From positions 6,214 through 70,213 of the forward strand of contig CAMRWU010000002.1 of NCBI GenBank assembly GCA_947054505.1: a stretch of 64,000 bases of DNA. The letters run 5' to 3'. This stretch comes from an uncultured Pseudomonadota bacterium (lineage in GTDB: Bacteria; Pseudomonadota; Alphaproteobacteria; RF32; CAG-239). Both the position numbers and the translations under genes were made by a program. Position 1 is the first letter of the stretch. Each line of letters starts with the position of its first letter. This document shows positions 1 through 64,000 of the stretch, one piece after another. The notes below the pieces were generated by a model. That model was not told the DNA's origin. It worked only from the letters and a program-made list of their open reading frames with translations, and did no database searches.

Positions 1-143
1 TCAATCGTTCCCCCCAGTGGAATGATTGACACAAGAGTCTCCAGGATCCAATGCTTCGCAAGAAGAGTTGGGAATAGCTTCATCATCTTCGACTGCTCCA
101 TCAATGGAACCAAGCTAGTCTGCTAGCAAGCTCCACTCTCCTC

Positions 144-177
144 ACATCCCCCTCTCAAAGGGGGATGTTTGTTTTTA
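144..177. terminator. GC-rich hairpin (ACATCCCCCT...AGGGGGATGT) followed by a T-run
   Basis: 10-bp perfect stem read directly; lies just downstream of the stop of the minus-strand gene 185..1450 and of a truncated upstream plus-strand ORF. Confidence 0.5.
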
Positions 178-184
178 CAAACCC

Positions 185-1450
185 TTAATCTTTCCGTCCG
201 ATGCTGGTCACGCCAAACACTTCAAAACCGTATTTTTCCAAACTATCATGCAATGCTTTACGATTTTTCCGCACCTCCATCACATCACTGAGCGGTGCCT
301 TGTACATTTCCAAAAGACCTTGCATTGTCGCATAAGTCACATCCCGACTATGCGGGCTCAAAGTATTCAGCTGATAATCGGTGCTACCGCTCTGATAAGA
401 TTTCAAAGCCTGCAATAATGGTAACGATATATGCGAAACGCGATAAGCTTTCAGCGTTTTATCACAAGTATACGCCCATTCTGACAAGGTAAATCCTTCA
501 TCAACCACCGCTCTGGCAAATTCGACCTCGCGCCCCATAATCATAACTTTTTGTACCAAACGCTGACACGGATTAACCAAATCCTTCAACTGCGGTAACG
601 GCAAACTTTTTTCATCAGGATGATGCGTTTCGTACAAATTCATCATACCGGCCACTTGATAAACCTGCAACAGATTACGTCCTTGCTTCAACCATCCTTG
701 AACATTATCAATCGTGCGAATAAAAGCCTTAACATCTTCTGAAGTCAACAAATCCGTCTTTTTCGGACTGACTGTTCGCATATCACTGCGAGTTATTTCC
801 CCTGTTTCCTCATACCCCGGCATATATTTTTCCGGCGGAACCACTGTTTTAACAAACTCATAAAACTGCGGATTGTGATAAACTTTGGGATAAGACTTCA
901 AATACCACGCAGGTATTTCCACCGGCGTCTGCTCAGTTTCCCACATCTCCGGCATTAAAAGAAAATACAGCTGAGGAGATAGAAACTCCAAATCTTCCAC
1001 ATCTTTCAATTGCTCAGCAATTCTGGACGGAAAACGATTTTTTGTTCCGCGTATTCCCGCAAGATTGAGCACTTTCTCGGACATTGTCGGCACCTGAAAC
1101 AACATCGGCCCAAAATATTCATAATACTTACGAGGCATTGCCTTAAGCATTGTCATAATAATTTCTTCATTATCCGGTTTCAAACGTTTTTCACTGGCAC
1201 CATAAGTTTGAATAACCGACTGAAAATCGCTGTCAAACACATTTCCCAAATCCCACACACTATGATACTTGGGATCGTAAATGACAGTCTCCTCATCAAA
1301 AAACTTTTGCAACTCCTCCAATGTCGGCAACTTATCTTTCTCAAAATCAATATCATACGCCGCCGCATAGTCAGCCATTGCTGCCCAAGCTTCAGAAAAG
1401 CTCAGGCAAACGAGGCAAAAAACGGCAATGATTTTTTTTAAGAATATCAA
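185..1450 (-). CDS. hypothetical secreted protein (N-terminal signal peptide)
   Basis: 421-aa ORF with hydrophobic N-terminus MIFLKKIIAVFCLVCLSFSEAWA; no family recognised by eye. Confidence 0.6.
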   Translation of the reverse strand: MIFLKKIIAVFCLVCLSFSEAWAAMADYAAAYDIDFEKDKLPTLEELQKFFDEETVIYDPKYHSVWDLGNVFDSDFQSVIQTYGASEKRLKPDNEEIIMTMLKAMPRKYYEYFGPMLFQVPTMSEKVLNLAGIRGTKNRFPSRIAEQLKDVEDLEFLSPQLYFLLMPEMWETEQTPVEIPAWYLKSYPKVYHNPQFYEFVKTVVPPEKYMPGYEETGEITRSDMRTVSPKKTDLLTSEDVKAFIRTIDNVQGWLKQGRNLLQVYQVAGMMNLYETHHPDEKSLPLPQLKDLVNPCQRLVQKVMIMGREVEFARAVVDEGFTLSEWAYTCDKTLKAYRVSHISLPLLQALKSYQSGSTDYQLNTLSPHSRDVTYATMQGLLEMYKAPLSDVMEVRKNRKALHDSLEKYGFEVFGVTSIGRKD

Positions 1451-2901
1451 TTACGTGTCATCCGAACTTTAAAGTTAAGAACTGTTTTTTCGCTCCCCGG
1501 AACCTCGACATTCCATACTAACTGACGCACTTTGTCTGACTTACTCGGCATATTCTCGCTGATAACATCAACAGAGGCATAGAAGTTCTGTTCAAAAACA
1601 ACCGTTTGAGGCGCTTCCTTTGCATTATGGAACACAACTTCAACTTCCGCCTCAAAAACCTTATCTGACAACTTCTGCATCTTTTTGACCTGCCCATTGG
1701 CATAAACATCAAAAGCCTGCCCAACTGTCAACTCCGCAGTTTCTCCTTTGGCCAACTGGCGAATATTGGCAGAACCGGTAAACTCGGAAGCCCCACTGTC
1801 GTCTTTATTATAAAAACGAATAATTCCTGCCGGCAACGGCATTCCCAGATGGCTCTCTTCATTATTTTTCAACGTGTAAATCAATTGCGGATGAGCATTT
1901 TCAAAAGAAGCATCCTGACTTCCCAAAGACAAATACAGCGGCGAAGTCAATTTATACTTTTTAGCAAAAGAAACATCCTTAATATCCATCAAACTAACTT
2001 GTTTTGACTGCTTGTCCATAATATCCGTTTTTTGCGGCAAACGATACACATAATATTCAGACAAATTTTCCGCCGTCAAAGAAGCTCTTTCCTGAATAGC
2101 GGTATCCGCCGCCATAATACCAGTCGCCTTAGCCATCATCAGATTTTGACGCATCTGAACCGGTCGTGGCGCCGAAACATTATTAACCTCACCGGCAATA
2201 AGTTTAACCGAAGCATTTTTATAATCTGCACCGGACTGATTGTTCAAGGTAACCCACCCTTGCAAATCCATTGTTGTATCGGCAGTCAGTTCTGCAACAT
2301 AATTTGCTTGCCAACTCAACCCTTGTGTCAAATAGGTTAAATTCAAAGTCTTGCCACCGGCCTCAACATTCTCCAAAGCCACAGCCAATGTCGGCTTAAC
2401 ACGCAAATTCTGTGGCAAATCCTTATAGACCAAGCGCCCTGGGAAATTGCTCTCAATCCCGTAGCTGAACTTTAATATCGGCCGACCGTAATTACTGTTG
2501 ATAATCGTAGCTTTATCAAAAACATTTTTACCCGTTTCCGGATTCGTTATCACGGTTGTTACTTCCTGCCCTATCGATTCTTCCAAAATATTTTCGGGCG
2601 TCAAGAGATCATATTCATAGTTTTGTTCCAAAATTTTAACACCGTTTGCATTGATGACAGCGGTTTCCGGCATCATCTGAGAAGCCACGCCTTCAAAAGC
2701 AACATCTGCCCGACCGATCCCCAAATCAACTTGTCGGCTATCTTTAATCAATGCCAGATTTTGATTATAAATACTCACTTCAACAGCCGTATCATCTTGA
2801 ATTTTCAGAGTTGTTTCATTTGCCGAAACCTGATTTCCGGCACCCGTAAACGGCAAAGCGGCAAAAAGAGTGTAATACATATATTTATTAAACATTGTCA
2901 T
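1447..2901 (-). CDS. hypothetical secreted protein (possibly DUF4139-like)
   Basis: 484-aa ORF with signal peptide; 4-nt overlap with the upstream gene suggests an operon; family assignment is a guess. Confidence 0.55.
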   Translation of the reverse strand: MTMFNKYMYYTLFAALPFTGAGNQVSANETTLKIQDDTAVEVSIYNQNLALIKDSRQVDLGIGRADVAFEGVASQMMPETAVINANGVKILEQNYEYDLLTPENILEESIGQEVTTVITNPETGKNVFDKATIINSNYGRPILKFSYGIESNFPGRLVYKDLPQNLRVKPTLAVALENVEAGGKTLNLTYLTQGLSWQANYVAELTADTTMDLQGWVTLNNQSGADYKNASVKLIAGEVNNVSAPRPVQMRQNLMMAKATGIMAADTAIQERASLTAENLSEYYVYRLPQKTDIMDKQSKQVSLMDIKDVSFAKKYKLTSPLYLSLGSQDASFENAHPQLIYTLKNNEESHLGMPLPAGIIRFYNKDDSGASEFTGSANIRQLAKGETAELTVGQAFDVYANGQVKKMQKLSDKVFEAEVEVVFHNAKEAPQTVVFEQNFYASVDVISENMPSKSDKVRQLVWNVEVPGSEKTVLNFKVRMTRN

Positions 2902-3039
2902 AATCTCCTCTCCAAAATTTCTTTAAATATAATGTAAAAAATTTCAAAAAAGAAGCAATAAATGAATTTTACTCTAGACTCGCAGAAAATATTGCCATAC
3001 TATGTGGCCATACCGTTATTTTTTACAAGGAGCACGATA

Positions 3040-3546
3040 ATGGCCTGGACAGACGAAATGGTCGAAGATTTGAAAAGAATGTGGAAAGAAGGGCTGACCA
3101 CCGGTGAAATTGGCAAACGCCTGAACGTTTCCAAAAACTCCATCGTCGGCAAAGTTCACCGTCTTGGTCTCTCCGGTCGTCCGTCTCCCATCAAGAAAAA
3201 AGAAGATTCTGCCGCTCCGGCAAAACCGCAACCTAAACCGGCTGCCCCCAAACCGGTAAAAACCGTTAAGGAAGAAAAGCCCATTGCTCCTAAAGTCGCT
3301 CCTGTTGAAAAAAAGCAACAGGAACCCGTAAAAGAAATGTTCACTCAGCCGATTATTCCGGCCACACCTAAAGTCAAACATAACGGCAATCTGAGCTTAA
3401 CTGATTTGGACAATCACACCTGTCGTTGGCCGATAGGCGACCCTAAAGATGACAACTTCCATTTCTGCGGCAAAAAAGTTCGCATCGGACAAACCTATTG
3501 CGAAGAACACGCCGCCCTAGCCTACGTAAAGCCGACAAAAAAATAA
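3040..3546 (+). CDS. gcrA: cell-cycle transcriptional regulator GcrA
   Basis: N-terminus MAWTDEMVEDLKRMWKEGLTTGEIGKRLNVSKNSIVGKVHRLGLSGR and C-terminus CRWPIGDP...FCG...YCEEHAALAY match the GcrA family; ATG at 3040 preceded by AAGGAG. Confidence 0.85.
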   Translation: MAWTDEMVEDLKRMWKEGLTTGEIGKRLNVSKNSIVGKVHRLGLSGRPSPIKKKEDSAAPAKPQPKPAAPKPVKTVKEEKPIAPKVAPVEKKQQEPVKEMFTQPIIPATPKVKHNGNLSLTDLDNHTCRWPIGDPKDDNFHFCGKKVRIGQTYCEEHAALAYVKPTKK

Positions 3547-3618
3547 TAAAATATTAACTCTTAACATGTTAAGATAACATAGATTTTGTATCAAAGACCT
3601 ATAAAAGGATGTCGTTTT

Positions 3619-4431
3619 ATGTCGCTTAACATGTTATTAGCCTTTCTTGCCGGTTTTGGCGTTGTTATCGGTTCTATCACTGCAGCAACCAACAATCCGG
3701 CTATGTTTATTGATATTCCGTCAGTCATTGTCGTCTGCGGTGGTACGTTTGTAACCCTGTTTATCTCTTACGAACTCAAAACCTCTAAAGAAGCACTGAG
3801 ACTCATTGGTCAATCATTCAAAAAACATACGGATTCGGAAATGTCCTTAAAAGACGAAGTCGGACGCATCATCCGTTGGGGCTACATCATCCAAAAAAAC
3901 GGCCTCCAAGGCTTGGAAAACGAAGTTACCGAACAACTTCGTAAAGAAAATCCCTTTTTGGCTTATGGCGTTGATTTGGTTGTCACCGGATACACTGGCA
4001 ATGAAATCAAACAAATCTTGTCCTATATGATTGATTCGGAAGTCGAACGTAGCGGCAAACCGACAGACGCCCTCAAAAAAATGGGCGGTGACGCACCGGC
4101 ATTCGGTATGATGGGAACACTTATCGGTTTGGTTATCATGCTTGGTAACATGGGATCTGATCCGGCAGCAATCGGTCCGTCAATGGCAGTTGCTTTGATC
4201 ACAACATTCTATGGTATTATCTTGGCTCGTTTGGTGATGATTCCCATTGCCACCAAAATCGCCGCACGCAACAATGTAACACAATTCAAACAAAATCTGG
4301 AAATGGAAGGGTTGGTTCTTTTGGCTGAAAGAAAAAGCCCCCGTTATATTCAGGATAAGATCAACTCATTCGTTTCAACAGAAGAACAGTTCCTGATTGA
4401 CCGCGATATGAACAATTCTCCGTCTGCATAA
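3619..4431 (+). CDS. motA: flagellar motor stator protein MotA (MotA/TolQ/ExbB family)
   Basis: multi-TM protein with conserved C-terminal TM3/TM4 region (GTLIGLV...ALITTFYG); immediately precedes motB. Confidence 0.75.
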   Translation: MSLNMLLAFLAGFGVVIGSITAATNNPAMFIDIPSVIVVCGGTFVTLFISYELKTSKEALRLIGQSFKKHTDSEMSLKDEVGRIIRWGYIIQKNGLQGLENEVTEQLRKENPFLAYGVDLVVTGYTGNEIKQILSYMIDSEVERSGKPTDALKKMGGDAPAFGMMGTLIGLVIMLGNMGSDPAAIGPSMAVALITTFYGIILARLVMIPIATKIAARNNVTQFKQNLEMEGLVLLAERKSPRYIQDKINSFVSTEEQFLIDRDMNNSPSA

Positions 4432-4442
4432 CAGGTGAAAGC

Positions 4443-5099
4443 ATGAAAAAAAGACCTGAAGAAAAAATTGATGAAGATTGGCAAGCCACTTACGGCGATA
4501 TGGTCACACTGTTGCTGTGTTTCTTCGTAATGATGTTGGCCGTGTCCAAAATGGATGTCGCCAAGTTTGAAATGATTCAAGCCGGCATGAACCAAGGCTT
4601 CGGGAAAAAAGATGTCCAACGCCCGATTGAGATGATGATGATGGAATTATCTGATGACATCCAATCAACCGGTGCGGAAGACGACGTCTCCCTTGGTAGT
4701 GATACTCAAGGTGTTGTTATCGAGCTCGGGGATGAAATGGTTTTCAACTATGGTTCAGCCGAAATCAGACAAGACGCCATCCCCGTCCTCAAAAAAATGG
4801 CCGCTACCTTACAATCCGAACGCTACAACGCTTTCAATTTCAGTGTTGAAGGTCACACCAGTGACGAAGCGTTCAGCAATGCACAATTTCCATCCAACTG
4901 GGAACTGTCATCCGCTCGTGCGGCGGCTGTCGCCCGCCTGCTTGAAAGCCGGGGCATCCCCAGAGTTCGCTTAAAAGTCACAGGATTTTACGATAATGTT
5001 CCCAAATATCCGAACTATGACCACTACGGACAACCGATTCCGCAAAATCGCGCCAAAAACCGCCGTGTTGTCATCCATGTGGAACCAAACTTCAAATAA
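4443..5099 (+). CDS. motB: flagellar motor protein MotB (OmpA-like C-terminal domain)
   Basis: N-terminal TM with conserved D (YGDMVTLLLCFF) and OmpA-like C-terminus (NRRVVIHV). Confidence 0.75.
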   Translation: MKKRPEEKIDEDWQATYGDMVTLLLCFFVMMLAVSKMDVAKFEMIQAGMNQGFGKKDVQRPIEMMMMELSDDIQSTGAEDDVSLGSDTQGVVIELGDEMVFNYGSAEIRQDAIPVLKKMAATLQSERYNAFNFSVEGHTSDEAFSNAQFPSNWELSSARAAAVARLLESRGIPRVRLKVTGFYDNVPKYPNYDHYGQPIPQNRAKNRRVVIHVEPNFK

Positions 5100-5101
5100 A
5101 A

Positions 5102-5138
5102 AAATCCCCGCTTTTGAAAGCGGGGATTTCATTTTTAT
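5102..5138. terminator. bidirectional rho-independent terminator
   Basis: AAATCCCCGC-TTTTGAA-AGCGGGGATTT hairpin with flanking A/T runs, between convergent genes. Confidence 0.6.
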
Positions 5139-5461
5139 TGAGCACTCAAAGAATTCTTCAAATTACCCAAACTGTTTTTAGCATCTTCAACGGCCTTTTT
5201 GCGAGCGGCTTCCTGCTCGGCTTTTTTCTGGTCAGCTTCGGCTTTTTTAGCATCAGCCTTAGCCTTTTTAGCCTCTAATTTAGCCTTAAGAGCGGCATCT
5301 TTTTCAGCTTGTTTAGCTTTAGCCGCTTCAACCTTAGCGGCGGCTTTGTCAGCTTTTTCTTGAACAGCCTGTGCTGCGGAAGTCGCATCCCAAGCGGCAG
5401 AAGCATTAGCGGCAGTCAAGGCCATCATAGAAACGGCGACAGCAGCAACAACTTTACGCAT
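5135..5461 (-). CDS. Lys/Ala-rich coiled-coil periplasmic protein
   Basis: 108 aa with signal peptide and KA-repeat low-complexity sequence. Confidence 0.5.
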   Translation of the reverse strand: MRKVVAAVAVSMMALTAANASAAWDATSAAQAVQEKADKAAAKVEAAKAKQAEKDAALKAKLEAKKAKADAKKAEADQKKAEQEAARKKAVEDAKNSLGNLKNSLSAQ

Positions 5462-5704
5462 AATCTTTCTCCTTAAAAATTTTAACCTCTTTTAATATAG
5501 CTCCTAAAAAGCAAACAACAATTTTTCTAAACCATATGTACACATATTTTTCATGTTCCCGAGTGTCATTTTTCGCTGGTTTTAAAAAAAATATCGTGCT
5601 ATAAAACGCGCATAGAAAAGATTCTATATATGCAACCCCGACCGGAACGCGGGCTTTTATTTGTGTTTCGGTCGAATTTATTAACTTATAAGGATAATAG
5701 ATAT

Positions 5705-8700
5705 ATGTCTGACGTTAAGATGAAAATGATGGATGGTAACGAAGCTGCAGCTTCCGTTGCCCACCGCATGAATGAAGTCTGCGTTATCTACCCGATTACC
5801 CCGTCTTCTCCGATGGGTGAATGGGCTGATGCGTGGTCTGCAGCCAAACAAAAGAACCTTTGGGGTGTTGTTCCTGAAGTTCAGGAAATGCAATCTGAAG
5901 CCGGTGCCGCCGGTGCCTGCCACGGTTCAATTCAGGCTGGTGCTTTGACAACAACCTTCACCGCTTCTCAAGGTTTGCTGTTGATGATTCCCAACATGTA
6001 CAAAATTGCCGGTGAATTGTCTCCGTTTGTAATGCACGTTGCCGCTCGTTCTTTGGCTTACCATGCATTGTCAATCTTTGGCGACCACTCAGACGTTATG
6101 TCTTGCCGCCAGACAGGTTTTGCAATGTTGTGCTCTAACTCTGTTCAAGAAGCTCATGACTTTGCCGCTATCGCACAAACATCTACTCTGCGTTCTCGCG
6201 TACCGTTCATGCACTTCTTTGACGGTTTCCGCACTTCTCACGAAATCAAAAAAATCAAATTGCTCTCTGATGACAATTTGAACGCCATGTTGGAAGGCGT
6301 TGACTACAAACGCAACGCTGAATGCGCTCTGCGTCCGGAATCTCCGGTTATTCGCGGTACAGCTCAAAATCCGGATGTCTTCTTCCAAGGCCGCGAAGCT
6401 TGCAATCCTTTCTACAATCAGGTTGAAACCATTGTTCAGGAAGAAATGGACAAGTTCGCTAAAATCTCCGGCCGTTCTTACAAGACCGTTGAATATGTTG
6501 GTCCGGAAGATGCCGAACAAGTTATCGTTATCATGGGTTCCGGTGCTGAAACCGTTGAAGAAGCTATCACTTACCTCAACGCTAACGGCTATAAAGTCGG
6601 CTTGGTTAAAGTCCGCCTGTACCGTCCGTTCCCGTCCAAATCTTTCGTTGCCGCTTTACCGAAATCTGTTAAAGTCGTTAACGTTTTGGACAGAACAAAA
6701 GAATCAGGTTCTATCGGTGAACCTTTGTACCTCGACGTTGTCGCTACATTGACTCAAGCTTTTGCCAACAACGAAATCGCTTCTATGCCGCGCATTTTCG
6801 GTGGCCGTTACGGTTTGTCTTCAAAAGAATTCACTCCGGGTATGGTTCGTGCCGTTTATGACAACGGTGCTTCTGCAAAACCGATTAACGGTTTCTCTGT
6901 TGGTATTAACGATGACGTTAACAACACTTCCCTGCCCTACAGCGATGATATCGACACCGAAGGCAAAGATGTTGTCCGCGCCGTATTCTACGGTTTGGGT
7001 GCCGACGGTACTGTCGGAGCTAACAAAAACTCTATTAAGATTATTGCTGAAGATGCCGGCAAATATGGTCAAGGCTACTTCGTTTACGACTCTCGTAAAT
7101 CCGGTTCTATGACCACATCTCACTTGCGTTTCTCTGACAACCCGATTAAAGCCGCTTACTTGATTAACAAAGCTGACTTTGTCGCTTGTCACCAATTCCC
7201 GTTCATGGCAAAAGTTGATATTTTGAAAATTGCCAAACCGGGAGCAACCTTCTTATTGAACGCTCCTTACAGCGCTGACGAAGTTTGGGATCACCTCCCG
7301 ATTGAAGTTCAGGAAGAAATCATTGCTAAGAAATTGAACTTCTACACCATCAACGCTATTGAAGTTGCTCGTGCAACCGGCATGGGCATGCGCATCAACA
7401 CTGTAATGCAGACATGTTTCTTTGCAATTTCCAACATCTTGCCGAAAGATGAAGCAATTGCTCAGATTAAAAATGCCATTAAGAAAACTTACAGCAAAAA
7501 GGGGGATGCCATCGTTCAAAAGAACTTCGTTGCTGTTGACGCTTCTTTGGAACACCTGCACAAAGTTGAATATCCTTCAACTGTCACCTCCACATTCCAC
7601 CGTGCTCTTCCGGTTCCTGCCAATGCGCCAGAATTCGTTAAGAAGCTCACAGGTGAAATCATTGCCGACCGTGGTAACGAACTTCCGGTTAGCGCATTTG
7701 CTGAGGTTGTTGACGGCACATGGCCGACAGGCACAACCCAATACGAAAAACGTTGCATCGCAACCGAAATTCCGGTTTGGGATCCTGAAACATGTATCCA
7801 ATGCGGTAAATGTTCTTTGGTTTGCCCGCACGGTGTTATCCGTATGAAAGTTGCAACAGAAGAAGAATTGAAGAATGCTCCGGCTGGCTTCAAATCAGCT
7901 GCTTACAAAGGAAAAGAATTCGCAGGCAAACAATTCATCCTGCAAATTTCTCCGGAAGATTGTACAGGTTGCGGCATCTGCGTCAGCTCTTGTCCGGCTA
8001 AAAACAAAGCCAATCCGGAACTCAAAGCCATCAATATGGATCATATTGAAAACCACTTGGCTGAACAGAAAGCTTGCTGGAACTTCTTTGAAACTCTGCC
8101 GTACGTAAAACGTACCGAAGTTGAAAAGAAACTGCCGAAAACCACTCAGTTGATTCAACCGTTGTTTGAATACTCCGGCGCTTGTGCAGGCTGTGGCGAA
8201 ACACCGTACATCAAATTGTTGACCCAATTGTTCGGTGACCGTATGGTTGTTGCCAACGCAACAGGTTGTTCATCAATCTACTCCGGCAACCTGCCGACAA
8301 CACCTTATGCTAAGGACGAAAAAGGTCATGGTCCGGCTTGGGCAAACTCTTTGTTCGAAGACAACGCCGAATTCGGTCTGGGTATGAGATTCTCTATCGA
8401 CCAACAGACACACTTTGCCAAAACCTTGCTCGAAGGTTTGAAAGACAAAATCGGTGTCGAATTGGCTGACAAAATCTTATCCAACCCGCAAACAACAGAT
8501 ATCGAAATCGATGACCAACGCGCCAACGTTAAAGCTTTGCGCAACAAGTTGGCTTCCATTGACAGCGCAGAAGCTAAACACCTCGATACACTGGCTGATT
8601 ACCTGATCAAGAAATCAGTTTGGATTATCGGTGGTGACGGTTGGGCTTATGATATCGGCTTCGGCGGTTTGGATCACGCAATTGCCTCCGGCAAAAATAT

Positions 8701-9265
8701 CAATATCTTGGTTATTGATACAGGCGTTTACTCCAACACCGGTGGTCAGCAATCTAAAGCTACTCCGATGGGTGCATCCGCTAAATTTGCGACAGCAGGT
8801 AAAGCTTTGCCGAAGAAAGATCTGGCGATGATTGCGATGTCTTACGGTAATGTTTACGTTGCTCAGGTAGCCGTTGGTGCCAACGATACTCAAGTGATTA
8901 AAGCTATGAATGAAGCCGAAGCCTTTGATGGTCCGTCTATCATCATTGCTTACTCACACTGTATCGCTCAAGGCTTCAATCTGGCTGATGGTCTGAGCCA
9001 CCAGAAAGACGCCGTTGAATCCGGTTCTTGGCCGTTGTATCGCTACAATCCGGAAAACATCAGCGAAGGTAAAGCTCCGTTGATGCTGGATTCAAAAGCA
9101 CCGAGCAAACCGTTGGCTGAATACATGGCTAACGAAACTCGTTTCCAAATTGTGAACAAACAAAATCCGGAACGTTATGAAACTCTGGTTAACAGAGCCC
9201 AAGAAAACGTTAAGGACAAACGTTCTCTGTTGGAACACATGGCTGAATACAAAACAGCTGAATAA
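5705..9265 (+). CDS. nifJ: pyruvate:ferredoxin (flavodoxin) oxidoreductase, single-chain PFOR
   Basis: ~1185 aa; domain order alpha-gamma-delta (two 4Fe-4S CxxCxxCxxxCP motifs)-beta (TPP-binding GDG); start reset to ATG 5705 with AAGGA RBS. Confidence 0.9.
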   Translation: MSDVKMKMMDGNEAAASVAHRMNEVCVIYPITPSSPMGEWADAWSAAKQKNLWGVVPEVQEMQSEAGAAGACHGSIQAGALTTTFTASQGLLLMIPNMYKIAGELSPFVMHVAARSLAYHALSIFGDHSDVMSCRQTGFAMLCSNSVQEAHDFAAIAQTSTLRSRVPFMHFFDGFRTSHEIKKIKLLSDDNLNAMLEGVDYKRNAECALRPESPVIRGTAQNPDVFFQGREACNPFYNQVETIVQEEMDKFAKISGRSYKTVEYVGPEDAEQVIVIMGSGAETVEEAITYLNANGYKVGLVKVRLYRPFPSKSFVAALPKSVKVVNVLDRTKESGSIGEPLYLDVVATLTQAFANNEIASMPRIFGGRYGLSSKEFTPGMVRAVYDNGASAKPINGFSVGINDDVNNTSLPYSDDIDTEGKDVVRAVFYGLGADGTVGANKNSIKIIAEDAGKYGQGYFVYDSRKSGSMTTSHLRFSDNPIKAAYLINKADFVACHQFPFMAKVDILKIAKPGATFLLNAPYSADEVWDHLPIEVQEEIIAKKLNFYTINAIEVARATGMGMRINTVMQTCFFAISNILPKDEAIAQIKNAIKKTYSKKGDAIVQKNFVAVDASLEHLHKVEYPSTVTSTFHRALPVPANAPEFVKKLTGEIIADRGNELPVSAFAEVVDGTWPTGTTQYEKRCIATEIPVWDPETCIQCGKCSLVCPHGVIRMKVATEEELKNAPAGFKSAAYKGKEFAGKQFILQISPEDCTGCGICVSSCPAKNKANPELKAINMDHIENHLAEQKACWNFFETLPYVKRTEVEKKLPKTTQLIQPLFEYSGACAGCGETPYIKLLTQLFGDRMVVANATGCSSIYSGNLPTTPYAKDEKGHGPAWANSLFEDNAEFGLGMRFSIDQQTHFAKTLLEGLKDKIGVELADKILSNPQTTDIEIDDQRANVKALRNKLASIDSAEAKHLDTLADYLIKKSVWIIGGDGWAYDIGFGGLDHAIASGKNINILVIDTGVYSNTGGQQSKATPMGASAKFATAGKALPKKDLAMIAMSYGNVYVAQVAVGANDTQVIKAMNEAEAFDGPSIIIAYSHCIAQGFNLADGLSHQKDAVESGSWPLYRYNPENISEGKAPLMLDSKAPSKPLAEYMANETRFQIVNKQNPERYETLVNRAQENVKDKRSLLEHMAEYKTAE

Positions 9266-9285
9266 GCCGTTTTGAAACAACCGAC

Positions 9286-9318
9286 GAAAACAGCCCTCAT
9301 TTGAGGGCTGTTTTTTTG
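9286..9318 (+). terminator. rho-independent terminator after PFOR
   Basis: CAGCCCTCA-TT-TGAGGGCTG followed by a T7 run. Confidence 0.65.
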
Positions 9319-9355
9319 TACCTCGAAGTTCTCGGACAAACCGAAAATATCTTTT

Positions 9356-9862
9356 TTATATTCGTTCGCCATTTTGCCGAAACTGAGGACGTCCGCAATT
9401 GCTAATACCTCGTTTGGCATGATAATGCTGATGAAATTCTTCTGCCGGATAAAACACGGTGGCTGCCGTCACTTCTGTTACAATATCCCCTTGATAATGA
9501 TTAAGTTTGCGCAATGCGGCTATTTTTTCAATTGCCGCTTTTTTTTGCTTATCATTCAAATAAAATACCGCCGAACGATACTGTGAACCGACATCAACAC
9601 CTTGTCGATTTAACTGTGTCGGATCATGAATATCAAAAAACACATCCAAAAGCTGAGAAAAGCTGATTTCTTTAGGATCAAAAGTGATTTCTATCGCTTC
9701 GGCATGCCCGCTTCGTCCGGATGCCACTTCCATATAACTCGGCTCAGGCACTTTTCCTCCGGTAAAACCAACCCGTGTTGACAAAACACCGGCAACCGTC
9801 TCAAAAGCCGATTGCACCCCCCAAAAACACCCGCAAGCTAAAATTGCCTTTTCCATTTTCAC
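9356..9862 (-). CDS. msrA: peptide methionine sulfoxide reductase MsrA
   Basis: ILACGCFWG active-site motif near the N-terminus; 168 aa. Confidence 0.85.
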   Translation of the reverse strand: MKMEKAILACGCFWGVQSAFETVAGVLSTRVGFTGGKVPEPSYMEVASGRSGHAEAIEITFDPKEISFSQLLDVFFDIHDPTQLNRQGVDVGSQYRSAVFYLNDKQKKAAIEKIAALRKLNHYQGDIVTEVTAATVFYPAEEFHQHYHAKRGISNCGRPQFRQNGERI

Positions 9863-9979
9863 CTCATAAAAAAACTGTTAAATTTTAAATAAGCACGCTC
9901 TTGTCTGTTTCAACAATTAACCTTAAATTTACCTATAAAGCATCATAATAACATAAACTAAAAAGATAAGGATTCTGAG

Positions 9980-11164
9980 ATGAACAGCGCTTTGTGCCTT
10001 CATAACGCAACAATCTTAACCGGTTTTTCCATCATGAAAAACTGTGCCGTCTACATCAAAAACAATAAAATTGCCGATGTCTACAACGAAGACCGCTTCA
10101 AAAAAAAGACCTTTTCACCTAAAGTCAAAATTATTGACGTTAACGGCGCCTATGTCGTCCCCGGTCTGATTGACACCCATATACACGGTATTGGCGGATA
10201 CAGCGCCGACAAAGGCGACTATAAAGACATCCTAGGCATGTCTGAAGTTTTGGCACAACATGGCGTCACCTCATTCATTCCCACATTGTGCACCGCCACG
10301 GAAGAAGAAATGCTAAAAAAAATAAAAGCGGTCATCAAAGCTATGGGAAAAGAAAAAGGTGCTCATATTTTGGGAATGCACCTTGAAGGTCCGTTTATTT
10401 CTCACGACCGAATTGGCGCTCAGCCGGCAGATGGTGTCAGTGCCTGCAATATTAAAATGATGGACAATTTTTGGAAAGCATCCAAAGGCAAAATCATTAA
10501 TATGACCGTTGCTCCGGAGCTCCCCGGAATGCGAGAATTGGCTTTATTTTGTCTGGAAAAAGGCATTGTTTTACAAGCCGGACACACCAACGCCACTTAC
10601 GAACAAATGATAGAAGGAATGCAGGTCAACATTATGCACGTCACTCACCTGTTTAATGCCATGCGTCCCTTACATCATCGAGAACCCGGCGTCGTCGGAG
10701 CGGCATTGATTCATCCTGAAATTTCTTGTGAAATCATTGGTGACGGCATCCATGTCAACCCGAACCTTATTCAACTTCTGATGAAGAGCAAACCGCTCAG
10801 TCAGTTGGTTTTGATTACCGATGCTTTTGAGTTAGCCAAAACCGATCTTCCTGAAAATTCGGAATATTACTTCAACAAATGTTTCAAACGCAAAACAGAT
10901 GATGTCATTATCGGTTCTGGAATCAGCATGCTTGACGGCCTTCAAAACCTGATAACATTCGGTGTTGCCCCTGAAAAAGCGATTCGCATGGCGGCAACCA
11001 ATCCGGCTCGCATTATGAAACAAAACAACAAAGGTTCCATCATCCCCGGCTATGACGCGGATCTTCTGGTTTTAGATAAAGATTTTCAAAAACTTTTTAC
11101 AATAATCGACGGCAAAATATTAAAGGAAAAAACCAATGAGAGTAATCATAAAAAACGATTATAG
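9980..11164 (+). CDS. nagA: N-acetylglucosamine-6-phosphate deacetylase
   Basis: amidohydrolase fold with metal-ligand motifs (DTHIHG, HLEGPF, AGHTNA); adjacent to nagB. Confidence 0.8.
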
Positions 11165-11942
11165 CGACTGTTCTCTGTGGGCGGCTAACTATGTGGCTTA
11201 TAAAATAAAAGCTTTTCACCCGACCCCCAAAAAACCTTTTATATTGGGTTTGCCGACCGGTTCAACCCCTTTGGGAATGTACGCAGAATTAATCAAAATG
11301 TATCAGGCCGGAAAACTTTCTTTCGAAAATGTCGTCACATTTAACATGGATGAATACATAGGCCTCCCCCCTGACCATCCGCAAAGTTATCATCACTTTA
11401 TGCATGAAAACTTCTTCAAACACATTAACATTCCGCAAGCCAACATCCACATGCTCAACGGCATGACCAAAGATTACGCTCTAGAATGTCAAAACTACGA
11501 AGAAACCATCAAACGATACGGTAAAATTCACCTTTTCATCGGCGGTGTCGGTGCAGACGGACATATCGCCTTTAATGAACCGGGGTCTTCTTTATCTTCT
11601 CGCACACGCGTCAAGACCTTGACCAATGATACAATTAAAGCCAATTCCCGCTTTTTTGAAAACGATGAAGATAAAGTACCGACGACGGCACTGACCGTTG
11701 GCGTTGGAACCATCATGGATGCCGAAGAAGTTATGATTCTGGCAACCGGAGCCGCCAAAGCCCGCGCTTTGCATCATGCTGTGGAAGGTAGCATCAATCA
11801 TATGTGGCCGGTCAGCATCCTGCAAATGCACCAACACGGTATTATTGTCTGTGACGAAGCCGCCACCAATGAACTCAAAGCAGACACCGTCAGATATTTC
11901 AAGGAAATTGAAAATCAAGCCCTCAAAGGAATAAAAAAATAA
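11136..11942 (+). CDS. nagB: glucosamine-6-phosphate deaminase
   Basis: 268 aa; LGLPTGSTP and [16 protein letters not shown] motifs typical of NagB. Confidence 0.85.
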
Positions 11943-12017
11943 ATTTATTTTGACACTTCCGATGATTAAGTCTAACATATTAACGTTAATGCTGAAAACA
12001 ATATAGAGGATAATCTT

Positions 12018-12878
12018 ATGTTAAAGACAATTGCTGATTCCTATAAGCTCTTTTTTAGAAAATTTCCGATCATTGTGCTTTACGCTTTACCTTTGCTGGT
12101 TTTTAGCGCAATTGAAATTTTCTTTGAAAACCAAAATTCGGAAAATAAAGGTGTTTATTACTTCCTACTCCTGTCATCATATTTGATTCCGTTGGTCAGT
12201 GCCGGAGTAGATGTTGCTTTGTATAAACGTCTTTTAGGCATTAAAAAAGTCAATCCGCTTCAACCGTTCAAAACATATTTCAGCTACTTTTTTGTTCAGT
12301 TGGGCATCGGCTTAATCGCGGTTATTCCGCTTCACGCCATATTTTACATCCTCAACTTAAACAGCGGCCCGACTTTGGGACATCTTGTTATCGCTCTTGT
12401 TGTCAATATGTTCTTGGGAATTTATGTTTTAGCGCGTCTCAACCTTGTTTTGCCGCTCATTATTCAAAACAAACTCTTAAAGCTCAAAGATTTCATAGCA
12501 TTCAGCAGTGACAGCTACCTTAATTGGACAATCGTCGGCTTCTTAATCTACGGTCCGTTTTTGGTAAGCAATTATGTCATTGCCAATCCGTATGTCAACA
12601 CAATCATAACTAATCTTTGTATGCTGTTGTTTGTTTGCTTCAACACTACTTATGTTTTGAATCACAAAGTTAAAACACCAACCACGGTCAAAACTGTAGA
12701 GGAAGCACCTAAAAAAGAACCGGTAAAGAGTGCCAAACCCGTTGCCAAAAAAACACCGGCTAAAAAAATTGCCGCTCCCAAAACAGAAAGCAAAAAAGAA
12801 ACAGTCAAAAAATCGGCCGCAAAGAAGAAAACCTCTAAAAAGGCAACACCCCCTAAATTAAAACCGGTTACAGCATAA
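12018..12878 (+). CDS. membrane protein with C-terminal Lys/Pro/Ala-rich (histone-H1-like) tail
   Basis: several TM segments followed by a KKxxAKK low-complexity tail. Confidence 0.5.
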   Translation: MLKTIADSYKLFFRKFPIIVLYALPLLVFSAIEIFFENQNSENKGVYYFLLLSSYLIPLVSAGVDVALYKRLLGIKKVNPLQPFKTYFSYFFVQLGIGLIAVIPLHAIFYILNLNSGPTLGHLVIALVVNMFLGIYVLARLNLVLPLIIQNKLLKLKDFIAFSSDSYLNWTIVGFLIYGPFLVSNYVIANPYVNTIITNLCMLLFVCFNTTYVLNHKVKTPTTVKTVEEAPKKEPVKSAKPVAKKTPAKKIAAPKTESKKETVKKSAAKKKTSKKATPPKLKPVTA

Positions 12879-12888
12879 CGATCCATCC

Positions 12889-12916
12889 CAGCCCCGTTTA
12901 AGCGGGGCTTTTTTTA
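12889..12916 (+). terminator. rho-independent terminator
   Basis: GCCCCG-TTTAAG-CGGGGC followed by a T7 run. Confidence 0.6.
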
Positions 12917-13254
12917 CCCCTCTCTCATGACGCAAAAGTGCATGTTTTCGTCCCTAATTTGTGATATATTAATAATACAAACAATTATTATGGATAGTAT
13001 TAAAAAACCTTAGAGGATTTATAGGATTCATAGTAATTGTTTTTGAGATAAAACTATAAACACAAACCTCAACATAAACAACACTATGGAAACCAACACT
13101 TCTAACAACGAAAATTACAAGGACTTTGACAAAAACAGCTATAACGTAGAAGGCTATGATCGTGAAGGCGATGACGATGGTAACTGTGATTATAGAGTTT
13201 GGTAATAAGACTGCTATTTCCGCGGAGCAAAGAAAAACCTATCCTCTAACCGAG

Positions 13255-13288
13255 AAAACCACGCTTCCAAGCGTGGTTTTCTTTTTTA
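13255..13288 (+). terminator. rho-independent terminator
   Basis: CCACGCT-TCCA-AGCGTGG followed by a T-run, in the noncoding region between 12.9 and 13.4 kb. Confidence 0.5.
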
Positions 13289-13302
13289 TAGCTCATTCCC
13301 AT

Positions 13303-13332
13303 AAAAAAAGCCTCCCGTCGGAGGCTGTTTTA
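13303..13332. terminator. bidirectional terminator
   Basis: AGCCTCC-CGTCG-GAGGCT with A-run upstream and T-run downstream. Confidence 0.5.
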
Positions 13333-13401
13333 GTGCTATAAACATAAGTCAATAATTGTGCCAGTTATAGAGATTTTCAACTCAGAGCCGGCCGGAACTC
13401 T

Positions 13402-15084
13402 CTATTTGCGCCGTAAAAACGCTGGAATCTCCAAGTTCAATCTGTCTTCCTGACGAAAGTCTTCATTTGTAAAAGACGGAGATACGGGCTCCTGCACGCG
13501 TTCCATTTCTTTTTGTTTTTTACGGTTTCTTTTAGCAATGGAAAAACCGGTAACACGCTCAATCAATGTTGGTGTGTATTCCTCTTCTTCATCATCGCTG
13601 ACAATTAATTTTTCCATTTCCTCAGCCTTGCGCGAAGCAACCGGCATCGGATTATGATTCGGGAATAATTCAGGCTCTTCCTCAACCACACGCAACGTAC
13701 TCTTTGCCTTAAAAACATTCTCGTTTGAAGACAGAGCATTTTCCAGTTGAGATGCCTCATCATCAGGTTTATTAATAATTGCCTTAAACAAAGAAGATGC
13801 GTTCGGCATTTCCTCTATAATTGCTGATTTTTCAAGCGTATCAAAGTCAGCAAAACGGGCTTTTGGTTCCTCCTCAACAGAAACCGCAGAAACAACAGCC
13901 TCCTCATTCATTCTGTCTTGCAAGTTAGCAACAGTGGCAGTCTCAATAATATCCTCAACCTCTGAAGCAGCATTTTCTTTCAGAGCAGAGAAAGCTTCCA
14001 AATTAGATGCAACTGTCTCGTTGGAAGCTGACGAAACAACAGTATTCTGCACATAGCTCTCAGCAATTTCCTTTGCTGTCGGACGAGCCGGCACCGGCTG
14101 ACGAACAATATTCTGTCCATCAATACCCGTAGCCACAATTGAAACCCGAATTTTACCTTCTAACGTATCATCAAAGCTGGAACCGAAAATGATATTGGCA
14201 TCTTCGTCAACTTCTTCTTTGATACGGCTGGCAGCCTCATCGATTTCAAACAACGTAATATCGGAACCACCGGTAATATTAATCAACACACCTTTAGCCC
14301 CGTGCATGGAACAATCATCGAGCAACGGATTTGACAAAGCCTGTTCGGCAGCTTTGATGGCTCTGTTCTCACCTTCGGCCTCACCGGTACCCATAATGGC
14401 TTTACCCTTATCTTCCATAATAGACTTGATATCGGCAAAATCCAAGTTAATCAGCCCCGGCATCAACATCAAGTCGGTAATAGAGCGTACACCGGCATAC
14501 AAAACATTGTCCGCCATAACAAACGCATCAGCCAAAGTCGTCTTTTTATCGGCAATTCTAAACAAATTCTGGTTAGGAATGATAATGATACTATCAACTT
14601 CTTTAGTAAAATTCTCAACAGCGCTCTCTGCTGTTTCATAGCGCTTACGCCCCTCAAACTGGAATGGCTTTGTGACCACGCCGACCGTCAAAATCCCTTT
14701 TTGTTTGGCAAGTTTAGCCACAACAGGAGCCGCACCGGACCCTGTACCACCACCCATGCCGGCAGTAATAAACACCATATTGGCACCATCAAGCTCGCGC
14801 TCAATCTCTTCTCTGGCTTCTTCAGCGGCCGCTTTACCGACTTCCGGACGAGCACCGGCACCAAGCCCCTGTGTTGTTTCCAAACCGAGTTGAATTTTAC
14901 GGCTGGCTGTTGAATTTTCCAAAGCCTGAGCATCAGTGTTTGCAACAATAAAGTCCACACCTTCCAGATTCTGCGCAATCATATTGTTAACGGCATTACC
15001 GCCGCCGCCACCGACACCGATAACGGAAATCCGCGGCTTCAAATGCATAACAGTCTTTTCTGGAACGGCTAACTTAATTGACAT
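13402..15084 (-). CDS. ftsZ: cell division protein FtsZ (long C-terminal linker)
   Basis: GGGTGSG tubulin signature, long acidic linker and conserved C-terminal peptide (IPAFLRRK); start reset to ATG 15084 with GGGAG RBS (track start is TTG). Confidence 0.9.
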
Positions 15085-15183
15085 GGTATTTTTCACTCCC
15101 AAATTCCATTAATTATTCTATTGCCTATAGGATAATTAAAATAAATTAAGGTTTAGTTACCAAGCAAGTATTTTTTATAGATA

Positions 15184-16443
15184 TCAGAAATTATTTTTAA
15201 ACCAGCCGAAAATTTTTCCCAATCCGCCGGAAGCATTTCCGTGAACCGCCTTATTGACAATCTTTCCCGGCTTTTTTTCTGTATAATTCATAGCAAAAAG
15301 CAACAAACCGATACAGGTTGAAAACGACGGATCATACAAACTGTCCGGCAAATTCAAAACATTTTTAGGGTGTCCCAAACGCACTTGTTTATCCAGCACC
15401 ATGGATGCCACCTCACGCACACCGGAAAGTTGGGACGCACCGCCGGTCAACACAACTCTGTGGCTTGAAATATCACGTAAACCGACTTCCGCCAGCTTTT
15501 TATTAACAATCTCGAAAGTCTCTTCGATTCTCGGTGTAATAATGCTGATAAGTTCGGCTCTGGGAATCTGCTTAATACAACTGTCATCCTCCTCACCGAC
15601 CGGATAAACATTGATGGTTTCTTCCTTGTCTTGTGAAGTCAAAAAAGCACAACCATGCAAGGTTTTCAAACGCTCGGCATGAGAAAAAGAAGTTGTCAGC
15701 CCATAGGCAATATCATTTGTCACATTATTACCGCCGACCGGCAAAGAACTGAAGTAGATGGGAAAGCCATGCTGAAAACAAGCAATGGAGGTCGTACCGC
15801 CGCCCATATCGATAACCGTCGCCCCCAACTCTTTTTCATCGTCGACCAAGCAGGCCATACCGGAAGCATAAGATGAGAAAGCCTTGCCGGCAATCTCCAA
15901 ATGAGCATTTTCAATAACCGTCGAAACATTGCGAAACATAATATCGGGAACCAACCCCAATAATATATCCACAGACAACGTTTCTCCGAAAATATTGCGA
16001 GGATCTTTGATGTTTTCACCTCCGTCGAGCCGATAATTGGTCGGCAGACAATGAATCAACTCACATCCCTCGACATTGATTTTGTGTATTCCTTTTTCAA
16101 TAACTTTGGTTAAATCATTCTCATTAACAGCCCGATTCTTATTCAAAGGAATTGACGAATTTTTCACTACACTGCGAATTTTATCACCGGCAATGTTGAC
16201 AATAACGCGATCAATACGCTCATTTGCCATCTGCTCGGCGGCTTCCACGGCATTACAAACCGACAGGGTCGCCTTATTGATATCCGTCACGATACCGTTT
16301 TTAATCCCCCTGGAAGCATTATAGCCATACCCCACAACGTTAATCCGATTATCACGCCCGACTTTGGCAATAACACAACAAACTTTGGATGAACCGATAT
16401 CCAAAGCGGCAATAGTCGAAACCCGATTAAATGAATGTGGCAA
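15184..16443 (-). CDS. ftsA: cell division protein FtsA
   Basis: actin-like ATPase; IDIGSSK and DMGGGTT motifs; dcw gene order. Confidence 0.85.
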   Translation of the reverse strand: MPHSFNRVSTIAALDIGSSKVCCVIAKVGRDNRINVVGYGYNASRGIKNGIVTDINKATLSVCNAVEAAEQMANERIDRVIVNIAGDKIRSVVKNSSIPLNKNRAVNENDLTKVIEKGIHKINVEGCELIHCLPTNYRLDGGENIKDPRNIFGETLSVDILLGLVPDIMFRNVSTVIENAHLEIAGKAFSSYASGMACLVDDEKELGATVIDMGGGTTSIACFQHGFPIYFSSLPVGGNNVTNDIAYGLTTSFSHAERLKTLHGCAFLTSQDKEETINVYPVGEEDDSCIKQIPRAELISIITPRIEETFEIVNKKLAEVGLRDISSHRVVLTGGASQLSGVREVASMVLDKQVRLGHPKNVLNLPDSLYDPSFSTCIGLLLFAMNYTEKKPGKIVNKAVHGNASGGLGKIFGWFKNNF

Positions 16444-16459
16444 GGTTCACTCCTCTGGC

Positions 16460-17350
16460 TCAAATGTTTCTTTCTGTTCCCCGCCGTAACTCAACCGGCG
16501 GCTCTCCTTTTGTTTTGCGTAGTTTCACAATAACCTTATCTGGTAATCTTAAATCAATTATGGTTAATTTACGTTTAAGAAGTCCCTTGGTTTTATCTAA
16601 ATTTAACATTTTTTTCCATGCTTTGGCAATCCCTTCGTCGGGAAGCTTTATTGTCACACCGCTGACAATATCATCCAAAATAAGATTCCAACGACGACCG
16701 GCAATAAAATTAGCAACTTTAATACGCTTCAAATACTCGGGATTGGTATCGTTAACAACGGCAAGCAACTCGCTTAAATGTTCCGGCGCCTGAGCACCGA
16801 CTATCAACAAAATAGGCTCTCTCGTTCGAAAATCTGCATGAATGACTTTTCCGTCCTCATCCAAAGGATAAAACTTTTCATTCAACTGCCAAATTGCCGC
16901 CACCTGTTTTTCCTCTAAAGTGATATTCAAAATATTAGGGAAAAATCCGCGCCCCACATCCGCACTTTTCACCCACGGCAACTGTTCCAAACTGTGTTTG
17001 ATGGCATAAACATCCATCTTTAACATATTGTCACCGCGTGTCACTCCAACGGCCAATTCCAACTCTGTCTTTGTCGTCCGCTGTCGTCCGGTCACAATAA
17101 TGTCATCAAGTGTCAAACCTTGCTCTCCGGCCCAAAGATAAAAATCCTCCGTCAGACCCTGAATACGTTTGTTCACCAAATCGTTCTTCAAGGTCAGAAT
17201 AACTGCCGCAACCAACAAAATAACCCCCAGCATCAACAGGTTTCCTAATAGCCGAAACGGCCACTCCCGTTCCAAGCAAACAACATTGGACACTGGTTGT
17301 ATAAGAGGCTCATCAACTCCGGAAGATTGATTTTCAGGCTTTGCAGACAT
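16460..17350 (-). CDS. ftsQ: cell division protein FtsQ/DivIB
   Basis: single N-terminal TM then POTRA-like region; sits between murB and ftsA. Confidence 0.7.
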   Translation of the reverse strand: MSAKPENQSSGVDEPLIQPVSNVVCLEREWPFRLLGNLLMLGVILLVAAVILTLKNDLVNKRIQGLTEDFYLWAGEQGLTLDDIIVTGRQRTTKTELELAVGVTRGDNMLKMDVYAIKHSLEQLPWVKSADVGRGFFPNILNITLEEKQVAAIWQLNEKFYPLDEDGKVIHADFRTREPILLIVGAQAPEHLSELLAVVNDTNPEYLKRIKVANFIAGRRWNLILDDIVSGVTIKLPDEGIAKAWKKMLNLDKTKGLLKRKLTIIDLRLPDKVIVKLRKTKGEPPVELRRGTERNI

Positions 17351-17352
17351 CG

Positions 17353-18282
17353 TTATTTACGCACACCCATTCTCTTGACTTCCCATTCCAGCGTAATGGA
17401 GGTCTCATCCCTGACACGGGCAACAATCGTTTCTCCAAGTTCTTCAATATCTGCCGCAGTAGCATGACCGGTATTCACTAAAAAATTGCAATGTTTATCA
17501 GAAACCTTTGCTCCGTTAACCTGCAATTCCGCACATCCGGACTTTTTAATCAACTCCCACGCGCGCAATCCCTCCGGATTTTTAAACGTCGATCCGGCCG
17601 TCCGAACATTATGCGGCTGACTTTTCATACGATACGCTTTTTGCTCTTCAATAATTTTCTGTGTTTGCTCCGGCGACTGCGGTTCGGTCTTTAATGTCAA
17701 TGCTGTGATAATCCAATCATCAGGAAACAAACTTGAACGATACCCCAATGACAAATCTGATGCCGGAACATCTCGGATATTTCCCATCTCATCAACAATC
17801 GTCACCTTAAGCAAAACATCTTTAATCTCTTTGCCAAAACATCCGGCATTGGTTTTAATCGAACCGCCGAGATGCCCCGGAATAGAACACAAAAATTCCA
17901 ACCCGCCAACGGCATTAGACAACATTATCTTTTTCAATTCAGAATTACGCATACCGGCACCGCAAGTTAAAATACCGTCCTGCAATTGATGTTTTTTATA
18001 AAATTTACTGTCCAACTTAACAACCACCCCGGGAACTCCACCGTCTCGCACCAAAAGGTTGGAACCTCCGCCGATAACAGAAACCGGAAGATTATACGGT
18101 TTATTTTTCAAAAATGCGGACAAATCCTCATCATCTTCGGGATAAAACATAACTTCTGCCGGCCCTCCGACCCCAAGCCATGTATGTTTGGAGAGTAAAA
18201 CATTGCACTTATATTTTCCACGAACTTCCGGCAATAAATCCACCAGATTATTTTTACGAGCTTTCAAACCAAACATAGTCAC
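17353..18282 (-). CDS. murB: UDP-N-acetylenolpyruvoylglucosamine reductase
   Basis: FAD-binding GGGSN motif; dcw context. Confidence 0.8.
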   Translation of the reverse strand: MTMFGLKARKNNLVDLLPEVRGKYKCNVLLSKHTWLGVGGPAEVMFYPEDDEDLSAFLKNKPYNLPVSVIGGGSNLLVRDGGVPGVVVKLDSKFYKKHQLQDGILTCGAGMRNSELKKIMLSNAVGGLEFLCSIPGHLGGSIKTNAGCFGKEIKDVLLKVTIVDEMGNIRDVPASDLSLGYRSSLFPDDWIITALTLKTEPQSPEQTQKIIEEQKAYRMKSQPHNVRTAGSTFKNPEGLRAWELIKKSGCAELQVNGAKVSDKHCNFLVNTGHATAADIEELGETIVARVRDETSITLEWEVKRMGVRK

Positions 18283-18293
18283 CTCCTGAAGTT

Positions 18294-19409
18294 TTATTGA
18301 CGGATAATTTCTTTCTCTATAGCATCGGCCAATCTCTCTGCCGCATTTTTTATACCAGCTTTTCTGGCATTGTCTGACATCTTTTGCAATTGCTCGGGAG
18401 CCAGAAAAACATCTTCAACAATTTTTTGAAGTCTCTCTGCCGTAAAATCCTTTTGCTTTATCGCAAAACCGGCTCCGGCATCTACCAACTCTTTAGCATT
18501 TGACGTTTGATGATCATCAGCGGCTGTCGGCAACGGAACCAAAACCGAAGGCACACCGGCAACAGCAATTTCACAAACGGAAGACGCCCCCGCCCGTGTT
18601 ATAATCAAATGCGTCTGGCTGTACAACTCGGCCATATTATCAAAGAAAGAACGCACCTCAACCTGACAAGCAACATTTTTATAAGCTTCTCGCACGGCAT
18701 CTTCCTCTCCTTTACGGCATTGCTGAAAAACAACCATCCTTTTTTGAAGCTTCTCATCCAACTGACTGATTGCCTGCGGAACAACCTCGCCAAAAACTTT
18801 TGCTCCCTGCGATCCCCCCAAAACCATAATCTGCATTTTTCCGTCATTTGACAAACCGACAAATTGTTGTTTTGCCAAATCAACAATTGCCGAACGAACG
18901 GGCATTCCGGTCAGAACAGACTTAACCCCCGATGGCGCATATTTAGTCTTGCGAAAACTTTGTGCAATCAACGAGGCATATTTACTCAAAAAACGATTGG
19001 TACGGCTCATAACAGAATTCTGTTCATGAATGATTAAACTCACACCGGACAACAACGCCGCCATACACGCCGGAAATGAGGCATACCCTCCAAAACCGAC
19101 AACACAAGCAGGTTTTTCTCTTAACAAAATCCATCCGGCCTGCAACACACCGACACCCGTTTTCAGCAAACTCTTAACCTTAAACAACTTCGACTTTCCG
19201 ACCAACGCTCCGGATAAAACGGCATAATTATCAATCTGCCCCAGCTTGCCTTTATAATTATCCTTTCCGCGCCCATCAGTAATCAATGCCAAACGATACC
19301 CGCGTTTTTCCAGCTCTTCCGCCAGAGCTTCTGCCGGATACACATGGCCGCCGGTTCCGCCCGCCGTTAACAGTACTAAAGGCTTGGATTGTTTTTTAAC
19401 TGTTTTCAT
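18294..19409 (-). CDS. murG: UDP-GlcNAc:undecaprenyl-PP-MurNAc-pentapeptide GlcNAc transferase
   Basis: GT28 fold; N-terminal GGTGGHVYPA motif. Confidence 0.85.
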   Translation of the reverse strand: MKTVKKQSKPLVLLTAGGTGGHVYPAEALAEELEKRGYRLALITDGRGKDNYKGKLGQIDNYAVLSGALVGKSKLFKVKSLLKTGVGVLQAGWILLREKPACVVGFGGYASFPACMAALLSGVSLIIHEQNSVMSRTNRFLSKYASLIAQSFRKTKYAPSGVKSVLTGMPVRSAIVDLAKQQFVGLSNDGKMQIMVLGGSQGAKVFGEVVPQAISQLDEKLQKRMVVFQQCRKGEEDAVREAYKNVACQVEVRSFFDNMAELYSQTHLIITRAGASSVCEIAVAGVPSVLVPLPTAADDHQTSNAKELVDAGAGFAIKQKDFTAERLQKIVEDVFLAPEQLQKMSDNARKAGIKNAAERLADAIEKEIIRQ

Positions 19410-20529
19410 CTTTATCCTCCGCATGAACATTTTTGCGTGTAATCGCCAAAAGCATTCCCACCCCGAAAGCCGTCGCCAATAATGACGACCCTCCGTATGA
19501 AATAAATGGCAACGTCATCCCCTTTGTCGGCATCAAATGCAACGTTGATGCCATATTAATAATCCCCTGCAATCCAAAACTGGCGGCCAAACCGGACGAT
19601 GCCATAACAATAAACAAATTGTTATCACGACTTGATATCAACATCGCCCTAATAACCACACAAGCATATAACGCAACAATCAACAAACACAACAACAAAC
19701 CATATTCTTCCGCCGCCACGGCAAAAATAAAATCGGTATGCGCATCGGGAATATGCATCTTAACCACACCTTCCCCCGGTCCCATTCCAAATAAATTACC
19801 GTTTTGAAAAGCATCTAATGATTTACGCACTTGATAGCTCAAATTATTTTCCGATGCCAAAAATTGCTGTACACGAACTTGCACATGCGGAAAAATAAAA
19901 TAAGCCGCCACCAAAGAACACAAACCGGCACCACCCAAAATCAACACCAAAACCATCGGCAATCCGGCCAAAAAGAATTGAAACAACCAAATTGTGCTCA
20001 CAACAATAGACATACCGACATCCGGTTGCAACAACAACAACAACAACGTAAAACCAAACAAACCGATGGACAACGCATTCCCCGGAAAATCGCGATACCT
20101 TTTTTGCCCGTCAAACAACCATGCTGCCACCACAATAAAAGTCGGCTTAATAAACTCTGACGGTTGCAAAGAAAAACCCAAAATCCTGATCCACCGTGAC
20201 GCCCCTTTGGTTTCTTCTCCCCAAAACAGTGTCATAATCATCAAGATAATGGTAACAATATAACCGACAATCGCCGTCCGTCTGATTTCCTTAAGCCCCT
20301 GCATGGACAAGAAAATCATCAAAGCATACGCCAGAGGCAAAAAGAATAATTGTCTTTTAATAAAATGAAAACTTCCGACCCCAATACGATTGGCCACCGC
20401 CGGACTGGCTGAAAAGTTCAGAAAAACGCCGATAGCAATAATCAGCGTTATCATTGTCAACAAGACCTTATCAACCGTCCACCACCAATTGGCGGCTATA
20501 CTGCGACTATTTCGGGAAAAAGCAATCAC
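19396..20529 (-). CDS. ftsW: peptidoglycan glycosyltransferase FtsW (SEDS family)
   Basis: 10-TM SEDS protein with PESHTDFIFAVAAEE-like region (PDAHTDFIFAVAAEE). Confidence 0.85.
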   Translation of the reverse strand: MIAFSRNSRSIAANWWWTVDKVLLTMITLIIAIGVFLNFSASPAVANRIGVGSFHFIKRQLFFLPLAYALMIFLSMQGLKEIRRTAIVGYIVTIILMIMTLFWGEETKGASRWIRILGFSLQPSEFIKPTFIVVAAWLFDGQKRYRDFPGNALSIGLFGFTLLLLLLQPDVGMSIVVSTIWLFQFFLAGLPMVLVLILGGAGLCSLVAAYFIFPHVQVRVQQFLASENNLSYQVRKSLDAFQNGNLFGMGPGEGVVKMHIPDAHTDFIFAVAAEEYGLLLCLLIVALYACVVIRAMLISSRDNNLFIVMASSGLAASFGLQGIINMASTLHLMPTKGMTLPFISYGGSSLLATAFGVGMLLAITRKNVHAEDKDENS

Positions 20530-20541
20530 CCAAACCTCCCT

Positions 20542-21696
20542 TTACTTTGTCTGCAAAGCCAATAAACCGATAACGACCAATACAGCGGCCACAACCCAAA
20601 AACGAATAACCACCCGAGTTTCCGGCCATCCCAATTGTTCAAAATGATGATGTATCGGAGCCATCTTGAAAAATCTTTTACCGCCGGTTCGCTTAAAATA
20701 AGCCACTTGAATCATAACCGACAAAGCTTCCACAACAAACACACCGCCGACAATCGCCAGCAAAATCTCCTGTTTGACCATAACGGCGATTACCCCCAAT
20801 AAACCACCCAAAGCCAGAGATCCCGTATCCCCCATAAACACCTTAGCCGGCGCGGCATTAAACCACAAAAATCCCAAACACCCGCCGATAACTGCCGCAC
20901 AAACGACGGAAATTTCCGCAGCCCGTGAGACCGGAGCCAGATAGAAGAATGAAACCAAATCCGACCCGCAAATATAAGCAACAATCATAAAGAACAACAA
21001 AGCCGCGATCATCAAACCGGAAGCCAAACCGTCCAAACCATCACTTAAATTAACGGCATTGGACGCACCGACAATAACCACCATGGCAAAAGGTATATAA
21101 AACCAGCATAAATTGATACTTAAATTAACAAAATAAGGAATATTCAAAACGAAACGACTGTCTTCCGGCGTCTCATAACTGACCACCGCCACTGCGATTA
21201 ATGCCGTCGCAAACTGCAAAAACAGCTTCATTTTCGCAGACATGGCATTTGCCGTATTTTTTGTAACCTTAACATAATCGTCAACAAAACCGACAAAACC
21301 ATAAACCAATAAAACGACAATGGCAATCCACACCCAAGGATCCGTCAAATCACAACATAACAACATAGAAAGAACCGAACTTCCCAAAATCAGCAAACCG
21401 CCCATCGTCGGCGTTCCTTTTTTGGTCAACAAATGCGACTGCGGCCCATCCTCGCGAATAGGCTGTCCCTTACCTTGATGAGCCCGCAAAAAATTAATCA
21501 GACGTTCGCCATATGACAAAGACAAAATCAAGGCAATAAAAAAGGCCAAAAACACTCTGGTATAAACGGTATTCAAATATTCTGGAAAAGAAAAACTGTT
21601 AAAAAGATATTGCAACATCGGAAAATTCCAAATTCTAGAGTTAAATTTGTATTGAGTATAAGCGCCAAAATCTAAAAAGAGTCTTAAATTCCGCAA
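20542..21696 (-). CDS. mraY: phospho-N-acetylmuramoyl-pentapeptide transferase MraY
   Basis: polytopic membrane protein with MraY motifs (DDxxD-like VDDYVK, NAVNLSDGLDGLA); true start probably ~21618. Confidence 0.85.
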   Translation of the reverse strand: MRNLRLFLDFGAYTQYKFNSRIWNFPMLQYLFNSFSFPEYLNTVYTRVFLAFFIALILSLSYGERLINFLRAHQGKGQPIREDGPQSHLLTKKGTPTMGGLLILGSSVLSMLLCCDLTDPWVWIAIVVLLVYGFVGFVDDYVKVTKNTANAMSAKMKLFLQFATALIAVAVVSYETPEDSRFVLNIPYFVNLSINLCWFYIPFAMVVIVGASNAVNLSDGLDGLASGLMIAALLFFMIVAYICGSDLVSFFYLAPVSRAAEISVVCAAVIGGCLGFLWFNAAPAKVFMGDTGSLALGGLLGVIAVMVKQEILLAIVGGVFVVEALSVMIQVAYFKRTGGKRFFKMAPIHHHFEQLGWPETRVVIRFWVVAAVLVVIGLLALQTK

Positions 21697-21762
21697 AATA
21701 ATTTGCCGACTTGCATTTATATTTTTTTATTGTTACATTAGCGGCAAAAGAAAGGATTTACC

Positions 21763-22974
21763 ATGCAATCAGGAGCTCGATATCAAGCTGTTTTAGACCT
21801 TATAACTACAATTTTTGAAAACAAACAGCCCGCGGATAAAATCATCAACGACTATCTGCGTGCCAGAAAATACATCGGTTCCAAAGATCGCCGCTTCATT
21901 ACCGAACAAGTCTGGTCACTCATTCGCAACCGCCGCAAACTGGAGTTCGATGCTCAAAGCACCAACCCGCGAAAAATATTCCTCATCGCCAACAAAAACA
22001 AATTGGAAGAAATTTTTGACGACAGCCAATACAGCCTGCCTCCTCTCGACGAAGAAGAAAAATCGTGGTTACAACAAGAAAACGACCAACCATATCCCGA
22101 TGATGTTGAAGCAGAATGTCCGCAATGGCTATTCACCAAAATCAAAAATATGGAATTGTGTAAAGCGCTCAACCGTCCGGCACCGGCAGATTTCCGCATC
22201 AATTTTTGTAGCCGCGACGAAGCCTTGCGCCGTCTGGAAGCTGAGGGCATTTCTGCAACGCCGACACCATATTCTCCGCTCGGAATCAGAATAGACGAAC
22301 GCATCAGTACCGGCAATTGCACGACTTATCAGGAAGGTATGATTGAGATTCAAGACGAAGCCTCTCAGCTGGCCTCTCTGCTCTGCGATGTCAGCCCCGA
22401 ACACAAAATCATGGACTATTGTTGCGGTGCCGGCGGCAAAAGTCTCACCTTAGCCCACATTCTCAACAATAAAGGGCATATTCTGGCGCACGACATTAAC
22501 GCCAAACGTTTGGAAGCCATAAAACCCCGCTTGCAACGCCTAAACGTCAAAAACATCGAGCTAACCGATATCGTCGCTTCAACCGACCGAGATTTTGACC
22601 GCTTTATTATCGATGCTCCCTGTTCGGGAACCGGCACATGGCGCCGCTCACCCGACGGCAAATTCCGTCTGTCCGCCAGTCTGCTGAAAGGTCTGACGAA
22701 AACTCAAGAAAAACTCCTTAATCTCGGCGCAGAAAAAACAAAAAGCGGAGGCCGGCTAATCTACATTACTTGCTCAATTCTTCCCGACGAGGACGAAGAA
22801 ATTATTGACAAGTTCCTTACCTCTCACCCTGATTTTTCCCCCGTAAACATGAAAAAACTTTGGGAAGAAAAAACAGGCCTTCCCTATCCGCACAGATCAG
22901 AAAAATATCTAAAAATGTCTCCGCTTTCTACCGGAACCGACGGATTTTTCATCTGCGTCATGCAAAAACAATAA
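21763..22974 (+). CDS. RsmB/NOL1/NOP2/Sun-family RNA (cytosine-C5) methyltransferase
   Basis: SAM-MTase motifs DYCCGAGGKS and IDAPCSGTGT with catalytic Cys context. Confidence 0.75.
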   Translation: MQSGARYQAVLDLITTIFENKQPADKIINDYLRARKYIGSKDRRFITEQVWSLIRNRRKLEFDAQSTNPRKIFLIANKNKLEEIFDDSQYSLPPLDEEEKSWLQQENDQPYPDDVEAECPQWLFTKIKNMELCKALNRPAPADFRINFCSRDEALRRLEAEGISATPTPYSPLGIRIDERISTGNCTTYQEGMIEIQDEASQLASLLCDVSPEHKIMDYCCGAGGKSLTLAHILNNKGHILAHDINAKRLEAIKPRLQRLNVKNIELTDIVASTDRDFDRFIIDAPCSGTGTWRRSPDGKFRLSASLLKGLTKTQEKLLNLGAEKTKSGGRLIYITCSILPDEDEEIIDKFLTSHPDFSPVNMKKLWEEKTGLPYPHRSEKYLKMSPLSTGTDGFFICVMQKQ

Positions 22975-23115
22975 AATTAGACAAAAAGATATTGACCACC
23001 TTTTAAAAACATGCTACTTACAAAACATTCCAAATAACTATTATAGATTTATTCTATGCCCTCGTTGTATCCGGCAGTACAACACCAGAGGTTCACGCCG
23101 CAAAACCTATTTTAA

Positions 23116-23430
23116 ATGGTTGAAGAAAACAAAAGAAAAAACGGTCCGCTGGAAACATCCGCGCAATGTATCGCCGTTATCCGCAAAGCCCAAGAGATCA
23201 ACCTTCTCTTCGCCAACCGGCATAATTGCCACATCAACAAAGAACAATTTGCAAGCTTGGAGAATGGAGGCTACCTCACTATCGGGAGCAGCACTCAAAA
23301 CGACATCGTCATCACCGACGTAACCGCGCCCCGTGCTTGCATCGATCCGCTTCACTGTTTCGTTTACAAAAAAAACGACGCATACTGGATCTATGACTGT
23401 TCAACAACCGGCACTATCGTTGCGCTCTAA
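23116..23430 (+). CDS. stand-alone FHA-domain protein
   Basis: C-terminal LTIGSSTQNDIVI...YWIYDCSTTGT matches the FHA pattern (G-R/S...D...S.NGT); the opposing 82-aa ORF is judged spurious. Confidence 0.5.
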   Translation: MVEENKRKNGPLETSAQCIAVIRKAQEINLLFANRHNCHINKEQFASLENGGYLTIGSSTQNDIVITDVTAPRACIDPLHCFVYKKNDAYWIYDCSTTGTIVAL

Positions 23431-23445
23431 AAAAAGCGCCACTAA

Positions 23446-23477
23446 AAAAGCTTCTCATTAAAGAGAAGCTTTTTTGT
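23446..23477 (+). terminator. rho-independent terminator
   Basis: AAGCTTCTC-ATTA-AAGAGAAGCTT followed by a T-run. Confidence 0.6.
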
Positions 23478-23482
23478 TTGAC

Positions 23483-23803
23483 TTACAATTCTTTTCCGTT
23501 TTGCCTGTAAACATAAGAAATAATCTCAGCCACCGCAGCAAAAGCTTCCAACGAAATTTCTTCATTAATATCAACAGTCTTCAAAATCTGCACCAAATCG
23601 GCATCTTGGCGAATTTCTATATCATTATCCAAAGCCAGTTGCACAATTCTCTCGGCAACTTCCCCCTGCCCTTTAGCCAAAACCGTCGGAGCATTATGCT
23701 TATCTTTCTCATACCCCAATGCCACGGCATAATCTGTGGAAAAGCCTAAACCGTTCTTGTTTTCAGATGCATTTTCGCTATGATTATTATCAGACATAAG
23801 CAC
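23483..23803 (-). CDS. FlhB C-terminal-domain-like protein (EscU/YscU/HrcU family fragment homolog)
   Basis: NAPTVLAKGQGEVAERIVQLALDNDIEIRQDADL resembles the FlhB autocleavage (NPTH-like) C-domain; flagellar neighbourhood. Confidence 0.6.
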   Translation of the reverse strand: MLMSDNNHSENASENKNGLGFSTDYAVALGYEKDKHNAPTVLAKGQGEVAERIVQLALDNDIEIRQDADLVQILKTVDINEEISLEAFAAVAEIISYVYRQNGKEL

Positions 23804-23921
23804 CTCGCTGTTTACTTTGCTTTAAGGTAATAACTTTTGTCCTGCTTGGCAAGTGTTTTAAACGGCATGGTTTTTGCATGTTTACCATATGTGGGGATAT
23901 ATGGTTTTGGGGAATAAAACA

Positions 23922-24320
23922 ATGAATTTAGCAAATCTTTCCGTTTTCGGATTGGCTCAAAAAAATATGGAATATCTGTCGGCCAGAGAAAAAGTCATTG
24001 CCGGCAATATTGCTAATGCCAGCACACCGGGATATCTTCCTAAGGACATCACCAAACCCGAGTTCAGCAAACATGTTGTTGCCAACCTTCCGATGAACAC
24101 CACCAACCCCAAACACTTAACCGGTAATTCTTTCAAAAAAGAAATGCAGATTTACACTCCACCGGTCGATTCTGCCCTAACAATCGACGGCAACGGTGTC
24201 ATTTTGGAAGAACAAATGAACGAAGCCAGCAAAACCAGCAGTGAATATAAAAAGATGATTACCATCTACAACAAATACAAAACACTGTTGCAAATAGCCA
24301 ACACCAAGATTAACACTTAA
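23922..24320 (+). CDS. flgB: flagellar basal-body rod protein FlgB
   Basis: rod-protein N-terminal heptad region; flgB-flgC-fliE order. Confidence 0.75.
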   Translation: MNLANLSVFGLAQKNMEYLSAREKVIAGNIANASTPGYLPKDITKPEFSKHVVANLPMNTTNPKHLTGNSFKKEMQIYTPPVDSALTIDGNGVILEEQMNEASKTSSEYKKMITIYNKYKTLLQIANTKINT

Positions 24321-24334
24321 GAGGAAAGCCGCAA

Positions 24335-24748
24335 ATGTCAGGAAACTTAACAGTCAGTGCCGATATCGCCGCTTCCGGAATGAAAGCTCAAGCCGAACGC
24401 TTAAAAGTCATTGCCCAAAATATGGCCAATGCGGAATCAGTCTCCACCGAAAAAGGCGGACAACCTTATCGTCGTCAAGTCGTCAGTTTTCAGAATTATG
24501 TTGATGCGGCAACCGGCGCCGAAATGGTTCGCGTTGATAAAATTGTCAAAGACATGTCTCAGTTTGAAAAAAAATACGCCCCCAGCCATCCGAGTGCTGA
24601 TGCTCAGGGCTATATCTCTCTGCCCAATGTCAACCCGTTGGTTGAAATGATGGATATGAAAGAAGCTCAGCGCGCCTATGACGCCAATATGAATATGTTA
24701 AAAACCGCGCGGGAAATGAACGCCAGCGTTTTGGATATATTAAAATAA
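24335..24748 (+). CDS. flgC: flagellar basal-body rod protein FlgC
   Basis: conserved N-terminus (DIAASGMKAQ) and C-terminus (SNV...VEMMDMKEAQRAYDAN). Confidence 0.85.
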   Translation: MSGNLTVSADIAASGMKAQAERLKVIAQNMANAESVSTEKGGQPYRRQVVSFQNYVDAATGAEMVRVDKIVKDMSQFEKKYAPSHPSADAQGYISLPNVNPLVEMMDMKEAQRAYDANMNMLKTAREMNASVLDILK

Positions 24749-24765
24749 ATTAAGAGGATAAACGA

Positions 24766-25083
24766 ATGATCAGCAATATCTCTAATGCATTAAACGCTTA
24801 CCAACAAGCTTTGGGTCGCATCGGTACCCAAACTCAAAAAGTTGAGCAAGAAGTCGTTAATCCCACCGCCGGATTTGGTGACATGGTAAAATCCGCCATT
24901 GAAGACACCACCGCACTGCATAAGCACAGCGAACAAATGACCATCCAAGGCATCCAAGGCAAAGCCGATATCCAAGATGTTGTTTTAGCCGTTTCTAACG
25001 CTGAAAGCGCCTTAGAAACCGTTGTTGCCGTCCGCGATACAGCCATCAAAGCTTACAATACCATCATGCAAATGCCGATCTAA
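24766..25083 (+). CDS. fliE: flagellar hook-basal body complex protein FliE
   Basis: ~105 aa with the FliE-like C-terminus (LAVSNAESALETVVAVRDTAIKAYNTIMQMPI). Confidence 0.75.
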   Translation: MISNISNALNAYQQALGRIGTQTQKVEQEVVNPTAGFGDMVKSAIEDTTALHKHSEQMTIQGIQGKADIQDVVLAVSNAESALETVVAVRDTAIKAYNTIMQMPI

Positions 25084-25754
25084 TGAGACTTCCGCAAGCC
25101 ATTCTTTTTGACTGGGACGAAACTTTGGCTCATACACGTGAAGCCGTGTCAGAGGCTATTGAACACACCTTGCAAAAATATCATAAAGAACCGTGGGAAA
25201 TCACAAAAAACAAATACCGCGACAAAACCAAATCTTTCAAAGAAAATTTTCCCAACTTTTTTGGAAAAGATGCCGTGGTGGCTTATCAAGACTATCTGGA
25301 CTACTATCAAAAACACTGTTTTTCCCAAGTCACCCCAAACGAAAACGCCGCTGACTTTTTAACACTATGCCACAACAAAGGTATTAAACTCTACATCATA
25401 TCCAACAAAGAGAAATCCCTCCTTCAACATGAAGTCAAACAATGCTTTCCCTCCACTCTGTTTGAAAAAATCCTTGGCAACGGTGATGCGCCGCAAAACA
25501 AGCCTGCTCCGGCTCCTGTCTTTAGTGCGCTACAAGACTCAACCATTTCCATCACCCCGCAAAATGTCTGGCTCATTGGAGATAGCAAACAAGATACAGA
25601 TTGCGCTTACCAAGCAAACATCCAACCAATCCTGCTGGGTAAAGGAAATTTTATGGATAAAACCTACCTCCGAGAAAAACAAACAGCGCCTCTCCCGTTG
25701 CTCAATTTTTCCAATTTCCACGAAATTATGACCTTTCTAAGCCAATTGTCATAA
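25083..25754 (+). CDS. HAD-family hydrolase (phosphoglycolate-phosphatase-like)
   Basis: motif I FDWDETL and motif IV GDSKQD. Confidence 0.65.
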   Translation: MRLPQAILFDWDETLAHTREAVSEAIEHTLQKYHKEPWEITKNKYRDKTKSFKENFPNFFGKDAVVAYQDYLDYYQKHCFSQVTPNENAADFLTLCHNKGIKLYIISNKEKSLLQHEVKQCFPSTLFEKILGNGDAPQNKPAPAPVFSALQDSTISITPQNVWLIGDSKQDTDCAYQANIQPILLGKGNFMDKTYLREKQTAPLPLLNFSNFHEIMTFLSQLS

Positions 25755-25783
25755 AAACGTAACACTTTTGTACATTTTTTGTC

Positions 25784-26377
25784 TTGAACGACAGGAATTT
25801 TTATGATATAAAAGTAAGTGATATAAATTCTTATAACACTATTGTATCTATGTTAAAGTTCATTTTTAAACCACTCAAGTGGTTCGTTCAGCAAGAAGCT
25901 GCCCTGAAAGCACTCATCCTCGGTATCCTCAGCCTTATCGGCTATGGCACATTCCTCGTTCTGGATTACTACTTCCAGATTCGCCCAGAAAGCCTCTTCG
26001 GAAAACTTTCCCGCGAAGGTCTTTGCCTCCTCCTCGCCGTCTCGGCTATCGGATTCTTCGCTTTTGCAGCAACAGTCGCCGTAAAAAAAAGAGGAGAATG
26101 CTGGGAAAAAAACTACTCTCGCCGCTTCTGGTATCAAGAGATTTGTTTCTTTACCAGTATCGCTGGGTTCCTCGGGTTTGGCGCTCTTGCTAAAGTGACT
26201 TGGACTGTACTCCACACTTTCGGCTGGGCTGACATGCCTCTGACGGATTTGTGGTACGCACTTATCCCCGGCGCTTTCTTTCTGGCGATTGCCCTGATAA
26301 CTTTCCTTATCAGAATTATCATCGCAATATGGAAAAGCGCCTCAGATTATATATCTGACCAGTGGAGAAATGCCTAA
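25784..26377 (+). CDS. hypothetical membrane protein
   Basis: 4-5 predicted TM helices; start uncertain. Confidence 0.45.
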   Translation: MNDRNFYDIKVSDINSYNTIVSMLKFIFKPLKWFVQQEAALKALILGILSLIGYGTFLVLDYYFQIRPESLFGKLSREGLCLLLAVSAIGFFAFAATVAVKKRGECWEKNYSRRFWYQEICFFTSIAGFLGFGALAKVTWTVLHTFGWADMPLTDLWYALIPGAFFLAIALITFLIRIIIAIWKSASDYISDQWRNA

Positions 26378-26379
26378 AA

Positions 26380-26424
26380 ATGAGCCCCCGCACACAACAT
26401 TGTGGACGGGGGCTTTTCTTTTCT
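26380..26424. terminator. bidirectional terminator
   Basis: GCCCCCG...CGGGGGC stem with T-run, between convergent genes. Confidence 0.55.
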
Positions 26425-26429
26425 CAAAA

Positions 26430-27791
26430 TTAATTATTAAAATAATCACGCAAATATGTCGCTAAATCAGCAATATTCACCCGATGTTGTTCCATAGTAT
26501 CTCTGTCACGAACAGTAACCGATTCCGGCTGATTTTCAATCGTCTCAAAATCAACGGTTAAACACAACGGTGTACCAATCTCATCATGACGACGATAAGC
26601 CTTACCGATATTGCCGGTATTTTCCAAAGCCACACGACCAATACCTAACTTCAAAAGATTTTGTTTGATCTCATGACATTTTGCCATAATTTGCTCATTA
26701 TTCTTTTTCAAAGGAATAACTGCGACTTTAATCGGAGCCAAATGTTTCTTCAGCTTCAACACGATACGGCTGTTGCCGTCTCCCAACTCTTCTTCGGTAT
26801 AAGCTTCGGTCATAACCGCCAGCACACCGCGATCAACCCCCATAGAGGGCTCAATCACAAAAGGAACAACCCATTTATTGTTATCATCCATAATGCACAA
26901 CTTCTGAGTTGAATCAGAATTTGCATGACAATGAGATGTCAAATTCATCTCATCCTGCGCTTTGGTATGATTACCCAAATCATAGTCTGTACGATTGGCA
27001 ATACCTTCCAACTCTTCCATACCGTGAGGAAACTGATATTCAATATCATAACAAGCTTTGGCATAGTGAGCCAAATCATCTTTCGGCGTGGTATAAATAT
27101 TGATATTTTCACGCTTCAATCCTTGCTCTTCCCACCAGTTAATTCTGGTTTCTTTCCAATATTCATGCCACTTTTCGTCTTCCCCCGGCATTACAAAATA
27201 TTCCAGCTCAGCTTGCTCAAACTCACGAACGCGAAAGATAAAATTACGCGGAGTAATCTCATTGCGGAAAGACTTACCAATCTGGGCAATACCAAAAGGC
27301 AATTTACGAGATGTTGAATCCACAACATTTTTAAACTGTGTAAAAATAGCCTGAGCCGTTTCCGGACGCAGATAACCGAAAGATGAACCATCATCAACCG
27401 GACCGATGGCCGTTTTAAACATCAAATTAAACGGACGAGGTTCCGTTAAATCCGTAGAACCGCAATTAGGACATTTACCGTCAATATGATCAGCACGAAA
27501 ACGTCCCTTACATTTTTTGCAATCAACCATCGGATCAGAAAAAGTATCTTCATGCCCTGAATAATGTAAAACTTTTTGATTAGTCAAAATAGCCGCATCC
27601 AAACCCTCAACATCGTCACGTTCATAAATCATTGAGCGCCACCAAGCCTGTTTCAGATTATTTTTTAATTCAACACCTAACGGACCGTAATCATACACTC
27701 CCTGCAGACCACCGTAAATATCAGCATTCTGAAAAATAAATCCCCGACGTTTACACAGAGAAACCAACTGATCCATCGTTTTTGCGACCAT
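26430..27791 (-). CDS. glyQS: glycine--tRNA ligase, alpha2 homodimeric (GlyQS) type
   Basis: [32 protein letters not shown]-terminus and class II aaRS motifs; ~455 aa single chain. Confidence 0.85.
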
Positions 27792-27880
27792 TTTTATAAT
27801 CCTCATCTATTCATAGTAAAATTTTAACTTATTTAGTATTATAATGATTATTCTTAAAATGCAAGCGGAGATAACAAAAA

Positions 27881-28744
27881 ATGGCAAAAACCAAAGTAGC
27901 TTTTATTTATGACTTTGACGAAACCCTGAGCGTAACATACATGCAGGACTACATCCTCATTCCTTCGCTCGGAATGAAACCTCAAACTTTTTGGAATAAA
28001 GCCAACGCTTGGTCTCGCCAAAATTGTGCCGATCAAATCACCGGTAGCATGTACTACTTCAAAAAAGTAGCACAGGAAAAAGGTATCAAACTGACGCGCG
28101 AATACTTTGCTGACGCCGCCAAAACCATCACCTATTTTGAAGGGGTGGAAGAATGGTTTGAACGGATTAATGAATATGGCAAACAACTGGACTTACAAAT
28201 TGAACACTACATCATTTCTTCCGGTTATGAAGAAATTTTGGAAGGCTGTTCCATCCGCAAACATTTCAAAGATGTTTTTGGTTGCTCCTATGTCTTTGGG
28301 GCTGACGGAACCCCGGAATGGCCTGCACGCATCGTAAACTATTCTACAAAAACCCAATATTTATCAAAAATAAACAAAGGCTTAGGAAAACTTGAAGACC
28401 GTGCCGTTAATGAATTTATGCCTGACGAAGAAAGAGCCATCCCATTCACCCGTATGATTTATTTTGGTGACGGAATGACCGACATCCCGTCAATGAAGCT
28501 GACCAAACAAAGAAACGGCATAGCCATCGCCGTATATCGTCCGAAAAGCCAACACAAAAAAACGGCGATAAAATTACTGACGGATGGACGCGTCAACTTC
28601 GCCCTTCCCGCTGATTATCGCGAAGACAAGCAGATTGATAAAGTCGTCAAAACAATTTTAGATAAACTGGCCACCGAACGCGATTTGGAAATCCTCAAAG
28701 CTAAGGAAGAAAAGAAAAAACTCCTCGACCTCCGCAAAAAATAA
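27881..28744 (+). CDS. HAD-superfamily hydrolase (subfamily IB-like)
   Basis: motif I YDFDETL and motif IV FGDGMTD. Confidence 0.55.
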   Translation: MAKTKVAFIYDFDETLSVTYMQDYILIPSLGMKPQTFWNKANAWSRQNCADQITGSMYYFKKVAQEKGIKLTREYFADAAKTITYFEGVEEWFERINEYGKQLDLQIEHYIISSGYEEILEGCSIRKHFKDVFGCSYVFGADGTPEWPARIVNYSTKTQYLSKINKGLGKLEDRAVNEFMPDEERAIPFTRMIYFGDGMTDIPSMKLTKQRNGIAIAVYRPKSQHKKTAIKLLTDGRVNFALPADYREDKQIDKVVKTILDKLATERDLEILKAKEEKKKLLDLRKK

Positions 28745-28748
28745 AAAA

Positions 28749-29513
28749 TCACATGTCTAAAATCATACCATCATATGCCGGTTCAAAATAATCCGGCATA
28801 TGTTTTTTTATATCATCATAATCAACTCTGGTAGACAAATGTGTTAAAACAACTCGTTCTGGGCGCACTAACTCGGCAACACGCTTAACATTTTCCAGGT
28901 TACTGTGACCGTTTTTCTCATATACCAAACCATTGTTACACTCAATAACCAAAAGTTTGACTCCCCGCAATGCGGCAACCCCCTCTTCCGGCATATTCTC
29001 CCAATCAGTCACATAAGCAAAATCGCCACAACGCAGAGCCGAGCAATGCAATCGATGATGCGGCACTTGAAATGTCTGAAACCTCACGCCGCAACACTCA
29101 AAACTACCGCTATCCGGCAACAGCTTCCAGCGCAAACCAACACCATCAGGCTCTCCGCCATTAAACAAAAATCCAAAACAAGTTTTCAATTCCTGCTCTG
29201 TTTCTGCAGAAGACCACACTTCAACCGGATGCCCCAACATCTTACTCACACGCGGAAGCTCCGGAACACTGGCGATGTGATCATAATGCCCATGGGTCAA
29301 AAACACGGCATCGACATCCGTCAAACCGACTTGATTAACTTGCACACGAAACTCCGGTCCGGCATCAATAATAAACTTACGTCCGGCAACCTCAAAATAC
29401 ACCGAAGCGCGACTACGATAATTCCGTGGATTATCGGTACTAAGCCCCCGCCATTGATTAAAAGCCATCGGAGAACCATAAGCAGAACCGGAACCCAAAA
29501 CCACAACTTTCAT
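28749..29513 (-). CDS. MBL-fold metallo-hydrolase
   Basis: HxHxDH motif (THGHYDH). Confidence 0.7.
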   Translation of the reverse strand: MKVVVLGSGSAYGSPMAFNQWRGLSTDNPRNYRSRASVYFEVAGRKFIIDAGPEFRVQVNQVGLTDVDAVFLTHGHYDHIASVPELPRVSKMLGHPVEVWSSAETEQELKTCFGFLFNGGEPDGVGLRWKLLPDSGSFECCGVRFQTFQVPHHRLHCSALRCGDFAYVTDWENMPEEGVAALRGVKLLVIECNNGLVYEKNGHSNLENVKRVAELVRPERVVLTHLSTRVDYDDIKKHMPDYFEPAYDGMILDM

Positions 29514-29515
29514 CT

Positions 29516-30490
29516 TTAATTCCTTGCCTTAGATTGAATAAAACCAAACACCGGATACAAAACTTTAGCCAAGCGTTGCGGAGATGTTTTTTCCCGCTCA
29601 ACGCCTTCAACAAACTCACGCACACCTTTGTCTTGACGTGCTTTCTCTCTTTTTGACAGAAGCAACATACAATCAACCATCGCATCCCGATCCTTAAAAT
29701 CAACATTAGCCATCATCAATTCCAACAACTCTTTTTGTGTTTGACAATCTTTCAGCTTTTCACAATTTTGAAATAACGGATTGGAAAACAACTTATGAAC
29801 ATCAGGAAAAGCATTTTGCAAAATCCCCTGCTCACCCAGATTTTTAACAAAATGATGACGATTTTTAACACGACGCAAACTGGCAACCAAGCGAGACAAA
29901 CATCGAACTTTATCTTGCGGAACATAATGATAACCGGATTTAAATGAGGCAGTGATGCGGTCTACCGTCTCTTGATTCAATCCGTTGAGAGAAATATCAA
30001 GATTATATTTTCCGCTCAAAGCCAAAAAACGGCGCAATACATTATATGCGCCTTCTTTCTCCGGACCACTGACAATTTTCACAACACCACGCTTAATTCC
30101 GTCTATCGCTCCATAACGATCCACAACCGCATTGGTATAAGAACCTCCTCGTTGCTGAAACCGAGCATAAATACGTTCAACATTATAAATACCGTTATCC
30201 TCAGGATCCATACAAGAAAAATCTATCATCCCCAATTGCGGATGAGAAATAACCGCATAAATATTATGAGTCCGCATCACATCGGAAACAGCACACCCTT
30301 TACGCTCCAAATTCTGTAAAGTCTGATAGAAACTCTCTTCATCTCTGACACAAATATCATAATCGCTTATTTTTGCCTGCTCATCAACTAACGGATCAAG
30401 AACAGCGCCCCCCAAAAGAAAAGCTTCCGACAAACCGGCATCACGCATAAAACGTTCAACACTTTGGGAAACCCTATTGGCACACCTCAT
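29516..30490 (-). CDS. polyA polymerase / CCA tRNA nucleotidyltransferase head-domain family protein
   Basis: N-terminal nucleotidyltransferase signature (GGAVLD...DYD); only 324 aa, so probably a minimal CCA- or A-adding enzyme. Confidence 0.6.
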   Translation of the reverse strand: MRCANRVSQSVERFMRDAGLSEAFLLGGAVLDPLVDEQAKISDYDICVRDEESFYQTLQNLERKGCAVSDVMRTHNIYAVISHPQLGMIDFSCMDPEDNGIYNVERIYARFQQRGGSYTNAVVDRYGAIDGIKRGVVKIVSGPEKEGAYNVLRRFLALSGKYNLDISLNGLNQETVDRITASFKSGYHYVPQDKVRCLSRLVASLRRVKNRHHFVKNLGEQGILQNAFPDVHKLFSNPLFQNCEKLKDCQTQKELLELMMANVDFKDRDAMVDCMLLLSKREKARQDKGVREFVEGVEREKTSPQRLAKVLYPVFGFIQSKARN

Positions 30491-30666
30491 GAAATTCTCC
30501 TCAAAAAAGTAAAAAGCACCATGTCTGATAAATCATTATCAGAATCAAGACATAACAATGCTTCCTTGGAATAATTTCAAGGCACTATACAACACTCAAA
30601 TCAGAAGAACAGCATTATTAACAAATAATCCCCAAAAAACTTAAAAAACCGCCAATAAAAAAAGTT

Positions 30667-32322
30667 TTATAAAAATAACAAAAAATGCTTGCCAAATAAA
30701 AAAAAGTGTCTTAGATATAGGACATCCACATTGATTGGGGTGTCGCCAAGTGGTAAGGCATCGGCTTTTGGTGCCGACATTCGTTGGTTCGAATCCAGCC
30801 ACCCCAGCCAGACTTGACAAGAGCCTATTTTAGCCAGTGCTAAGATAGGCTTTCTTATTGAAATATCTACATTTTTACCGTCTAATAAAATTTCCGAACA
30901 AAGTAATTTTAAAACCTGTTGTTTTTTGTCGTTGTTCAGAAAATTCCATATCTGGTCTGACATCAAAAGCAAGCCAGCCAAGTATTTGAGCGTTATCAGA
31001 CCTTGTTTAGTCAGATGACTATAGTCGGTTAATCGCTCTTCCAGTTTTTTCTTATCCTGTCTGTATTCGGTTAGTTTTTTGGTATATAAATCCTGTGTAA
31101 TACTGCCTTCCGTAAACAGGTCTATCAACCTGCTTTCCTTTTCTGCAAAACCTGCAATCTGCCTGTCCAATGCCTTCTTGGCTTCTATTTCCATTTTATG
31201 GTCTTTGTAAATTTCTTCATCCAAACAGGCAACCAATTTCTCGACAACGCTTTTAGGCATGTTTTTAAACGTTTTTAATGCCTCTCTCACTTTTTCAACC
31301 CCATTTTCCTCTCTCGTCCGATAGCCTCCGCATTGCGGACAAAAAAGGTATTTATAAACGACTTTTTCTCCGCCCTTCTTTTTCGCCGGATGTACATTGA
31401 TATCTGTCGAAACAACACCACCGCATTTTTTACAGCGAACCAATCCTTTGAATACATATTCATGCTTCTGCACCTTATGATTTGCCTTACCTTCCAAAAT
31501 TTCCTGACACCGTTCAAACGTATAGCTATCCGTCAGCCGCGGATAACAATGCGGATAATATTGCCCGCCACTGAACATCTCCCCGACATAAAAACGGTTG
31601 CTTAATATTCCGCGGATAGTCTGCTTATGAAGTTTCTTGCTGTTTTTCATCTTAAGCCCCAAGTCCGCGGCTTTCCGCGTTATCTGCTCAAGATTATAGG
31701 TACCAATCGAAAATTCCTTAAACAACCGCGTAATGATGAAATGGTTGTCCTCATCCAACACAATATCGCTGTTACCATTGGCATCCCTTACATTTTTATA
31801 GCCGACTGGTGCGTGATGTGGCCATTTTCCCTCTTTACGCATTTTTTCAAAGCTGCGTATTACATTATCACTCATCGTGTCTGTTTGCGACTGCGCAACT
31901 GTAATCCGAAAGTTCCACATCATCTTCTCATGAGCTTTGGCATTTTTCGCCATAATTGCTTGTTCCGTCTGAAAATGAATTGCAATTTTTTCTTTTTCAA
32001 TCAGCTTATTCAAAACATCATATTCCTTGAAGCTTCTTTGCAACCTATCAACTTTGTCACAAACCAAAGCAACCGGATTTTTATATTTTTTTATAAAATT
32101 TATCATATTATAAAATTCTTTTCGTTCACCTCTGGTCGAACTTTCAACAACGGTAAACTGCTTAATAATTGTCAACCCTTGCCGAATACAATAATTCTTT
32201 ACCCGGTCTTCCTGAGCATCAAGCGAATAACCTTCTTTCTGCTCTCTGCTTGATACTCGTATCCATAAAACGGCATGCTTTATATTTTTATCATTCACAA
32301 CTTTTGCAGCTTTTCTTCCCAT
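30667..32322 (-). CDS. large serine recombinase (integrase); the C-terminal ~50 codons read through tRNA-Gln on the opposite strand
   Basis: N-terminal resolvase domain (VLWIRVSSREQ), recombinase domain, zinc ribbon (CKKCGG...CPQCGG) and coiled-coil tail; the true C-terminus is uncertain because the ORF reaches a stop only after crossing the tRNA. Confidence 0.75.
   Translation of the reverse strand: MGRKAAKVVNDKNIKHAVLWIRVSSREQKEGYSLDAQEDRVKNYCIRQGLTIIKQFTVVESSTRGERKEFYNMINFIKKYKNPVALVCDKVDRLQRSFKEYDVLNKLIEKEKIAIHFQTEQAIMAKNAKAHEKMMWNFRITVAQSQTDTMSDNVIRSFEKMRKEGKWPHHAPVGYKNVRDANGNSDIVLDEDNHFIITRLFKEFSIGTYNLEQITRKAADLGLKMKNSKKLHKQTIRGILSNRFYVGEMFSGGQYYPHCYPRLTDSYTFERCQEILEGKANHKVQKHEYVFKGLVRCKKCGGVVSTDINVHPAKKKGGEKVVYKYLFCPQCGGYRTREENGVEKVREALKTFKNMPKSVVEKLVACLDEEIYKDHKMEIEAKKALDRQIAGFAEKESRLIDLFTEGSITQDLYTKKLTEYRQDKKKLEERLTDYSHLTKQGLITLKYLAGLLLMSDQIWNFLNNDKKQQVLKLLCSEILLDGKNVDISIRKPILALAKIGSCQVWLGWLDSNQRMSAPKADALPLGDTPINVDVLYLRHFFLFGKHFLLFL
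30689..30717 (+). promoter_or_regulatory. candidate sigma70 promoter for tRNA-Gln (TTGCCA-17 nt-TAGATA)
   Basis: -35/-10 hexamers with 17-nt spacing read by eye ~20 nt upstream of the tRNA 5' end. Confidence 0.4.
30736..30810 (+). tRNA. tRNA-Gln (anticodon UUG)
   Basis: cloverleaf folded by hand: acceptor UGGGGUG/CACCCCA (U1-A72), D-arm GCC..GGC, anticodon stem UCGGC/GCCGA with loop UUUUGGU, T-arm GUUGG-UUCGAAU-CCAGC, encoded CCA. Confidence 0.85.
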
Positions 32323-32428
32323 ATTCTTACCTTTCCGTATTAAAATTATACTTTATTTTAAGATTCATCATTTTGACAGGTCAAGGAAGGCCGGATGTAT
32401 TATCCAGCCTCCACTGGCCTAATTTGTT

Positions 32429-33280
32429 TTATGCTGCGACCTTCACCTCCGTTTCCTTGTTGGCAACTCTACCGAGTTCCCTGTCCAACTTCTTTTGAAC
32501 AGCATCAAAAATCATGTCATTGACTAAAGAGGTATATTTATGTTGATACAGTCTTCCGCCACTTCTCATGTACCCAGAATAAAAAGTATTCCGCAGCATA
32601 TGAAGCAATGTTCTTCGGCTGATTAAACTACCAGTAGTTGTATACAGAGGTAATGATTGAGCAATTTCAAGCAAATTTTTGATGCTGATTTCTGACCGTA
32701 AATAGGTATCAAATAGAAACTTAACTTTGTCAGCCTGTTCATCCGGCAGAATCCAAGGGCACCAACTTGGACGGCAATTTTTATATCCTATCGGTGCCTT
32801 GCCTGGGTAAAATCCATTCTCACGCATCGTTTGCAAAGCCTTTTTATCCTTTTCAGACTTGTCTGCAGAAAAATGCTCTGCTTTAGCAATCAACTCTCTG
32901 TATTCATATATATCATCCGCTGTAGAAAATAGTGAGATTACAATATGTTCTTTGACAAAGTGAATTTCGACTTTACCTGTTTGCACCAACTCGTCCAATA
33001 AACTCATGTGATTAAAGTTCCGGGCTAAACGGCTAGATTCCGACAAAACCAAAGCTACAGGCGTTACTTTTACTTGCTGGATTAAATCTAATATCTCATT
33101 AAATTTCGGACGTCTTTTAGTAAAGGCGCTTTCAATTGCTTGCTTATTTTGTATGATTTCAAAATTCTTACTTCGGCAATACTCTTTACAGATGGCTTCC
33201 TGTTCAGAGAGAGAGTTACCGATATTCTGCTTTACAGAAGAAATTCGGCACATAATTATTGCATTTTTAGCAAAATCCAT
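32429..33280 (-). CDS. serine recombinase, short (resolvase plus recombinase domains, no zinc-ribbon/coiled-coil)
   Basis: AIIMCRISSVKQ catalytic-Ser motif; 283 aa, lacking the C-terminal domains of the neighbouring 551-aa paralog. Confidence 0.65.
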   Translation of the reverse strand: MDFAKNAIIMCRISSVKQNIGNSLSEQEAICKEYCRSKNFEIIQNKQAIESAFTKRRPKFNEILDLIQQVKVTPVALVLSESSRLARNFNHMSLLDELVQTGKVEIHFVKEHIVISLFSTADDIYEYRELIAKAEHFSADKSEKDKKALQTMRENGFYPGKAPIGYKNCRPSWCPWILPDEQADKVKFLFDTYLRSEISIKNLLEIAQSLPLYTTTGSLISRRTLLHMLRNTFYSGYMRSGGRLYQHKYTSLVNDMIFDAVQKKLDRELGRVANKETEVKVAA

Positions 33281-34406
33281 CTCTATTTCCTTTCGTTAAA
33301 GTTATGATTTGATTTTCATTAATAGCTGCGGTTATGCCGTCCAAATCCGGCTGCAGCCAGTTGTTTTGCGGTTCGAGCCGGTTAATCAGCCGAAACAGTT
33401 CATAAATTGCCGGTGAAAAAGAGTTCCCCGCATGTAGCCGCAATTCTCGTTTGCCCATCGTCTTCAGTATCGTTACTAAACCGACAAGCTGCAGGGCTTT
33501 TAGAAACTTATATTTGGCATCCAGCAGACGCTTGAATAAATCTGCCGAATTTTCTTCGCTTAACTGCTGATATCTGACAGCCGCCAAAATTTCATTCCAA
33601 TAAACCAGCGTAATAGCTCGGCAAATTTGACTGCTGAAAAGATTTTGGAATGTCAGCTCCGGAACTGGAAGCCCCGCTTTGCTGATGGCTTGGCGGATAT
33701 TCTCAGAATTGCCTAACTGAATTTCAACCCGTAAATATTGGCTTGAGCCTAGGGCTGCCATATCAATTGTCTGGGCATTTTCGGAACTGACAGCCCGACT
33801 TTTACAATACCGGGCTTTTTGAATATCTTTGAGTTTATCGTAAATAACGACATTCCGGTGTCGGGCTAAAAAATGCAGCGAATGCCCTTCGTTTCGGTAT
33901 GACACCTTGGTACAATCGAGCCGACGGCTGATGTCAGCTTTGTTCAAATATTGTAAAATCACACAGGGTGCGACTTTAACCAAGACATTCTTACCAAAGT
34001 CAATCCTTACAACTTGTGCCGACCGCAACACTTGAGACGAAGCATCAACACCCATCTCGTGAAGCCGTAATGCCAAAATGCTGATGACATCTTCAAAGTC
34101 GGCATCGCAAACTTCTTCCAGATTGTTGGGCGGAAAATGCAGAAGTTTCGGTGTGGAAAATTCAATTTTCAACTTAACGCTGAAACCTCCGTGCCGCAGC
34201 ACGCTGCTTAATGACAGCCTAGGGTAGTAATGCTGTTGCTGCTCTTCACGCGTTGCAAAGTTATAGCAGGTCACAGCCTCCGCCCCTTGCATATCCCAGA
34301 GGATTTGCGGATTAGGCTTAAAACGCCCAAGCTCTGTTATTGTGATGTCCGTGTAATCGACCAGCAAAACGCAGGTATCACAGACATTTTTATTATTTGT
34401 GCTCAT
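33267..34406 (-). CDS. hypothetical protein, possibly a Rep_trans-like rolling-circle initiator/relaxase
   Basis: 379 aa with VVRIDFGKN resembling the RxDxAxD-type motif of Rep_trans initiators; this is inference only. Confidence 0.35.
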   Translation of the reverse strand: MSTNNKNVCDTCVLLVDYTDITITELGRFKPNPQILWDMQGAEAVTCYNFATREEQQQHYYPRLSLSSVLRHGGFSVKLKIEFSTPKLLHFPPNNLEEVCDADFEDVISILALRLHEMGVDASSQVLRSAQVVRIDFGKNVLVKVAPCVILQYLNKADISRRLDCTKVSYRNEGHSLHFLARHRNVVIYDKLKDIQKARYCKSRAVSSENAQTIDMAALGSSQYLRVEIQLGNSENIRQAISKAGLPVPELTFQNLFSSQICRAITLVYWNEILAAVRYQQLSEENSADLFKRLLDAKYKFLKALQLVGLVTILKTMGKRELRLHAGNSFSPAIYELFRLINRLEPQNNWLQPDLDGITAAINENQIITLTKGNRDGFC

Positions 34407-34584
34407 TGACAGACCTTCCTTTCATTTGAGCATTGATTAAAACTTCCAACTCAGGATTTTCCTGAGCGGCCTCATGTAATATCTTCAACAGAGCAACAAG
34501 ACTTTTGCCTGCATCGACAGCTTCATCCGCCGTCAAGTCAGGACAACACTTCAAAATCTCATTATTTAGCGCTTGGTAATTCAA
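34393..34584 (-). CDS. small hypothetical protein (63 aa), upstream of and overlapping the Rep-like gene
   Basis: ORF in operon arrangement (14-nt overlap). Confidence 0.35.
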   Translation of the reverse strand: MNYQALNNEILKCCPDLTADEAVDAGKSLVALLKILHEAAQENPELEVLINAQMKGRSVNEHK

Positions 34585-34759
34585 GACAGAGCTCTCCGTT
34601 GATGTTATTTACGGGGGCTCTTTACAAGATGATATTCTGAAAATTAACTATATTTAGAAAAAAAAGATAAAAAAAATCCTATAAATTCACATAATTACAA
34701 ATAGTTATGTATTTTATTTTTATAGGATAATATATATATTTTAATATGATAACAGACAT

Positions 34760-34793
34760 CAAAAAAACACTCTTTCATAAAAGAAAGAGTGTT
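34760..34793 (-). terminator. rho-independent terminator after the XRE gene
   Basis: ACACTCTTTC-ATAAA-AGAAAGAGTGT hairpin with a minus-strand T-run. Confidence 0.55.
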
Positions 34794-34812
34794 CTCCAAC
34801 TAAAGAAATACC

Positions 34813-35262
34813 CTAAGGCCTTTTCTTTAGGCGCTCATCCGATGGATAAAAGGCATCTCGGTTCGTACATTCTGGACTTGTTTTATACAAATTCCATGTA
34901 GCATATGTATTTGCCAATACTTGTAGCATAACTTTTAATAGTGCACTATCGCTTTTTTCTAACAAGCTCATAATTTTCCCTGTAGTAGTTGTTCTCTTTG
35001 GATATAATGATATTATGAACTCATCAAACTGATAATCTAAAGCTTCAGACAACGACATTAATGTAAGTAGACTTGCATCAACCTCGCCTTTTTCAATCTT
35101 GTAAATTGTATTAACATTCACATGAGATTTTTGAGCTAAGAGCTGCAACGAATATTTCTTTCTCTGTCGTAGTTCCGCTAATTTTGCCCCAATTTTCTTT
35201 ACTCGACCGATATATCTCTTTTTACGATATTCTCTTTGTTCTGATTTATATTTATTTGTCAT
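34813..35262 (-). CDS. XRE-family HTH transcriptional regulator
   Basis: helix-turn-helix LQLLAQKSHVNVNTIYKIEKGE. Confidence 0.65.
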   Translation of the reverse strand: MTNKYKSEQREYRKKRYIGRVKKIGAKLAELRQRKKYSLQLLAQKSHVNVNTIYKIEKGEVDASLLTLMSLSEALDYQFDEFIISLYPKRTTTTGKIMSLLEKSDSALLKVMLQVLANTYATWNLYKTSPECTNRDAFYPSDERLKKRP

Positions 35263-35474
35263 TTTATTGCCTTGCTTTAATGTTTATAAAATAGCAAAAA
35301 CCGTTTTCCTTTCAAAGTCAAATTATTAGAAATATTTCCCACAAAAAACAGCCCCGAATAAGAAATATCCGGGGCTGCTTAGTTTTAGTGATTTAACGCT
35401 TAAAATTTATACTTAGCGTTAATCAATCCTGTGTGGTCTTGGTAAACCACCTCAGATTTGAGGTGTTTATAACA

Positions 35475-36398
35475 TTAATATACTAATTCACTATTGCCGC
35501 ATAGGGCATCAGACATATAAACCGCTCCCAAGACACTTCGGTTGGTATAATCTTGGTTATCTAAGGGGTTATTTTCATTTTTGCTATAATATTCAGTCGG
35601 CACCAACTTACCACCTCGTTGCTCAAAATTGATTCTAAAAATATCAGATACTTTAATTATTAGGGCAGAACCTTTAACCGAAAATGAATAATTTTCTTGT
35701 TTACTAAATCTGTTATCTGCCATTGATAATAATGACATACCGATAATGACATCCTCAATTTTGCAGTCCTTTTTAACCAAACTTTCAACTGGCATTCCAA
35801 TCATAGATGGCGCAGACTTTTTAAATCTGCCATACAATTTCGACTTATTAAAAGTTTTCATAAATTCAGCTTTTTGTTTCGTGTAATTTTGTTCGATTTT
35901 CAGTTTATGCCGAAGATTTCCGGCCATCCAGGCCTTAATCTCTCCATGAGCCCAGTAGCTCTTTAACTTTGTCGTTTTTTCCCTGTCTTGAATAAAATCA
36001 TTTTTTAAACAAAAACCGGCGACTTCATTCAATATTCCATAACTATCATAAGTTTCGCCATCCCTTTCGCTCAAGTCTTTCATTTTCTTATCGCGATAAA
36101 AAACAGAGGGCATTTCAAGATAGCTATTGATTACAAGATTAGCTTGCGGGATATTGACTGAGGACAAACCATTTCTTGTTTTAAGCTTATCATTCACATT
36201 CAGAATTTCTGTTTCCAGTTTTATAAGTTTATCCCAATCATAATTTTCCACATACTTATTCTCAAAGCTTTTGCATCTTCCCACGCCTAATAATTTTTTT
36301 GTGGGAATGCTAAATTGACTAAAATAGGCTCCCTGTTTCTCATCATTAATTATGGCGCAACCGCTAAGCATAAGCATTATCATTAAAAACTTTTTCAT
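35475..36398 (-). CDS. hypothetical lipoprotein
   Basis: lipobox MLMLSGCAI; no recognised domain. Confidence 0.5.
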   Translation of the reverse strand: MKKFLMIMLMLSGCAIINDEKQGAYFSQFSIPTKKLLGVGRCKSFENKYVENYDWDKLIKLETEILNVNDKLKTRNGLSSVNIPQANLVINSYLEMPSVFYRDKKMKDLSERDGETYDSYGILNEVAGFCLKNDFIQDREKTTKLKSYWAHGEIKAWMAGNLRHKLKIEQNYTKQKAEFMKTFNKSKLYGRFKKSAPSMIGMPVESLVKKDCKIEDVIIGMSLLSMADNRFSKQENYSFSVKGSALIIKVSDIFRINFEQRGGKLVPTEYYSKNENNPLDNQDYTNRSVLGAVYMSDALCGNSELVY

Positions 36399-36413
36399 AG
36401 TCCTCTCCTCTAA

Positions 36414-36914
36414 TTATTCATAATCTTCAACGCCGTTCTCTGTCATTCGATAGTATAAAACACCATCTCTGGCCTTGCCATCGACATCCCAGAACAACGC
36501 TTCAATACTGGCACAATTAGTTTCTTCCAAATCCAAATCTGCCCCAACTTCTACCCTTTGTTTATCACCGTTGTTAGCATCTTGAATAAACTCTCTTAAA
36601 ACAAACTGGACACTCCGCCCCCCTTGAGGAAAGCAAAACCTTCTATAAACAGTTGTCTTATATACATCTCTGATTGAATAAACATCAGTTATTATTTCTG
36701 CATAAATTGGCCTGTCATTCCGCACGCCATCCATCTTTGTACATTGGGTTTTAATGCTTGAAACAACTTCTTTTCCATCACATGCCGAAATATAGTTAGC
36801 CTCAGGAATTTCAAAACCATACTGCTCATGGTAAGCACCATACACAGCAAAAATTATGACCATTATTCCTACAACATAAAGAAATTTATGCCAAAGATAT
36901 TTTAGTTTTTCCAT
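36414..36914 (-). CDS. hypothetical membrane-anchored protein
   Basis: 166 aa with a single N-terminal TM helix. Confidence 0.45.
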   Translation of the reverse strand: MEKLKYLWHKFLYVVGIMVIIFAVYGAYHEQYGFEIPEANYISACDGKEVVSSIKTQCTKMDGVRNDRPIYAEIITDVYSIRDVYKTTVYRRFCFPQGGRSVQFVLREFIQDANNGDKQRVEVGADLDLEETNCASIEALFWDVDGKARDGVLYYRMTENGVEDYE

Positions 36915-37329
36915 TTAGTTTCTCCCTTTTTCTAATTCTAACAAAAATAAAAGTCGCCAAAGTTCCATGGCGACCGGGAGTTAGTAACTGCACTATAACA
37001 GCATGATGCTTTTGGCATAATGCTTGGACATAACATCATCTCCCGGTCATAAAAACCGGAAGAAGTGTTTTTTGATTTCGGTCTGCCTTCTAAAATCTCA
37101 GACCGTATAGTGAAGAGGTTACTACGCCCCAGTCCGACAATCGAACCAGTTTTATATTAGGTTAAACCGGGAAAAAAAGTCAAAGAATTTTTTTTAATAT
37201 TCAAGTCCGTCAACTCATTATATAATTTTAGTTTTATAATGAGTCCTTATTTTTTAAGCGTTGTAAGACTTTAAGCCTGGACTTTTATTTTATACTCATT
37301 ATAATTTATTACATAAATTCAATAACATA

Positions 37330-37947
37330 ATGAGTTTGAGGCAAAAAATGGCACTTAATAAACAGGCAAAAATCCTCACGCCAAAGCAGCAGGAACTGAC
37401 ATTGAGCTATTTGGAACGGACAAGATATCCGCTCCGCAACAAAATTATTTTTATGCTTAGTTACAAGGCCGGATTGCGGGCAAAGGAAATAGCGAATCTA
37501 AACTGGCTGATGGTTTGCGACTCGGAAGGAAACTTGAGCCGAGAAATTAACCTTATTAATAAGGCATCCAAAGGTAAACAATCTGGTCGGATTATTCCGT
37601 TGCATAAAGATTTGGCGGTCTTATTAGCGGAATTGCTAAGCAGACAACAGAAGAATAAGCATTTTAATTTGACGAATCGGATTATTACGACAGAACGCGA
37701 CAATAAGACCAGCCCGCAGGCAATCGTCAATTTCTTTTATAATTTATATAAGGAAATCGGGTTTGAAGGCTGCTCCTCGCATAGCGGCCGCAGAACCTTC
37801 ATCACCACTGCTGCTAAAAATATCAGCCTTGCCGGCGGAACCTTAAACGATATCCGCATGTTGGCCGGACATTCCACCCTTGCTACCACCCAACGCTATA
37901 TTGAATACAATACCGATGCACAGAAGAAAATTGTGGAGATGGTTTAA
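37330..37947 (+). CDS. small tyrosine recombinase (catalytic domain only, FimB/FimE-sized)
   Basis: box I R (AGLRAKE), HSGRRTF, and GHSTLATTQRYIE with catalytic Tyr; only 205 aa and no N-terminal arm/core-binding domain. Confidence 0.7.
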   Translation: MSLRQKMALNKQAKILTPKQQELTLSYLERTRYPLRNKIIFMLSYKAGLRAKEIANLNWLMVCDSEGNLSREINLINKASKGKQSGRIIPLHKDLAVLLAELLSRQQKNKHFNLTNRIITTERDNKTSPQAIVNFFYNLYKEIGFEGCSSHSGRRTFITTAAKNISLAGGTLNDIRMLAGHSTLATTQRYIEYNTDAQKKIVEMV

Positions 37948-39071
37948 GAAGAACGCATACAAGATGGTGATGAAACTACAACACATCCATCAAATTTTAA
38001 ACCATATATTCCATTTTTGAATTTTTGATGTTCTTCCGTTGATGCTTGATTATCCCATAAAAAAGCAACAAGTTTACATTTTTCATATTCTTCAGATGCT
38101 GTATATAGAGTTTTGTCCGCAGCTAATTCTTCAGTCAAATCAGCAAATGTTTTTGCTTTACCTTTTCTATATTTCACCTCAATTATCAAATGAAGTTCAG
38201 GAATATAAAGATCAGCTCTAGGATTCTTATGCCCCTGTTGTGGAAGATTGATTTCTTTTTGTATTCTCGGAAAAATTGGTGCCAGCATCACATACAATAA
38301 ATTTTGAACATGATATTCATTTTCTATAAGCCATTTTACAGGTGGACTGGTTTTTGTTTTGGGTTTTTCTTCCCAAGTCCAGCAATTCAATCCCATCGAA
38401 ATATTTTCCATAAAGGAAATTAAATTTTCCAAACTCCAATTATTCGCTGGAACCGTTGCTTGTTCTTCTGAAATATGATTAAAAATATAAATTAAAGCAG
38501 CTATTAACCACACAGAAGAAATATCCTCTACCTTAGTATATATCTTCCAGAACTCTGCAATGCAAAAATCTTTCAAATCCGTCTGTAATTCATATAGCCC
38601 TTTGTAATGCAGTAATAAAAGCACGACAGGAGAAGAAACTTTATTTGAAATATCCTCATTCAGCACAAATTTTGCCAAAGTTTCTTCATGTAAATTGAAT
38701 TTTTGTTTTTTAACTGCAAATCTTAAAAAATTTTCAATCCAGCTATTGAAGGCTCCTATTAAAATATCATTTTTTGATGCTGCTACAGCTAACTTAATTC
38801 CCAATAAACCAATAACATCATAATGCCATGGCATAGGCACTCCATCAATTTCTGCAGCACATTTAAATAATCGGCTTAATTTTTCTTGATTACAAATGCC
38901 ATTAAATCCATTGATTGCACACTCATAAAAGTCTGCATCATTAAAAACATTTTGTGTACTCAATCCTAAATATTTTACAAAGGCATCTACATTAGTATTT
39001 GTTCCACAACCTTGGATAAGCTTCTCATTAAGATACTCTTTAATATGATAGTTATTATTTACAGAAACCAT
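37944..39071 (-). CDS. pAgo-associated protein with C-terminal PD-(D/E)xK-like nuclease motif
   Basis: 375 aa; C-terminal ENEYH...RADLYIPELHLIIEVKYRKGK gives an E...D-x11-E-V-K arrangement typical of restriction-endonuclease-fold nucleases; 13-nt overlap with the upstream pAgo gene. Confidence 0.5.
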   Translation of the reverse strand: MVSVNNNYHIKEYLNEKLIQGCGTNTNVDAFVKYLGLSTQNVFNDADFYECAINGFNGICNQEKLSRLFKCAAEIDGVPMPWHYDVIGLLGIKLAVAASKNDILIGAFNSWIENFLRFAVKKQKFNLHEETLAKFVLNEDISNKVSSPVVLLLLHYKGLYELQTDLKDFCIAEFWKIYTKVEDISSVWLIAALIYIFNHISEEQATVPANNWSLENLISFMENISMGLNCWTWEEKPKTKTSPPVKWLIENEYHVQNLLYVMLAPIFPRIQKEINLPQQGHKNPRADLYIPELHLIIEVKYRKGKAKTFADLTEELAADKTLYTASEEYEKCKLVAFLWDNQASTEEHQKFKNGIYGLKFDGCVVVSSPSCMRSS

Positions 39072-41257
39072 TTAGCCCTTCCTGTCTTTTGAAATAAGCA
39101 GCTATTATCCCATTTGGGTAATTGATTTAACCAGCCTAAACTATAAGCAATTAAATTTGAATACATTATTGTAACTGGTAATGGTGCTACAAAATAACTT
39201 CTCCAAGAATGAGCCGAAAAATTAAATATTTGATTGCTCAGATATTTAATATCCTTAAATGTAGAATCTTTATGAACACTTGCATAAACACATTGAGGGT
39301 GGCCATCATTAGTTTTTTTAAGTTCTGCACCCCCTGTTAAACATAATAACATGGCATAATCTGAAATTTTAAAATACTGTCCCCTAGTTGGTGCCAAACA
39401 TCCCTTGTTTTCATTATCCCTATTTGTATCAAAAGTTTCCCATAAATGTTCTTTCGATAATTTTACAAATGCATATTCAATATTATACTCTTTGAATTTC
39501 TTTATAACATCTTTTACTGCTTCAATTTCATATCCATTAAACTCTTTTACCATAGAGTGAAAGACAATTCTGATAGTATCACCTTCTACCCAACTCATCG
39601 ATGCTTTAACTTTATCAATTGTAGTTTCCAAAACATTTGCTAGTTCGTCTTTATATCCATCAGGAAAAACCGCATTAGATTTTCCAGTAAGAATATATTG
39701 ACCGCTACCGCTAAATACTGTTGTTATTCCCATAACTCTATTTTTTCTGGTATTCTGCTCGCCTTCAGAAATAAATGCACTACCAATTCCTATTACCAAC
39801 TCATGTACAACGGTTGGTATTGATTGCAATAACCAAGGGACACCGCCCATTTTTGCATATGTAGCTAAAGCCATATTATTTAATGAATATCCTAAGGTTA
39901 TATCATTTTGTTGAAGTGTCTCTATTGTAAAATCCTGAACCGGTATATCACGAGCCATCAACATTGATTTTGCGGTAAAATAAGGATTATCCTTGACATT
40001 CAAATCTTTAAATGATTTTTCAATTTGAACCAATGCTAGATCCCATAATTTCTCGCCAGCCTTATATTCCAAAGCATTTTCAATGGCTTTTTTATATCCT
40101 GCAGGTGTATTTGATGCAAATGTAAATATTTTAACAGTACTTCGGCCAATTCCAAATTTTCCTTCTAAACCATTACTAAAATATTTATGTTCATTAATTC
40201 CACTCAGAAATTTACGAACAAATTGTTCAACTTCTCCTTGCCTTGATTCTGAACAAATTACACATATCGCAGGGTTATTTCTGTCAAAGTGAGCTTTTGT
40301 ATAAGGGCCAAATTTTTTCAAACCATATTCTATTCCTGTTGCAATAGAACTATTTGCAAATGTAAATTGCGGTTTTTCAAAATTATTTATTTTAGAAGTG
40401 ATATTAAAAAGTTCCTCAATTTGGATTCCATTATTTTCAAAAAATTGAGATTTTTTAAGAAAATTTGCAAAAGCTTTAATCTTGCTAAATTTGTTTTTAC
40501 CGTTACTAAAAGCGGAAACAGCATTATACAACTTCTCGTTTATTTTTTGAGCAGATGTCCTATACAAAAGACTCAAATAATCTTTAATATTTTTATAGCT
40601 TGGTATCAAAAAAAGGCTATCTGAAGCATAATTCTGGCTATCGCCATTTGTTTCACAAATAATATTATTTCCTTCATAGCTTTTAATTTTTCCAACTTTT
40701 TTTCTTTCACCATTAGGTAAATTTATATAAGCCTTTCTTCCGATTAAATTAAAACCTTTAGAATAAAAATAATTACATGGATAGCTTGTCTGATATCTAA
40801 CGGAGGTATCAACTAAAATGCAGGTCTCATTCTCAATTTCCCGAACATCAATCAAGTACGAAGGAAGTGCCGCAAAAGGAAAATCAGTATTTAAAACTTT
40901 TTTTATAATGTCTTCCTCAGACTTAGAGCTAATAAGGCAAATCGGATTAAAACCCCAAGCCTTATTTTTTCCAGCGTTATCAATAGCTTTTTTTATTGCA
41001 TATTTTATTAAAACTTTTCTAAAATCACTATATTCTTCATCCGTAATATCAATCTCTTTTACCCACTCTTGTAATTTGCTATCATATTGCTGTTCAAATG
41101 AAAAACCTAATATTTCCATACCTTTATGTCGATAAAATATGACAGATTTATATTTTACTTTCAATTCATTAAATAAATCATCAGAATATTTTAAAACACA
41201 AATAGAAAATTTTGTTTGTTTTAATTTAACTGGGCATCCATTCAAATAAATTGCCAT
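39059..41257 (-). CDS. prokaryotic Argonaute (pAgo), catalytically inactive PIWI (long-B-like)
   Basis: 732 aa; PIWI signature YAKMGGVPW then VIGIGSAF in place of GxDV(S/T)H (D to G), RIVFHSM in place of the RDG motif, and IMYSNLIAY in place of the YYA(H/D) motif. Confidence 0.7.
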   Translation of the reverse strand: MAIYLNGCPVKLKQTKFSICVLKYSDDLFNELKVKYKSVIFYRHKGMEILGFSFEQQYDSKLQEWVKEIDITDEEYSDFRKVLIKYAIKKAIDNAGKNKAWGFNPICLISSKSEEDIIKKVLNTDFPFAALPSYLIDVREIENETCILVDTSVRYQTSYPCNYFYSKGFNLIGRKAYINLPNGERKKVGKIKSYEGNNIICETNGDSQNYASDSLFLIPSYKNIKDYLSLLYRTSAQKINEKLYNAVSAFSNGKNKFSKIKAFANFLKKSQFFENNGIQIEELFNITSKINNFEKPQFTFANSSIATGIEYGLKKFGPYTKAHFDRNNPAICVICSESRQGEVEQFVRKFLSGINEHKYFSNGLEGKFGIGRSTVKIFTFASNTPAGYKKAIENALEYKAGEKLWDLALVQIEKSFKDLNVKDNPYFTAKSMLMARDIPVQDFTIETLQQNDITLGYSLNNMALATYAKMGGVPWLLQSIPTVVHELVIGIGSAFISEGEQNTRKNRVMGITTVFSGSGQYILTGKSNAVFPDGYKDELANVLETTIDKVKASMSWVEGDTIRIVFHSMVKEFNGYEIEAVKDVIKKFKEYNIEYAFVKLSKEHLWETFDTNRDNENKGCLAPTRGQYFKISDYAMLLCLTGGAELKKTNDGHPQCVYASVHKDSTFKDIKYLSNQIFNFSAHSWRSYFVAPLPVTIMYSNLIAYSLGWLNQLPKWDNSCLFQKTGRAKWFL

Positions 41258-41377
41258 ATTTCAGCTTTCAGACAGTATTAAATAAATTTTGCAAAAAGAC
41301 TACAAATCAAAAAAAGGTAGCCTATATTGAATACTTAGGAATTTTTTTATTCTGTATCAAGAGCTAAAAGTATTTTT

Positions 41378-41650
41378 TTATAAATTTTTACTACTTAGCA
41401 TATTTTTATCCGCTCTTTCAAAAATGGCACCTAAGATTTCAAGGTTTTTAATCGTAGCTTTTAATATCTTGTTTTGCATTGCACGGAGCGTATAAAAATT
41501 TTTGCTTTTGTTTGATTCCATTGTTTTGACAATCATTTCAACTTCCAAGCCTGTATAGCAACGCATTATTCGCGTAAACGGATTACTGAAATGCTTTAGT
41601 GCATAATTTAATGCCGTATTGTCCAGACAAATATAAAAGTCCTTAATCAT
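41378..41650 (-). CDS. small hypothetical protein (90 aa)
   Basis: ORF in AT-rich island DNA; no recognised domain. Confidence 0.3.
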   Translation of the reverse strand: MIKDFYICLDNTALNYALKHFSNPFTRIMRCYTGLEVEMIVKTMESNKSKNFYTLRAMQNKILKATIKNLEILGAIFERADKNMLSSKNL

Positions 41651-41698
41651 TTTTATTATTTCCTTCTGCTGTTGGCTATATAATAAAAATATTGAGCA

Positions 41699-41866
41699 CT
41701 AGCCTTTTTCTATTGTCATCATCTGCCGCAAATCGTCATCCATGCCGTTAATAATAAGGTACATTTCCGCTAATTCCTGTTCATATTTTTTCCTAAGGTC
41801 ATAAACCTTGGTCAGCCAGAGTTCAAAAGTCGTCAGAAATGGCGATTTTTTCTTTTTATCAAGCAT
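41699..41866 (-). CDS. small hypothetical protein (55 aa; not in the ORF track)
   Basis: ATG-initiated ORF MLDKKKKSPFLTTFELWLTKVYDLRKKYEQELAEMYLIINGMDDDLRQMMTIEKG, read by hand. Confidence 0.25.
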   Translation of the reverse strand: MLDKKKKSPFLTTFELWLTKVYDLRKKYEQELAEMYLIINGMDDDLRQMMTIEKG

Positions 41867-42191
41867 TTAAGCTAGTTCGAAGATGAATATATTTTGAAGG
41901 CTTGTTTTGCAGTATCTTCGAACTCACTTCTATATTTTTCAATAACTTAGCAAATTTCAGCCTTTTTTAAGCAAAAAAATAACCTCTGCTAATTTTTACA
42001 GAGGTTTATAGTCATTTAACTTACATTTTTAAGAAAAACAAGTTAACTCTTGTTACTCTCAATTCCTAAAGTTTCATGTTTCTTGGCTAGCGTTATCATC
42101 TGCAAAGCAATCGCCACTACTCTCTATAAAGTAGTATAATAGATGGAATACTTATTATATAAAGAGCAAGTTTTAATTTAGAAAGTAATTT

Positions 42192-42704
42192 CTATCTCTC
42201 TTTAATATAATCTAGAAATTTTTGAGAATAGCCCTCTTGGGATTTCTTATAAAGAATACCCTCTGCCTCTCTTTTCTGTTCCATTTTTTCTTTTAAATAT
42301 GCCTCTCTCTTTTCTACTTCCGGTTTTACCAACTCAAAATCATCTTTCACAATCTTTTCATAAGTTTTTGACGCCTCTTCAGTAAGTTTGTATCTCTCTA
42401 TTATATTGCTCTTTAAAACTTTATTTAACACACTCTGGAACGGCCATGAATCACTTTCTTTATTAGAAAGTACATAAGCTTGTATTTTGGAAAGTGAATA
42501 TAAGGATCCTTTTTTTAATGAGTATCCATCGACAACAAAACCACCATCTGCGTCAAAACTACTTGTTCCTTCCCAATGCATATCCGCAGTTTTGGGATGA
42601 GCCGACAATAAATAACGTCCATCAATACCTTTGTGAATAACGAGTGCCTGTGTAACTTCAGATTTATTTTCATTATCCACTATAATAATTTTACTTTTTT
42701 CCAT
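42192..42704 (-). CDS. hypothetical protein
   Basis: ~170 aa ORF; start probably at MEKSKIII. Confidence 0.4.
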   Translation of the reverse strand: MEKSKIIIVDNENKSEVTQALVIHKGIDGRYLLSAHPKTADMHWEGTSSFDADGGFVVDGYSLKKGSLYSLSKIQAYVLSNKESDSWPFQSVLNKVLKSNIIERYKLTEEASKTYEKIVKDDFELVKPEVEKREAYLKEKMEQKREAEGILYKKSQEGYSQKFLDYIKER

Positions 42705-42826
42705 TGTTTTATCCCCTTTCAAAATCTTCTTATATTGCAAATATATTTTTTTATATCAATTATTATATCCTAAAATCATAAATATTTCAACATAAATCTC
42801 GGAAACTGCACGTCGTCTCCAGCCAT

Positions 42827-42857
42827 AAAAACACCTCTTTATGAGGTGTTTTTTTAT
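42827..42857. terminator. terminator-like hairpin
   Basis: ACACCTC-TTTAT-GAGGTGT followed by a T7 run. Confidence 0.5.
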
Positions 42858-42869
42858 TAGATAGAGTAG

Positions 42870-43040
42870 CCATGGGAGAACCACCGGTTCGGAACGGATA
42901 GTTGGAGAAAACAAACATTGAGCTAGCAAAATGCGATGTTTGCCCCTTACGGCACGAAGAAACCACGCTCCGCGGGAGTACCCAATCCTGACAGACTGAA
43001 CAGAGGTTAAATTTTCGGATTTAACCTCTTGTTTTTTTTA
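42870..43040 (+). ncRNA. candidate small RNA or cis-regulatory leader ending in an intrinsic terminator
   Basis: ~170-nt noncoding segment with internal helices (AACAAACAT/ATGTTTG; CCGCGGG) ending in GAGGTTAAAT-TTTCGG-ATTTAACCTC plus a T9 run; class not identified. Confidence 0.3.
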
Positions 43041-43133
43041 TCAACAGAATTGAGTTTGGTTAAGTTATCATTAGCTAACCACCATTCCAATATTTACCAA
43101 CAAAAACTTACAAACATTTAATGCCTAAATCCT

Positions 43134-43346
43134 ATGAAAAAAATATTGCTTATATTAACAATCCTCTTATTTACGACATCCTCATTTGCCACTGAAGATA
43201 AAGCCGTAATTATGAATATCCAAACATATATCTATCATCATCCTTCCTGCAAATGGGCTAAAAAATGCACAAAGAATTGTATCAAAACCACCAAACAAAA
43301 AGCCCAAACTCAAGGAGCTCGGGCATGTAAAGTCTGTGGCGGATAA
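43134..43346 (+). CDS. small secreted cysteine-rich protein (possible metal-binding)
   Basis: 70 aa with signal peptide and an HHPSC...C...C...CKVCGG cysteine pattern. Confidence 0.4.
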   Translation: MKKILLILTILLFTTSSFATEDKAVIMNIQTYIYHHPSCKWAKKCTKNCIKTTKQKAQTQGARACKVCGG

Positions 43347-43411
43347 GGAAATTAAAAGCTCTTCATCCTCCTCCAAAATGACGAGCCAGATACTTGGCGA
43401 CCTAATATTCT

Positions 43412-44239
43412 CTAACTATCAATCAAATTTTTAACCTGAACCATCATCGCTATCCGATGCTTTTCTTGTGGTTTGAGAGAAACAAACGCATCTCCCTGAT
43501 TTGCCGGTTCGACACAAACAAATCTTTTATACTGTCCCTCACTCATTTCAGCCAAATCTTTATCCGGATTCCAAACCACCGTCGTGTTAGACCCACTTTT
43601 TTCAACAGAAATCACACGCTTTAGAATAGGATCAACAATTTCCGTTTTACCTCTATGCTCCAAAAATGCGGCATCAAATTCACCTTTAATTTTTAAATTA
43701 CCGTCTTGCATATAAACATTGCCATCTAAAGAGCTTCGATATTTATGCTTATCCAGTCCTCTTATCTCAATATCATCAACAGAGCCGACATTAAAATATG
43801 CATGCAGTGCTTCGCTAAAACTAAATTCAGCATTTCCGTTATTAACCGTCTCCAAACAATATTCCAGCTTATCGGTAATTTTAATAAAAAGGTTGGCTGT
43901 CATATCGACATTATATTTCGCATCAGGAACCAATGATAATTCCGCCTCTATTTTAGTTTCATCGACCAAAACGCTTTTTAAACACCAATCAGAAAGTCTT
44001 GCAAAACCATGGCGCGGCAAATGATCATTAAGCTTTTCTTCTGCAAATCTAGGCCAGCAAACCGGTATCCCCCCTCTAATCGCCTGAACATTATCAAACT
44101 TGTTAAGATGCCCCAACCAAAAAACATCTTCCTTTTCACCCTTGGGACAATAAGATACGAGATTGCCGCTCCACAAAGAAATTTTACATTCTGCCTGTTG
44201 ATTGCTTAAAGTTATAAACCCGTCGTTTTTACCATTCAT
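43412..44239 (-). CDS. yeaD: D-hexose-6-phosphate mutarotase (YeaD-like aldose-1-epimerase family)
   Basis: GGIPVCWPRF motif characteristic of glucose-6-phosphate 1-epimerases; start reset to MMNGKNDG. Confidence 0.7.
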   Translation of the reverse strand: MNGKNDGFITLSNQQAECKISLWSGNLVSYCPKGEKEDVFWLGHLNKFDNVQAIRGGIPVCWPRFAEEKLNDHLPRHGFARLSDWCLKSVLVDETKIEAELSLVPDAKYNVDMTANLFIKITDKLEYCLETVNNGNAEFSFSEALHAYFNVGSVDDIEIRGLDKHKYRSSLDGNVYMQDGNLKIKGEFDAAFLEHRGKTEIVDPILKRVISVEKSGSNTTVVWNPDKDLAEMSEGQYKRFVCVEPANQGDAFVSLKPQEKHRIAMMVQVKNLIDS

Positions 44240-44494
44240 CATTGTCGCCCTTTCTATTAGATAATAACCGTTAAAATACCGCACATCTAAAATAATATCA
44301 ATATCGTTATTACCTTTCCTATCTTCCTCTGTTTCAAAAAAATATTGACAAAAAGACACTCATATGATAAAAAATTAGACATAACAAAATATTATCTTGT
44401 TCATTATCATTCATATCTCGCTACTGCTTAGGCAACTGTAGCTCTTTCCTGTAACAACGAAAGAAAAAGATTAACGCCTACAAAAACTCCAATT

Positions 44495-45022
44495 ATGGAA
44501 TTAAACATTAACAACACTCAGCCTAGAATCATTGTCTGCCACAAAAACCCCGCTGATGTAGACGAAAACCCAATGGGATGGTTCACCCACGCTAAGAAGC
44601 TGACAAAAGGAAAAAAATACCATATGGTACGTATGGATGTTCACAGTTGGCATACAGAGGTTTATCTGGACGAATTTCCTAATATTCCTTTCAACAGCGT
44701 TCTTTTCTGTGAAAACGAAAGTGTAAAGCTCATCCAACTCCTGCAATATATCAAACAGGAAAGTCGGTGCATTTTCCAAACGTCCCTACAGAAAGACCTT
44801 AACCTTCGTCTCGCCGACAATTATTCGGTAAAAATCACCCAAAGGAGGCTAAAGATGATGAACGATGGTGATGTCCTCATTTTCGGACGTTCACCAAAAT
44901 GCGACATCTGTCTGCTCAAGCATGATGAGAAAATTTCTCCGGTTCACTTCTACATCAAAAAAGTAGGCATAACGTATCAAGTTTATGACTGCTCAAAGCT
45001 AGGAACGACAATTCTCGGCTAA
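44495..45022 (+). CDS. FHA-domain protein
   Basis: C-terminal LIFGRSPKCDICLL...VHFYIKK...YQVYDCSKLGTTILG fits the FHA pattern; paralogous to 23116..23430. Confidence 0.5.
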   Translation: MELNINNTQPRIIVCHKNPADVDENPMGWFTHAKKLTKGKKYHMVRMDVHSWHTEVYLDEFPNIPFNSVLFCENESVKLIQLLQYIKQESRCIFQTSLQKDLNLRLADNYSVKITQRRLKMMNDGDVLIFGRSPKCDICLLKHDEKISPVHFYIKKVGITYQVYDCSKLGTTILG

Positions 45023-45070
45023 ACAAGCCACTTTTTTCTAAACACGCATACTCATTCGAGATGCGTGTTT

Positions 45071-45763
45071 TTATTTTGCCGCAATAACCGATACGGCATC
45101 ACTCAATTCGTCCTCTCGCATCCGATGAGCCAAAGCATCATAGCATCGAACTTCCGGTCGCAACTTATGCTCCCTCAACCAAGCCAACGAATAATCAACC
45201 GTTTTATAATTGACAGTAACATCATCTTTTCCGTGAAAAAGATAAATTTCGGGAAACGATTTCTGCTCATGCGCCAAAGCCTCCGCACCTGCCACCACAC
45301 CGGAAAACATCAAACATTTACCGTCAAAATCCGGACGAGAAAGCGCCGTATAACAAGCCAACATAGCCCCCTGAGAAAAACCGGCAATTATCGTATGTTT
45401 ATTATCTATTCGTGTTTCTTTCTGCAAGGTATCTATCAATTTATTAATTTCCGCGGACACTTCCTTTAACTCGCCCCCAAAACGATTATAAATATCCGCC
45501 AATACCTCTACCGACACCTCCGGATTGCGCCGTTCATCATGCGGATCATGAGCCCACAAACTGTACCATTGCCTTTTTTGCGAATTTTTTTCACAAGCCG
45601 TCTCCGCTTCCGGAGTAACAATCACCATGTTCGGCATTTTTTCTTTAAAAAAATTCACTGCATATTCAATATCTTGGATCGTTCCGTTATACCCATGCAA
45701 AAAAACAAGCAATTTTTCCACCTTTTCTTCGGTATTGAAATATTTCTTTACATAATGTGACAT
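45071..45763 (-). CDS. phospholipase/carboxylesterase-family alpha/beta hydrolase
   Basis: GFSQGAM nucleophile elbow (GxSxG); ~230 aa esterase fold. Confidence 0.65.
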   Translation of the reverse strand: MSHYVKKYFNTEEKVEKLLVFLHGYNGTIQDIEYAVNFFKEKMPNMVIVTPEAETACEKNSQKRQWYSLWAHDPHDERRNPEVSVEVLADIYNRFGGELKEVSAEINKLIDTLQKETRIDNKHTIIAGFSQGAMLACYTALSRPDFDGKCLMFSGVVAGAEALAHEQKSFPEIYLFHGKDDVTVNYKTVDYSLAWLREHKLRPEVRCYDALAHRMREDELSDAVSVIAAK

Positions 45764-45829
45764 GAAGAATCCTTTTTTATATGATAAATACTTATAATAT
45801 TGAAACTAACTAAAAAAATTTAAGAAAAA

Positions 45830-47227
45830 ATGAAAAACAATCCTTTTGCCAAGGTATTCCGCACCGCATTTGAAACAGACATCCTCTCGGGAGCCGTCTG
45901 TATTCCCCAATCATCAGACCGCCCTGATATTGCGCCGAGAGTATCTTGCTTTCTAAACGAATTAAACAAATTTCTCCGCACCAATGGAGAAAAACCATTG
46001 CTTTATCAAAAATACGCCATTGATGAACACAAACTTCTGGAATACGCATTGTTTTTGCGCGGTTACATGAGAGATTCTCAAACAATCCTATCGCAACTTC
46101 AGCCTCATCACGCCACAGATCAAGGATTAATAGACTTGTTCCGCGCCTCAAGTGAATATGCCGTTGCCTGCAATCATCAATTCGGCAACAAAAAAATATT
46201 CAATAACAACGTTGATTATCGCCTTTGGCAAATCCGTTCCACCCCCCAAAGCCATGTAGAAACGGCACAAAACATCGAAACATCTCGACACAACATGTTC
46301 TTGTTCATGCCCTTCCGCATCAAAGATAACGAAGCCGAATTGCAAAAATGGATTTTCATGAACATGCAAAACACGATGGAAAACCAACAGGTTTTCGGAA
46401 AAAGTGTTGATGTTTACGTAAATTTTTTCCCAATTCAAAAATCAAGATCATCCAACATCCACTCTTTGCTCCAAACAATCAAAGAACCTGAAACATATTA
46501 CGAACAGACAGACATGCTCTTTGTGCAAAAATATTGGAAAGACTTTATTGGCCAAAATATCATCTTTGATGAAAAAGGACAGGCAATCTCCGGAGAAACA
46601 CTCAAAGAAAACGAATTATTGCAAAATTTCTCCAACATCTCTATTTTTGCCTATTGCTCCGGAGCGGCCAATGCTCACAGATGTCTTAATGCCCTCTACG
46701 ACGTAACCAGTCAAATGTACGATGAAAATACGGCGCAAAAAGCCATGCAAAAAATTGAAATAATGACTTATGGCTTTTTACCGTTGCAACAACATTCCCG
46801 TTACAGCGGCATTCATTTTTACACCAACGCCATCGACGATGTCAACCGTCACGAACCTTTTGTAAACCTCAACAACCACCTCTTGTACGAACAAACAAAA
46901 TGTAAAACAGACACTCCAGCCCGCTATTCGGTCATGCCTGACGGACGAAATTTTATCGTTTCCCTACGAATGCCCGAAAAAATGACCATCTGGCGAAATA
47001 ACCAACCCGAACAATTTCAAGACAAAGAATTTGGACACAGTATTCTCTTTCTGACCAAAGAAAATCTTTTAGACAGTGACAATTATGCTTACAATCTGTT
47101 CCGTTCAGCGTTTGAACAAACCAGTCTGGGAAAGCGCGGAGCAGATATTCTTAACTTTACACCGCGATCAAATACAAACAATATCCTATTAAACAGTCAT
47201 CTTAAAGGTCAAATGCAAAGATTATAA
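45830..47227 (+). CDS. hypothetical protein (465 aa), paralog-family member with SG[SA]ANAH motif
   Basis: no recognised domain; shares the FAYCSGAANAH motif with 58070..59647. Confidence 0.45.
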   Translation: MKNNPFAKVFRTAFETDILSGAVCIPQSSDRPDIAPRVSCFLNELNKFLRTNGEKPLLYQKYAIDEHKLLEYALFLRGYMRDSQTILSQLQPHHATDQGLIDLFRASSEYAVACNHQFGNKKIFNNNVDYRLWQIRSTPQSHVETAQNIETSRHNMFLFMPFRIKDNEAELQKWIFMNMQNTMENQQVFGKSVDVYVNFFPIQKSRSSNIHSLLQTIKEPETYYEQTDMLFVQKYWKDFIGQNIIFDEKGQAISGETLKENELLQNFSNISIFAYCSGAANAHRCLNALYDVTSQMYDENTAQKAMQKIEIMTYGFLPLQQHSRYSGIHFYTNAIDDVNRHEPFVNLNNHLLYEQTKCKTDTPARYSVMPDGRNFIVSLRMPEKMTIWRNNQPEQFQDKEFGHSILFLTKENLLDSDNYAYNLFRSAFEQTSLGKRGADILNFTPRSNTNNILLNSHLKGQMQRL

Positions 47228-47253
47228 ACAAAAAAGTTGACTTTCCCTCATTT

Positions 47254-47721
47254 TTGTCTATAATAAAGATACAAGTAAGCAATTATGTATCTATTAACAA
47301 ATTAACTCCCGAACAAATGAACTATAACGAAAAAAAGCAGGCTCTTGCAAACATCGTAAGAGACCACTTTAAATACTCCGACTATGAAAACATCGGCACG
47401 ATGTTCTTCGTAAAAAAGCATTCCGGCTGTGTACTCCGTGACGTCGTATACTACTGCTCTCTCCGACACGGCCTCGAATTCGAAGTCATAATGCTTGACA
47501 GCTCATACTTCGTCGGCAACAAAAAACACGCCCTCGCTCTCAAGGAAGCCCTCGGCGGTAAAGCTTACCCAACCGAATTCTGCCATGTCGCAGAAAATCC
47601 TCGCGAACTCTGGGCTTGGGAAGGTCCTCTCCGTCAGGAACAGTGCTTTCGTCGCACTCCTTACTCAAACGAGCCGCCTCTCCTTCTCGACATTGAGGAA
47701 ATAAAAACCATCCTCTTCTAA
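47254..47721 (+). CDS. hypothetical protein (155 aa)
   Basis: ORF with a plausible start; unknown function. Confidence 0.4.
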   Translation: MSIIKIQVSNYVSINKLTPEQMNYNEKKQALANIVRDHFKYSDYENIGTMFFVKKHSGCVLRDVVYYCSLRHGLEFEVIMLDSSYFVGNKKHALALKEALGGKAYPTEFCHVAENPRELWAWEGPLRQEQCFRRTPYSNEPPLLLDIEEIKTILF

Positions 47722-47766
47722 AAACAAAACACCGGCAATCTTCCAAAGATTACCGGTGTTTGCTTT
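47722..47766. terminator. bidirectional terminator
   Basis: AACACCGGCAATCTT...AAGATTACCGGTGTT hairpin flanked by A/T runs, between convergent genes. Confidence 0.55.
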
Positions 47767-48554
47767 TATAACAAAGGTTTATTATTCAACACATCGTCCA
47801 AACGTTGTTTCGCCAAATCAATATACTGCTGATTGATATCCACTCCGACAAACTGCCGCCCATTCCTGAGAGCAGCAACCCCCGTCGTCCCGCTCCCCAT
47901 AAACGGATCCAAAATCAAATCCCCTTCATGTGTAGAAGCAGTAATAATCCGCTCCAATAAAGCCAACGGCTTTTGCGTTGGATGCCGCCCAAACAATTTT
48001 TCATTTTGCGGTGGCGTAAAAATGGACCATACACTACGCATCTGCTTATTGGGACTTTTAATCATATCTTTTGAAAAATCACCGTTTTTCATCGCATCAT
48101 AATTAAAATAATGCTTAGCCTTTTTACTTTTCTTAGCCCAAATCAGACTTTCGTGACTGGCGGTAAAATATTTGCACGATAAATTCGGTGCTGCATTAGG
48201 CTTAAACCAAATCACATCATTCAAAATATGATAATTGAGCATCATCATGGCAAAACCGCAGGGATACAAACTGTGATATGTTCCGGAAACCCAAATGGTT
48301 CCGTTGGGTTTCAACAGACGCTTACACAATTCCAGCCATTTTTTATGAAACTCAAAATCCTCGGCAATACCGCCCTGACTTTTATCCCATTTACCTTTAT
48401 TGATGGAAACCAGTTTTCCGTTTTGACAACTGGTCCCCCCATTTGACAGAAAATAAGGCGGATCGGCAAAAATCATATCAAACGTTTCGTCCGGAAACTT
48501 TGCCAATACTTCAAAACAATCCCCTTGATACAATTGATACGATTTTTCAGACAT
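47766..48554 (-). CDS. beta-class DNA methyltransferase (N6-adenine or N4-cytosine; CcrM/M.HinfI-like)
   Basis: motif IV FADPPYF precedes motif I DPFMGSGTTGVAA; start reset to MSEKSYQLYQGDC with AGGTAGG RBS. Confidence 0.75.
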   Translation of the reverse strand: MSEKSYQLYQGDCFEVLAKFPDETFDMIFADPPYFLSNGGTSCQNGKLVSINKGKWDKSQGGIAEDFEFHKKWLELCKRLLKPNGTIWVSGTYHSLYPCGFAMMMLNYHILNDVIWFKPNAAPNLSCKYFTASHESLIWAKKSKKAKHYFNYDAMKNGDFSKDMIKSPNKQMRSVWSIFTPPQNEKLFGRHPTQKPLALLERIITASTHEGDLILDPFMGSGTTGVAALRNGRQFVGVDINQQYIDLAKQRLDDVLNNKPLL

Positions 48555-48633
48555 ACGGAACCTACCTGTTAAGCTTTTCTCTTTTCTATCCGATAACAAA
48601 ACAACTTGCAAGTCCCGCAACCATTTACTCTAC

Positions 48634-48666
48634 AAGAAAAAGCACCTTGTTCAGGTGCTTTTTCTT
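48634..48666 (-). terminator. rho-independent terminator after the hdeD-like gene
   Basis: AGCACC-TTGTTCA-GGTGCT with flanking A/T runs. Confidence 0.5.
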
Positions 48667-48672
48667 AAAATA

Positions 48673-49215
48673 TTACTCAGCCACAACCACATGTCTGCGG
48701 TGATCAAAATACTCGATGACTTCCACCACACCGTACAACAGAATATAAGCTCCCATTAATGCGGTAAGGGTATAAACACCTAAAGCGGGATAAGCCAAAA
48801 TCAAAAAGGCAAAAAGAACGCCCAAAATACCGGCAACCAAAGACCAATACCATGGCAAACCGGTATTCTTAAACTGAAATGCGGTTACAATCTGCACCAC
48901 ACCGACAGCCATACACCACAAAGCGAAAATAATCGGCAAAGAAACGGCGCTGACACCGAGATTGGAAACAAAGACCACACCGACTAAAATATCCAAAAGA
49001 CCGACCACAAGATACCAACCGGAGCGAAACGAAAAAGAGGCCATAAAATAACCGGCACCCACAACAATAAACACAATACCGAGATACAAAGCCAAAGCCA
49101 TCAAAGATACTGCGGGATTAAACCAAATATAAATACCTAACAAGGCCATAATAATCCCTCCGGCCAAATGCCACAGGCTGGCGGGATTTTCGTTAACAAC
49201 TTTTACATCAGCCAT
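48673..49215 (-). CDS. HdeD-family (DUF308) membrane protein
   Basis: six short TM hairpins in repeated pattern, ~180 aa. Confidence 0.55.
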   Translation of the reverse strand: MADVKVVNENPASLWHLAGGIIMALLGIYIWFNPAVSLMALALYLGIVFIVVGAGYFMASFSFRSGWYLVVGLLDILVGVVFVSNLGVSAVSLPIIFALWCMAVGVVQIVTAFQFKNTGLPWYWSLVAGILGVLFAFLILAYPALGVYTLTALMGAYILLYGVVEVIEYFDHRRHVVVAE

Positions 49216-49327
49216 AATCGAACTCCTAAAAAATTAAAATCAACACAGATATATGCTCGGAATTTCATTTTTAAAGAAGCTCACAAAAAAGGGCGCTGTA
49301 TCAAAACAACACCCTTGAATTTCAAAA

Positions 49328-49639
49328 TTAGTTTTTAAATCGCCAAAAAACACGGTAAAGACACCTTTTACTACTGATTGTGCGTACCATGACTTCTAAA
49401 TCTTCCGGCTTAACCCCCTGTGGCGGACACTTTTTGGTATACCCGCGACAAACATGTCCATCCAGAAGAAAATCCATCCGAAAAACGCCATCCGCCTGAG
49501 GAACTGTGTCAAAACATTCGACCTTATACCATACCGGAGTCCCAAAACGCTTTTTCAGCTTGAGATAATACTTTAACCCGCATACACCGACAATTACAGC
49601 AAACAAAACGCCGGCAAAAAAAGTTAATAAGTGCAACAT
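49328..49639 (-). CDS. hypothetical membrane-anchored protein
   Basis: 103 aa with an N-terminal TM helix. Confidence 0.4.
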   Translation of the reverse strand: MLHLLTFFAGVLFAVIVGVCGLKYYLKLKKRFGTPVWYKVECFDTVPQADGVFRMDFLLDGHVCRGYTKKCPPQGVKPEDLEVMVRTISSKRCLYRVFWRFKN

Positions 49640-49778
49640 AATTTATAAATTTTTGATTTTGAATAACTATATATCATAAAACCACCAAGTCAAGCACAAT
49701 AAAAAATAAAATTTTCCCTCTTTACAACATTCTGAGACAGATATACATTGGTGCGGTTTTAAAAATAAGGAAAAAACA

Positions 49779-51179
49779 ATGGTTCAGGATATGACAGTCG
49801 GCAACCCGCTCCGACTTATTTTCAAATTTTCAATTCCGTTGCTGCTGGGAAACCTGTTGCAAAACATCTACCATATCTCCGATATTATGATTGTCGGACG
49901 CCTGATTGATACGCAAGCCTTGGCCGCGGTTGGTTCATCTGCGCCGATATACTTTGTTTTTCTCCTCATCACACTGGGTTTCACCGGAGGTTTGACCATT
50001 GTCACCGCCCAACAATTCGGAGCCCACAATCCGGCCGGTGTTCGCCGCTCCGTCACCCACAGCATTATCGCCAGCTCCATTCTCAGTTTGTTGTTCACAT
50101 TTGGCATGCTCTGGGGACTACGCCCGTTATTACAAATCATGAACGTTCCTGCCGCTATTTTTGAACAAGCCTACATTTTTATGTATTACCTGACCTGCGG
50201 TATGACCATGCTGGTAGGCTACAACCTGTTATCCGGCTTCATCCGAGCCTTGGGCGACAGTAAAACCCCGCTTTATTTTCTTTTATTTTCAACACTTTTG
50301 AATATCTTTCTCAATTTCTGCTTTATTTATTACGGCAAAATGGGCATCATCGGTTCCGCTCTCGGAACAATCATCGCCATCTCGTTGTCCGTTGTTTTTT
50401 GTATCATCTACATCGGCAAAAAATACCCGATATTGCGCCTGCAAAAAAATGACTGGAAATTCAACGCCGATTTTATGATGCAACACTTGCGGGTTGCAGT
50501 ACCGATGTCACTCCAATTTTCAATTATCGCCTTCGGCATTATGATTATTCAAAGCATCTGCAACTCTTTTGGTGCAGAAACAATTGCCGCATTTACGGCG
50601 GCTCTGCGCATAGAACAACTGTCAACTCAACCATTGCTGGCTTTAGGACTTTCCATCGCCACCTACACGGCACAAAATTACGGCGCCGGAAAATTTGCAC
50701 GTATCCGTCGTGCCGTCTTCCAATGCGCTTTGATTTCTTTTGGTTTCAGCATCATCATCACCTTGTTGGTCCGCTTTGTCGGAGAAAATATGATTGATAT
50801 GTTCCTCAAAGAAAAGAATATGACCATTATCGAAATAGCCCAAAACTATCTCAACATCAGCACAATGTTCTATTTCTTCCTCGGAATGATTTTCATCTAT
50901 CGCAACGCCCTGCAAGGGATGGGACGCTCGGACATCCCTCTTCTTGCCAGCATTGTGGAACTCGGAATGCGTGCATTTGCCGCCATTTACCTTGCCAAAA
51001 GCATGGGATACCTTGGCATTTGTTATGCCAGCCCGATTGCGTGGGTCGGTGGCGCGGTTGTCGTCTTCACCGGCTACCACTTAACCATCCACGGCCTGCG
51101 CCAAAAAATATCGGAAGACGGTTTTTACAAAAAATTTGCCAAGCAAGTATTTCTGCAGGAAGGAACACCCGCCGAATAA
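49779..51179 (+). CDS. MATE-family efflux transporter
   Basis: 12-TM protein with twofold repeat; N-terminus TVGNPLRLIFKFSIPLLLGNLLQ typical of MATE. Confidence 0.75.
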   Translation: MVQDMTVGNPLRLIFKFSIPLLLGNLLQNIYHISDIMIVGRLIDTQALAAVGSSAPIYFVFLLITLGFTGGLTIVTAQQFGAHNPAGVRRSVTHSIIASSILSLLFTFGMLWGLRPLLQIMNVPAAIFEQAYIFMYYLTCGMTMLVGYNLLSGFIRALGDSKTPLYFLLFSTLLNIFLNFCFIYYGKMGIIGSALGTIIAISLSVVFCIIYIGKKYPILRLQKNDWKFNADFMMQHLRVAVPMSLQFSIIAFGIMIIQSICNSFGAETIAAFTAALRIEQLSTQPLLALGLSIATYTAQNYGAGKFARIRRAVFQCALISFGFSIIITLLVRFVGENMIDMFLKEKNMTIIEIAQNYLNISTMFYFFLGMIFIYRNALQGMGRSDIPLLASIVELGMRAFAAIYLAKSMGYLGICYASPIAWVGGAVVVFTGYHLTIHGLRQKISEDGFYKKFAKQVFLQEGTPAE

Positions 51180-51187
51180 GCCATACG

Positions 51188-51763
51188 TTAACGAGCCACC
51201 GCGCTCAAACGTGCGGCAATTGCCTGAGAAAGTTTTTCAATTAACTCGCTTTCTGTCGTTGCCAAATCAAGATACGTGCCCCCGACCGGCATCTCAAAAC
51301 GACTGCGTTCTTCCGCCAAAACGGTTCCGCCGGATGTTTTAAGAGTCCATTTTGCATCAAGCACCGCCGTTTTTCCCAAAGAACCGTCAAACTGTATCAC
51401 GTCGACAGCAACAAGATATTTGAAGTTTTCTCGTCCGGTTTCCTGCGCACCTACCTGAGATTTTGGGAAATACATCGACAAATCCTCGGTTAAAACACGT
51501 TGAAAAATCAAATCTAACGAATCATTCCAACGATGAAATTCCGAGAATTTAAACTCCATCGAATTGTGGTTTGATGTCACCATCTGTGGACGATCCAGAT
51601 AATCGGGAAGCGTAATCTCTTGCACCCCGATATTGGTCTTCAAAACATAAACAACCCTGCCCTTCGGTTCTGCAAAGGATTTCAAAGTATAGAATTTTGA
51701 CGTCTGAGAAGTTCCGACACAAGCCGAAGTCATCAACAAAAACAGCAAAACATATTTTTTCAT
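51188..51763 (-). CDS. ABC-transport auxiliary lipoprotein (PqiC/DUF330-like), last gene of the mce operon
   Basis: lipobox LMTSACV; position directly downstream of the MlaD-like gene. Confidence 0.5.
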   Translation of the reverse strand: MKKYVLLFLLMTSACVGTSQTSKFYTLKSFAEPKGRVVYVLKTNIGVQEITLPDYLDRPQMVTSNHNSMEFKFSEFHRWNDSLDLIFQRVLTEDLSMYFPKSQVGAQETGRENFKYLVAVDVIQFDGSLGKTAVLDAKWTLKTSGGTVLAEERSRFEMPVGGTYLDLATTESELIEKLSQAIAARLSAVAR

Positions 51764-51764
51764 C

Positions 51765-52520
51765 TTAATTTCCCCTTGGTTTTCCCTTTAACACCGCCTC
51801 TGGATGCCGCTCCAGATAATCCGTCAGATTACGCATTGACTTAGCCGCATCATCAACACTCTTCATTGCCTTGTTAAAATTATCAATAGCCAATCCTGTT
51901 GCCGTTGAATTTCTGACAATCAAATTGTCAAAATCCTTAAAAGCCTTGGTAGCCTGCGGCAATAATATATTCATTTTATCGACGGTTTCACGCAAGGGCA
52001 TATTCTGCACATCTCTGGAAAGCTCCTTAATCTGCGACAAAACAGTCGGAATCTCCATATAATGGTGCTTTCCCGTTTCCTGCTTTAAGACCACCGGTGT
52101 CCCCGGCAACATTTCCAATTCAATCATCAACTGCCCCGTCAACAAACTTTGCGTGGTCAGTCTGGCGCGCAAACCTCGCTCAATCATAATATTCAGCAAA
52201 TCATCCCGATTAACCATATTGTCTTCGGACAAAATCCCCTGTTTAGGAACAAAACGAGCATAAACAGGAATACTGAAATCCATATTGTTCGGGTTGGCTA
52301 TCAAATCTATTTTTGAAACCTTTCCGACTTCAACTCCCATAAAAACAACGGAAGAACCAACATTCAACCCTTTAATGGATTCCTCAAAATACATAACCGC
52401 GACATGCTTATCATCCGTAATCAATTTATTCCGTAAAAAGGCTGCCAAAATCAGCAAAAAGACGACAATTCCGCAGATAATAAAAACGCCGACAAGACGA
52501 ACATTCGGTTGTTTTGCCAT
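51765..52520 (-). CDS. mlaD: MCE/MlaD-family substrate-binding protein
   Basis: N-terminal TM plus MCE domain (GVEVGKV). Confidence 0.7.
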   Translation of the reverse strand: MAKQPNVRLVGVFIICGIVVFLLILAAFLRNKLITDDKHVAVMYFEESIKGLNVGSSVVFMGVEVGKVSKIDLIANPNNMDFSIPVYARFVPKQGILSEDNMVNRDDLLNIMIERGLRARLTTQSLLTGQLMIELEMLPGTPVVLKQETGKHHYMEIPTVLSQIKELSRDVQNMPLRETVDKMNILLPQATKAFKDFDNLIVRNSTATGLAIDNFNKAMKSVDDAAKSMRNLTDYLERHPEAVLKGKPRGN

Positions 52521-52521
52521 G

Positions 52522-53277
52522 TTACTTTTCCCCTCTGGTTAAAAATTCCAAAACAGTATTATTGGGCGGATTTTTCAGCAATTCTTTTGGGTTGCCGCGT
52601 CCGCCGATACTTTTTGTTGCCGCATCCAAAAATATGGAATCTTTGCCGATGGCAAAAATTGAAGCCAACTCATGCGTCACCACCACAAATGTTGTTCCCA
52701 AACTTTGGTTGATTTCCATCAACAAATCATCCAACAATTTAGAACTGACCGGATCTAAACCGGCTGACGGCTCGTCACAATACACAATTTTCGGATCCAA
52801 AGCCAACGCTCTGGCTAAACCGGCTCGTTTTTTCATCCCGCCACTGATTTCCGACGGATAATAATCCTCAAAACCGTTCAAGCCGACCTGTGCCAGCTTA
52901 AGAGAAACCAATTCCGAAATTAATTGCGGTGAATAATCCGTATATTGCTGTAACGGCAAAGCAATATTTTCAGCCAAAGTCATTGAACTAAACAATGCTC
53001 CGCTTTGATACAAAATACCGCATTTTTGCATTATCAAAGCCCGCTCTTGCTCTGTTGCCTGCGTAAAATCCTGCCCGTTAATAATAACATCACCGCCTTT
53101 AGCCGGCACCAATCCCGTCAACACACGAAGCAAACTGCTCTTACCGCAACCACTACCTCCCATAATGATGAAAATATCCCCCTGTTTCACATCAAAGCTG
53201 ATATCCTTCATCAAAACAAAATCACCGTATCCAACCGTCAGGTTTTTAACGTCTATCACCGTTTTTGTATCGCTCAT
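52522..53277 (-). CDS. mlaF: ABC transporter ATP-binding protein (MlaF-like)
   Basis: Walker A GGSGCGKSS, signature LSGGMKKR, Walker B IVYCDEPSAGLD; start reset to MSDTKTVIDV. Confidence 0.8.
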   Translation of the reverse strand: MSDTKTVIDVKNLTVGYGDFVLMKDISFDVKQGDIFIIMGGSGCGKSSLLRVLTGLVPAKGGDVIINGQDFTQATEQERALIMQKCGILYQSGALFSSMTLAENIALPLQQYTDYSPQLISELVSLKLAQVGLNGFEDYYPSEISGGMKKRAGLARALALDPKIVYCDEPSAGLDPVSSKLLDDLLMEINQSLGTTFVVVTHELASIFAIGKDSIFLDAATKSIGGRGNPKELLKNPPNNTVLEFLTRGEK

Positions 53278-54386
53278 ATGCCCCACACCTGAAACAGCCA
53301 TGTTAAAATTCCCGTCACCACAATCATCCACACAATTGCCGAAACAACAGCTTTGGTCGTCGCCACACCGACACTGTCGGCATTTCGTCCGCAATTCACA
53401 CCATAATAACAACCACAAAGCGCAATAACAGCGCCATACACAAAGCCATGAAACACGCCAACGGAAAAATTATTCATTTTTATGGCATCAAACGTATATT
53501 TCCAATATTCGGCCGCAGAAATATCCAACATCACAACACCGACCACCGCACCGCCGAGAATTCCCATCAAATCCGCCAACATTGTTAAAATCGGCATTGT
53601 AACAATCAAACTCAATATTCTTGGCAAAACCAAAAAGTCCGTCGTCGGAATCCCCATGGTTTTTAAAGCGTCGATTTCTTCATTCACCTGCATGGTTCCG
53701 ATTGTTGCTGCATAAGATGCTCCGGTACGTCCGGCCATAATAATACCGGCCATAATTGCCCCCATAATCCGCGTCATTCCTATCGCCACCAAACTGGCCA
53801 CATATATCTGAGCCCCAAACATTTTAAGCTGAATAGCTCCGACAAAAGCCAAAATCAACCCCACCATAAAACTAACCAAGGATACAATCCCGATAGCCTT
53901 ATAACTGCTGTCCTCCAAAGCAAACATCAAATCCACTTTTCGCAATACAGCAATTCCGAGAATATATCTCCAAATAGATTTCAGAGTTTCACCAATAAAA
54001 TGTCCGCCTTTAATAACGCCGTCATAGACAGCAATCCCCCAATCACCGACCCTTTCAACAAAAGGCAACTGAATATTCTTTTTTTGTTCCGGCTTTCGGT
54101 CAACTTCCAAAGCCAGATGCACCAATTCTGACAGATTTTCCGGTAATGACGCCCAAGAAACTTTTAGCTTGTTGCGTTCAGCCAATCGAGCAACTTCAAA
54201 CAAAATAACAACTAAAGAGGAATCCCACTTCTTCAAATCATCAGCAACAAAAACGACTTCACTCCCGCGAAAGCGTTGCAAACTGCGGTATAAAGCCTCT
54301 TTTGTACCGTTATCGTCAAAAGCAATAAAATCTCCGCCAAGTTCAATCTCAAACCTTTTGGAATCTGATTTAAACTTCAGTGTCAT
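53274..54386 (-). CDS. mlaE: MlaE-family ABC permease with N-terminal STAS/MlaB-like extension
   Basis: C-terminal 5-TM MlaE permease core preceded by a ~100-aa soluble domain. Confidence 0.7.
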   Translation of the reverse strand: MTLKFKSDSKRFEIELGGDFIAFDDNGTKEALYRSLQRFRGSEVVFVADDLKKWDSSLVVILFEVARLAERNKLKVSWASLPENLSELVHLALEVDRKPEQKKNIQLPFVERVGDWGIAVYDGVIKGGHFIGETLKSIWRYILGIAVLRKVDLMFALEDSSYKAIGIVSLVSFMVGLILAFVGAIQLKMFGAQIYVASLVAIGMTRIMGAIMAGIIMAGRTGASYAATIGTMQVNEEIDALKTMGIPTTDFLVLPRILSLIVTMPILTMLADLMGILGGAVVGVVMLDISAAEYWKYTFDAIKMNNFSVGVFHGFVYGAVIALCGCYYGVNCGRNADSVGVATTKAVVSAIVWMIVVTGILTWLFQVWGI

Positions 54387-54513
54387 TCGTTTCCCTCAAT
54401 TTTTCTATATATTATAATAAGCTGATTTTCACTTTCAAGCCTTCCTCTGATTGACAGAAGAAGCTTTTTTAACTAAACTTGAAAAAACATTCAAAAAACG
54501 ATGGACACAACAA

Positions 54514-54873
54514 ATGACGGAAACCAACAAACTTCATAACCACAATAACGAAACAGCATCAGCCTTAAAGCTGATTCCTGCAGATTCTGAAGCCATAAAA
54601 GCTTGTGACCTTTTCCAACAACTGGGAGATCCTACCCGTTTAAAAATCCTATGCCTGCTGGCGCATAGCGAGCAATGTGTCAACAACATCGCCCTCGCCG
54701 TCAATATGAGCGCACCGGCTGTTTCACATCACTTGAGAGTTCTTCGCCAAACTGGACTAATTACCAACCGCCGTGACGGCAAAGAAATATACTATAAATT
54801 GGCTGAAGACAAAAAAGCGTCTTTAGTTCATAAAATCATTGACGACGTTTTTGGGTTGAACTGCTGTGTATAA
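54514..54873 (+). CDS. ArsR/SmtB-family metalloregulator (CadC/CzrA-like)
   Basis: HTH with ELCVCDL-equivalent (ACDLFQQLGDPTRLKILCLL) and metal-site Cys/His residues; the track start at 54451 is TTG, ATG at 54514 preferred. Confidence 0.7.
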   Translation: MTETNKLHNHNNETASALKLIPADSEAIKACDLFQQLGDPTRLKILCLLAHSEQCVNNIALAVNMSAPAVSHHLRVLRQTGLITNRRDGKEIYYKLAEDKKASLVHKIIDDVFGLNCCV

Positions 54874-54874
54874 A

Positions 54875-56740
54875 TCAGTCTTTATTTTTGAAATAAAGCA
54901 CACGCAACGCATTTAATATCGCAATAACCGAAACCCCGACATCGGCAAAAACGGCTTCCCACATTGTCGCCATACCCAAAGCACCCATACCTAAAACAGC
55001 AAACTTAATTCCTAAAGCAAAAACAATATTTTGCTTAACAATATTCAATGTCCGACGCGAAATTTTAACCGCCGTCGCCAACTTCATCGGCTCATCAGTC
55101 ATCAAAACAACATCCGCCGCCTCAACAGCCGCATCGGTTCCCACACCGCCCATTGCCACACCGATATCGGCGCGCGCCAACACCGGTGCATCATTAATTC
55201 CGTCGCCAACATAGGCAAGATGCCCCGCATAGCAATTCATCAACGCTTCCAATTGCTCAACCTTATGCTGAGGCAAAAGCTCACTGCAAACAACATCTAT
55301 TCCCACAATATCAGCCACCGCTTCAGCGGCAGTTTTTCTGTCACCGCTCAACATAACCGTGCGTTGAACTCCGAGTTTTTTCAACTCTTGCACCGCTGTC
55401 GCCGCATCCTCTTTAACTTCATCGGCAATCGCAATCCATCCGGCATACTCGCCGTCAACAGCCACATGAGATATTGTACCGCCCAACGCCACATTTTCCG
55501 GTTCCAAACCTTGCGCCATCATCAACATCCTGTTACCGACCGCAACCTTACGCCCGCGAACCGTTGCTGTAATTCCCTGTCCGGCAATTTCCATAAATTC
55601 ACCAACCGCTTGTTCTTCAATATCTGCTGCAAATGCGGTACGAACAGATAGAGAAACCGGATGAGAAGAAAACACTCCCGCATAGGCGGCCAACTCTAAC
55701 ACCTCATCTTCCGGCAATCCCTTGCTTTTTACCTGAACAACATGAAACGTCCCTTTTGTTAAAGTTCCGGTCTTGTCAAAAACAATGGTTTTAACATCAG
55801 CCAACGCCTGCAAATAATCTCCGCCTTTAACCAAAATCCCATAACGTGATGCCGCACCGATACCGCCAAAAAAGCTCAAAGGAACAGAAATCACCAAAGC
55901 ACACGGACATGAAATCACCAAAAAAGTCAATGCCCGATACACCCAGTCTCTCCACTCACCCCATCCGCACAAAGGAGGAACAACTGCTAACAAAACAGCG
56001 GCCACAACGACGATTGGCGTATAATAACGGGCAAATTGGGTAATAAACTGCTCCGTCTTAGCTTTTTTAGAAGCCGATGTTTCAACCAAATTCAAAATCT
56101 TGGCAACCGTTGATTCACCATACGGTTTTCTAACCTCAATCTCCAACAAACCGGAAACCACAACACAACCGCTGTCAACCATATCACCGACAACCAATTC
56201 TCTGGGAACAGATTCTCCGGTGATTGCCGCAGTATCAACCAGCGAATGCCCTTTTACAATACCCCCGTCCAAAGGAATTTTTTCCCCCGGTTTAACGACA
56301 ATAACATCACCGACTAAAACATCTTCCGGAGAAACGGTACATATTTCTTTCCCACGTTTCACATTGGCATAATCCGGACGAATATTCATTAAGGCGCTGA
56401 TTGAACGCCGAGACTTCGCCACCGCATATGACTGAAACAATTCACCTATTTGATAAAACAACATCACACCGGCAGCTTCAGAGTATTGCCCAAGAGCAAT
56501 AGCTCCAAAAGTTGCAACTGCCATCAAAAAATTCTCATCAAACAAATGTCCTCTGCTCATATTCCTAAAAGCCTTGCGTACCACCGGCCACCCCGCCAAC
56601 AAATAACTGGCGGCTAAAAAAGCCAAAGAAACATATTCAGCGGCAAAAGCAAAAGAAACAGCAAACAACAACGTTGCCGCAATCACCTTATACATTTGTT
56701 TTTTAAGTTTCATAACCAACACCTTATTAATTAACGACAA
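54875..56740 (-). CDS. cadA: heavy-metal-translocating P1B-type ATPase (Cd/Zn/Pb type)
   Basis: CPC transduction motif (SCPCALV), DKTGTLT phosphorylation site, GDGINDAP hinge. Confidence 0.85.
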   Translation of the reverse strand: MSLINKVLVMKLKKQMYKVIAATLLFAVSFAFAAEYVSLAFLAASYLLAGWPVVRKAFRNMSRGHLFDENFLMAVATFGAIALGQYSEAAGVMLFYQIGELFQSYAVAKSRRSISALMNIRPDYANVKRGKEICTVSPEDVLVGDVIVVKPGEKIPLDGGIVKGHSLVDTAAITGESVPRELVVGDMVDSGCVVVSGLLEIEVRKPYGESTVAKILNLVETSASKKAKTEQFITQFARYYTPIVVVAAVLLAVVPPLCGWGEWRDWVYRALTFLVISCPCALVISVPLSFFGGIGAASRYGILVKGGDYLQALADVKTIVFDKTGTLTKGTFHVVQVKSKGLPEDEVLELAAYAGVFSSHPVSLSVRTAFAADIEEQAVGEFMEIAGQGITATVRGRKVAVGNRMLMMAQGLEPENVALGGTISHVAVDGEYAGWIAIADEVKEDAATAVQELKKLGVQRTVMLSGDRKTAAEAVADIVGIDVVCSELLPQHKVEQLEALMNCYAGHLAYVGDGINDAPVLARADIGVAMGGVGTDAAVEAADVVLMTDEPMKLATAVKISRRTLNIVKQNIVFALGIKFAVLGMGALGMATMWEAVFADVGVSVIAILNALRVLYFKNKD

Positions 56741-56949
56741 ATTTCAATTTCATCTTCCAAACTTTTCATAACCGCTTCCGCATTATTCAAAACCTCATCA
56801 AAAATAGCATCCTCCGCTTCCAAAGTCATTTTCTGTGTCAAAAAAGAAATCGAAACCTCTTTAACGCCTTCCAACGCACGAATAGCTGTTTCAATCTTTG
56901 CTGCACAATTCGCACAATCCAAACCTTCCAAATTAAATGTCTTTCTCAT
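56731..56949 (-). CDS. heavy-metal-associated (HMA) domain metallochaperone, CopZ-like
   Basis: GLDCANCAAKIE metal-binding CxxC in a ~70-aa ferredoxin-like fold; start reset to ATG with AAGGAG RBS. Confidence 0.7.
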   Translation of the reverse strand: MRKTFNLEGLDCANCAAKIETAIRALEGVKEVSISFLTQKMTLEAEDAIFDEVLNNAEAVMKSLEDEIEICR

Positions 56950-57006
56950 ATCAATCTCCTTTTTTGTGAATACAAATACATAATAACATACCTCGAAAAA
57001 CATTTC

Positions 57007-57024
57007 AACAATTATTTAATTGTT
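57007..57024. promoter_or_regulatory. candidate operator palindrome upstream of the copZ-cadA operon
   Basis: perfect AACAATTA-TT-TAATTGTT inverted repeat ~60 bp upstream of the copZ-like start. Confidence 0.3.
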
Positions 57025-57115
57025 TAATATATCTGTGCAAAAAAAATAAAAAAGATAACAAAAGTATTTGCATTTTAGATTTGTTTGTTATATACAATCT
57101 TTGCAATTTGCTGAT

Positions 57116-57189
57116 TGCTTCATCGTCTAATGGTAGGACAGCGGACTCTGACTCCGTTAATCTTGGTTCGAATCCAGGTGAAGCAGCCA
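57116..57189 (+). tRNA. tRNA-Gln (anticodon CUG)
   Basis: hand-folded: acceptor UGCUUCA/UGAAGCA (U1-A72), anticodon stem GCGGA/UCCGU with loop CUCUGAC, T-arm CUUGG-UUCGAAU-CCAGG, encoded CCA. Confidence 0.8.
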
Positions 57190-57194
57190 TAATA

Positions 57195-57226
57195 AGCCCC
57201 CCGTTTTTTACGGGGGTTTTATTATG
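57195..57226 (+). terminator. rho-independent terminator after tRNA-Gln(CUG), copy 1
   Basis: CCCCCCG-TTTTTTA-CGGGGG followed by TTTTATT. Confidence 0.6.
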
Positions 57227-57346
57227 ATTTGTTACACCCGATTTGAACCAAGAGGAATTGGTTCGACTACCAGCGAAAGGCAAACGACAGTATGCCGGTC
57301 GGCATCGCCGATGAGCGCCAGTGCAACTCAAGCGAAAGCGCAGAGT

Positions 57347-57365
57347 AATCCAGGTGAAGCAGCCA
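57347..57365 (+). repeat. 19-nt direct duplication of the 3' end of tRNA-Gln(CUG) (AATCCAGGTGAAGCAGCCA)
   Basis: identical to 57171..57189; att-site-like remnant 158 bp downstream of the tRNA. Confidence 0.7.
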
Positions 57366-57372
57366 ATAAAAA

Positions 57373-57400
57373 AAACACCCATTAGAGGGTGTTTTTTTAT
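57373..57400 (+). terminator. terminator-like hairpin after the tRNA 3'-end duplicate
   Basis: ACACCC-ATTAGA-GGGTGT followed by a T7 run. Confidence 0.5.
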
Positions 57401-57524
57401 TGGCTGAAAAGAACCTGTTAAATTGCAAGGACAGCGACCGCAACCGCGCAATTGGTACTGGTTCTTTGACCGAAGCGTAGTTATTGAGCGTCAAACGCGA
57501 AATCTACGAAGCTAGAGCCTAAAA

Positions 57525-57553
57525 CCCCCGTTTTTTACGGGGGTTTTATTATG
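57525..57553 (+). terminator. second copy of the CCCCCGTTTTTTACGGGGGTTTTATTATG terminator module
   Basis: 29-nt identity with 57198..57226. Confidence 0.55.
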
Positions 57554-57577
57554 GCAACCAACCACAATTGAAAAATC

Positions 57578-57928
57578 CTATCGAAGACGCTCATCATACC
57601 ACTTATCGCGGTAAAGGTTTTCCAAATCGCGTTTCGTAAAAATCAGCTCCAACAGCGCCCCGCGAACGGGAGCTTCCGTTTTCAGACGAAATCCTCTTTT
57701 AGTCCGTTCAAAAACTGCGGCATACGCGGCCAACTTTCCTCGTTTAAGGCGGCGCAAGCAACATTCCTCGACGCTGATAACAACTTTGGAACCGTCATAT
57801 TTGATTCCCAATAGGTGATTAACAATACCGTTTTTTTGCTCTTCCAGAATACACCAAGACAGGCGCGAAAGCTTCATGTTAAAATGATTAGCAAAGAACT
57901 GCAAATCATAAAAGTTTATTTTATCCAT
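57578..57928 (-). CDS. hypothetical protein (116 aa)
   Basis: ORF with no recognised domain, adjacent to the att-like repeat cluster. Confidence 0.35.
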   Translation of the reverse strand: MDKINFYDLQFFANHFNMKLSRLSWCILEEQKNGIVNHLLGIKYDGSKVVISVEECCLRRLKRGKLAAYAAVFERTKRGFRLKTEAPVRGALLELIFTKRDLENLYRDKWYDERLR

Positions 57929-58069
57929 AGTGACAATAATTAAGGTTTGGACAAAACGATACTGTAAAGCTCTGTTTTTGTCAATATATTTCTTTTGGAA
58001 TGCCGAATTTAATTGACAAACAAGCTCAAATTATGGACAATTAATAAAAAAGCCGGAAAGGTAAAAGTT

Positions 58070-59647
58070 ATGACCGAAGAATATCGTCCTCACAAGAAAA
58101 AAAAGCCCAATTATAAAACAAACAGTCAAAGGGTAAACACAACTCCTGATAAACGCAAAGAAATATCCCCGCATCAAAACAGAAATCAGGCACAACTGTT
58201 AGAAAGGATGATACAAAAACCGGAATCTGTTTCTCCTCATCAGATAATGCATATTCTGGAACAATACCTCAGCAAAAGCGATATCAAACAACTGCAAAAA
58301 GGCAACGCCTCTGCAATCATAAAAAAATATGCCGCCATAATCAAACGCAAATACGTACAAGCCGTCGCCGCCGCTGATGTCCTCAATTACTGTTCTGCCA
58401 CGCCTGCAGCAATCCCCGATCGTTCAGACGAAATCAGGTTAGAAACAATGGAACAATTGCGTCGCAGAGTCCAAAAGAAATTTTTATCCAAAGAAAAATT
58501 TCAACAAATACACCAAACATTTTTTGCCGACATTGTCTCCAAAGACAGCCTTCCCAACACTCAAATTACAAAAATGTTACGTTGTATTGCCGCCGGCAAA
58601 CTCTATGCGCCGACTGATTTAAATGGAAAATTAGCCGAATATACTTTGTCTCCGGCCTATCGACGTTTCAGACAAAAACCGCAACCGTCTCTCAATCTCA
58701 AACCGGAAAACTACGACTTTTTCGGCATTGATGCGAAAGGAAAACCACTCTGCCCGATGTTTTATGCCACCAGTGGCAGTGCCAATGCTCACAAAATCAG
58801 CAAAGCGATAGCAAAAAGAATGGCTCAACTGGGGATTGCCCCTTCCGAAGCTTATAAATTCAACGTCGCGGATATTGCTCATATCATGCAAAAAGACGGA
58901 GAATTGCGAGACATTCCCTTCTCAGAAATTGCTCCTGACATCAAAGACAGCCCTTATCAAGAATTTGCCGACAAACTGGGACTAATTCTAAAAATCGGAA
59001 GAGGAAAAAACAACGACCACCGCAAAACAACCCAGCTATGGCTTGAAGAATTTGCAACGCCGGAACAAAAAACAGATTATGAAGACTATGGTTTTAGAGA
59101 CGGACTTGAATTATTCTTATCCGGCGCCGAAAAAATTTATAACAAATTATCAAAAGACTTTGCCGAAAAAGGCATCTCTCCCGATTTTTTGGACGCTTGG
59201 GCCGAAAGCCTGTGTGCCAACAAATCCCTAAACCCCAATTTGGCACAATGTCACCACCCCAAACCACACAAAATTGACATTCACCACTGGGAACGTCTCT
59301 CCTCAGCCACCAGCGATACCAGCACCGCCGACAAAAACAATCTCGATAATTTTGGAGTGATGATTATGTACACAAAAAACGACTTCGATATTCACGCCTC
59401 CATGCACAAAGGAGAAAGCGCAAGCTATATCACGACCAATCTGGAAAAAAAACAACAGGAATCCCCGCAAAAGAACCTCTTTTGCACCTCTAATTTTTTG
59501 TTCCTTTCATTAAACATCTTTCATGGCAGAAAAGACCGTACGGAAGAATTGAACAAAATCGATTATCTGCGGAGCAAAAAAGGAATAAATAACCCCAAGC
59601 CTATACTATCGCCGTTTTCCCCCTCTCATCAAAAAGCAAGATGTTAA
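58070..59647 (+). CDS. hypothetical basic protein (~525 aa), second member of the SG[SA]ANAH family
   Basis: start reset to ATG with GGAAAGG RBS; contains FYATSGSANAH, paralogous to 45830..47227. Confidence 0.45.
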   Translation: MTEEYRPHKKKKPNYKTNSQRVNTTPDKRKEISPHQNRNQAQLLERMIQKPESVSPHQIMHILEQYLSKSDIKQLQKGNASAIIKKYAAIIKRKYVQAVAAADVLNYCSATPAAIPDRSDEIRLETMEQLRRRVQKKFLSKEKFQQIHQTFFADIVSKDSLPNTQITKMLRCIAAGKLYAPTDLNGKLAEYTLSPAYRRFRQKPQPSLNLKPENYDFFGIDAKGKPLCPMFYATSGSANAHKISKAIAKRMAQLGIAPSEAYKFNVADIAHIMQKDGELRDIPFSEIAPDIKDSPYQEFADKLGLILKIGRGKNNDHRKTTQLWLEEFATPEQKTDYEDYGFRDGLELFLSGAEKIYNKLSKDFAEKGISPDFLDAWAESLCANKSLNPNLAQCHHPKPHKIDIHHWERLSSATSDTSTADKNNLDNFGVMIMYTKNDFDIHASMHKGESASYITTNLEKKQQESPQKNLFCTSNFLFLSLNIFHGRKDRTEELNKIDYLRSKKGINNPKPILSPFSPSHQKARC

Positions 59648-59913
59648 TGAAAAATTTTCTGTTACTGTTCATATTCTGGCTTTTATGTTCCTGCGTTTCA
59701 TACTATGATGAATACGAATACAGCTATAATGTCAACACATGGACTGGTTACAGTTATTATAACTCACCTCTGCGTTTGCGGGGGCTGAACACGACCGATT
59801 TTTATATGTTGGACCATCACCCCAAAGATTATTTTACAACTCAACTATGGGGAACGACAGGAAACCTCAGCCAATTTGCCATCCATAATATGTTCCAAAT
59901 CCTCACTCATTAA
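59641..59913 (+). CDS. small Tyr-rich lipoprotein
   Basis: lipobox LLCSC; 90 aa; 7-nt overlap with the upstream gene. Confidence 0.4.
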   Translation: MLMKNFLLLFIFWLLCSCVSYYDEYEYSYNVNTWTGYSYYNSPLRLRGLNTTDFYMLDHHPKDYFTTQLWGTTGNLSQFAIHNMFQILTH

Positions 59914-60031
59914 TAAAAAGCCTTTCGAGTAAAAAATTTGTCCTCCTAGTGTGATTGATTATGATAATTTGCGCTGATTTTGTTAAAATAGACTGGTGAG
60001 ACCGGTTCTATTTTAAGCAAAGGAGGCTGCC

Positions 60032-60487
60032 ATGAAACATCATCTGTCTTTGTTATGTTTCGCTTTAACGTCATTTTTCTTAATTGATAAAGAGGTAGCC
60101 AACCTCCTCTTAAAACAAAACCCTACACCACTGGAACCGACCTCATATGCTTCTTCCGGCGAAAGTTATCAGCTTGCCAAAGTGACGTGGTTGCCTGATT
60201 ATTTAGGTGATAACAAAAGCTATGGTGTCAACCGTGTTAATGACAGCGGCAATAAGGGGAGTAACAAGACTTGTGCAAATTATGGTTTGTTAAGCTCCTG
60301 TCCGGCACATTCTGTAGAAAAAGGCATCAAGCACCCTATTCCGGGGTTGACCTGTTATGAAGAATGCATTTGTGACACCTCTTATTATCAATACACAATA
60401 AAAACTTGCCGCGCCCCTAAAGTTCCCTCCGAAGAGTGCATAAATTCACTCTTCGGACAAACAACAGAAGCCGGTGTAAAAAAATAA
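60032..60487 (+). CDS. secreted cysteine-rich protein (module 1 of tandem family)
   Basis: signal peptide, strong AAGGAGG RBS, Cys-rich C-terminal half; ends at an in-frame TAA followed directly by ATG. Confidence 0.55.
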   Translation: MKHHLSLLCFALTSFFLIDKEVANLLLKQNPTPLEPTSYASSGESYQLAKVTWLPDYLGDNKSYGVNRVNDSGNKGSNKTCANYGLLSSCPAHSVEKGIKHPIPGLTCYEECICDTSYYQYTIKTCRAPKVPSEECINSLFGQTTEAGVKK

Positions 60488-61189
60488 ATGACAACACAAG
60501 GTACGGCTGTGACGCAAAGCCGTACGACAGCAAATTTAGAACAATATATCGGCTCCGGCGCCATGTCTTCAGCTTCCGCATTAAAAAGATATGCGCAATG
60601 CAATTGTCCTGCCGAATATAATAAAGATTCTTGTCCATCCAACTCTGTTTGTGAAGAATGTGACGGCAAATTCAAGAAAACCGGTTGTAACAGTGAATAC
60701 AACCGAACATTCACAGAAATAACAATAATAAAAGAAAATGCAAGTTGTCTGCGCTGTACTCATGAGGGCGTCACTCTTTATAGCTGTACTTGCAAAAGCG
60801 GATATGTTTTGAAGAAAGGTTCTACCCTCAAAGAAGACACATGTGTTCCGGACTGTGCCGGCTACACATTGACAACATGCCCTCCGGGAGGAATATGCGA
60901 AGAGTGTACGGTCAACAATACGACGAAACATCGCCTGAAAGATTGCGACGGAAGCAAAGGTTGGAAATACGGAAGCGGAACTTGTGAAGCCGTTCCTTGC
61001 ACCACGGGCTATACGGCCGATGTGACAACCTGCGCCAGTGGTAGCACCAAGCCGGATATTAGCTTGAGTGATGATTGGTCCGGTGGTCAACACTGCACAT
61101 CACTGGGATACACCAAAAATATATTAAACTGCATCGACAGAAACATCATCAAATGTCCGTTCGACAGTTCTAAAATATCATGTTTTTAA
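60488..61189 (+). CDS. cysteine-rich protein (module 2; same frame as 60032..60487, no signal peptide of its own)
   Basis: 233 aa with >25 Cys; C-terminal motif CTSLGYTK...C...KCPFDSSKISCF. Confidence 0.5.
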   Translation: MTTQGTAVTQSRTTANLEQYIGSGAMSSASALKRYAQCNCPAEYNKDSCPSNSVCEECDGKFKKTGCNSEYNRTFTEITIIKENASCLRCTHEGVTLYSCTCKSGYVLKKGSTLKEDTCVPDCAGYTLTTCPPGGICEECTVNNTTKHRLKDCDGSKGWKYGSGTCEAVPCTTGYTADVTTCASGSTKPDISLSDDWSGGQHCTSLGYTKNILNCIDRNIIKCPFDSSKISCF

Positions 61190-61213
61190 CACACCACGTT
61201 GAGGAGAAAATCT

Positions 61214-61723
61214 ATGCGTAACTTTTATCCTACAAAACTTATCTTGCCAACTCTGGCTTTGGGTTTCTCCCTGACAATGGGAACAAGCCTCTACGCCGCA
61301 TGCGTCCCCGATGACTGCGCATCGTTAGGATACACAAAATCCGCTTCCGAATGCGCCGGAATGGAGACAATCAAATGTCCGTTTGATGATAGCAAACTTT
61401 ACTGCCCTCAACCTCTTGTTATCTGTACGGAAGAAGATAGCGAATTTTGCAAAGAAAAATTCACATGTAGCCCTATCTGCTCCGGATACGAAAAAACGAT
61501 GAAGTATGAAGCCGAAATCAATTACAGAACCAATCAAATTTGTAAACCTGCCTATGCTGATGTAAACATTGATACAACCAAAGAAAAATGGGTAATTAGA
61601 TGGTGTATTGATGAATGTAAAGACGAATTAAAGTTTAGTTGTAAAAAGGAACCTCTCCCCGAGAAAAGCACCGAGATAGACATGACTACAAGCGAACAAA
61701 ACAAGTCAGAGGGATGGACATAA
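61214..61723 (+). CDS. cysteine-rich lipoprotein, paralog of 60488..61189
   Basis: lipobox-like signal (LYAAC); shares CASLGYTK...C...KCPFDDSKLYC with the upstream gene. Confidence 0.55.
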   Translation: MRNFYPTKLILPTLALGFSLTMGTSLYAACVPDDCASLGYTKSASECAGMETIKCPFDDSKLYCPQPLVICTEEDSEFCKEKFTCSPICSGYEKTMKYEAEINYRTNQICKPAYADVNIDTTKEKWVIRWCIDECKDELKFSCKKEPLPEKSTEIDMTTSEQNKSEGWT

Positions 61724-61933
61724 TCAACTCCAGCTACAGGACCCCAAAGAGGAAATAGTGGCGGCAGTGGATCAACTGGAGGCGACATCATTTGTAAAAA
61801 ATTTCGAAATATATGCGGGATGTATTGTCCTTGCATGAGAACGTTTCTTGATGGAGCGCATTTACAAGAAACTCAAGATAAAATACGCGGAGACGAAGGT
61901 TGGAATGATTGCAAATGTTCAAAAATTTCAATA
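61724..61933 (+). pseudogene. in-frame open extension downstream of TAA 61721..61723 encoding a Gly/Ser linker plus Cys-rich module (possible readthrough, disrupted gene or mis-called stop)
   Basis: 69 stop-free codons in the same frame as 61214..61723, encoding ...SGGSGSTGGDIICKKFRNICGMYCPCM...DCKCSKISI, whose ending resembles the family C-terminal motif. Confidence 0.3.
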
Positions 61934-61995
61934 TAATAGTTCTCCCACAAAAAAATCCTCCTGAAATTCAGGAGGATTTTTTCAATTATTACCGT

Positions 61996-64000
61996 TTATT
62001 TTCCGTAATAAGCATTCAAATACATTTGTTTAATATCTGAAATCAACGGATAAACAGGGTTTGCACCGGTGCATTGATCATCAAATGCCAACTCGGACAA
62101 TTCATCCAACCCTTTCAGGAATGTTTTTTCATCAACACCCCAATCTTTGATGGTTGCCGGAATACCGATAGACTTCTTGAGTTTCTCAATCGCCTTAATC
62201 AGGTTTTCTACTTTCTCATCATCGGTTTTGCCACCCAAATTCAAACTTTCGGCAACACGGGCATAACGACGTTTGCCCTGCGGATAATGATACTGAGAGA
62301 ATGTTCCCTGTTTTGCCGGACAATCATTGGCATTATAACGAATAACTTCATTAATCATCAAAGCATTCGCCACACCATGCGGAATGTTATAAGCGCTACC
62401 CAGCTTGTGAGCCATAGAGTGACAAACACCCAAAAAGGCCTGAGAAAATGCCATACCGGCCATCGTAGCGGCATAGTGCATATTTTCACGAGCAATCGGA
62501 TTATTAGCACCGTCATTAACTGATTTTTCCAAGTTTTCAAAAATCAGATGAATAGCTTCAATCGCAATACCATCCGTAAACGGTGTTGCCAATGTTGAAG
62601 CTAAGGCTTCCAAAGCATGTGTCAGAGCATCAATACCCGAAGCGGCCGCCAAACCTCTCGGCATGGAGTAGACCAAATCCGGATCAATAATAGCCATATT
62701 CGGTGTCAAAGCATAATCGGCAATCGGATATTTGATATGAGAATCTGAATCGGTAATAACCGCAAACGGAGTTACCTCTGAACCTGTTCCCGATGTTGTC
62801 GGAATAGCAACCATCTGAGCCTTAGAACCCAAATCGGGGAAACGGCAAACACGTTTACGAATATCCATAAAGCGCATTGCCAAATCCTCAAACTTGACTT
62901 CCGGATGCTCATACATCAACCAAACAATCTTAGCCGCATCCATCGGAGAACCACCGCCCAACGCGATAATAACATCCGGCTCAAAGTTACGAGCCATTAC
63001 CAATGCTCGGCTAACCGTATCGGTATCCGGATCAGGAGCCACTTCAGAGAAAATCTGATAAGCGATGCCCAAATCTTCCAAAACATCAGTAATTTTCTTG
63101 GTATAACCGAGCTGGAACAACGGTTTGTCGGTAACGATTAAAGCTTTTTTATGACCTTCCAACTCACGCAGAGCAAAACCGACTGCGCCTTGTTTGAAGT
63201 AAATTTTTGGAGGAACTCTGAACCACAACATATTTTCACGTCTTTCAGCAACATTTTTAATATTAAGCAAGTGTTTTACACCAACGTTTTCACTGGCAGC
63301 ATTACCGCCCCAAGAACCGCATCCCAATGTCAGAGACGGATCCAAACGGAAGTTAAACAAATCGCCGATACCGCCATGAGATGACGGAGTGTTAACCAAC
63401 AGACGACCTGTTTCAACACGGTTGCTGAAATAATCAATACGATCTTGGTTCTGGTTTGCCGTGTACAAAACAGCCGTATGTCCGGGGCCGCCGAACATAA
63501 CCAAAGCTTCTGCCTTGTCAACACCTTCTTCAAAAGACTTAACCTTGTACAAAGCCAAAACCGGAGACAATTTTTCAAAAGAGAACGGCTCATGCGTACC
63601 GACCTCTTCAGCCTCACCGATAAGAACCTTGGTACCGGCAGGAACTTTAATTCCGGCCATCTCGGCAATCTTACAAGCAGACTGACCGGCAATGGCGGCA
63701 TTCAATTTACCATTCTGAACGATTGTGGCCGCAACTTTATCGCGTTCTTTTTTATTCAGAATATAAGCTCCGCGATAAGCAAACTCTTCTTTAACGGCAT
63801 CATAAACTTTTTCATGAACAATAACAGATTGCTCAGAAGCACAGATAACACCGTTATCAAATGTCTTAGACATCAAAATCGAGCTGACAGCCATTTTAAT
63901 ATCAGCCGTCTCATCGACAATTGCCGGAACGTTACCGGCACCGACACCCAAAGCAGGCTTTCCGGAAGAATAAGCTGATTTAACCATCCCCGGACCACCG
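61996..64000 (-). CDS. adhE: bifunctional aldehyde/alcohol dehydrogenase AdhE (C-terminal ~665 aa; gene continues past the window end)
   Basis: Fe-ADH domain with GGGSPMDAAK and metal-ligand His motifs, preceded by the ALDH-domain catalytic-Cys region (GVICASEQS); N-terminus lies beyond position 64000. Confidence 0.85.
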   Translation of the reverse strand, partial: GGPGMVKSAYSSGKPALGVGAGNVPAIVDETADIKMAVSSILMSKTFDNGVICASEQSVIVHEKVYDAVKEEFAYRGAYILNKKERDKVAATIVQNGKLNAAIAGQSACKIAEMAGIKVPAGTKVLIGEAEEVGTHEPFSFEKLSPVLALYKVKSFEEGVDKAEALVMFGGPGHTAVLYTANQNQDRIDYFSNRVETGRLLVNTPSSHGGIGDLFNFRLDPSLTLGCGSWGGNAASENVGVKHLLNIKNVAERRENMLWFRVPPKIYFKQGAVGFALRELEGHKKALIVTDKPLFQLGYTKKITDVLEDLGIAYQIFSEVAPDPDTDTVSRALVMARNFEPDVIIALGGGSPMDAAKIVWLMYEHPEVKFEDLAMRFMDIRKRVCRFPDLGSKAQMVAIPTTSGTGSEVTPFAVITDSDSHIKYPIADYALTPNMAIIDPDLVYSMPRGLAAASGIDALTHALEALASTLATPFTDGIAIEAIHLIFENLEKSVNDGANNPIARENMHYAATMAGMAFSQAFLGVCHSMAHKLGSAYNIPHGVANALMINEVIRYNANDCPAKQGTFSQYHYPQGKRRYARVAESLNLGGKTDDEKVENLIKAIEKLKKSIGIPATIKDWGVDEKTFLKGLDELSELAFDDQCTGANPVYPLISDIKQMYLNAYYGK

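Follow-up and report, generated by a model that had tools for sequence, protein, structure and literature searches.

The 64,000-nucleotide stretch analysed here (the window) carries, near its 3' end, two adjacent genes and not one: gene A, composed of ORF1 and ORF2, and gene B, composed of ORF3 and an open tail (Table 1). Each gene is interrupted by a single in-frame TAA codon that is real and fixed in the strain. We consider it likely that these are fixed nonsense truncations of two neighbouring members of a recombining exported-protein family, that is, ordinary truncation and not a new form of decoding. Of the features expected of nonsense-disrupted genes, uninterrupted homologs, a real lesion in each gene and downstream fragments without translation or export signals were found; secondary decay downstream of the lesions was not.

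ORF1, ORF2, ORF3 and the tail share one reading frame (start coordinates all 2 mod 3), which is punctuated by TAA codons at 60485, 61187 and 61721. Over 636 codons this frame contains three internal stops against the ~26 expected from the 4.2% stop-triplet frequency of the window, and the entire stretch is therefore coding-like. Cysteine content is 5.3% in ORF1, 9.9% in ORF2, 7.7% in ORF3 and 8.6% in the tail, compared with 1.56% in the other long ORFs of the window. An earlier note on this DNA had described ORF2 as lacking a signal peptide while following an ORF that has one, and the 12-residue hydropathy at the N-terminus bears this out, being signal-like for ORF1 (2.57) and ORF3 (2.05) and not for ORF2 (0.97). 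The same note recognised the common frame and the TAA codons at 60485 and 61721, but overlooked the third TAA at 61187-61189 and the 24-nt spacer with GAGGAG behind it; the stop-free extension, counted there as 69 codons, has 70. The sequence motif it reported as shared is indeed present in ORF2 (HCTSLGYTKNILNCIDRNIIKCPFDSSKISCF) and in ORF3 (DCASLGYTKSASECAGMETIKCPFDDSKLYCP); a C-terminal position holds for ORF2 only, the motif of ORF3 directly following the signal peptide. The ...DCKCSKISI end of the extension, taken for a variant of this C-motif, belongs instead to a distinct tail module with its own cysteine spacing.

Table 1. Sequence features of genes A and B and their flanks (window coordinates).
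Feature	Position	Strand	Remarks
Promoter-like sites 5' of gene A	59938..59989	+	TTGTCC-16-TATGAT; ATGATA-17-TAAAAT preceded by TG
Small hairpin with T-rich tail, gene A 5' leader	59991..60007	+	Terminator-like match; identical in L015
Shine-Dalgarno AAGGAGG, gene A	60020..60026	+	
ORF1, 5' part of gene A, 151 aa	60032..60484	+	Signal peptide and N-domain (..AKVTWLPDYLG..GLTCYEECICDTSYY..)
A7 run (60478-60484) and in-frame TAA number 1 (60485-60487)	60478..60487	+	In the variable linker past the N-domain
ORF2, rest of gene A	60488..61186	+	Linker, predicted disulfide-rich beta-hairpin (EGF/furin-like) modules, C-motif
Conserved segment encoding KRYAQCNCPAEYN, 34 nt	60589..60622	+	Near-invariant amid otherwise diverged linkers
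C-motif CxSLGYTK..C..KCPFDxSKxxC, gene A C-terminus	61091..61186	+	Motif HMM 65 bits
TAA, genuine stop of gene A	61187..61189	+	Relatives terminate ..CPFDxxKxxCF at the same point
Shine-Dalgarno GAGGAG, gene B	61201..61206	+	Inside the 24-nt spacer after the 61187-61189 TAA
ORF3, gene B as far as the nonsense codon, 169 aa	61214..61720	+	Sec-type signal peptide (..SLYA|AC), C-motif 61313-61408, variable Cys-rich body
In-frame TAA number 2, interrupting gene B	61721..61723	+	Sense codons at this point in P0002 of L007 (..DGWKSHISGGGG..)
Severed 3' end of gene B, 70 codons, then TAA TAG	61724..61933	+	Gly/Ser linker and tail module
Strong hairpin terminator, common to convergent adhE	61950..61982	.	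dG -20 kcal/mol, z -6.1

The TAA at 61187 is a true and conserved boundary between A and B, because ORF3 is preceded by a ribosome-binding site and begins with a signal peptide of its own, and because the A/B pair recurs in other genomes. A single gene made of ORF2 and ORF3, as their shared frame might suggest, was rejected on the first of these grounds and because L016 and L018 have the pair out of frame. It is in frame in the window, L019, L039, L029, L030, L031 and L037, the in-frame cases being too few as independent instances to be meaningful (the last four are closely related). In some relatives, such as P0015, A and B are fused.

The two internal TAA codons are not read errors, since TAA number 1 was recovered identically in 11 and TAA number 2 in 12 independent assemblies (Logan short-read, ENA and NCBI; 100% or 99.97% identity across the stops). 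The junction at TAA number 1 was also found in L015 and L040. No within-sample polymorphism was detected at either stop, and both TAAs occur in every assembly of the window's strain. Base-call errors or chimeric joins might be suspected given that the 5' cassette is multicopy, that eight assemblies break at 60279 and that a paralog in one MAG of the same species has indel-like anomalies; the agreement of twelve independent assemblies base for base over both stops effectively refutes such an artefact and leaves it a negligible probability.

Relatives of gene A run uninterrupted through the position of TAA number 1. Single proteins (P0004, P0005, P0006, P0007, P0009 and P0012) each cover 88-96% of a concatenated ORF1+ORF2 query, and an ORF2-like region lies downstream of the N-domain in the same chain in at least 34 relatives. 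An N-domain profile matched 203 of 1.84 billion cluster representatives, at residues 1-140 of mostly long proteins. The N-domain proteins have a median length of 502 aa and 114 of 160 reach at least 300 aa; judged from these sequences, one long chain is their normal architecture. Of the 24 family proteins with the C-motif, 18 carry it at their very C-terminus. ORF2 itself seems unable to stand alone, because it has neither a Shine-Dalgarno sequence nor a hydrophobic N-terminus or signal peptide, yet is the most cysteine-rich part of the locus at 9.9%. In its AF2 model (pLDDT 76) beta-hairpins follow one another, and the best Foldseek PDB matches of the model, none of them at E <= 1e-3, are all extracellular EGF or furin-like repeats; ORF2 is thus modelled as disulfide-rich EGF/furin-like hairpin repeats that would need export. 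Against Pfam, ORF2 reached 14.1 bits for cEGF, under the threshold of 26.6, and the AF2 model of the N-domain (pLDDT 56) was too poor for use. TAA number 1 is confined to one linker allele, present in the window, L015 and L040, and a metagenome scan for a sense-codon version of this allele returned 0 matches.

For gene B, the sister strain L007 encodes a 234-aa protein, P0002, that corresponds to ORF3 plus the extension without a break, with a homologous Gly-linker and Cys tail and the same terminator, and the flanks of its gene are 97-98% identical to the window. This terminator is located 3' of the extension and not 3' of TAA number 2, and is identical in L007 just past the intact gene B. 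The window retains the full set of six tail-module cysteines (C-x6-C-x3-C-x-C-x27-C-x-C-x5-end). A screen of 1618 segments, each 60 aa or longer, found this pattern in the window extension and in the tails of P0002/L007 and L022 only. Tail alignment gave z = 3.4, a score matched by 11 of 2000 shuffles, and BLASTP of the extension against P0002 was not significant (E = 0.21); the probable homology of the two tails rests on position, cysteine spacing and the shuffle test. The extension has no start codon context, and the exact 169-aa product of ORF3 is present on at least 21 contigs.

A single long Cys-rich ORF, for which the earlier note proposed to look in orthologous loci, exists elsewhere, as single chains across TAA number 1 and as P0002 across TAA number 2. 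At neither internal TAA do the orthologs have separate genes, and in one ortholog the extension is coding sequence. Among the explanations offered in that note, nonsense mutation of one modular gene agrees with the uninterrupted relatives spanning both TAAs and fails in that there are two genes with a conserved boundary. Fission into coupled cistrons does not suit ORF1 and ORF2, ORF2 having no ribosome-binding site or export signal, and applies loosely to the conserved A/B pair. For programmed readthrough, the remaining proposal, no positive evidence emerged.

Leaky or programmed readthrough of the TAAs, or reinitiation at TAAATG, would produce full-length A and B beside the short forms, with the stops setting the isoform ratio. 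We regard this as very unlikely, even though the downstream frames are fully open with intact cysteine patterns, the ATG at 60488 directly abuts TAA number 1 and a terminator is placed only past the extension. The stops are missing from orthologs and nearly all relatives: a recoding-site test found no conservation of stop position, with sense codons in P0002 at TAA number 2 and an unbroken chain in 34 relatives at TAA number 1. TAA is also the main terminator of the genome: of the window's 35 long ORFs, 26 end in it. There was no sign of a stimulatory structure, the RNA downstream of TAA numbers 1 and 2 folding no more stably than shuffled sequence (z -0.4 and +0.6), and no suppressor tRNA is encoded in the window, where an Rfam scan detected only two tRNAs, both tRNA-Gln (ttg and ctg). 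Reinitiation, for its part, would yield a Cys-rich protein without an export signal. To our knowledge, no efficient programmed UAA readthrough has been established in bacteria.

An alternative genetic code was discarded, since TAA is the stop of most long ORFs and each of the three stop codons is used. Slippage or a -1 frameshift in the A7 run was likewise rejected: a slip there cannot join ORF1 and ORF2 because both share the frame, and the -1 frame is open only as far as 60621. The run showed no length polymorphism of the kind expected for repeat-tract phase variation, being A7 in the window, L008, L015 and L040. Downstream of the two TAAs, 233 + 70 codons contain no further stops or frameshifts, which fits either a recent event or renewal through recombination. 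The assemblies of the window's strain are all identical and so offer no variation to score for selection. The split alleles P0013 and P0014 differ with a pN/pS of ~0.11. Continued function, including leaky decoding, predicts such a value, and recombination with intact donors, which confounds the comparison, explains it equally.

The 5' part of gene A belongs to a cassette of ~710 nt (59911 to about 60622), containing the promoter, signal peptide, N-domain, linker and TAA number 1, that is common to paralogous loci; the leader hairpin is kept together with it. The upstream/promoter region shares 97% identity with L015 and 85-87% with two copies in L014. Over 591 coding nucleotides there are 5 differences between the window and L015, which then diverge abruptly at 60623. 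Recombination breakpoints between paralogs coincide with the conserved 34-nt segment (..CNCPAEYN..), and these alignments show the alleles to be mosaic, their breakpoints falling in conserved segments. The linker allele with the TAA was found at two loci, adhE-adjacent in the window and TetR-adjacent in L015, and precedes three distinct 3' parts, all of them fully open (233, 273 and 487 codons). In L015 and L040, which are low-coverage contigs (2.1x and 1.4x), the TAA cassette is followed by a 3' part 99.8% and 96.8% identical, respectively, to the intact L016 gene. The TetR-adjacent locus is intact in one genome (P0005) and split in L015. Every copy that was examined is equipped with a promoter-like region, a ribosome-binding site and a signal peptide of its own.

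Such exchange could also mean that TAA cassettes and truncated copies represent an "off" state or a short form within a variable family driven by recombination, in which cassette exchange at conserved junctions between paralogous loci switches full-length to truncated expression and back and disrupted copies double as reservoirs. The finding of one TAA cassette at two loci with three different 3' parts is in line with this idea, as are the nearly identical 3' parts on an intact cassette (L016) and a TAA cassette (L015), the two states of the TetR-adjacent locus, the breakpoints within the 34-nt segment, the recurrence of N-domain-only ORFs with different N-terminal types (P0017; P0018 and P0019) and precedents for functional pseudogenes and silent cassettes in general, as reviewed in PMC4534519. 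We nevertheless think it unlikely, given the absence of within-sample polymorphism, with both TAAs in every assembly of the strain, and the low coverage of L015 and L040. Copies that each possess their own expression and export signals do not resemble an expression site with promoterless cassettes. The defects of other copies are moreover of various kinds, as plain decay predicts: L038, in the same genome, has suffered both truncation and deletion, an out-of-frame deletion in L014 copy 2 has its junction in segment 60589..60622, and several short relatives are frameshifted. Somewhat less likely again is a TAA-bearing 5' cassette that acts as a movable off/short-form module swapped at ..CNCPAEYN.., possibly with low-level TAA readthrough in addition. 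If true, N-domain-only and full-length Cys-rich exported proteins would be interchanged by cassette-borne nonsense codons and not by repeat slippage.

Under the preferred reading, truncation of both genes, gene A is built of a signal peptide, N-domain, linker, predicted EGF/furin-like disulfide hairpin modules and C-motif, and gene B of a signal peptide, C-motif, variable Cys-rich body, Gly linker and Cys tail module, each bearing one fixed TAA nonsense codon in the window's strain. Gene A would now give just a 151-aa signal-plus-N-domain product. ORF2 would be a leftover without a ribosome-binding site or export signal, and its synthesis by reinitiation at the abutting ATG would place a disulfide-dependent protein in the cytoplasm, with no maturation. 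Gene B would yield a 169-aa exported protein minus its last 70 residues, and presumably no full-length protein is made from either gene. The 5' cassette with TAA number 1 is shared between loci and joined to varying 3' parts at ..CNCPAEYN..; in a multicopy mosaic family with a shared cassette, broken copies are therefore common and can be spread or refreshed by recombination. Three in-frame ORFs and an open tail would thereby reduce to two nonsense-truncated genes, which should not be annotated as recoding.

Several features of the locus do not point the same way. Nonsense codons in two adjacent genes, both TAA and with no second lesion, are tidy for random decay. The six cysteines of the tail have stayed intact, one TAA allele sits at two loci with three open 3' parts, and the TAAATG layout is compatible with termination-reinitiation.

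The family is known so far only from uncultured gut Alphaproteobacteria. It is rare, multicopy and mosaic. Scans of all ORFs, the extension and the two upstream ORFs against Pfam, NCBIfam and PHROGs gave nothing above threshold; the relative P0012 passes PF07699 (35.8 versus a threshold of 23.1). B-type partners in more distant MAGs combine a signal peptide, the C-motif and Lcl_C, and P0015 does likewise, fused to an A-type protein. No viral relatives were found, no second copy of the locus is present within the window, and literature searches yielded no description of the family. The by-product of more value is a small unannotated family, neither the N-domain nor the C-motif having a Pfam model. 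Its proteins may be surface or adhesin-like; families of this kind are candidate host- or particle-binding proteins and candidate sources of strain-level variation in a gut lineage about which little is known.

The inlA PMSC alleles of Listeria monocytogenes are premature-stop alleles of a bacterial surface-protein gene. By analogy, a point nonsense mutation would here be fixed in a clonal lineage, the N-terminal part still being made and exported and the C-terminal modules lost. Family, organism and envelope type differ, two neighbouring genes are affected here, and one of the stops is so early that ~60% of the gene becomes an orphan ORF. Pseudogene or silent-cassette variable antigens that change by gene conversion include Anaplasma msp2/p44, Neisseria pilE/pilS, Borrelia vlsE and Mycoplasma vsa/vlp (PMC4534519). 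The window's family resembles these systems in being multicopy, with conserved 5' ends, variable downstream parts, a sizeable disrupted fraction and mosaic alleles whose breakpoints fall in short conserved segments. It differs in that the copies examined include no single expression site with promoterless donors, in that no within-strain switching was observed, and in lacking sequence homology to those families.

Predicted disulfide-rich beta-hairpin modules and CxxC spacing recall the eukaryotic-type extracellular Cys-rich repeats EGF, furin-like (R-spondin Fu1-Fu2) and Ephrin_rec_like (PF07699); unlike these, the window ORFs fall under every Pfam threshold, have no significant fold match, and are bacterial and apparently Sec-exported. 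Giardia VSPs can be likened by analogy only, as the window's family has no transmembrane tail or other VSP signature. Gene B of the window, with a different Cys-rich body and tail and no Lcl_C match, stands apart from proteins with the lectin-like C-terminal domain Lcl_C/DUF1566 (PF07603), to which the family is linked through P0015 and the B-type partners in distant MAGs that carry Lcl_C.

ORF1, ORF2, ORF3 and a stop-free extension lie in a single reading frame and are parted by TAA codons, as the earlier note had described; coordinates and frame were confirmed. This frame contains 3 internal stops in 636 codons, against ~26 expected from the stop-triplet frequency of 4.2% (window 41% GC), and the pieces are each 5-10% cysteine versus 1.56% for the window's other long ORFs. 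A strong Shine-Dalgarno sequence and a hydrophobic N-terminus precede or begin both ORF1 and ORF3. ORF2 has neither, bearing out the claim that it lacks its own signal peptide. The shared motif also proved correct: CxSLGYTK..C..KCPFDxSKxxC (the C-motif, 32 residues) forms the C-terminus of ORF2 and directly follows the signal peptide in ORF3. The 24-nt spacer between these two ORFs contains GAGGAG.

Coordinates of the ORFs in and upstream of the studied region (window positions)
Feature	Position	Length	Remark
Upstream ORF	58013-59647	544 aa	7-nt overlap with ORF 59641-59913
Upstream ORF	59641-59913	90 aa	lipoprotein-like N-terminus (..FWLLCSC..)
ORF1	60032-60484	151 aa	stop TAA 60485-60487 (TAA 1), abutting ATG 60488
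ORF2	60488-61186	233 aa	stop TAA 61187-61189
ORF3	61214-61720	169 aa	stop TAA 61721-61723 (TAA 2)
Extension	61724-61933	70 stop-free codons	then TAA TAG

Both TAA stops are real. Across the region the window agrees at 100% or 99.97% with 12 independent assemblies (Logan short-read contigs, ENA assemblies and the NCBI MAG GCA_965646365.1), of which 11 cover TAA 1 and all 12 cover TAA 2; ORF2 is found as an exact protein on 19 contigs and ORF3 on at least 21. The genetic code is standard, since the 35 long window ORFs end in TAA (26), TGA (6) or TAG (3). Contigs L001-L006 and L009-L013, from many unrelated sequencing runs, are 100% identical to the window over up to 3.7 kb, which suggests one clonal strain, widely sampled.

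The earlier note had considered a single modular gene, but the ORF2/ORF3 junction is a true gene boundary. ORF3 has its own signal peptide and Shine-Dalgarno sequence, and a B-type gene comes after an A-type gene at eight other loci (L016, L018, L019, L029, L030, L031, L037 and L039). B-type genes in other genomes have a ribosome-binding site of their own, encode an AxA-type signal peptide as well as the C-motif, and in more distant MAGs extend into an Lcl_C/DUF1566 lectin-like domain; A and B are fused, with the C-motif internal, in P0015 and a few other proteins. The two genes share a frame at several loci but not at L016 or L018, and there are too few independent cases for this to carry meaning. 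Fission or fusion at the C-motif was seen at L029, L030, L031, L037 and L026 and in P0015, P0074, P0089 and P0030: gene A of distant MAGs stops after ..EEAYWSGL exactly where other members go on YWC.VP..DC..LGY.

ORF1 and ORF2 constitute one gene (gene A) because single relatives carry both parts. No piece (ORF1, ORF2, ORF3 or extension) matched Pfam, NCBIfam or PHROGs above threshold; single proteins (P0004, 383 aa; P0005, P0006, P0007, P0009, P0012) covered 88-96% of the joined ORF1+ORF2 query. A profile of the ORF1 domain (N-domain; ..AKVTWLPDYLG..GLTCYEECVCDTSYYKY..) retrieved, out of 1.84 billion cluster representatives, only 203 at E <= 1e-3, which are almost always long proteins (median 502 aa) with the domain at residues 1-140. 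TAA 1 aligns to a variable Ser/Thr-rich linker between this conserved domain and the Cys-rich modules. Uninterrupted relatives span the site, 34 of them with an ORF2-like region downstream on the same chain, which favors the nonsense mutation offered as one option by the earlier note. No protein spanning TAA 1 with the window's own linker was present among 5.8 billion clustered proteins, and scanning JGI metagenome contigs for the pattern gave no sense-codon allele there.

The sole close relative of gene B, P0002 (234 aa, contig L007), is identical to ORF3 through the signal peptide and C-motif, then diverges strongly and stays open through ..SDGWKSHISGGGGGGSNTLGCGRIKNCATYCQCRK...GCTCGDPFANIN, ending just before the same strong hairpin terminator (dG -20 kcal/mol, z = -6.1) that sits 3' of the extension in the window. 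The L007 flanks are 97-98% identical to the window, so L007 is a sister-strain allele of this locus; between the flanks a ~50% diverged cassette takes the place of gene B's middle and tail. The extension is laid out like the P0002 tail, with a Gly/Ser linker and then C-x6-C-x3-C-x-C...C-x-C-end. Of the 1618 stop-to-stop segments (at least 60 aa) in all DNA fetched, only three distinct sequences show this end-anchored pattern: the extension, P0002's tail and that of an 843-aa L022 family member. Global alignment of extension and P0002 tail gave z = 3.4 (11 of 2000 shuffles as good); BLASTP alone was not significant. Gene B thus consists of ORF3 plus the extension, whose counterpart in P0002 is coding, and P0002 running stop-free across the site supports a nonsense mutation at TAA 2 as well.

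Programmed readthrough, also proposed, is disfavored: the stops are absent at matching sites in relatives, and TAA is the main terminator. RNA structure after TAA 1 or TAA 2 did not exceed that of shuffles, and the window contains no suppressor tRNA. A perfect 8-bp hairpin (GUACGGCU..AGCCGUAC, 60501-60525), not significant against shuffles, lies 13 nt past TAA 1, with the alternative GTG start at 60509, chosen by some gene callers, in its loop. Slippage at the A7 run beside TAA 1 was rejected, as ORF1 and ORF2 already share a frame and the run length is invariant. As regards selection since the split, the window's strain showed no variation, and the low pN/pS (0.11) between two other split alleles is explained equally well by recombination with intact donors.

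The AF2 model of ORF2 (34 aligned relatives) is a chain of beta-hairpins with a mean pLDDT of 76, above 80 for residues 40-180, after a disordered 35-residue linker. Foldseek found no significant match in the PDB; the best matches (NELL2 EGF1-6, Pvs25/Pfs25, Delta-like 1 and R-spondin furin-like) were all extracellular disulfide-rich repeats. ORF2, P0004 and P0008 match Pfam cEGF weakly, and P0012 has Ephrin_rec_like above threshold. EGF/furin-like disulfide-rich folds depend on extracytoplasmic oxidative folding, so ORF2 without a signal peptide is unlikely to function alone.

The locus is best read as a pair of neighboring genes, each cut short by a fixed TAA nonsense codon, from a rare, recombining family of cysteine-rich exported proteins in gut Alphaproteobacteria. 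Most likely, gene A would yield a stand-alone N-domain product, ORF2 would be a silent remnant and gene B would give a product lacking its tail. The truncated states may be merely tolerated, may serve a cassette-exchange system as its off or short forms, or may be slightly leaky. Such truncation is a known kind of phenomenon; the family itself is undescribed and the more interesting result.

The N-domain was found at 21 loci in six uncultured alphaproteobacterial MAGs from gut samples (labeled "uncultured Azospirillaceae" or "Alphaproteobacteria bacterium ... roe deer cecum"), each with three to seven or more copies, which frequently sit at the ends of contigs; the window's species has alphaproteobacterial flagellar genes, including FlaF. 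A 5' cassette of ~710 nt (59911 to ~60622) comprises a promoter-like region, leader hairpin, ribosome-binding site, ORF1, the TAA-ATG junction and ORF2 up to codon 45. It recurs at 85-97% identity in L014 (twice), L015 and L038, and behaves as a genomic repeat. Contigs start inside ORF1 at 60279 in eight assemblies (L001-L005, L010-L012), as expected of a multicopy cassette, and at 60254 in L009. The L015 copy is 97% identical to the window's (5 of 591 coding positions differ) until identity breaks abruptly at 60623, just after ..YAQCNCPAEYN. L015 comes from a different locus, adjoined by TetR/RND genes, which in another genome holds the intact 639-aa P0005; the 3' part of L015 matches the intact L016 gene at 99.8% identity, and in L040 this TAA junction leads into a 3' part that differs slightly. 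These 3' parts, the gene B swap in L007 and the 60623 breakpoint indicate a strongly mosaic family. The 34-nt segment 60589-60622, encoding KRYAQCNCPAEYN, is nearly invariant among otherwise diverged paralogs and coincides with the window/L015/L040 breakpoint and the out-of-frame deletion junction of the second L014 copy; it may be a recombination hotspot.

Disruptions in the family are common and heterogeneous: that L014 copy is frameshifted, as are the tails of several short relatives. In GCA_965646365.1, from the window's species, two further family loci are affected. At L038 (6001-7133) an ORF of 179 aa encodes only the N-domain, and an orphan C-terminal module of 180 aa comes after it in another frame; at L039 (3800-6130) the A-type signal region extends across three frames with two locally compensated frameshifts. 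Both loci reflect either genuine decay or indel errors of this assembly. The window copy may also be weakly transcribed, because its -35 hexamer (59961-59966) is ATGATA versus the consensus TTGACA in L015. The small leader hairpin (59991-60007), with a T-rich tail, is kept along with the cassette. The two upstream ORFs had no match in Pfam, NCBIfam or PHROGs and are not conserved beside other family copies. Short terminator-like GC-stem/T-run hairpins are repeated (57193-57226 and 57520-57553; 42827-42858 and 57370-57401) near tRNA-Gln(ctg) at 57116-57189.
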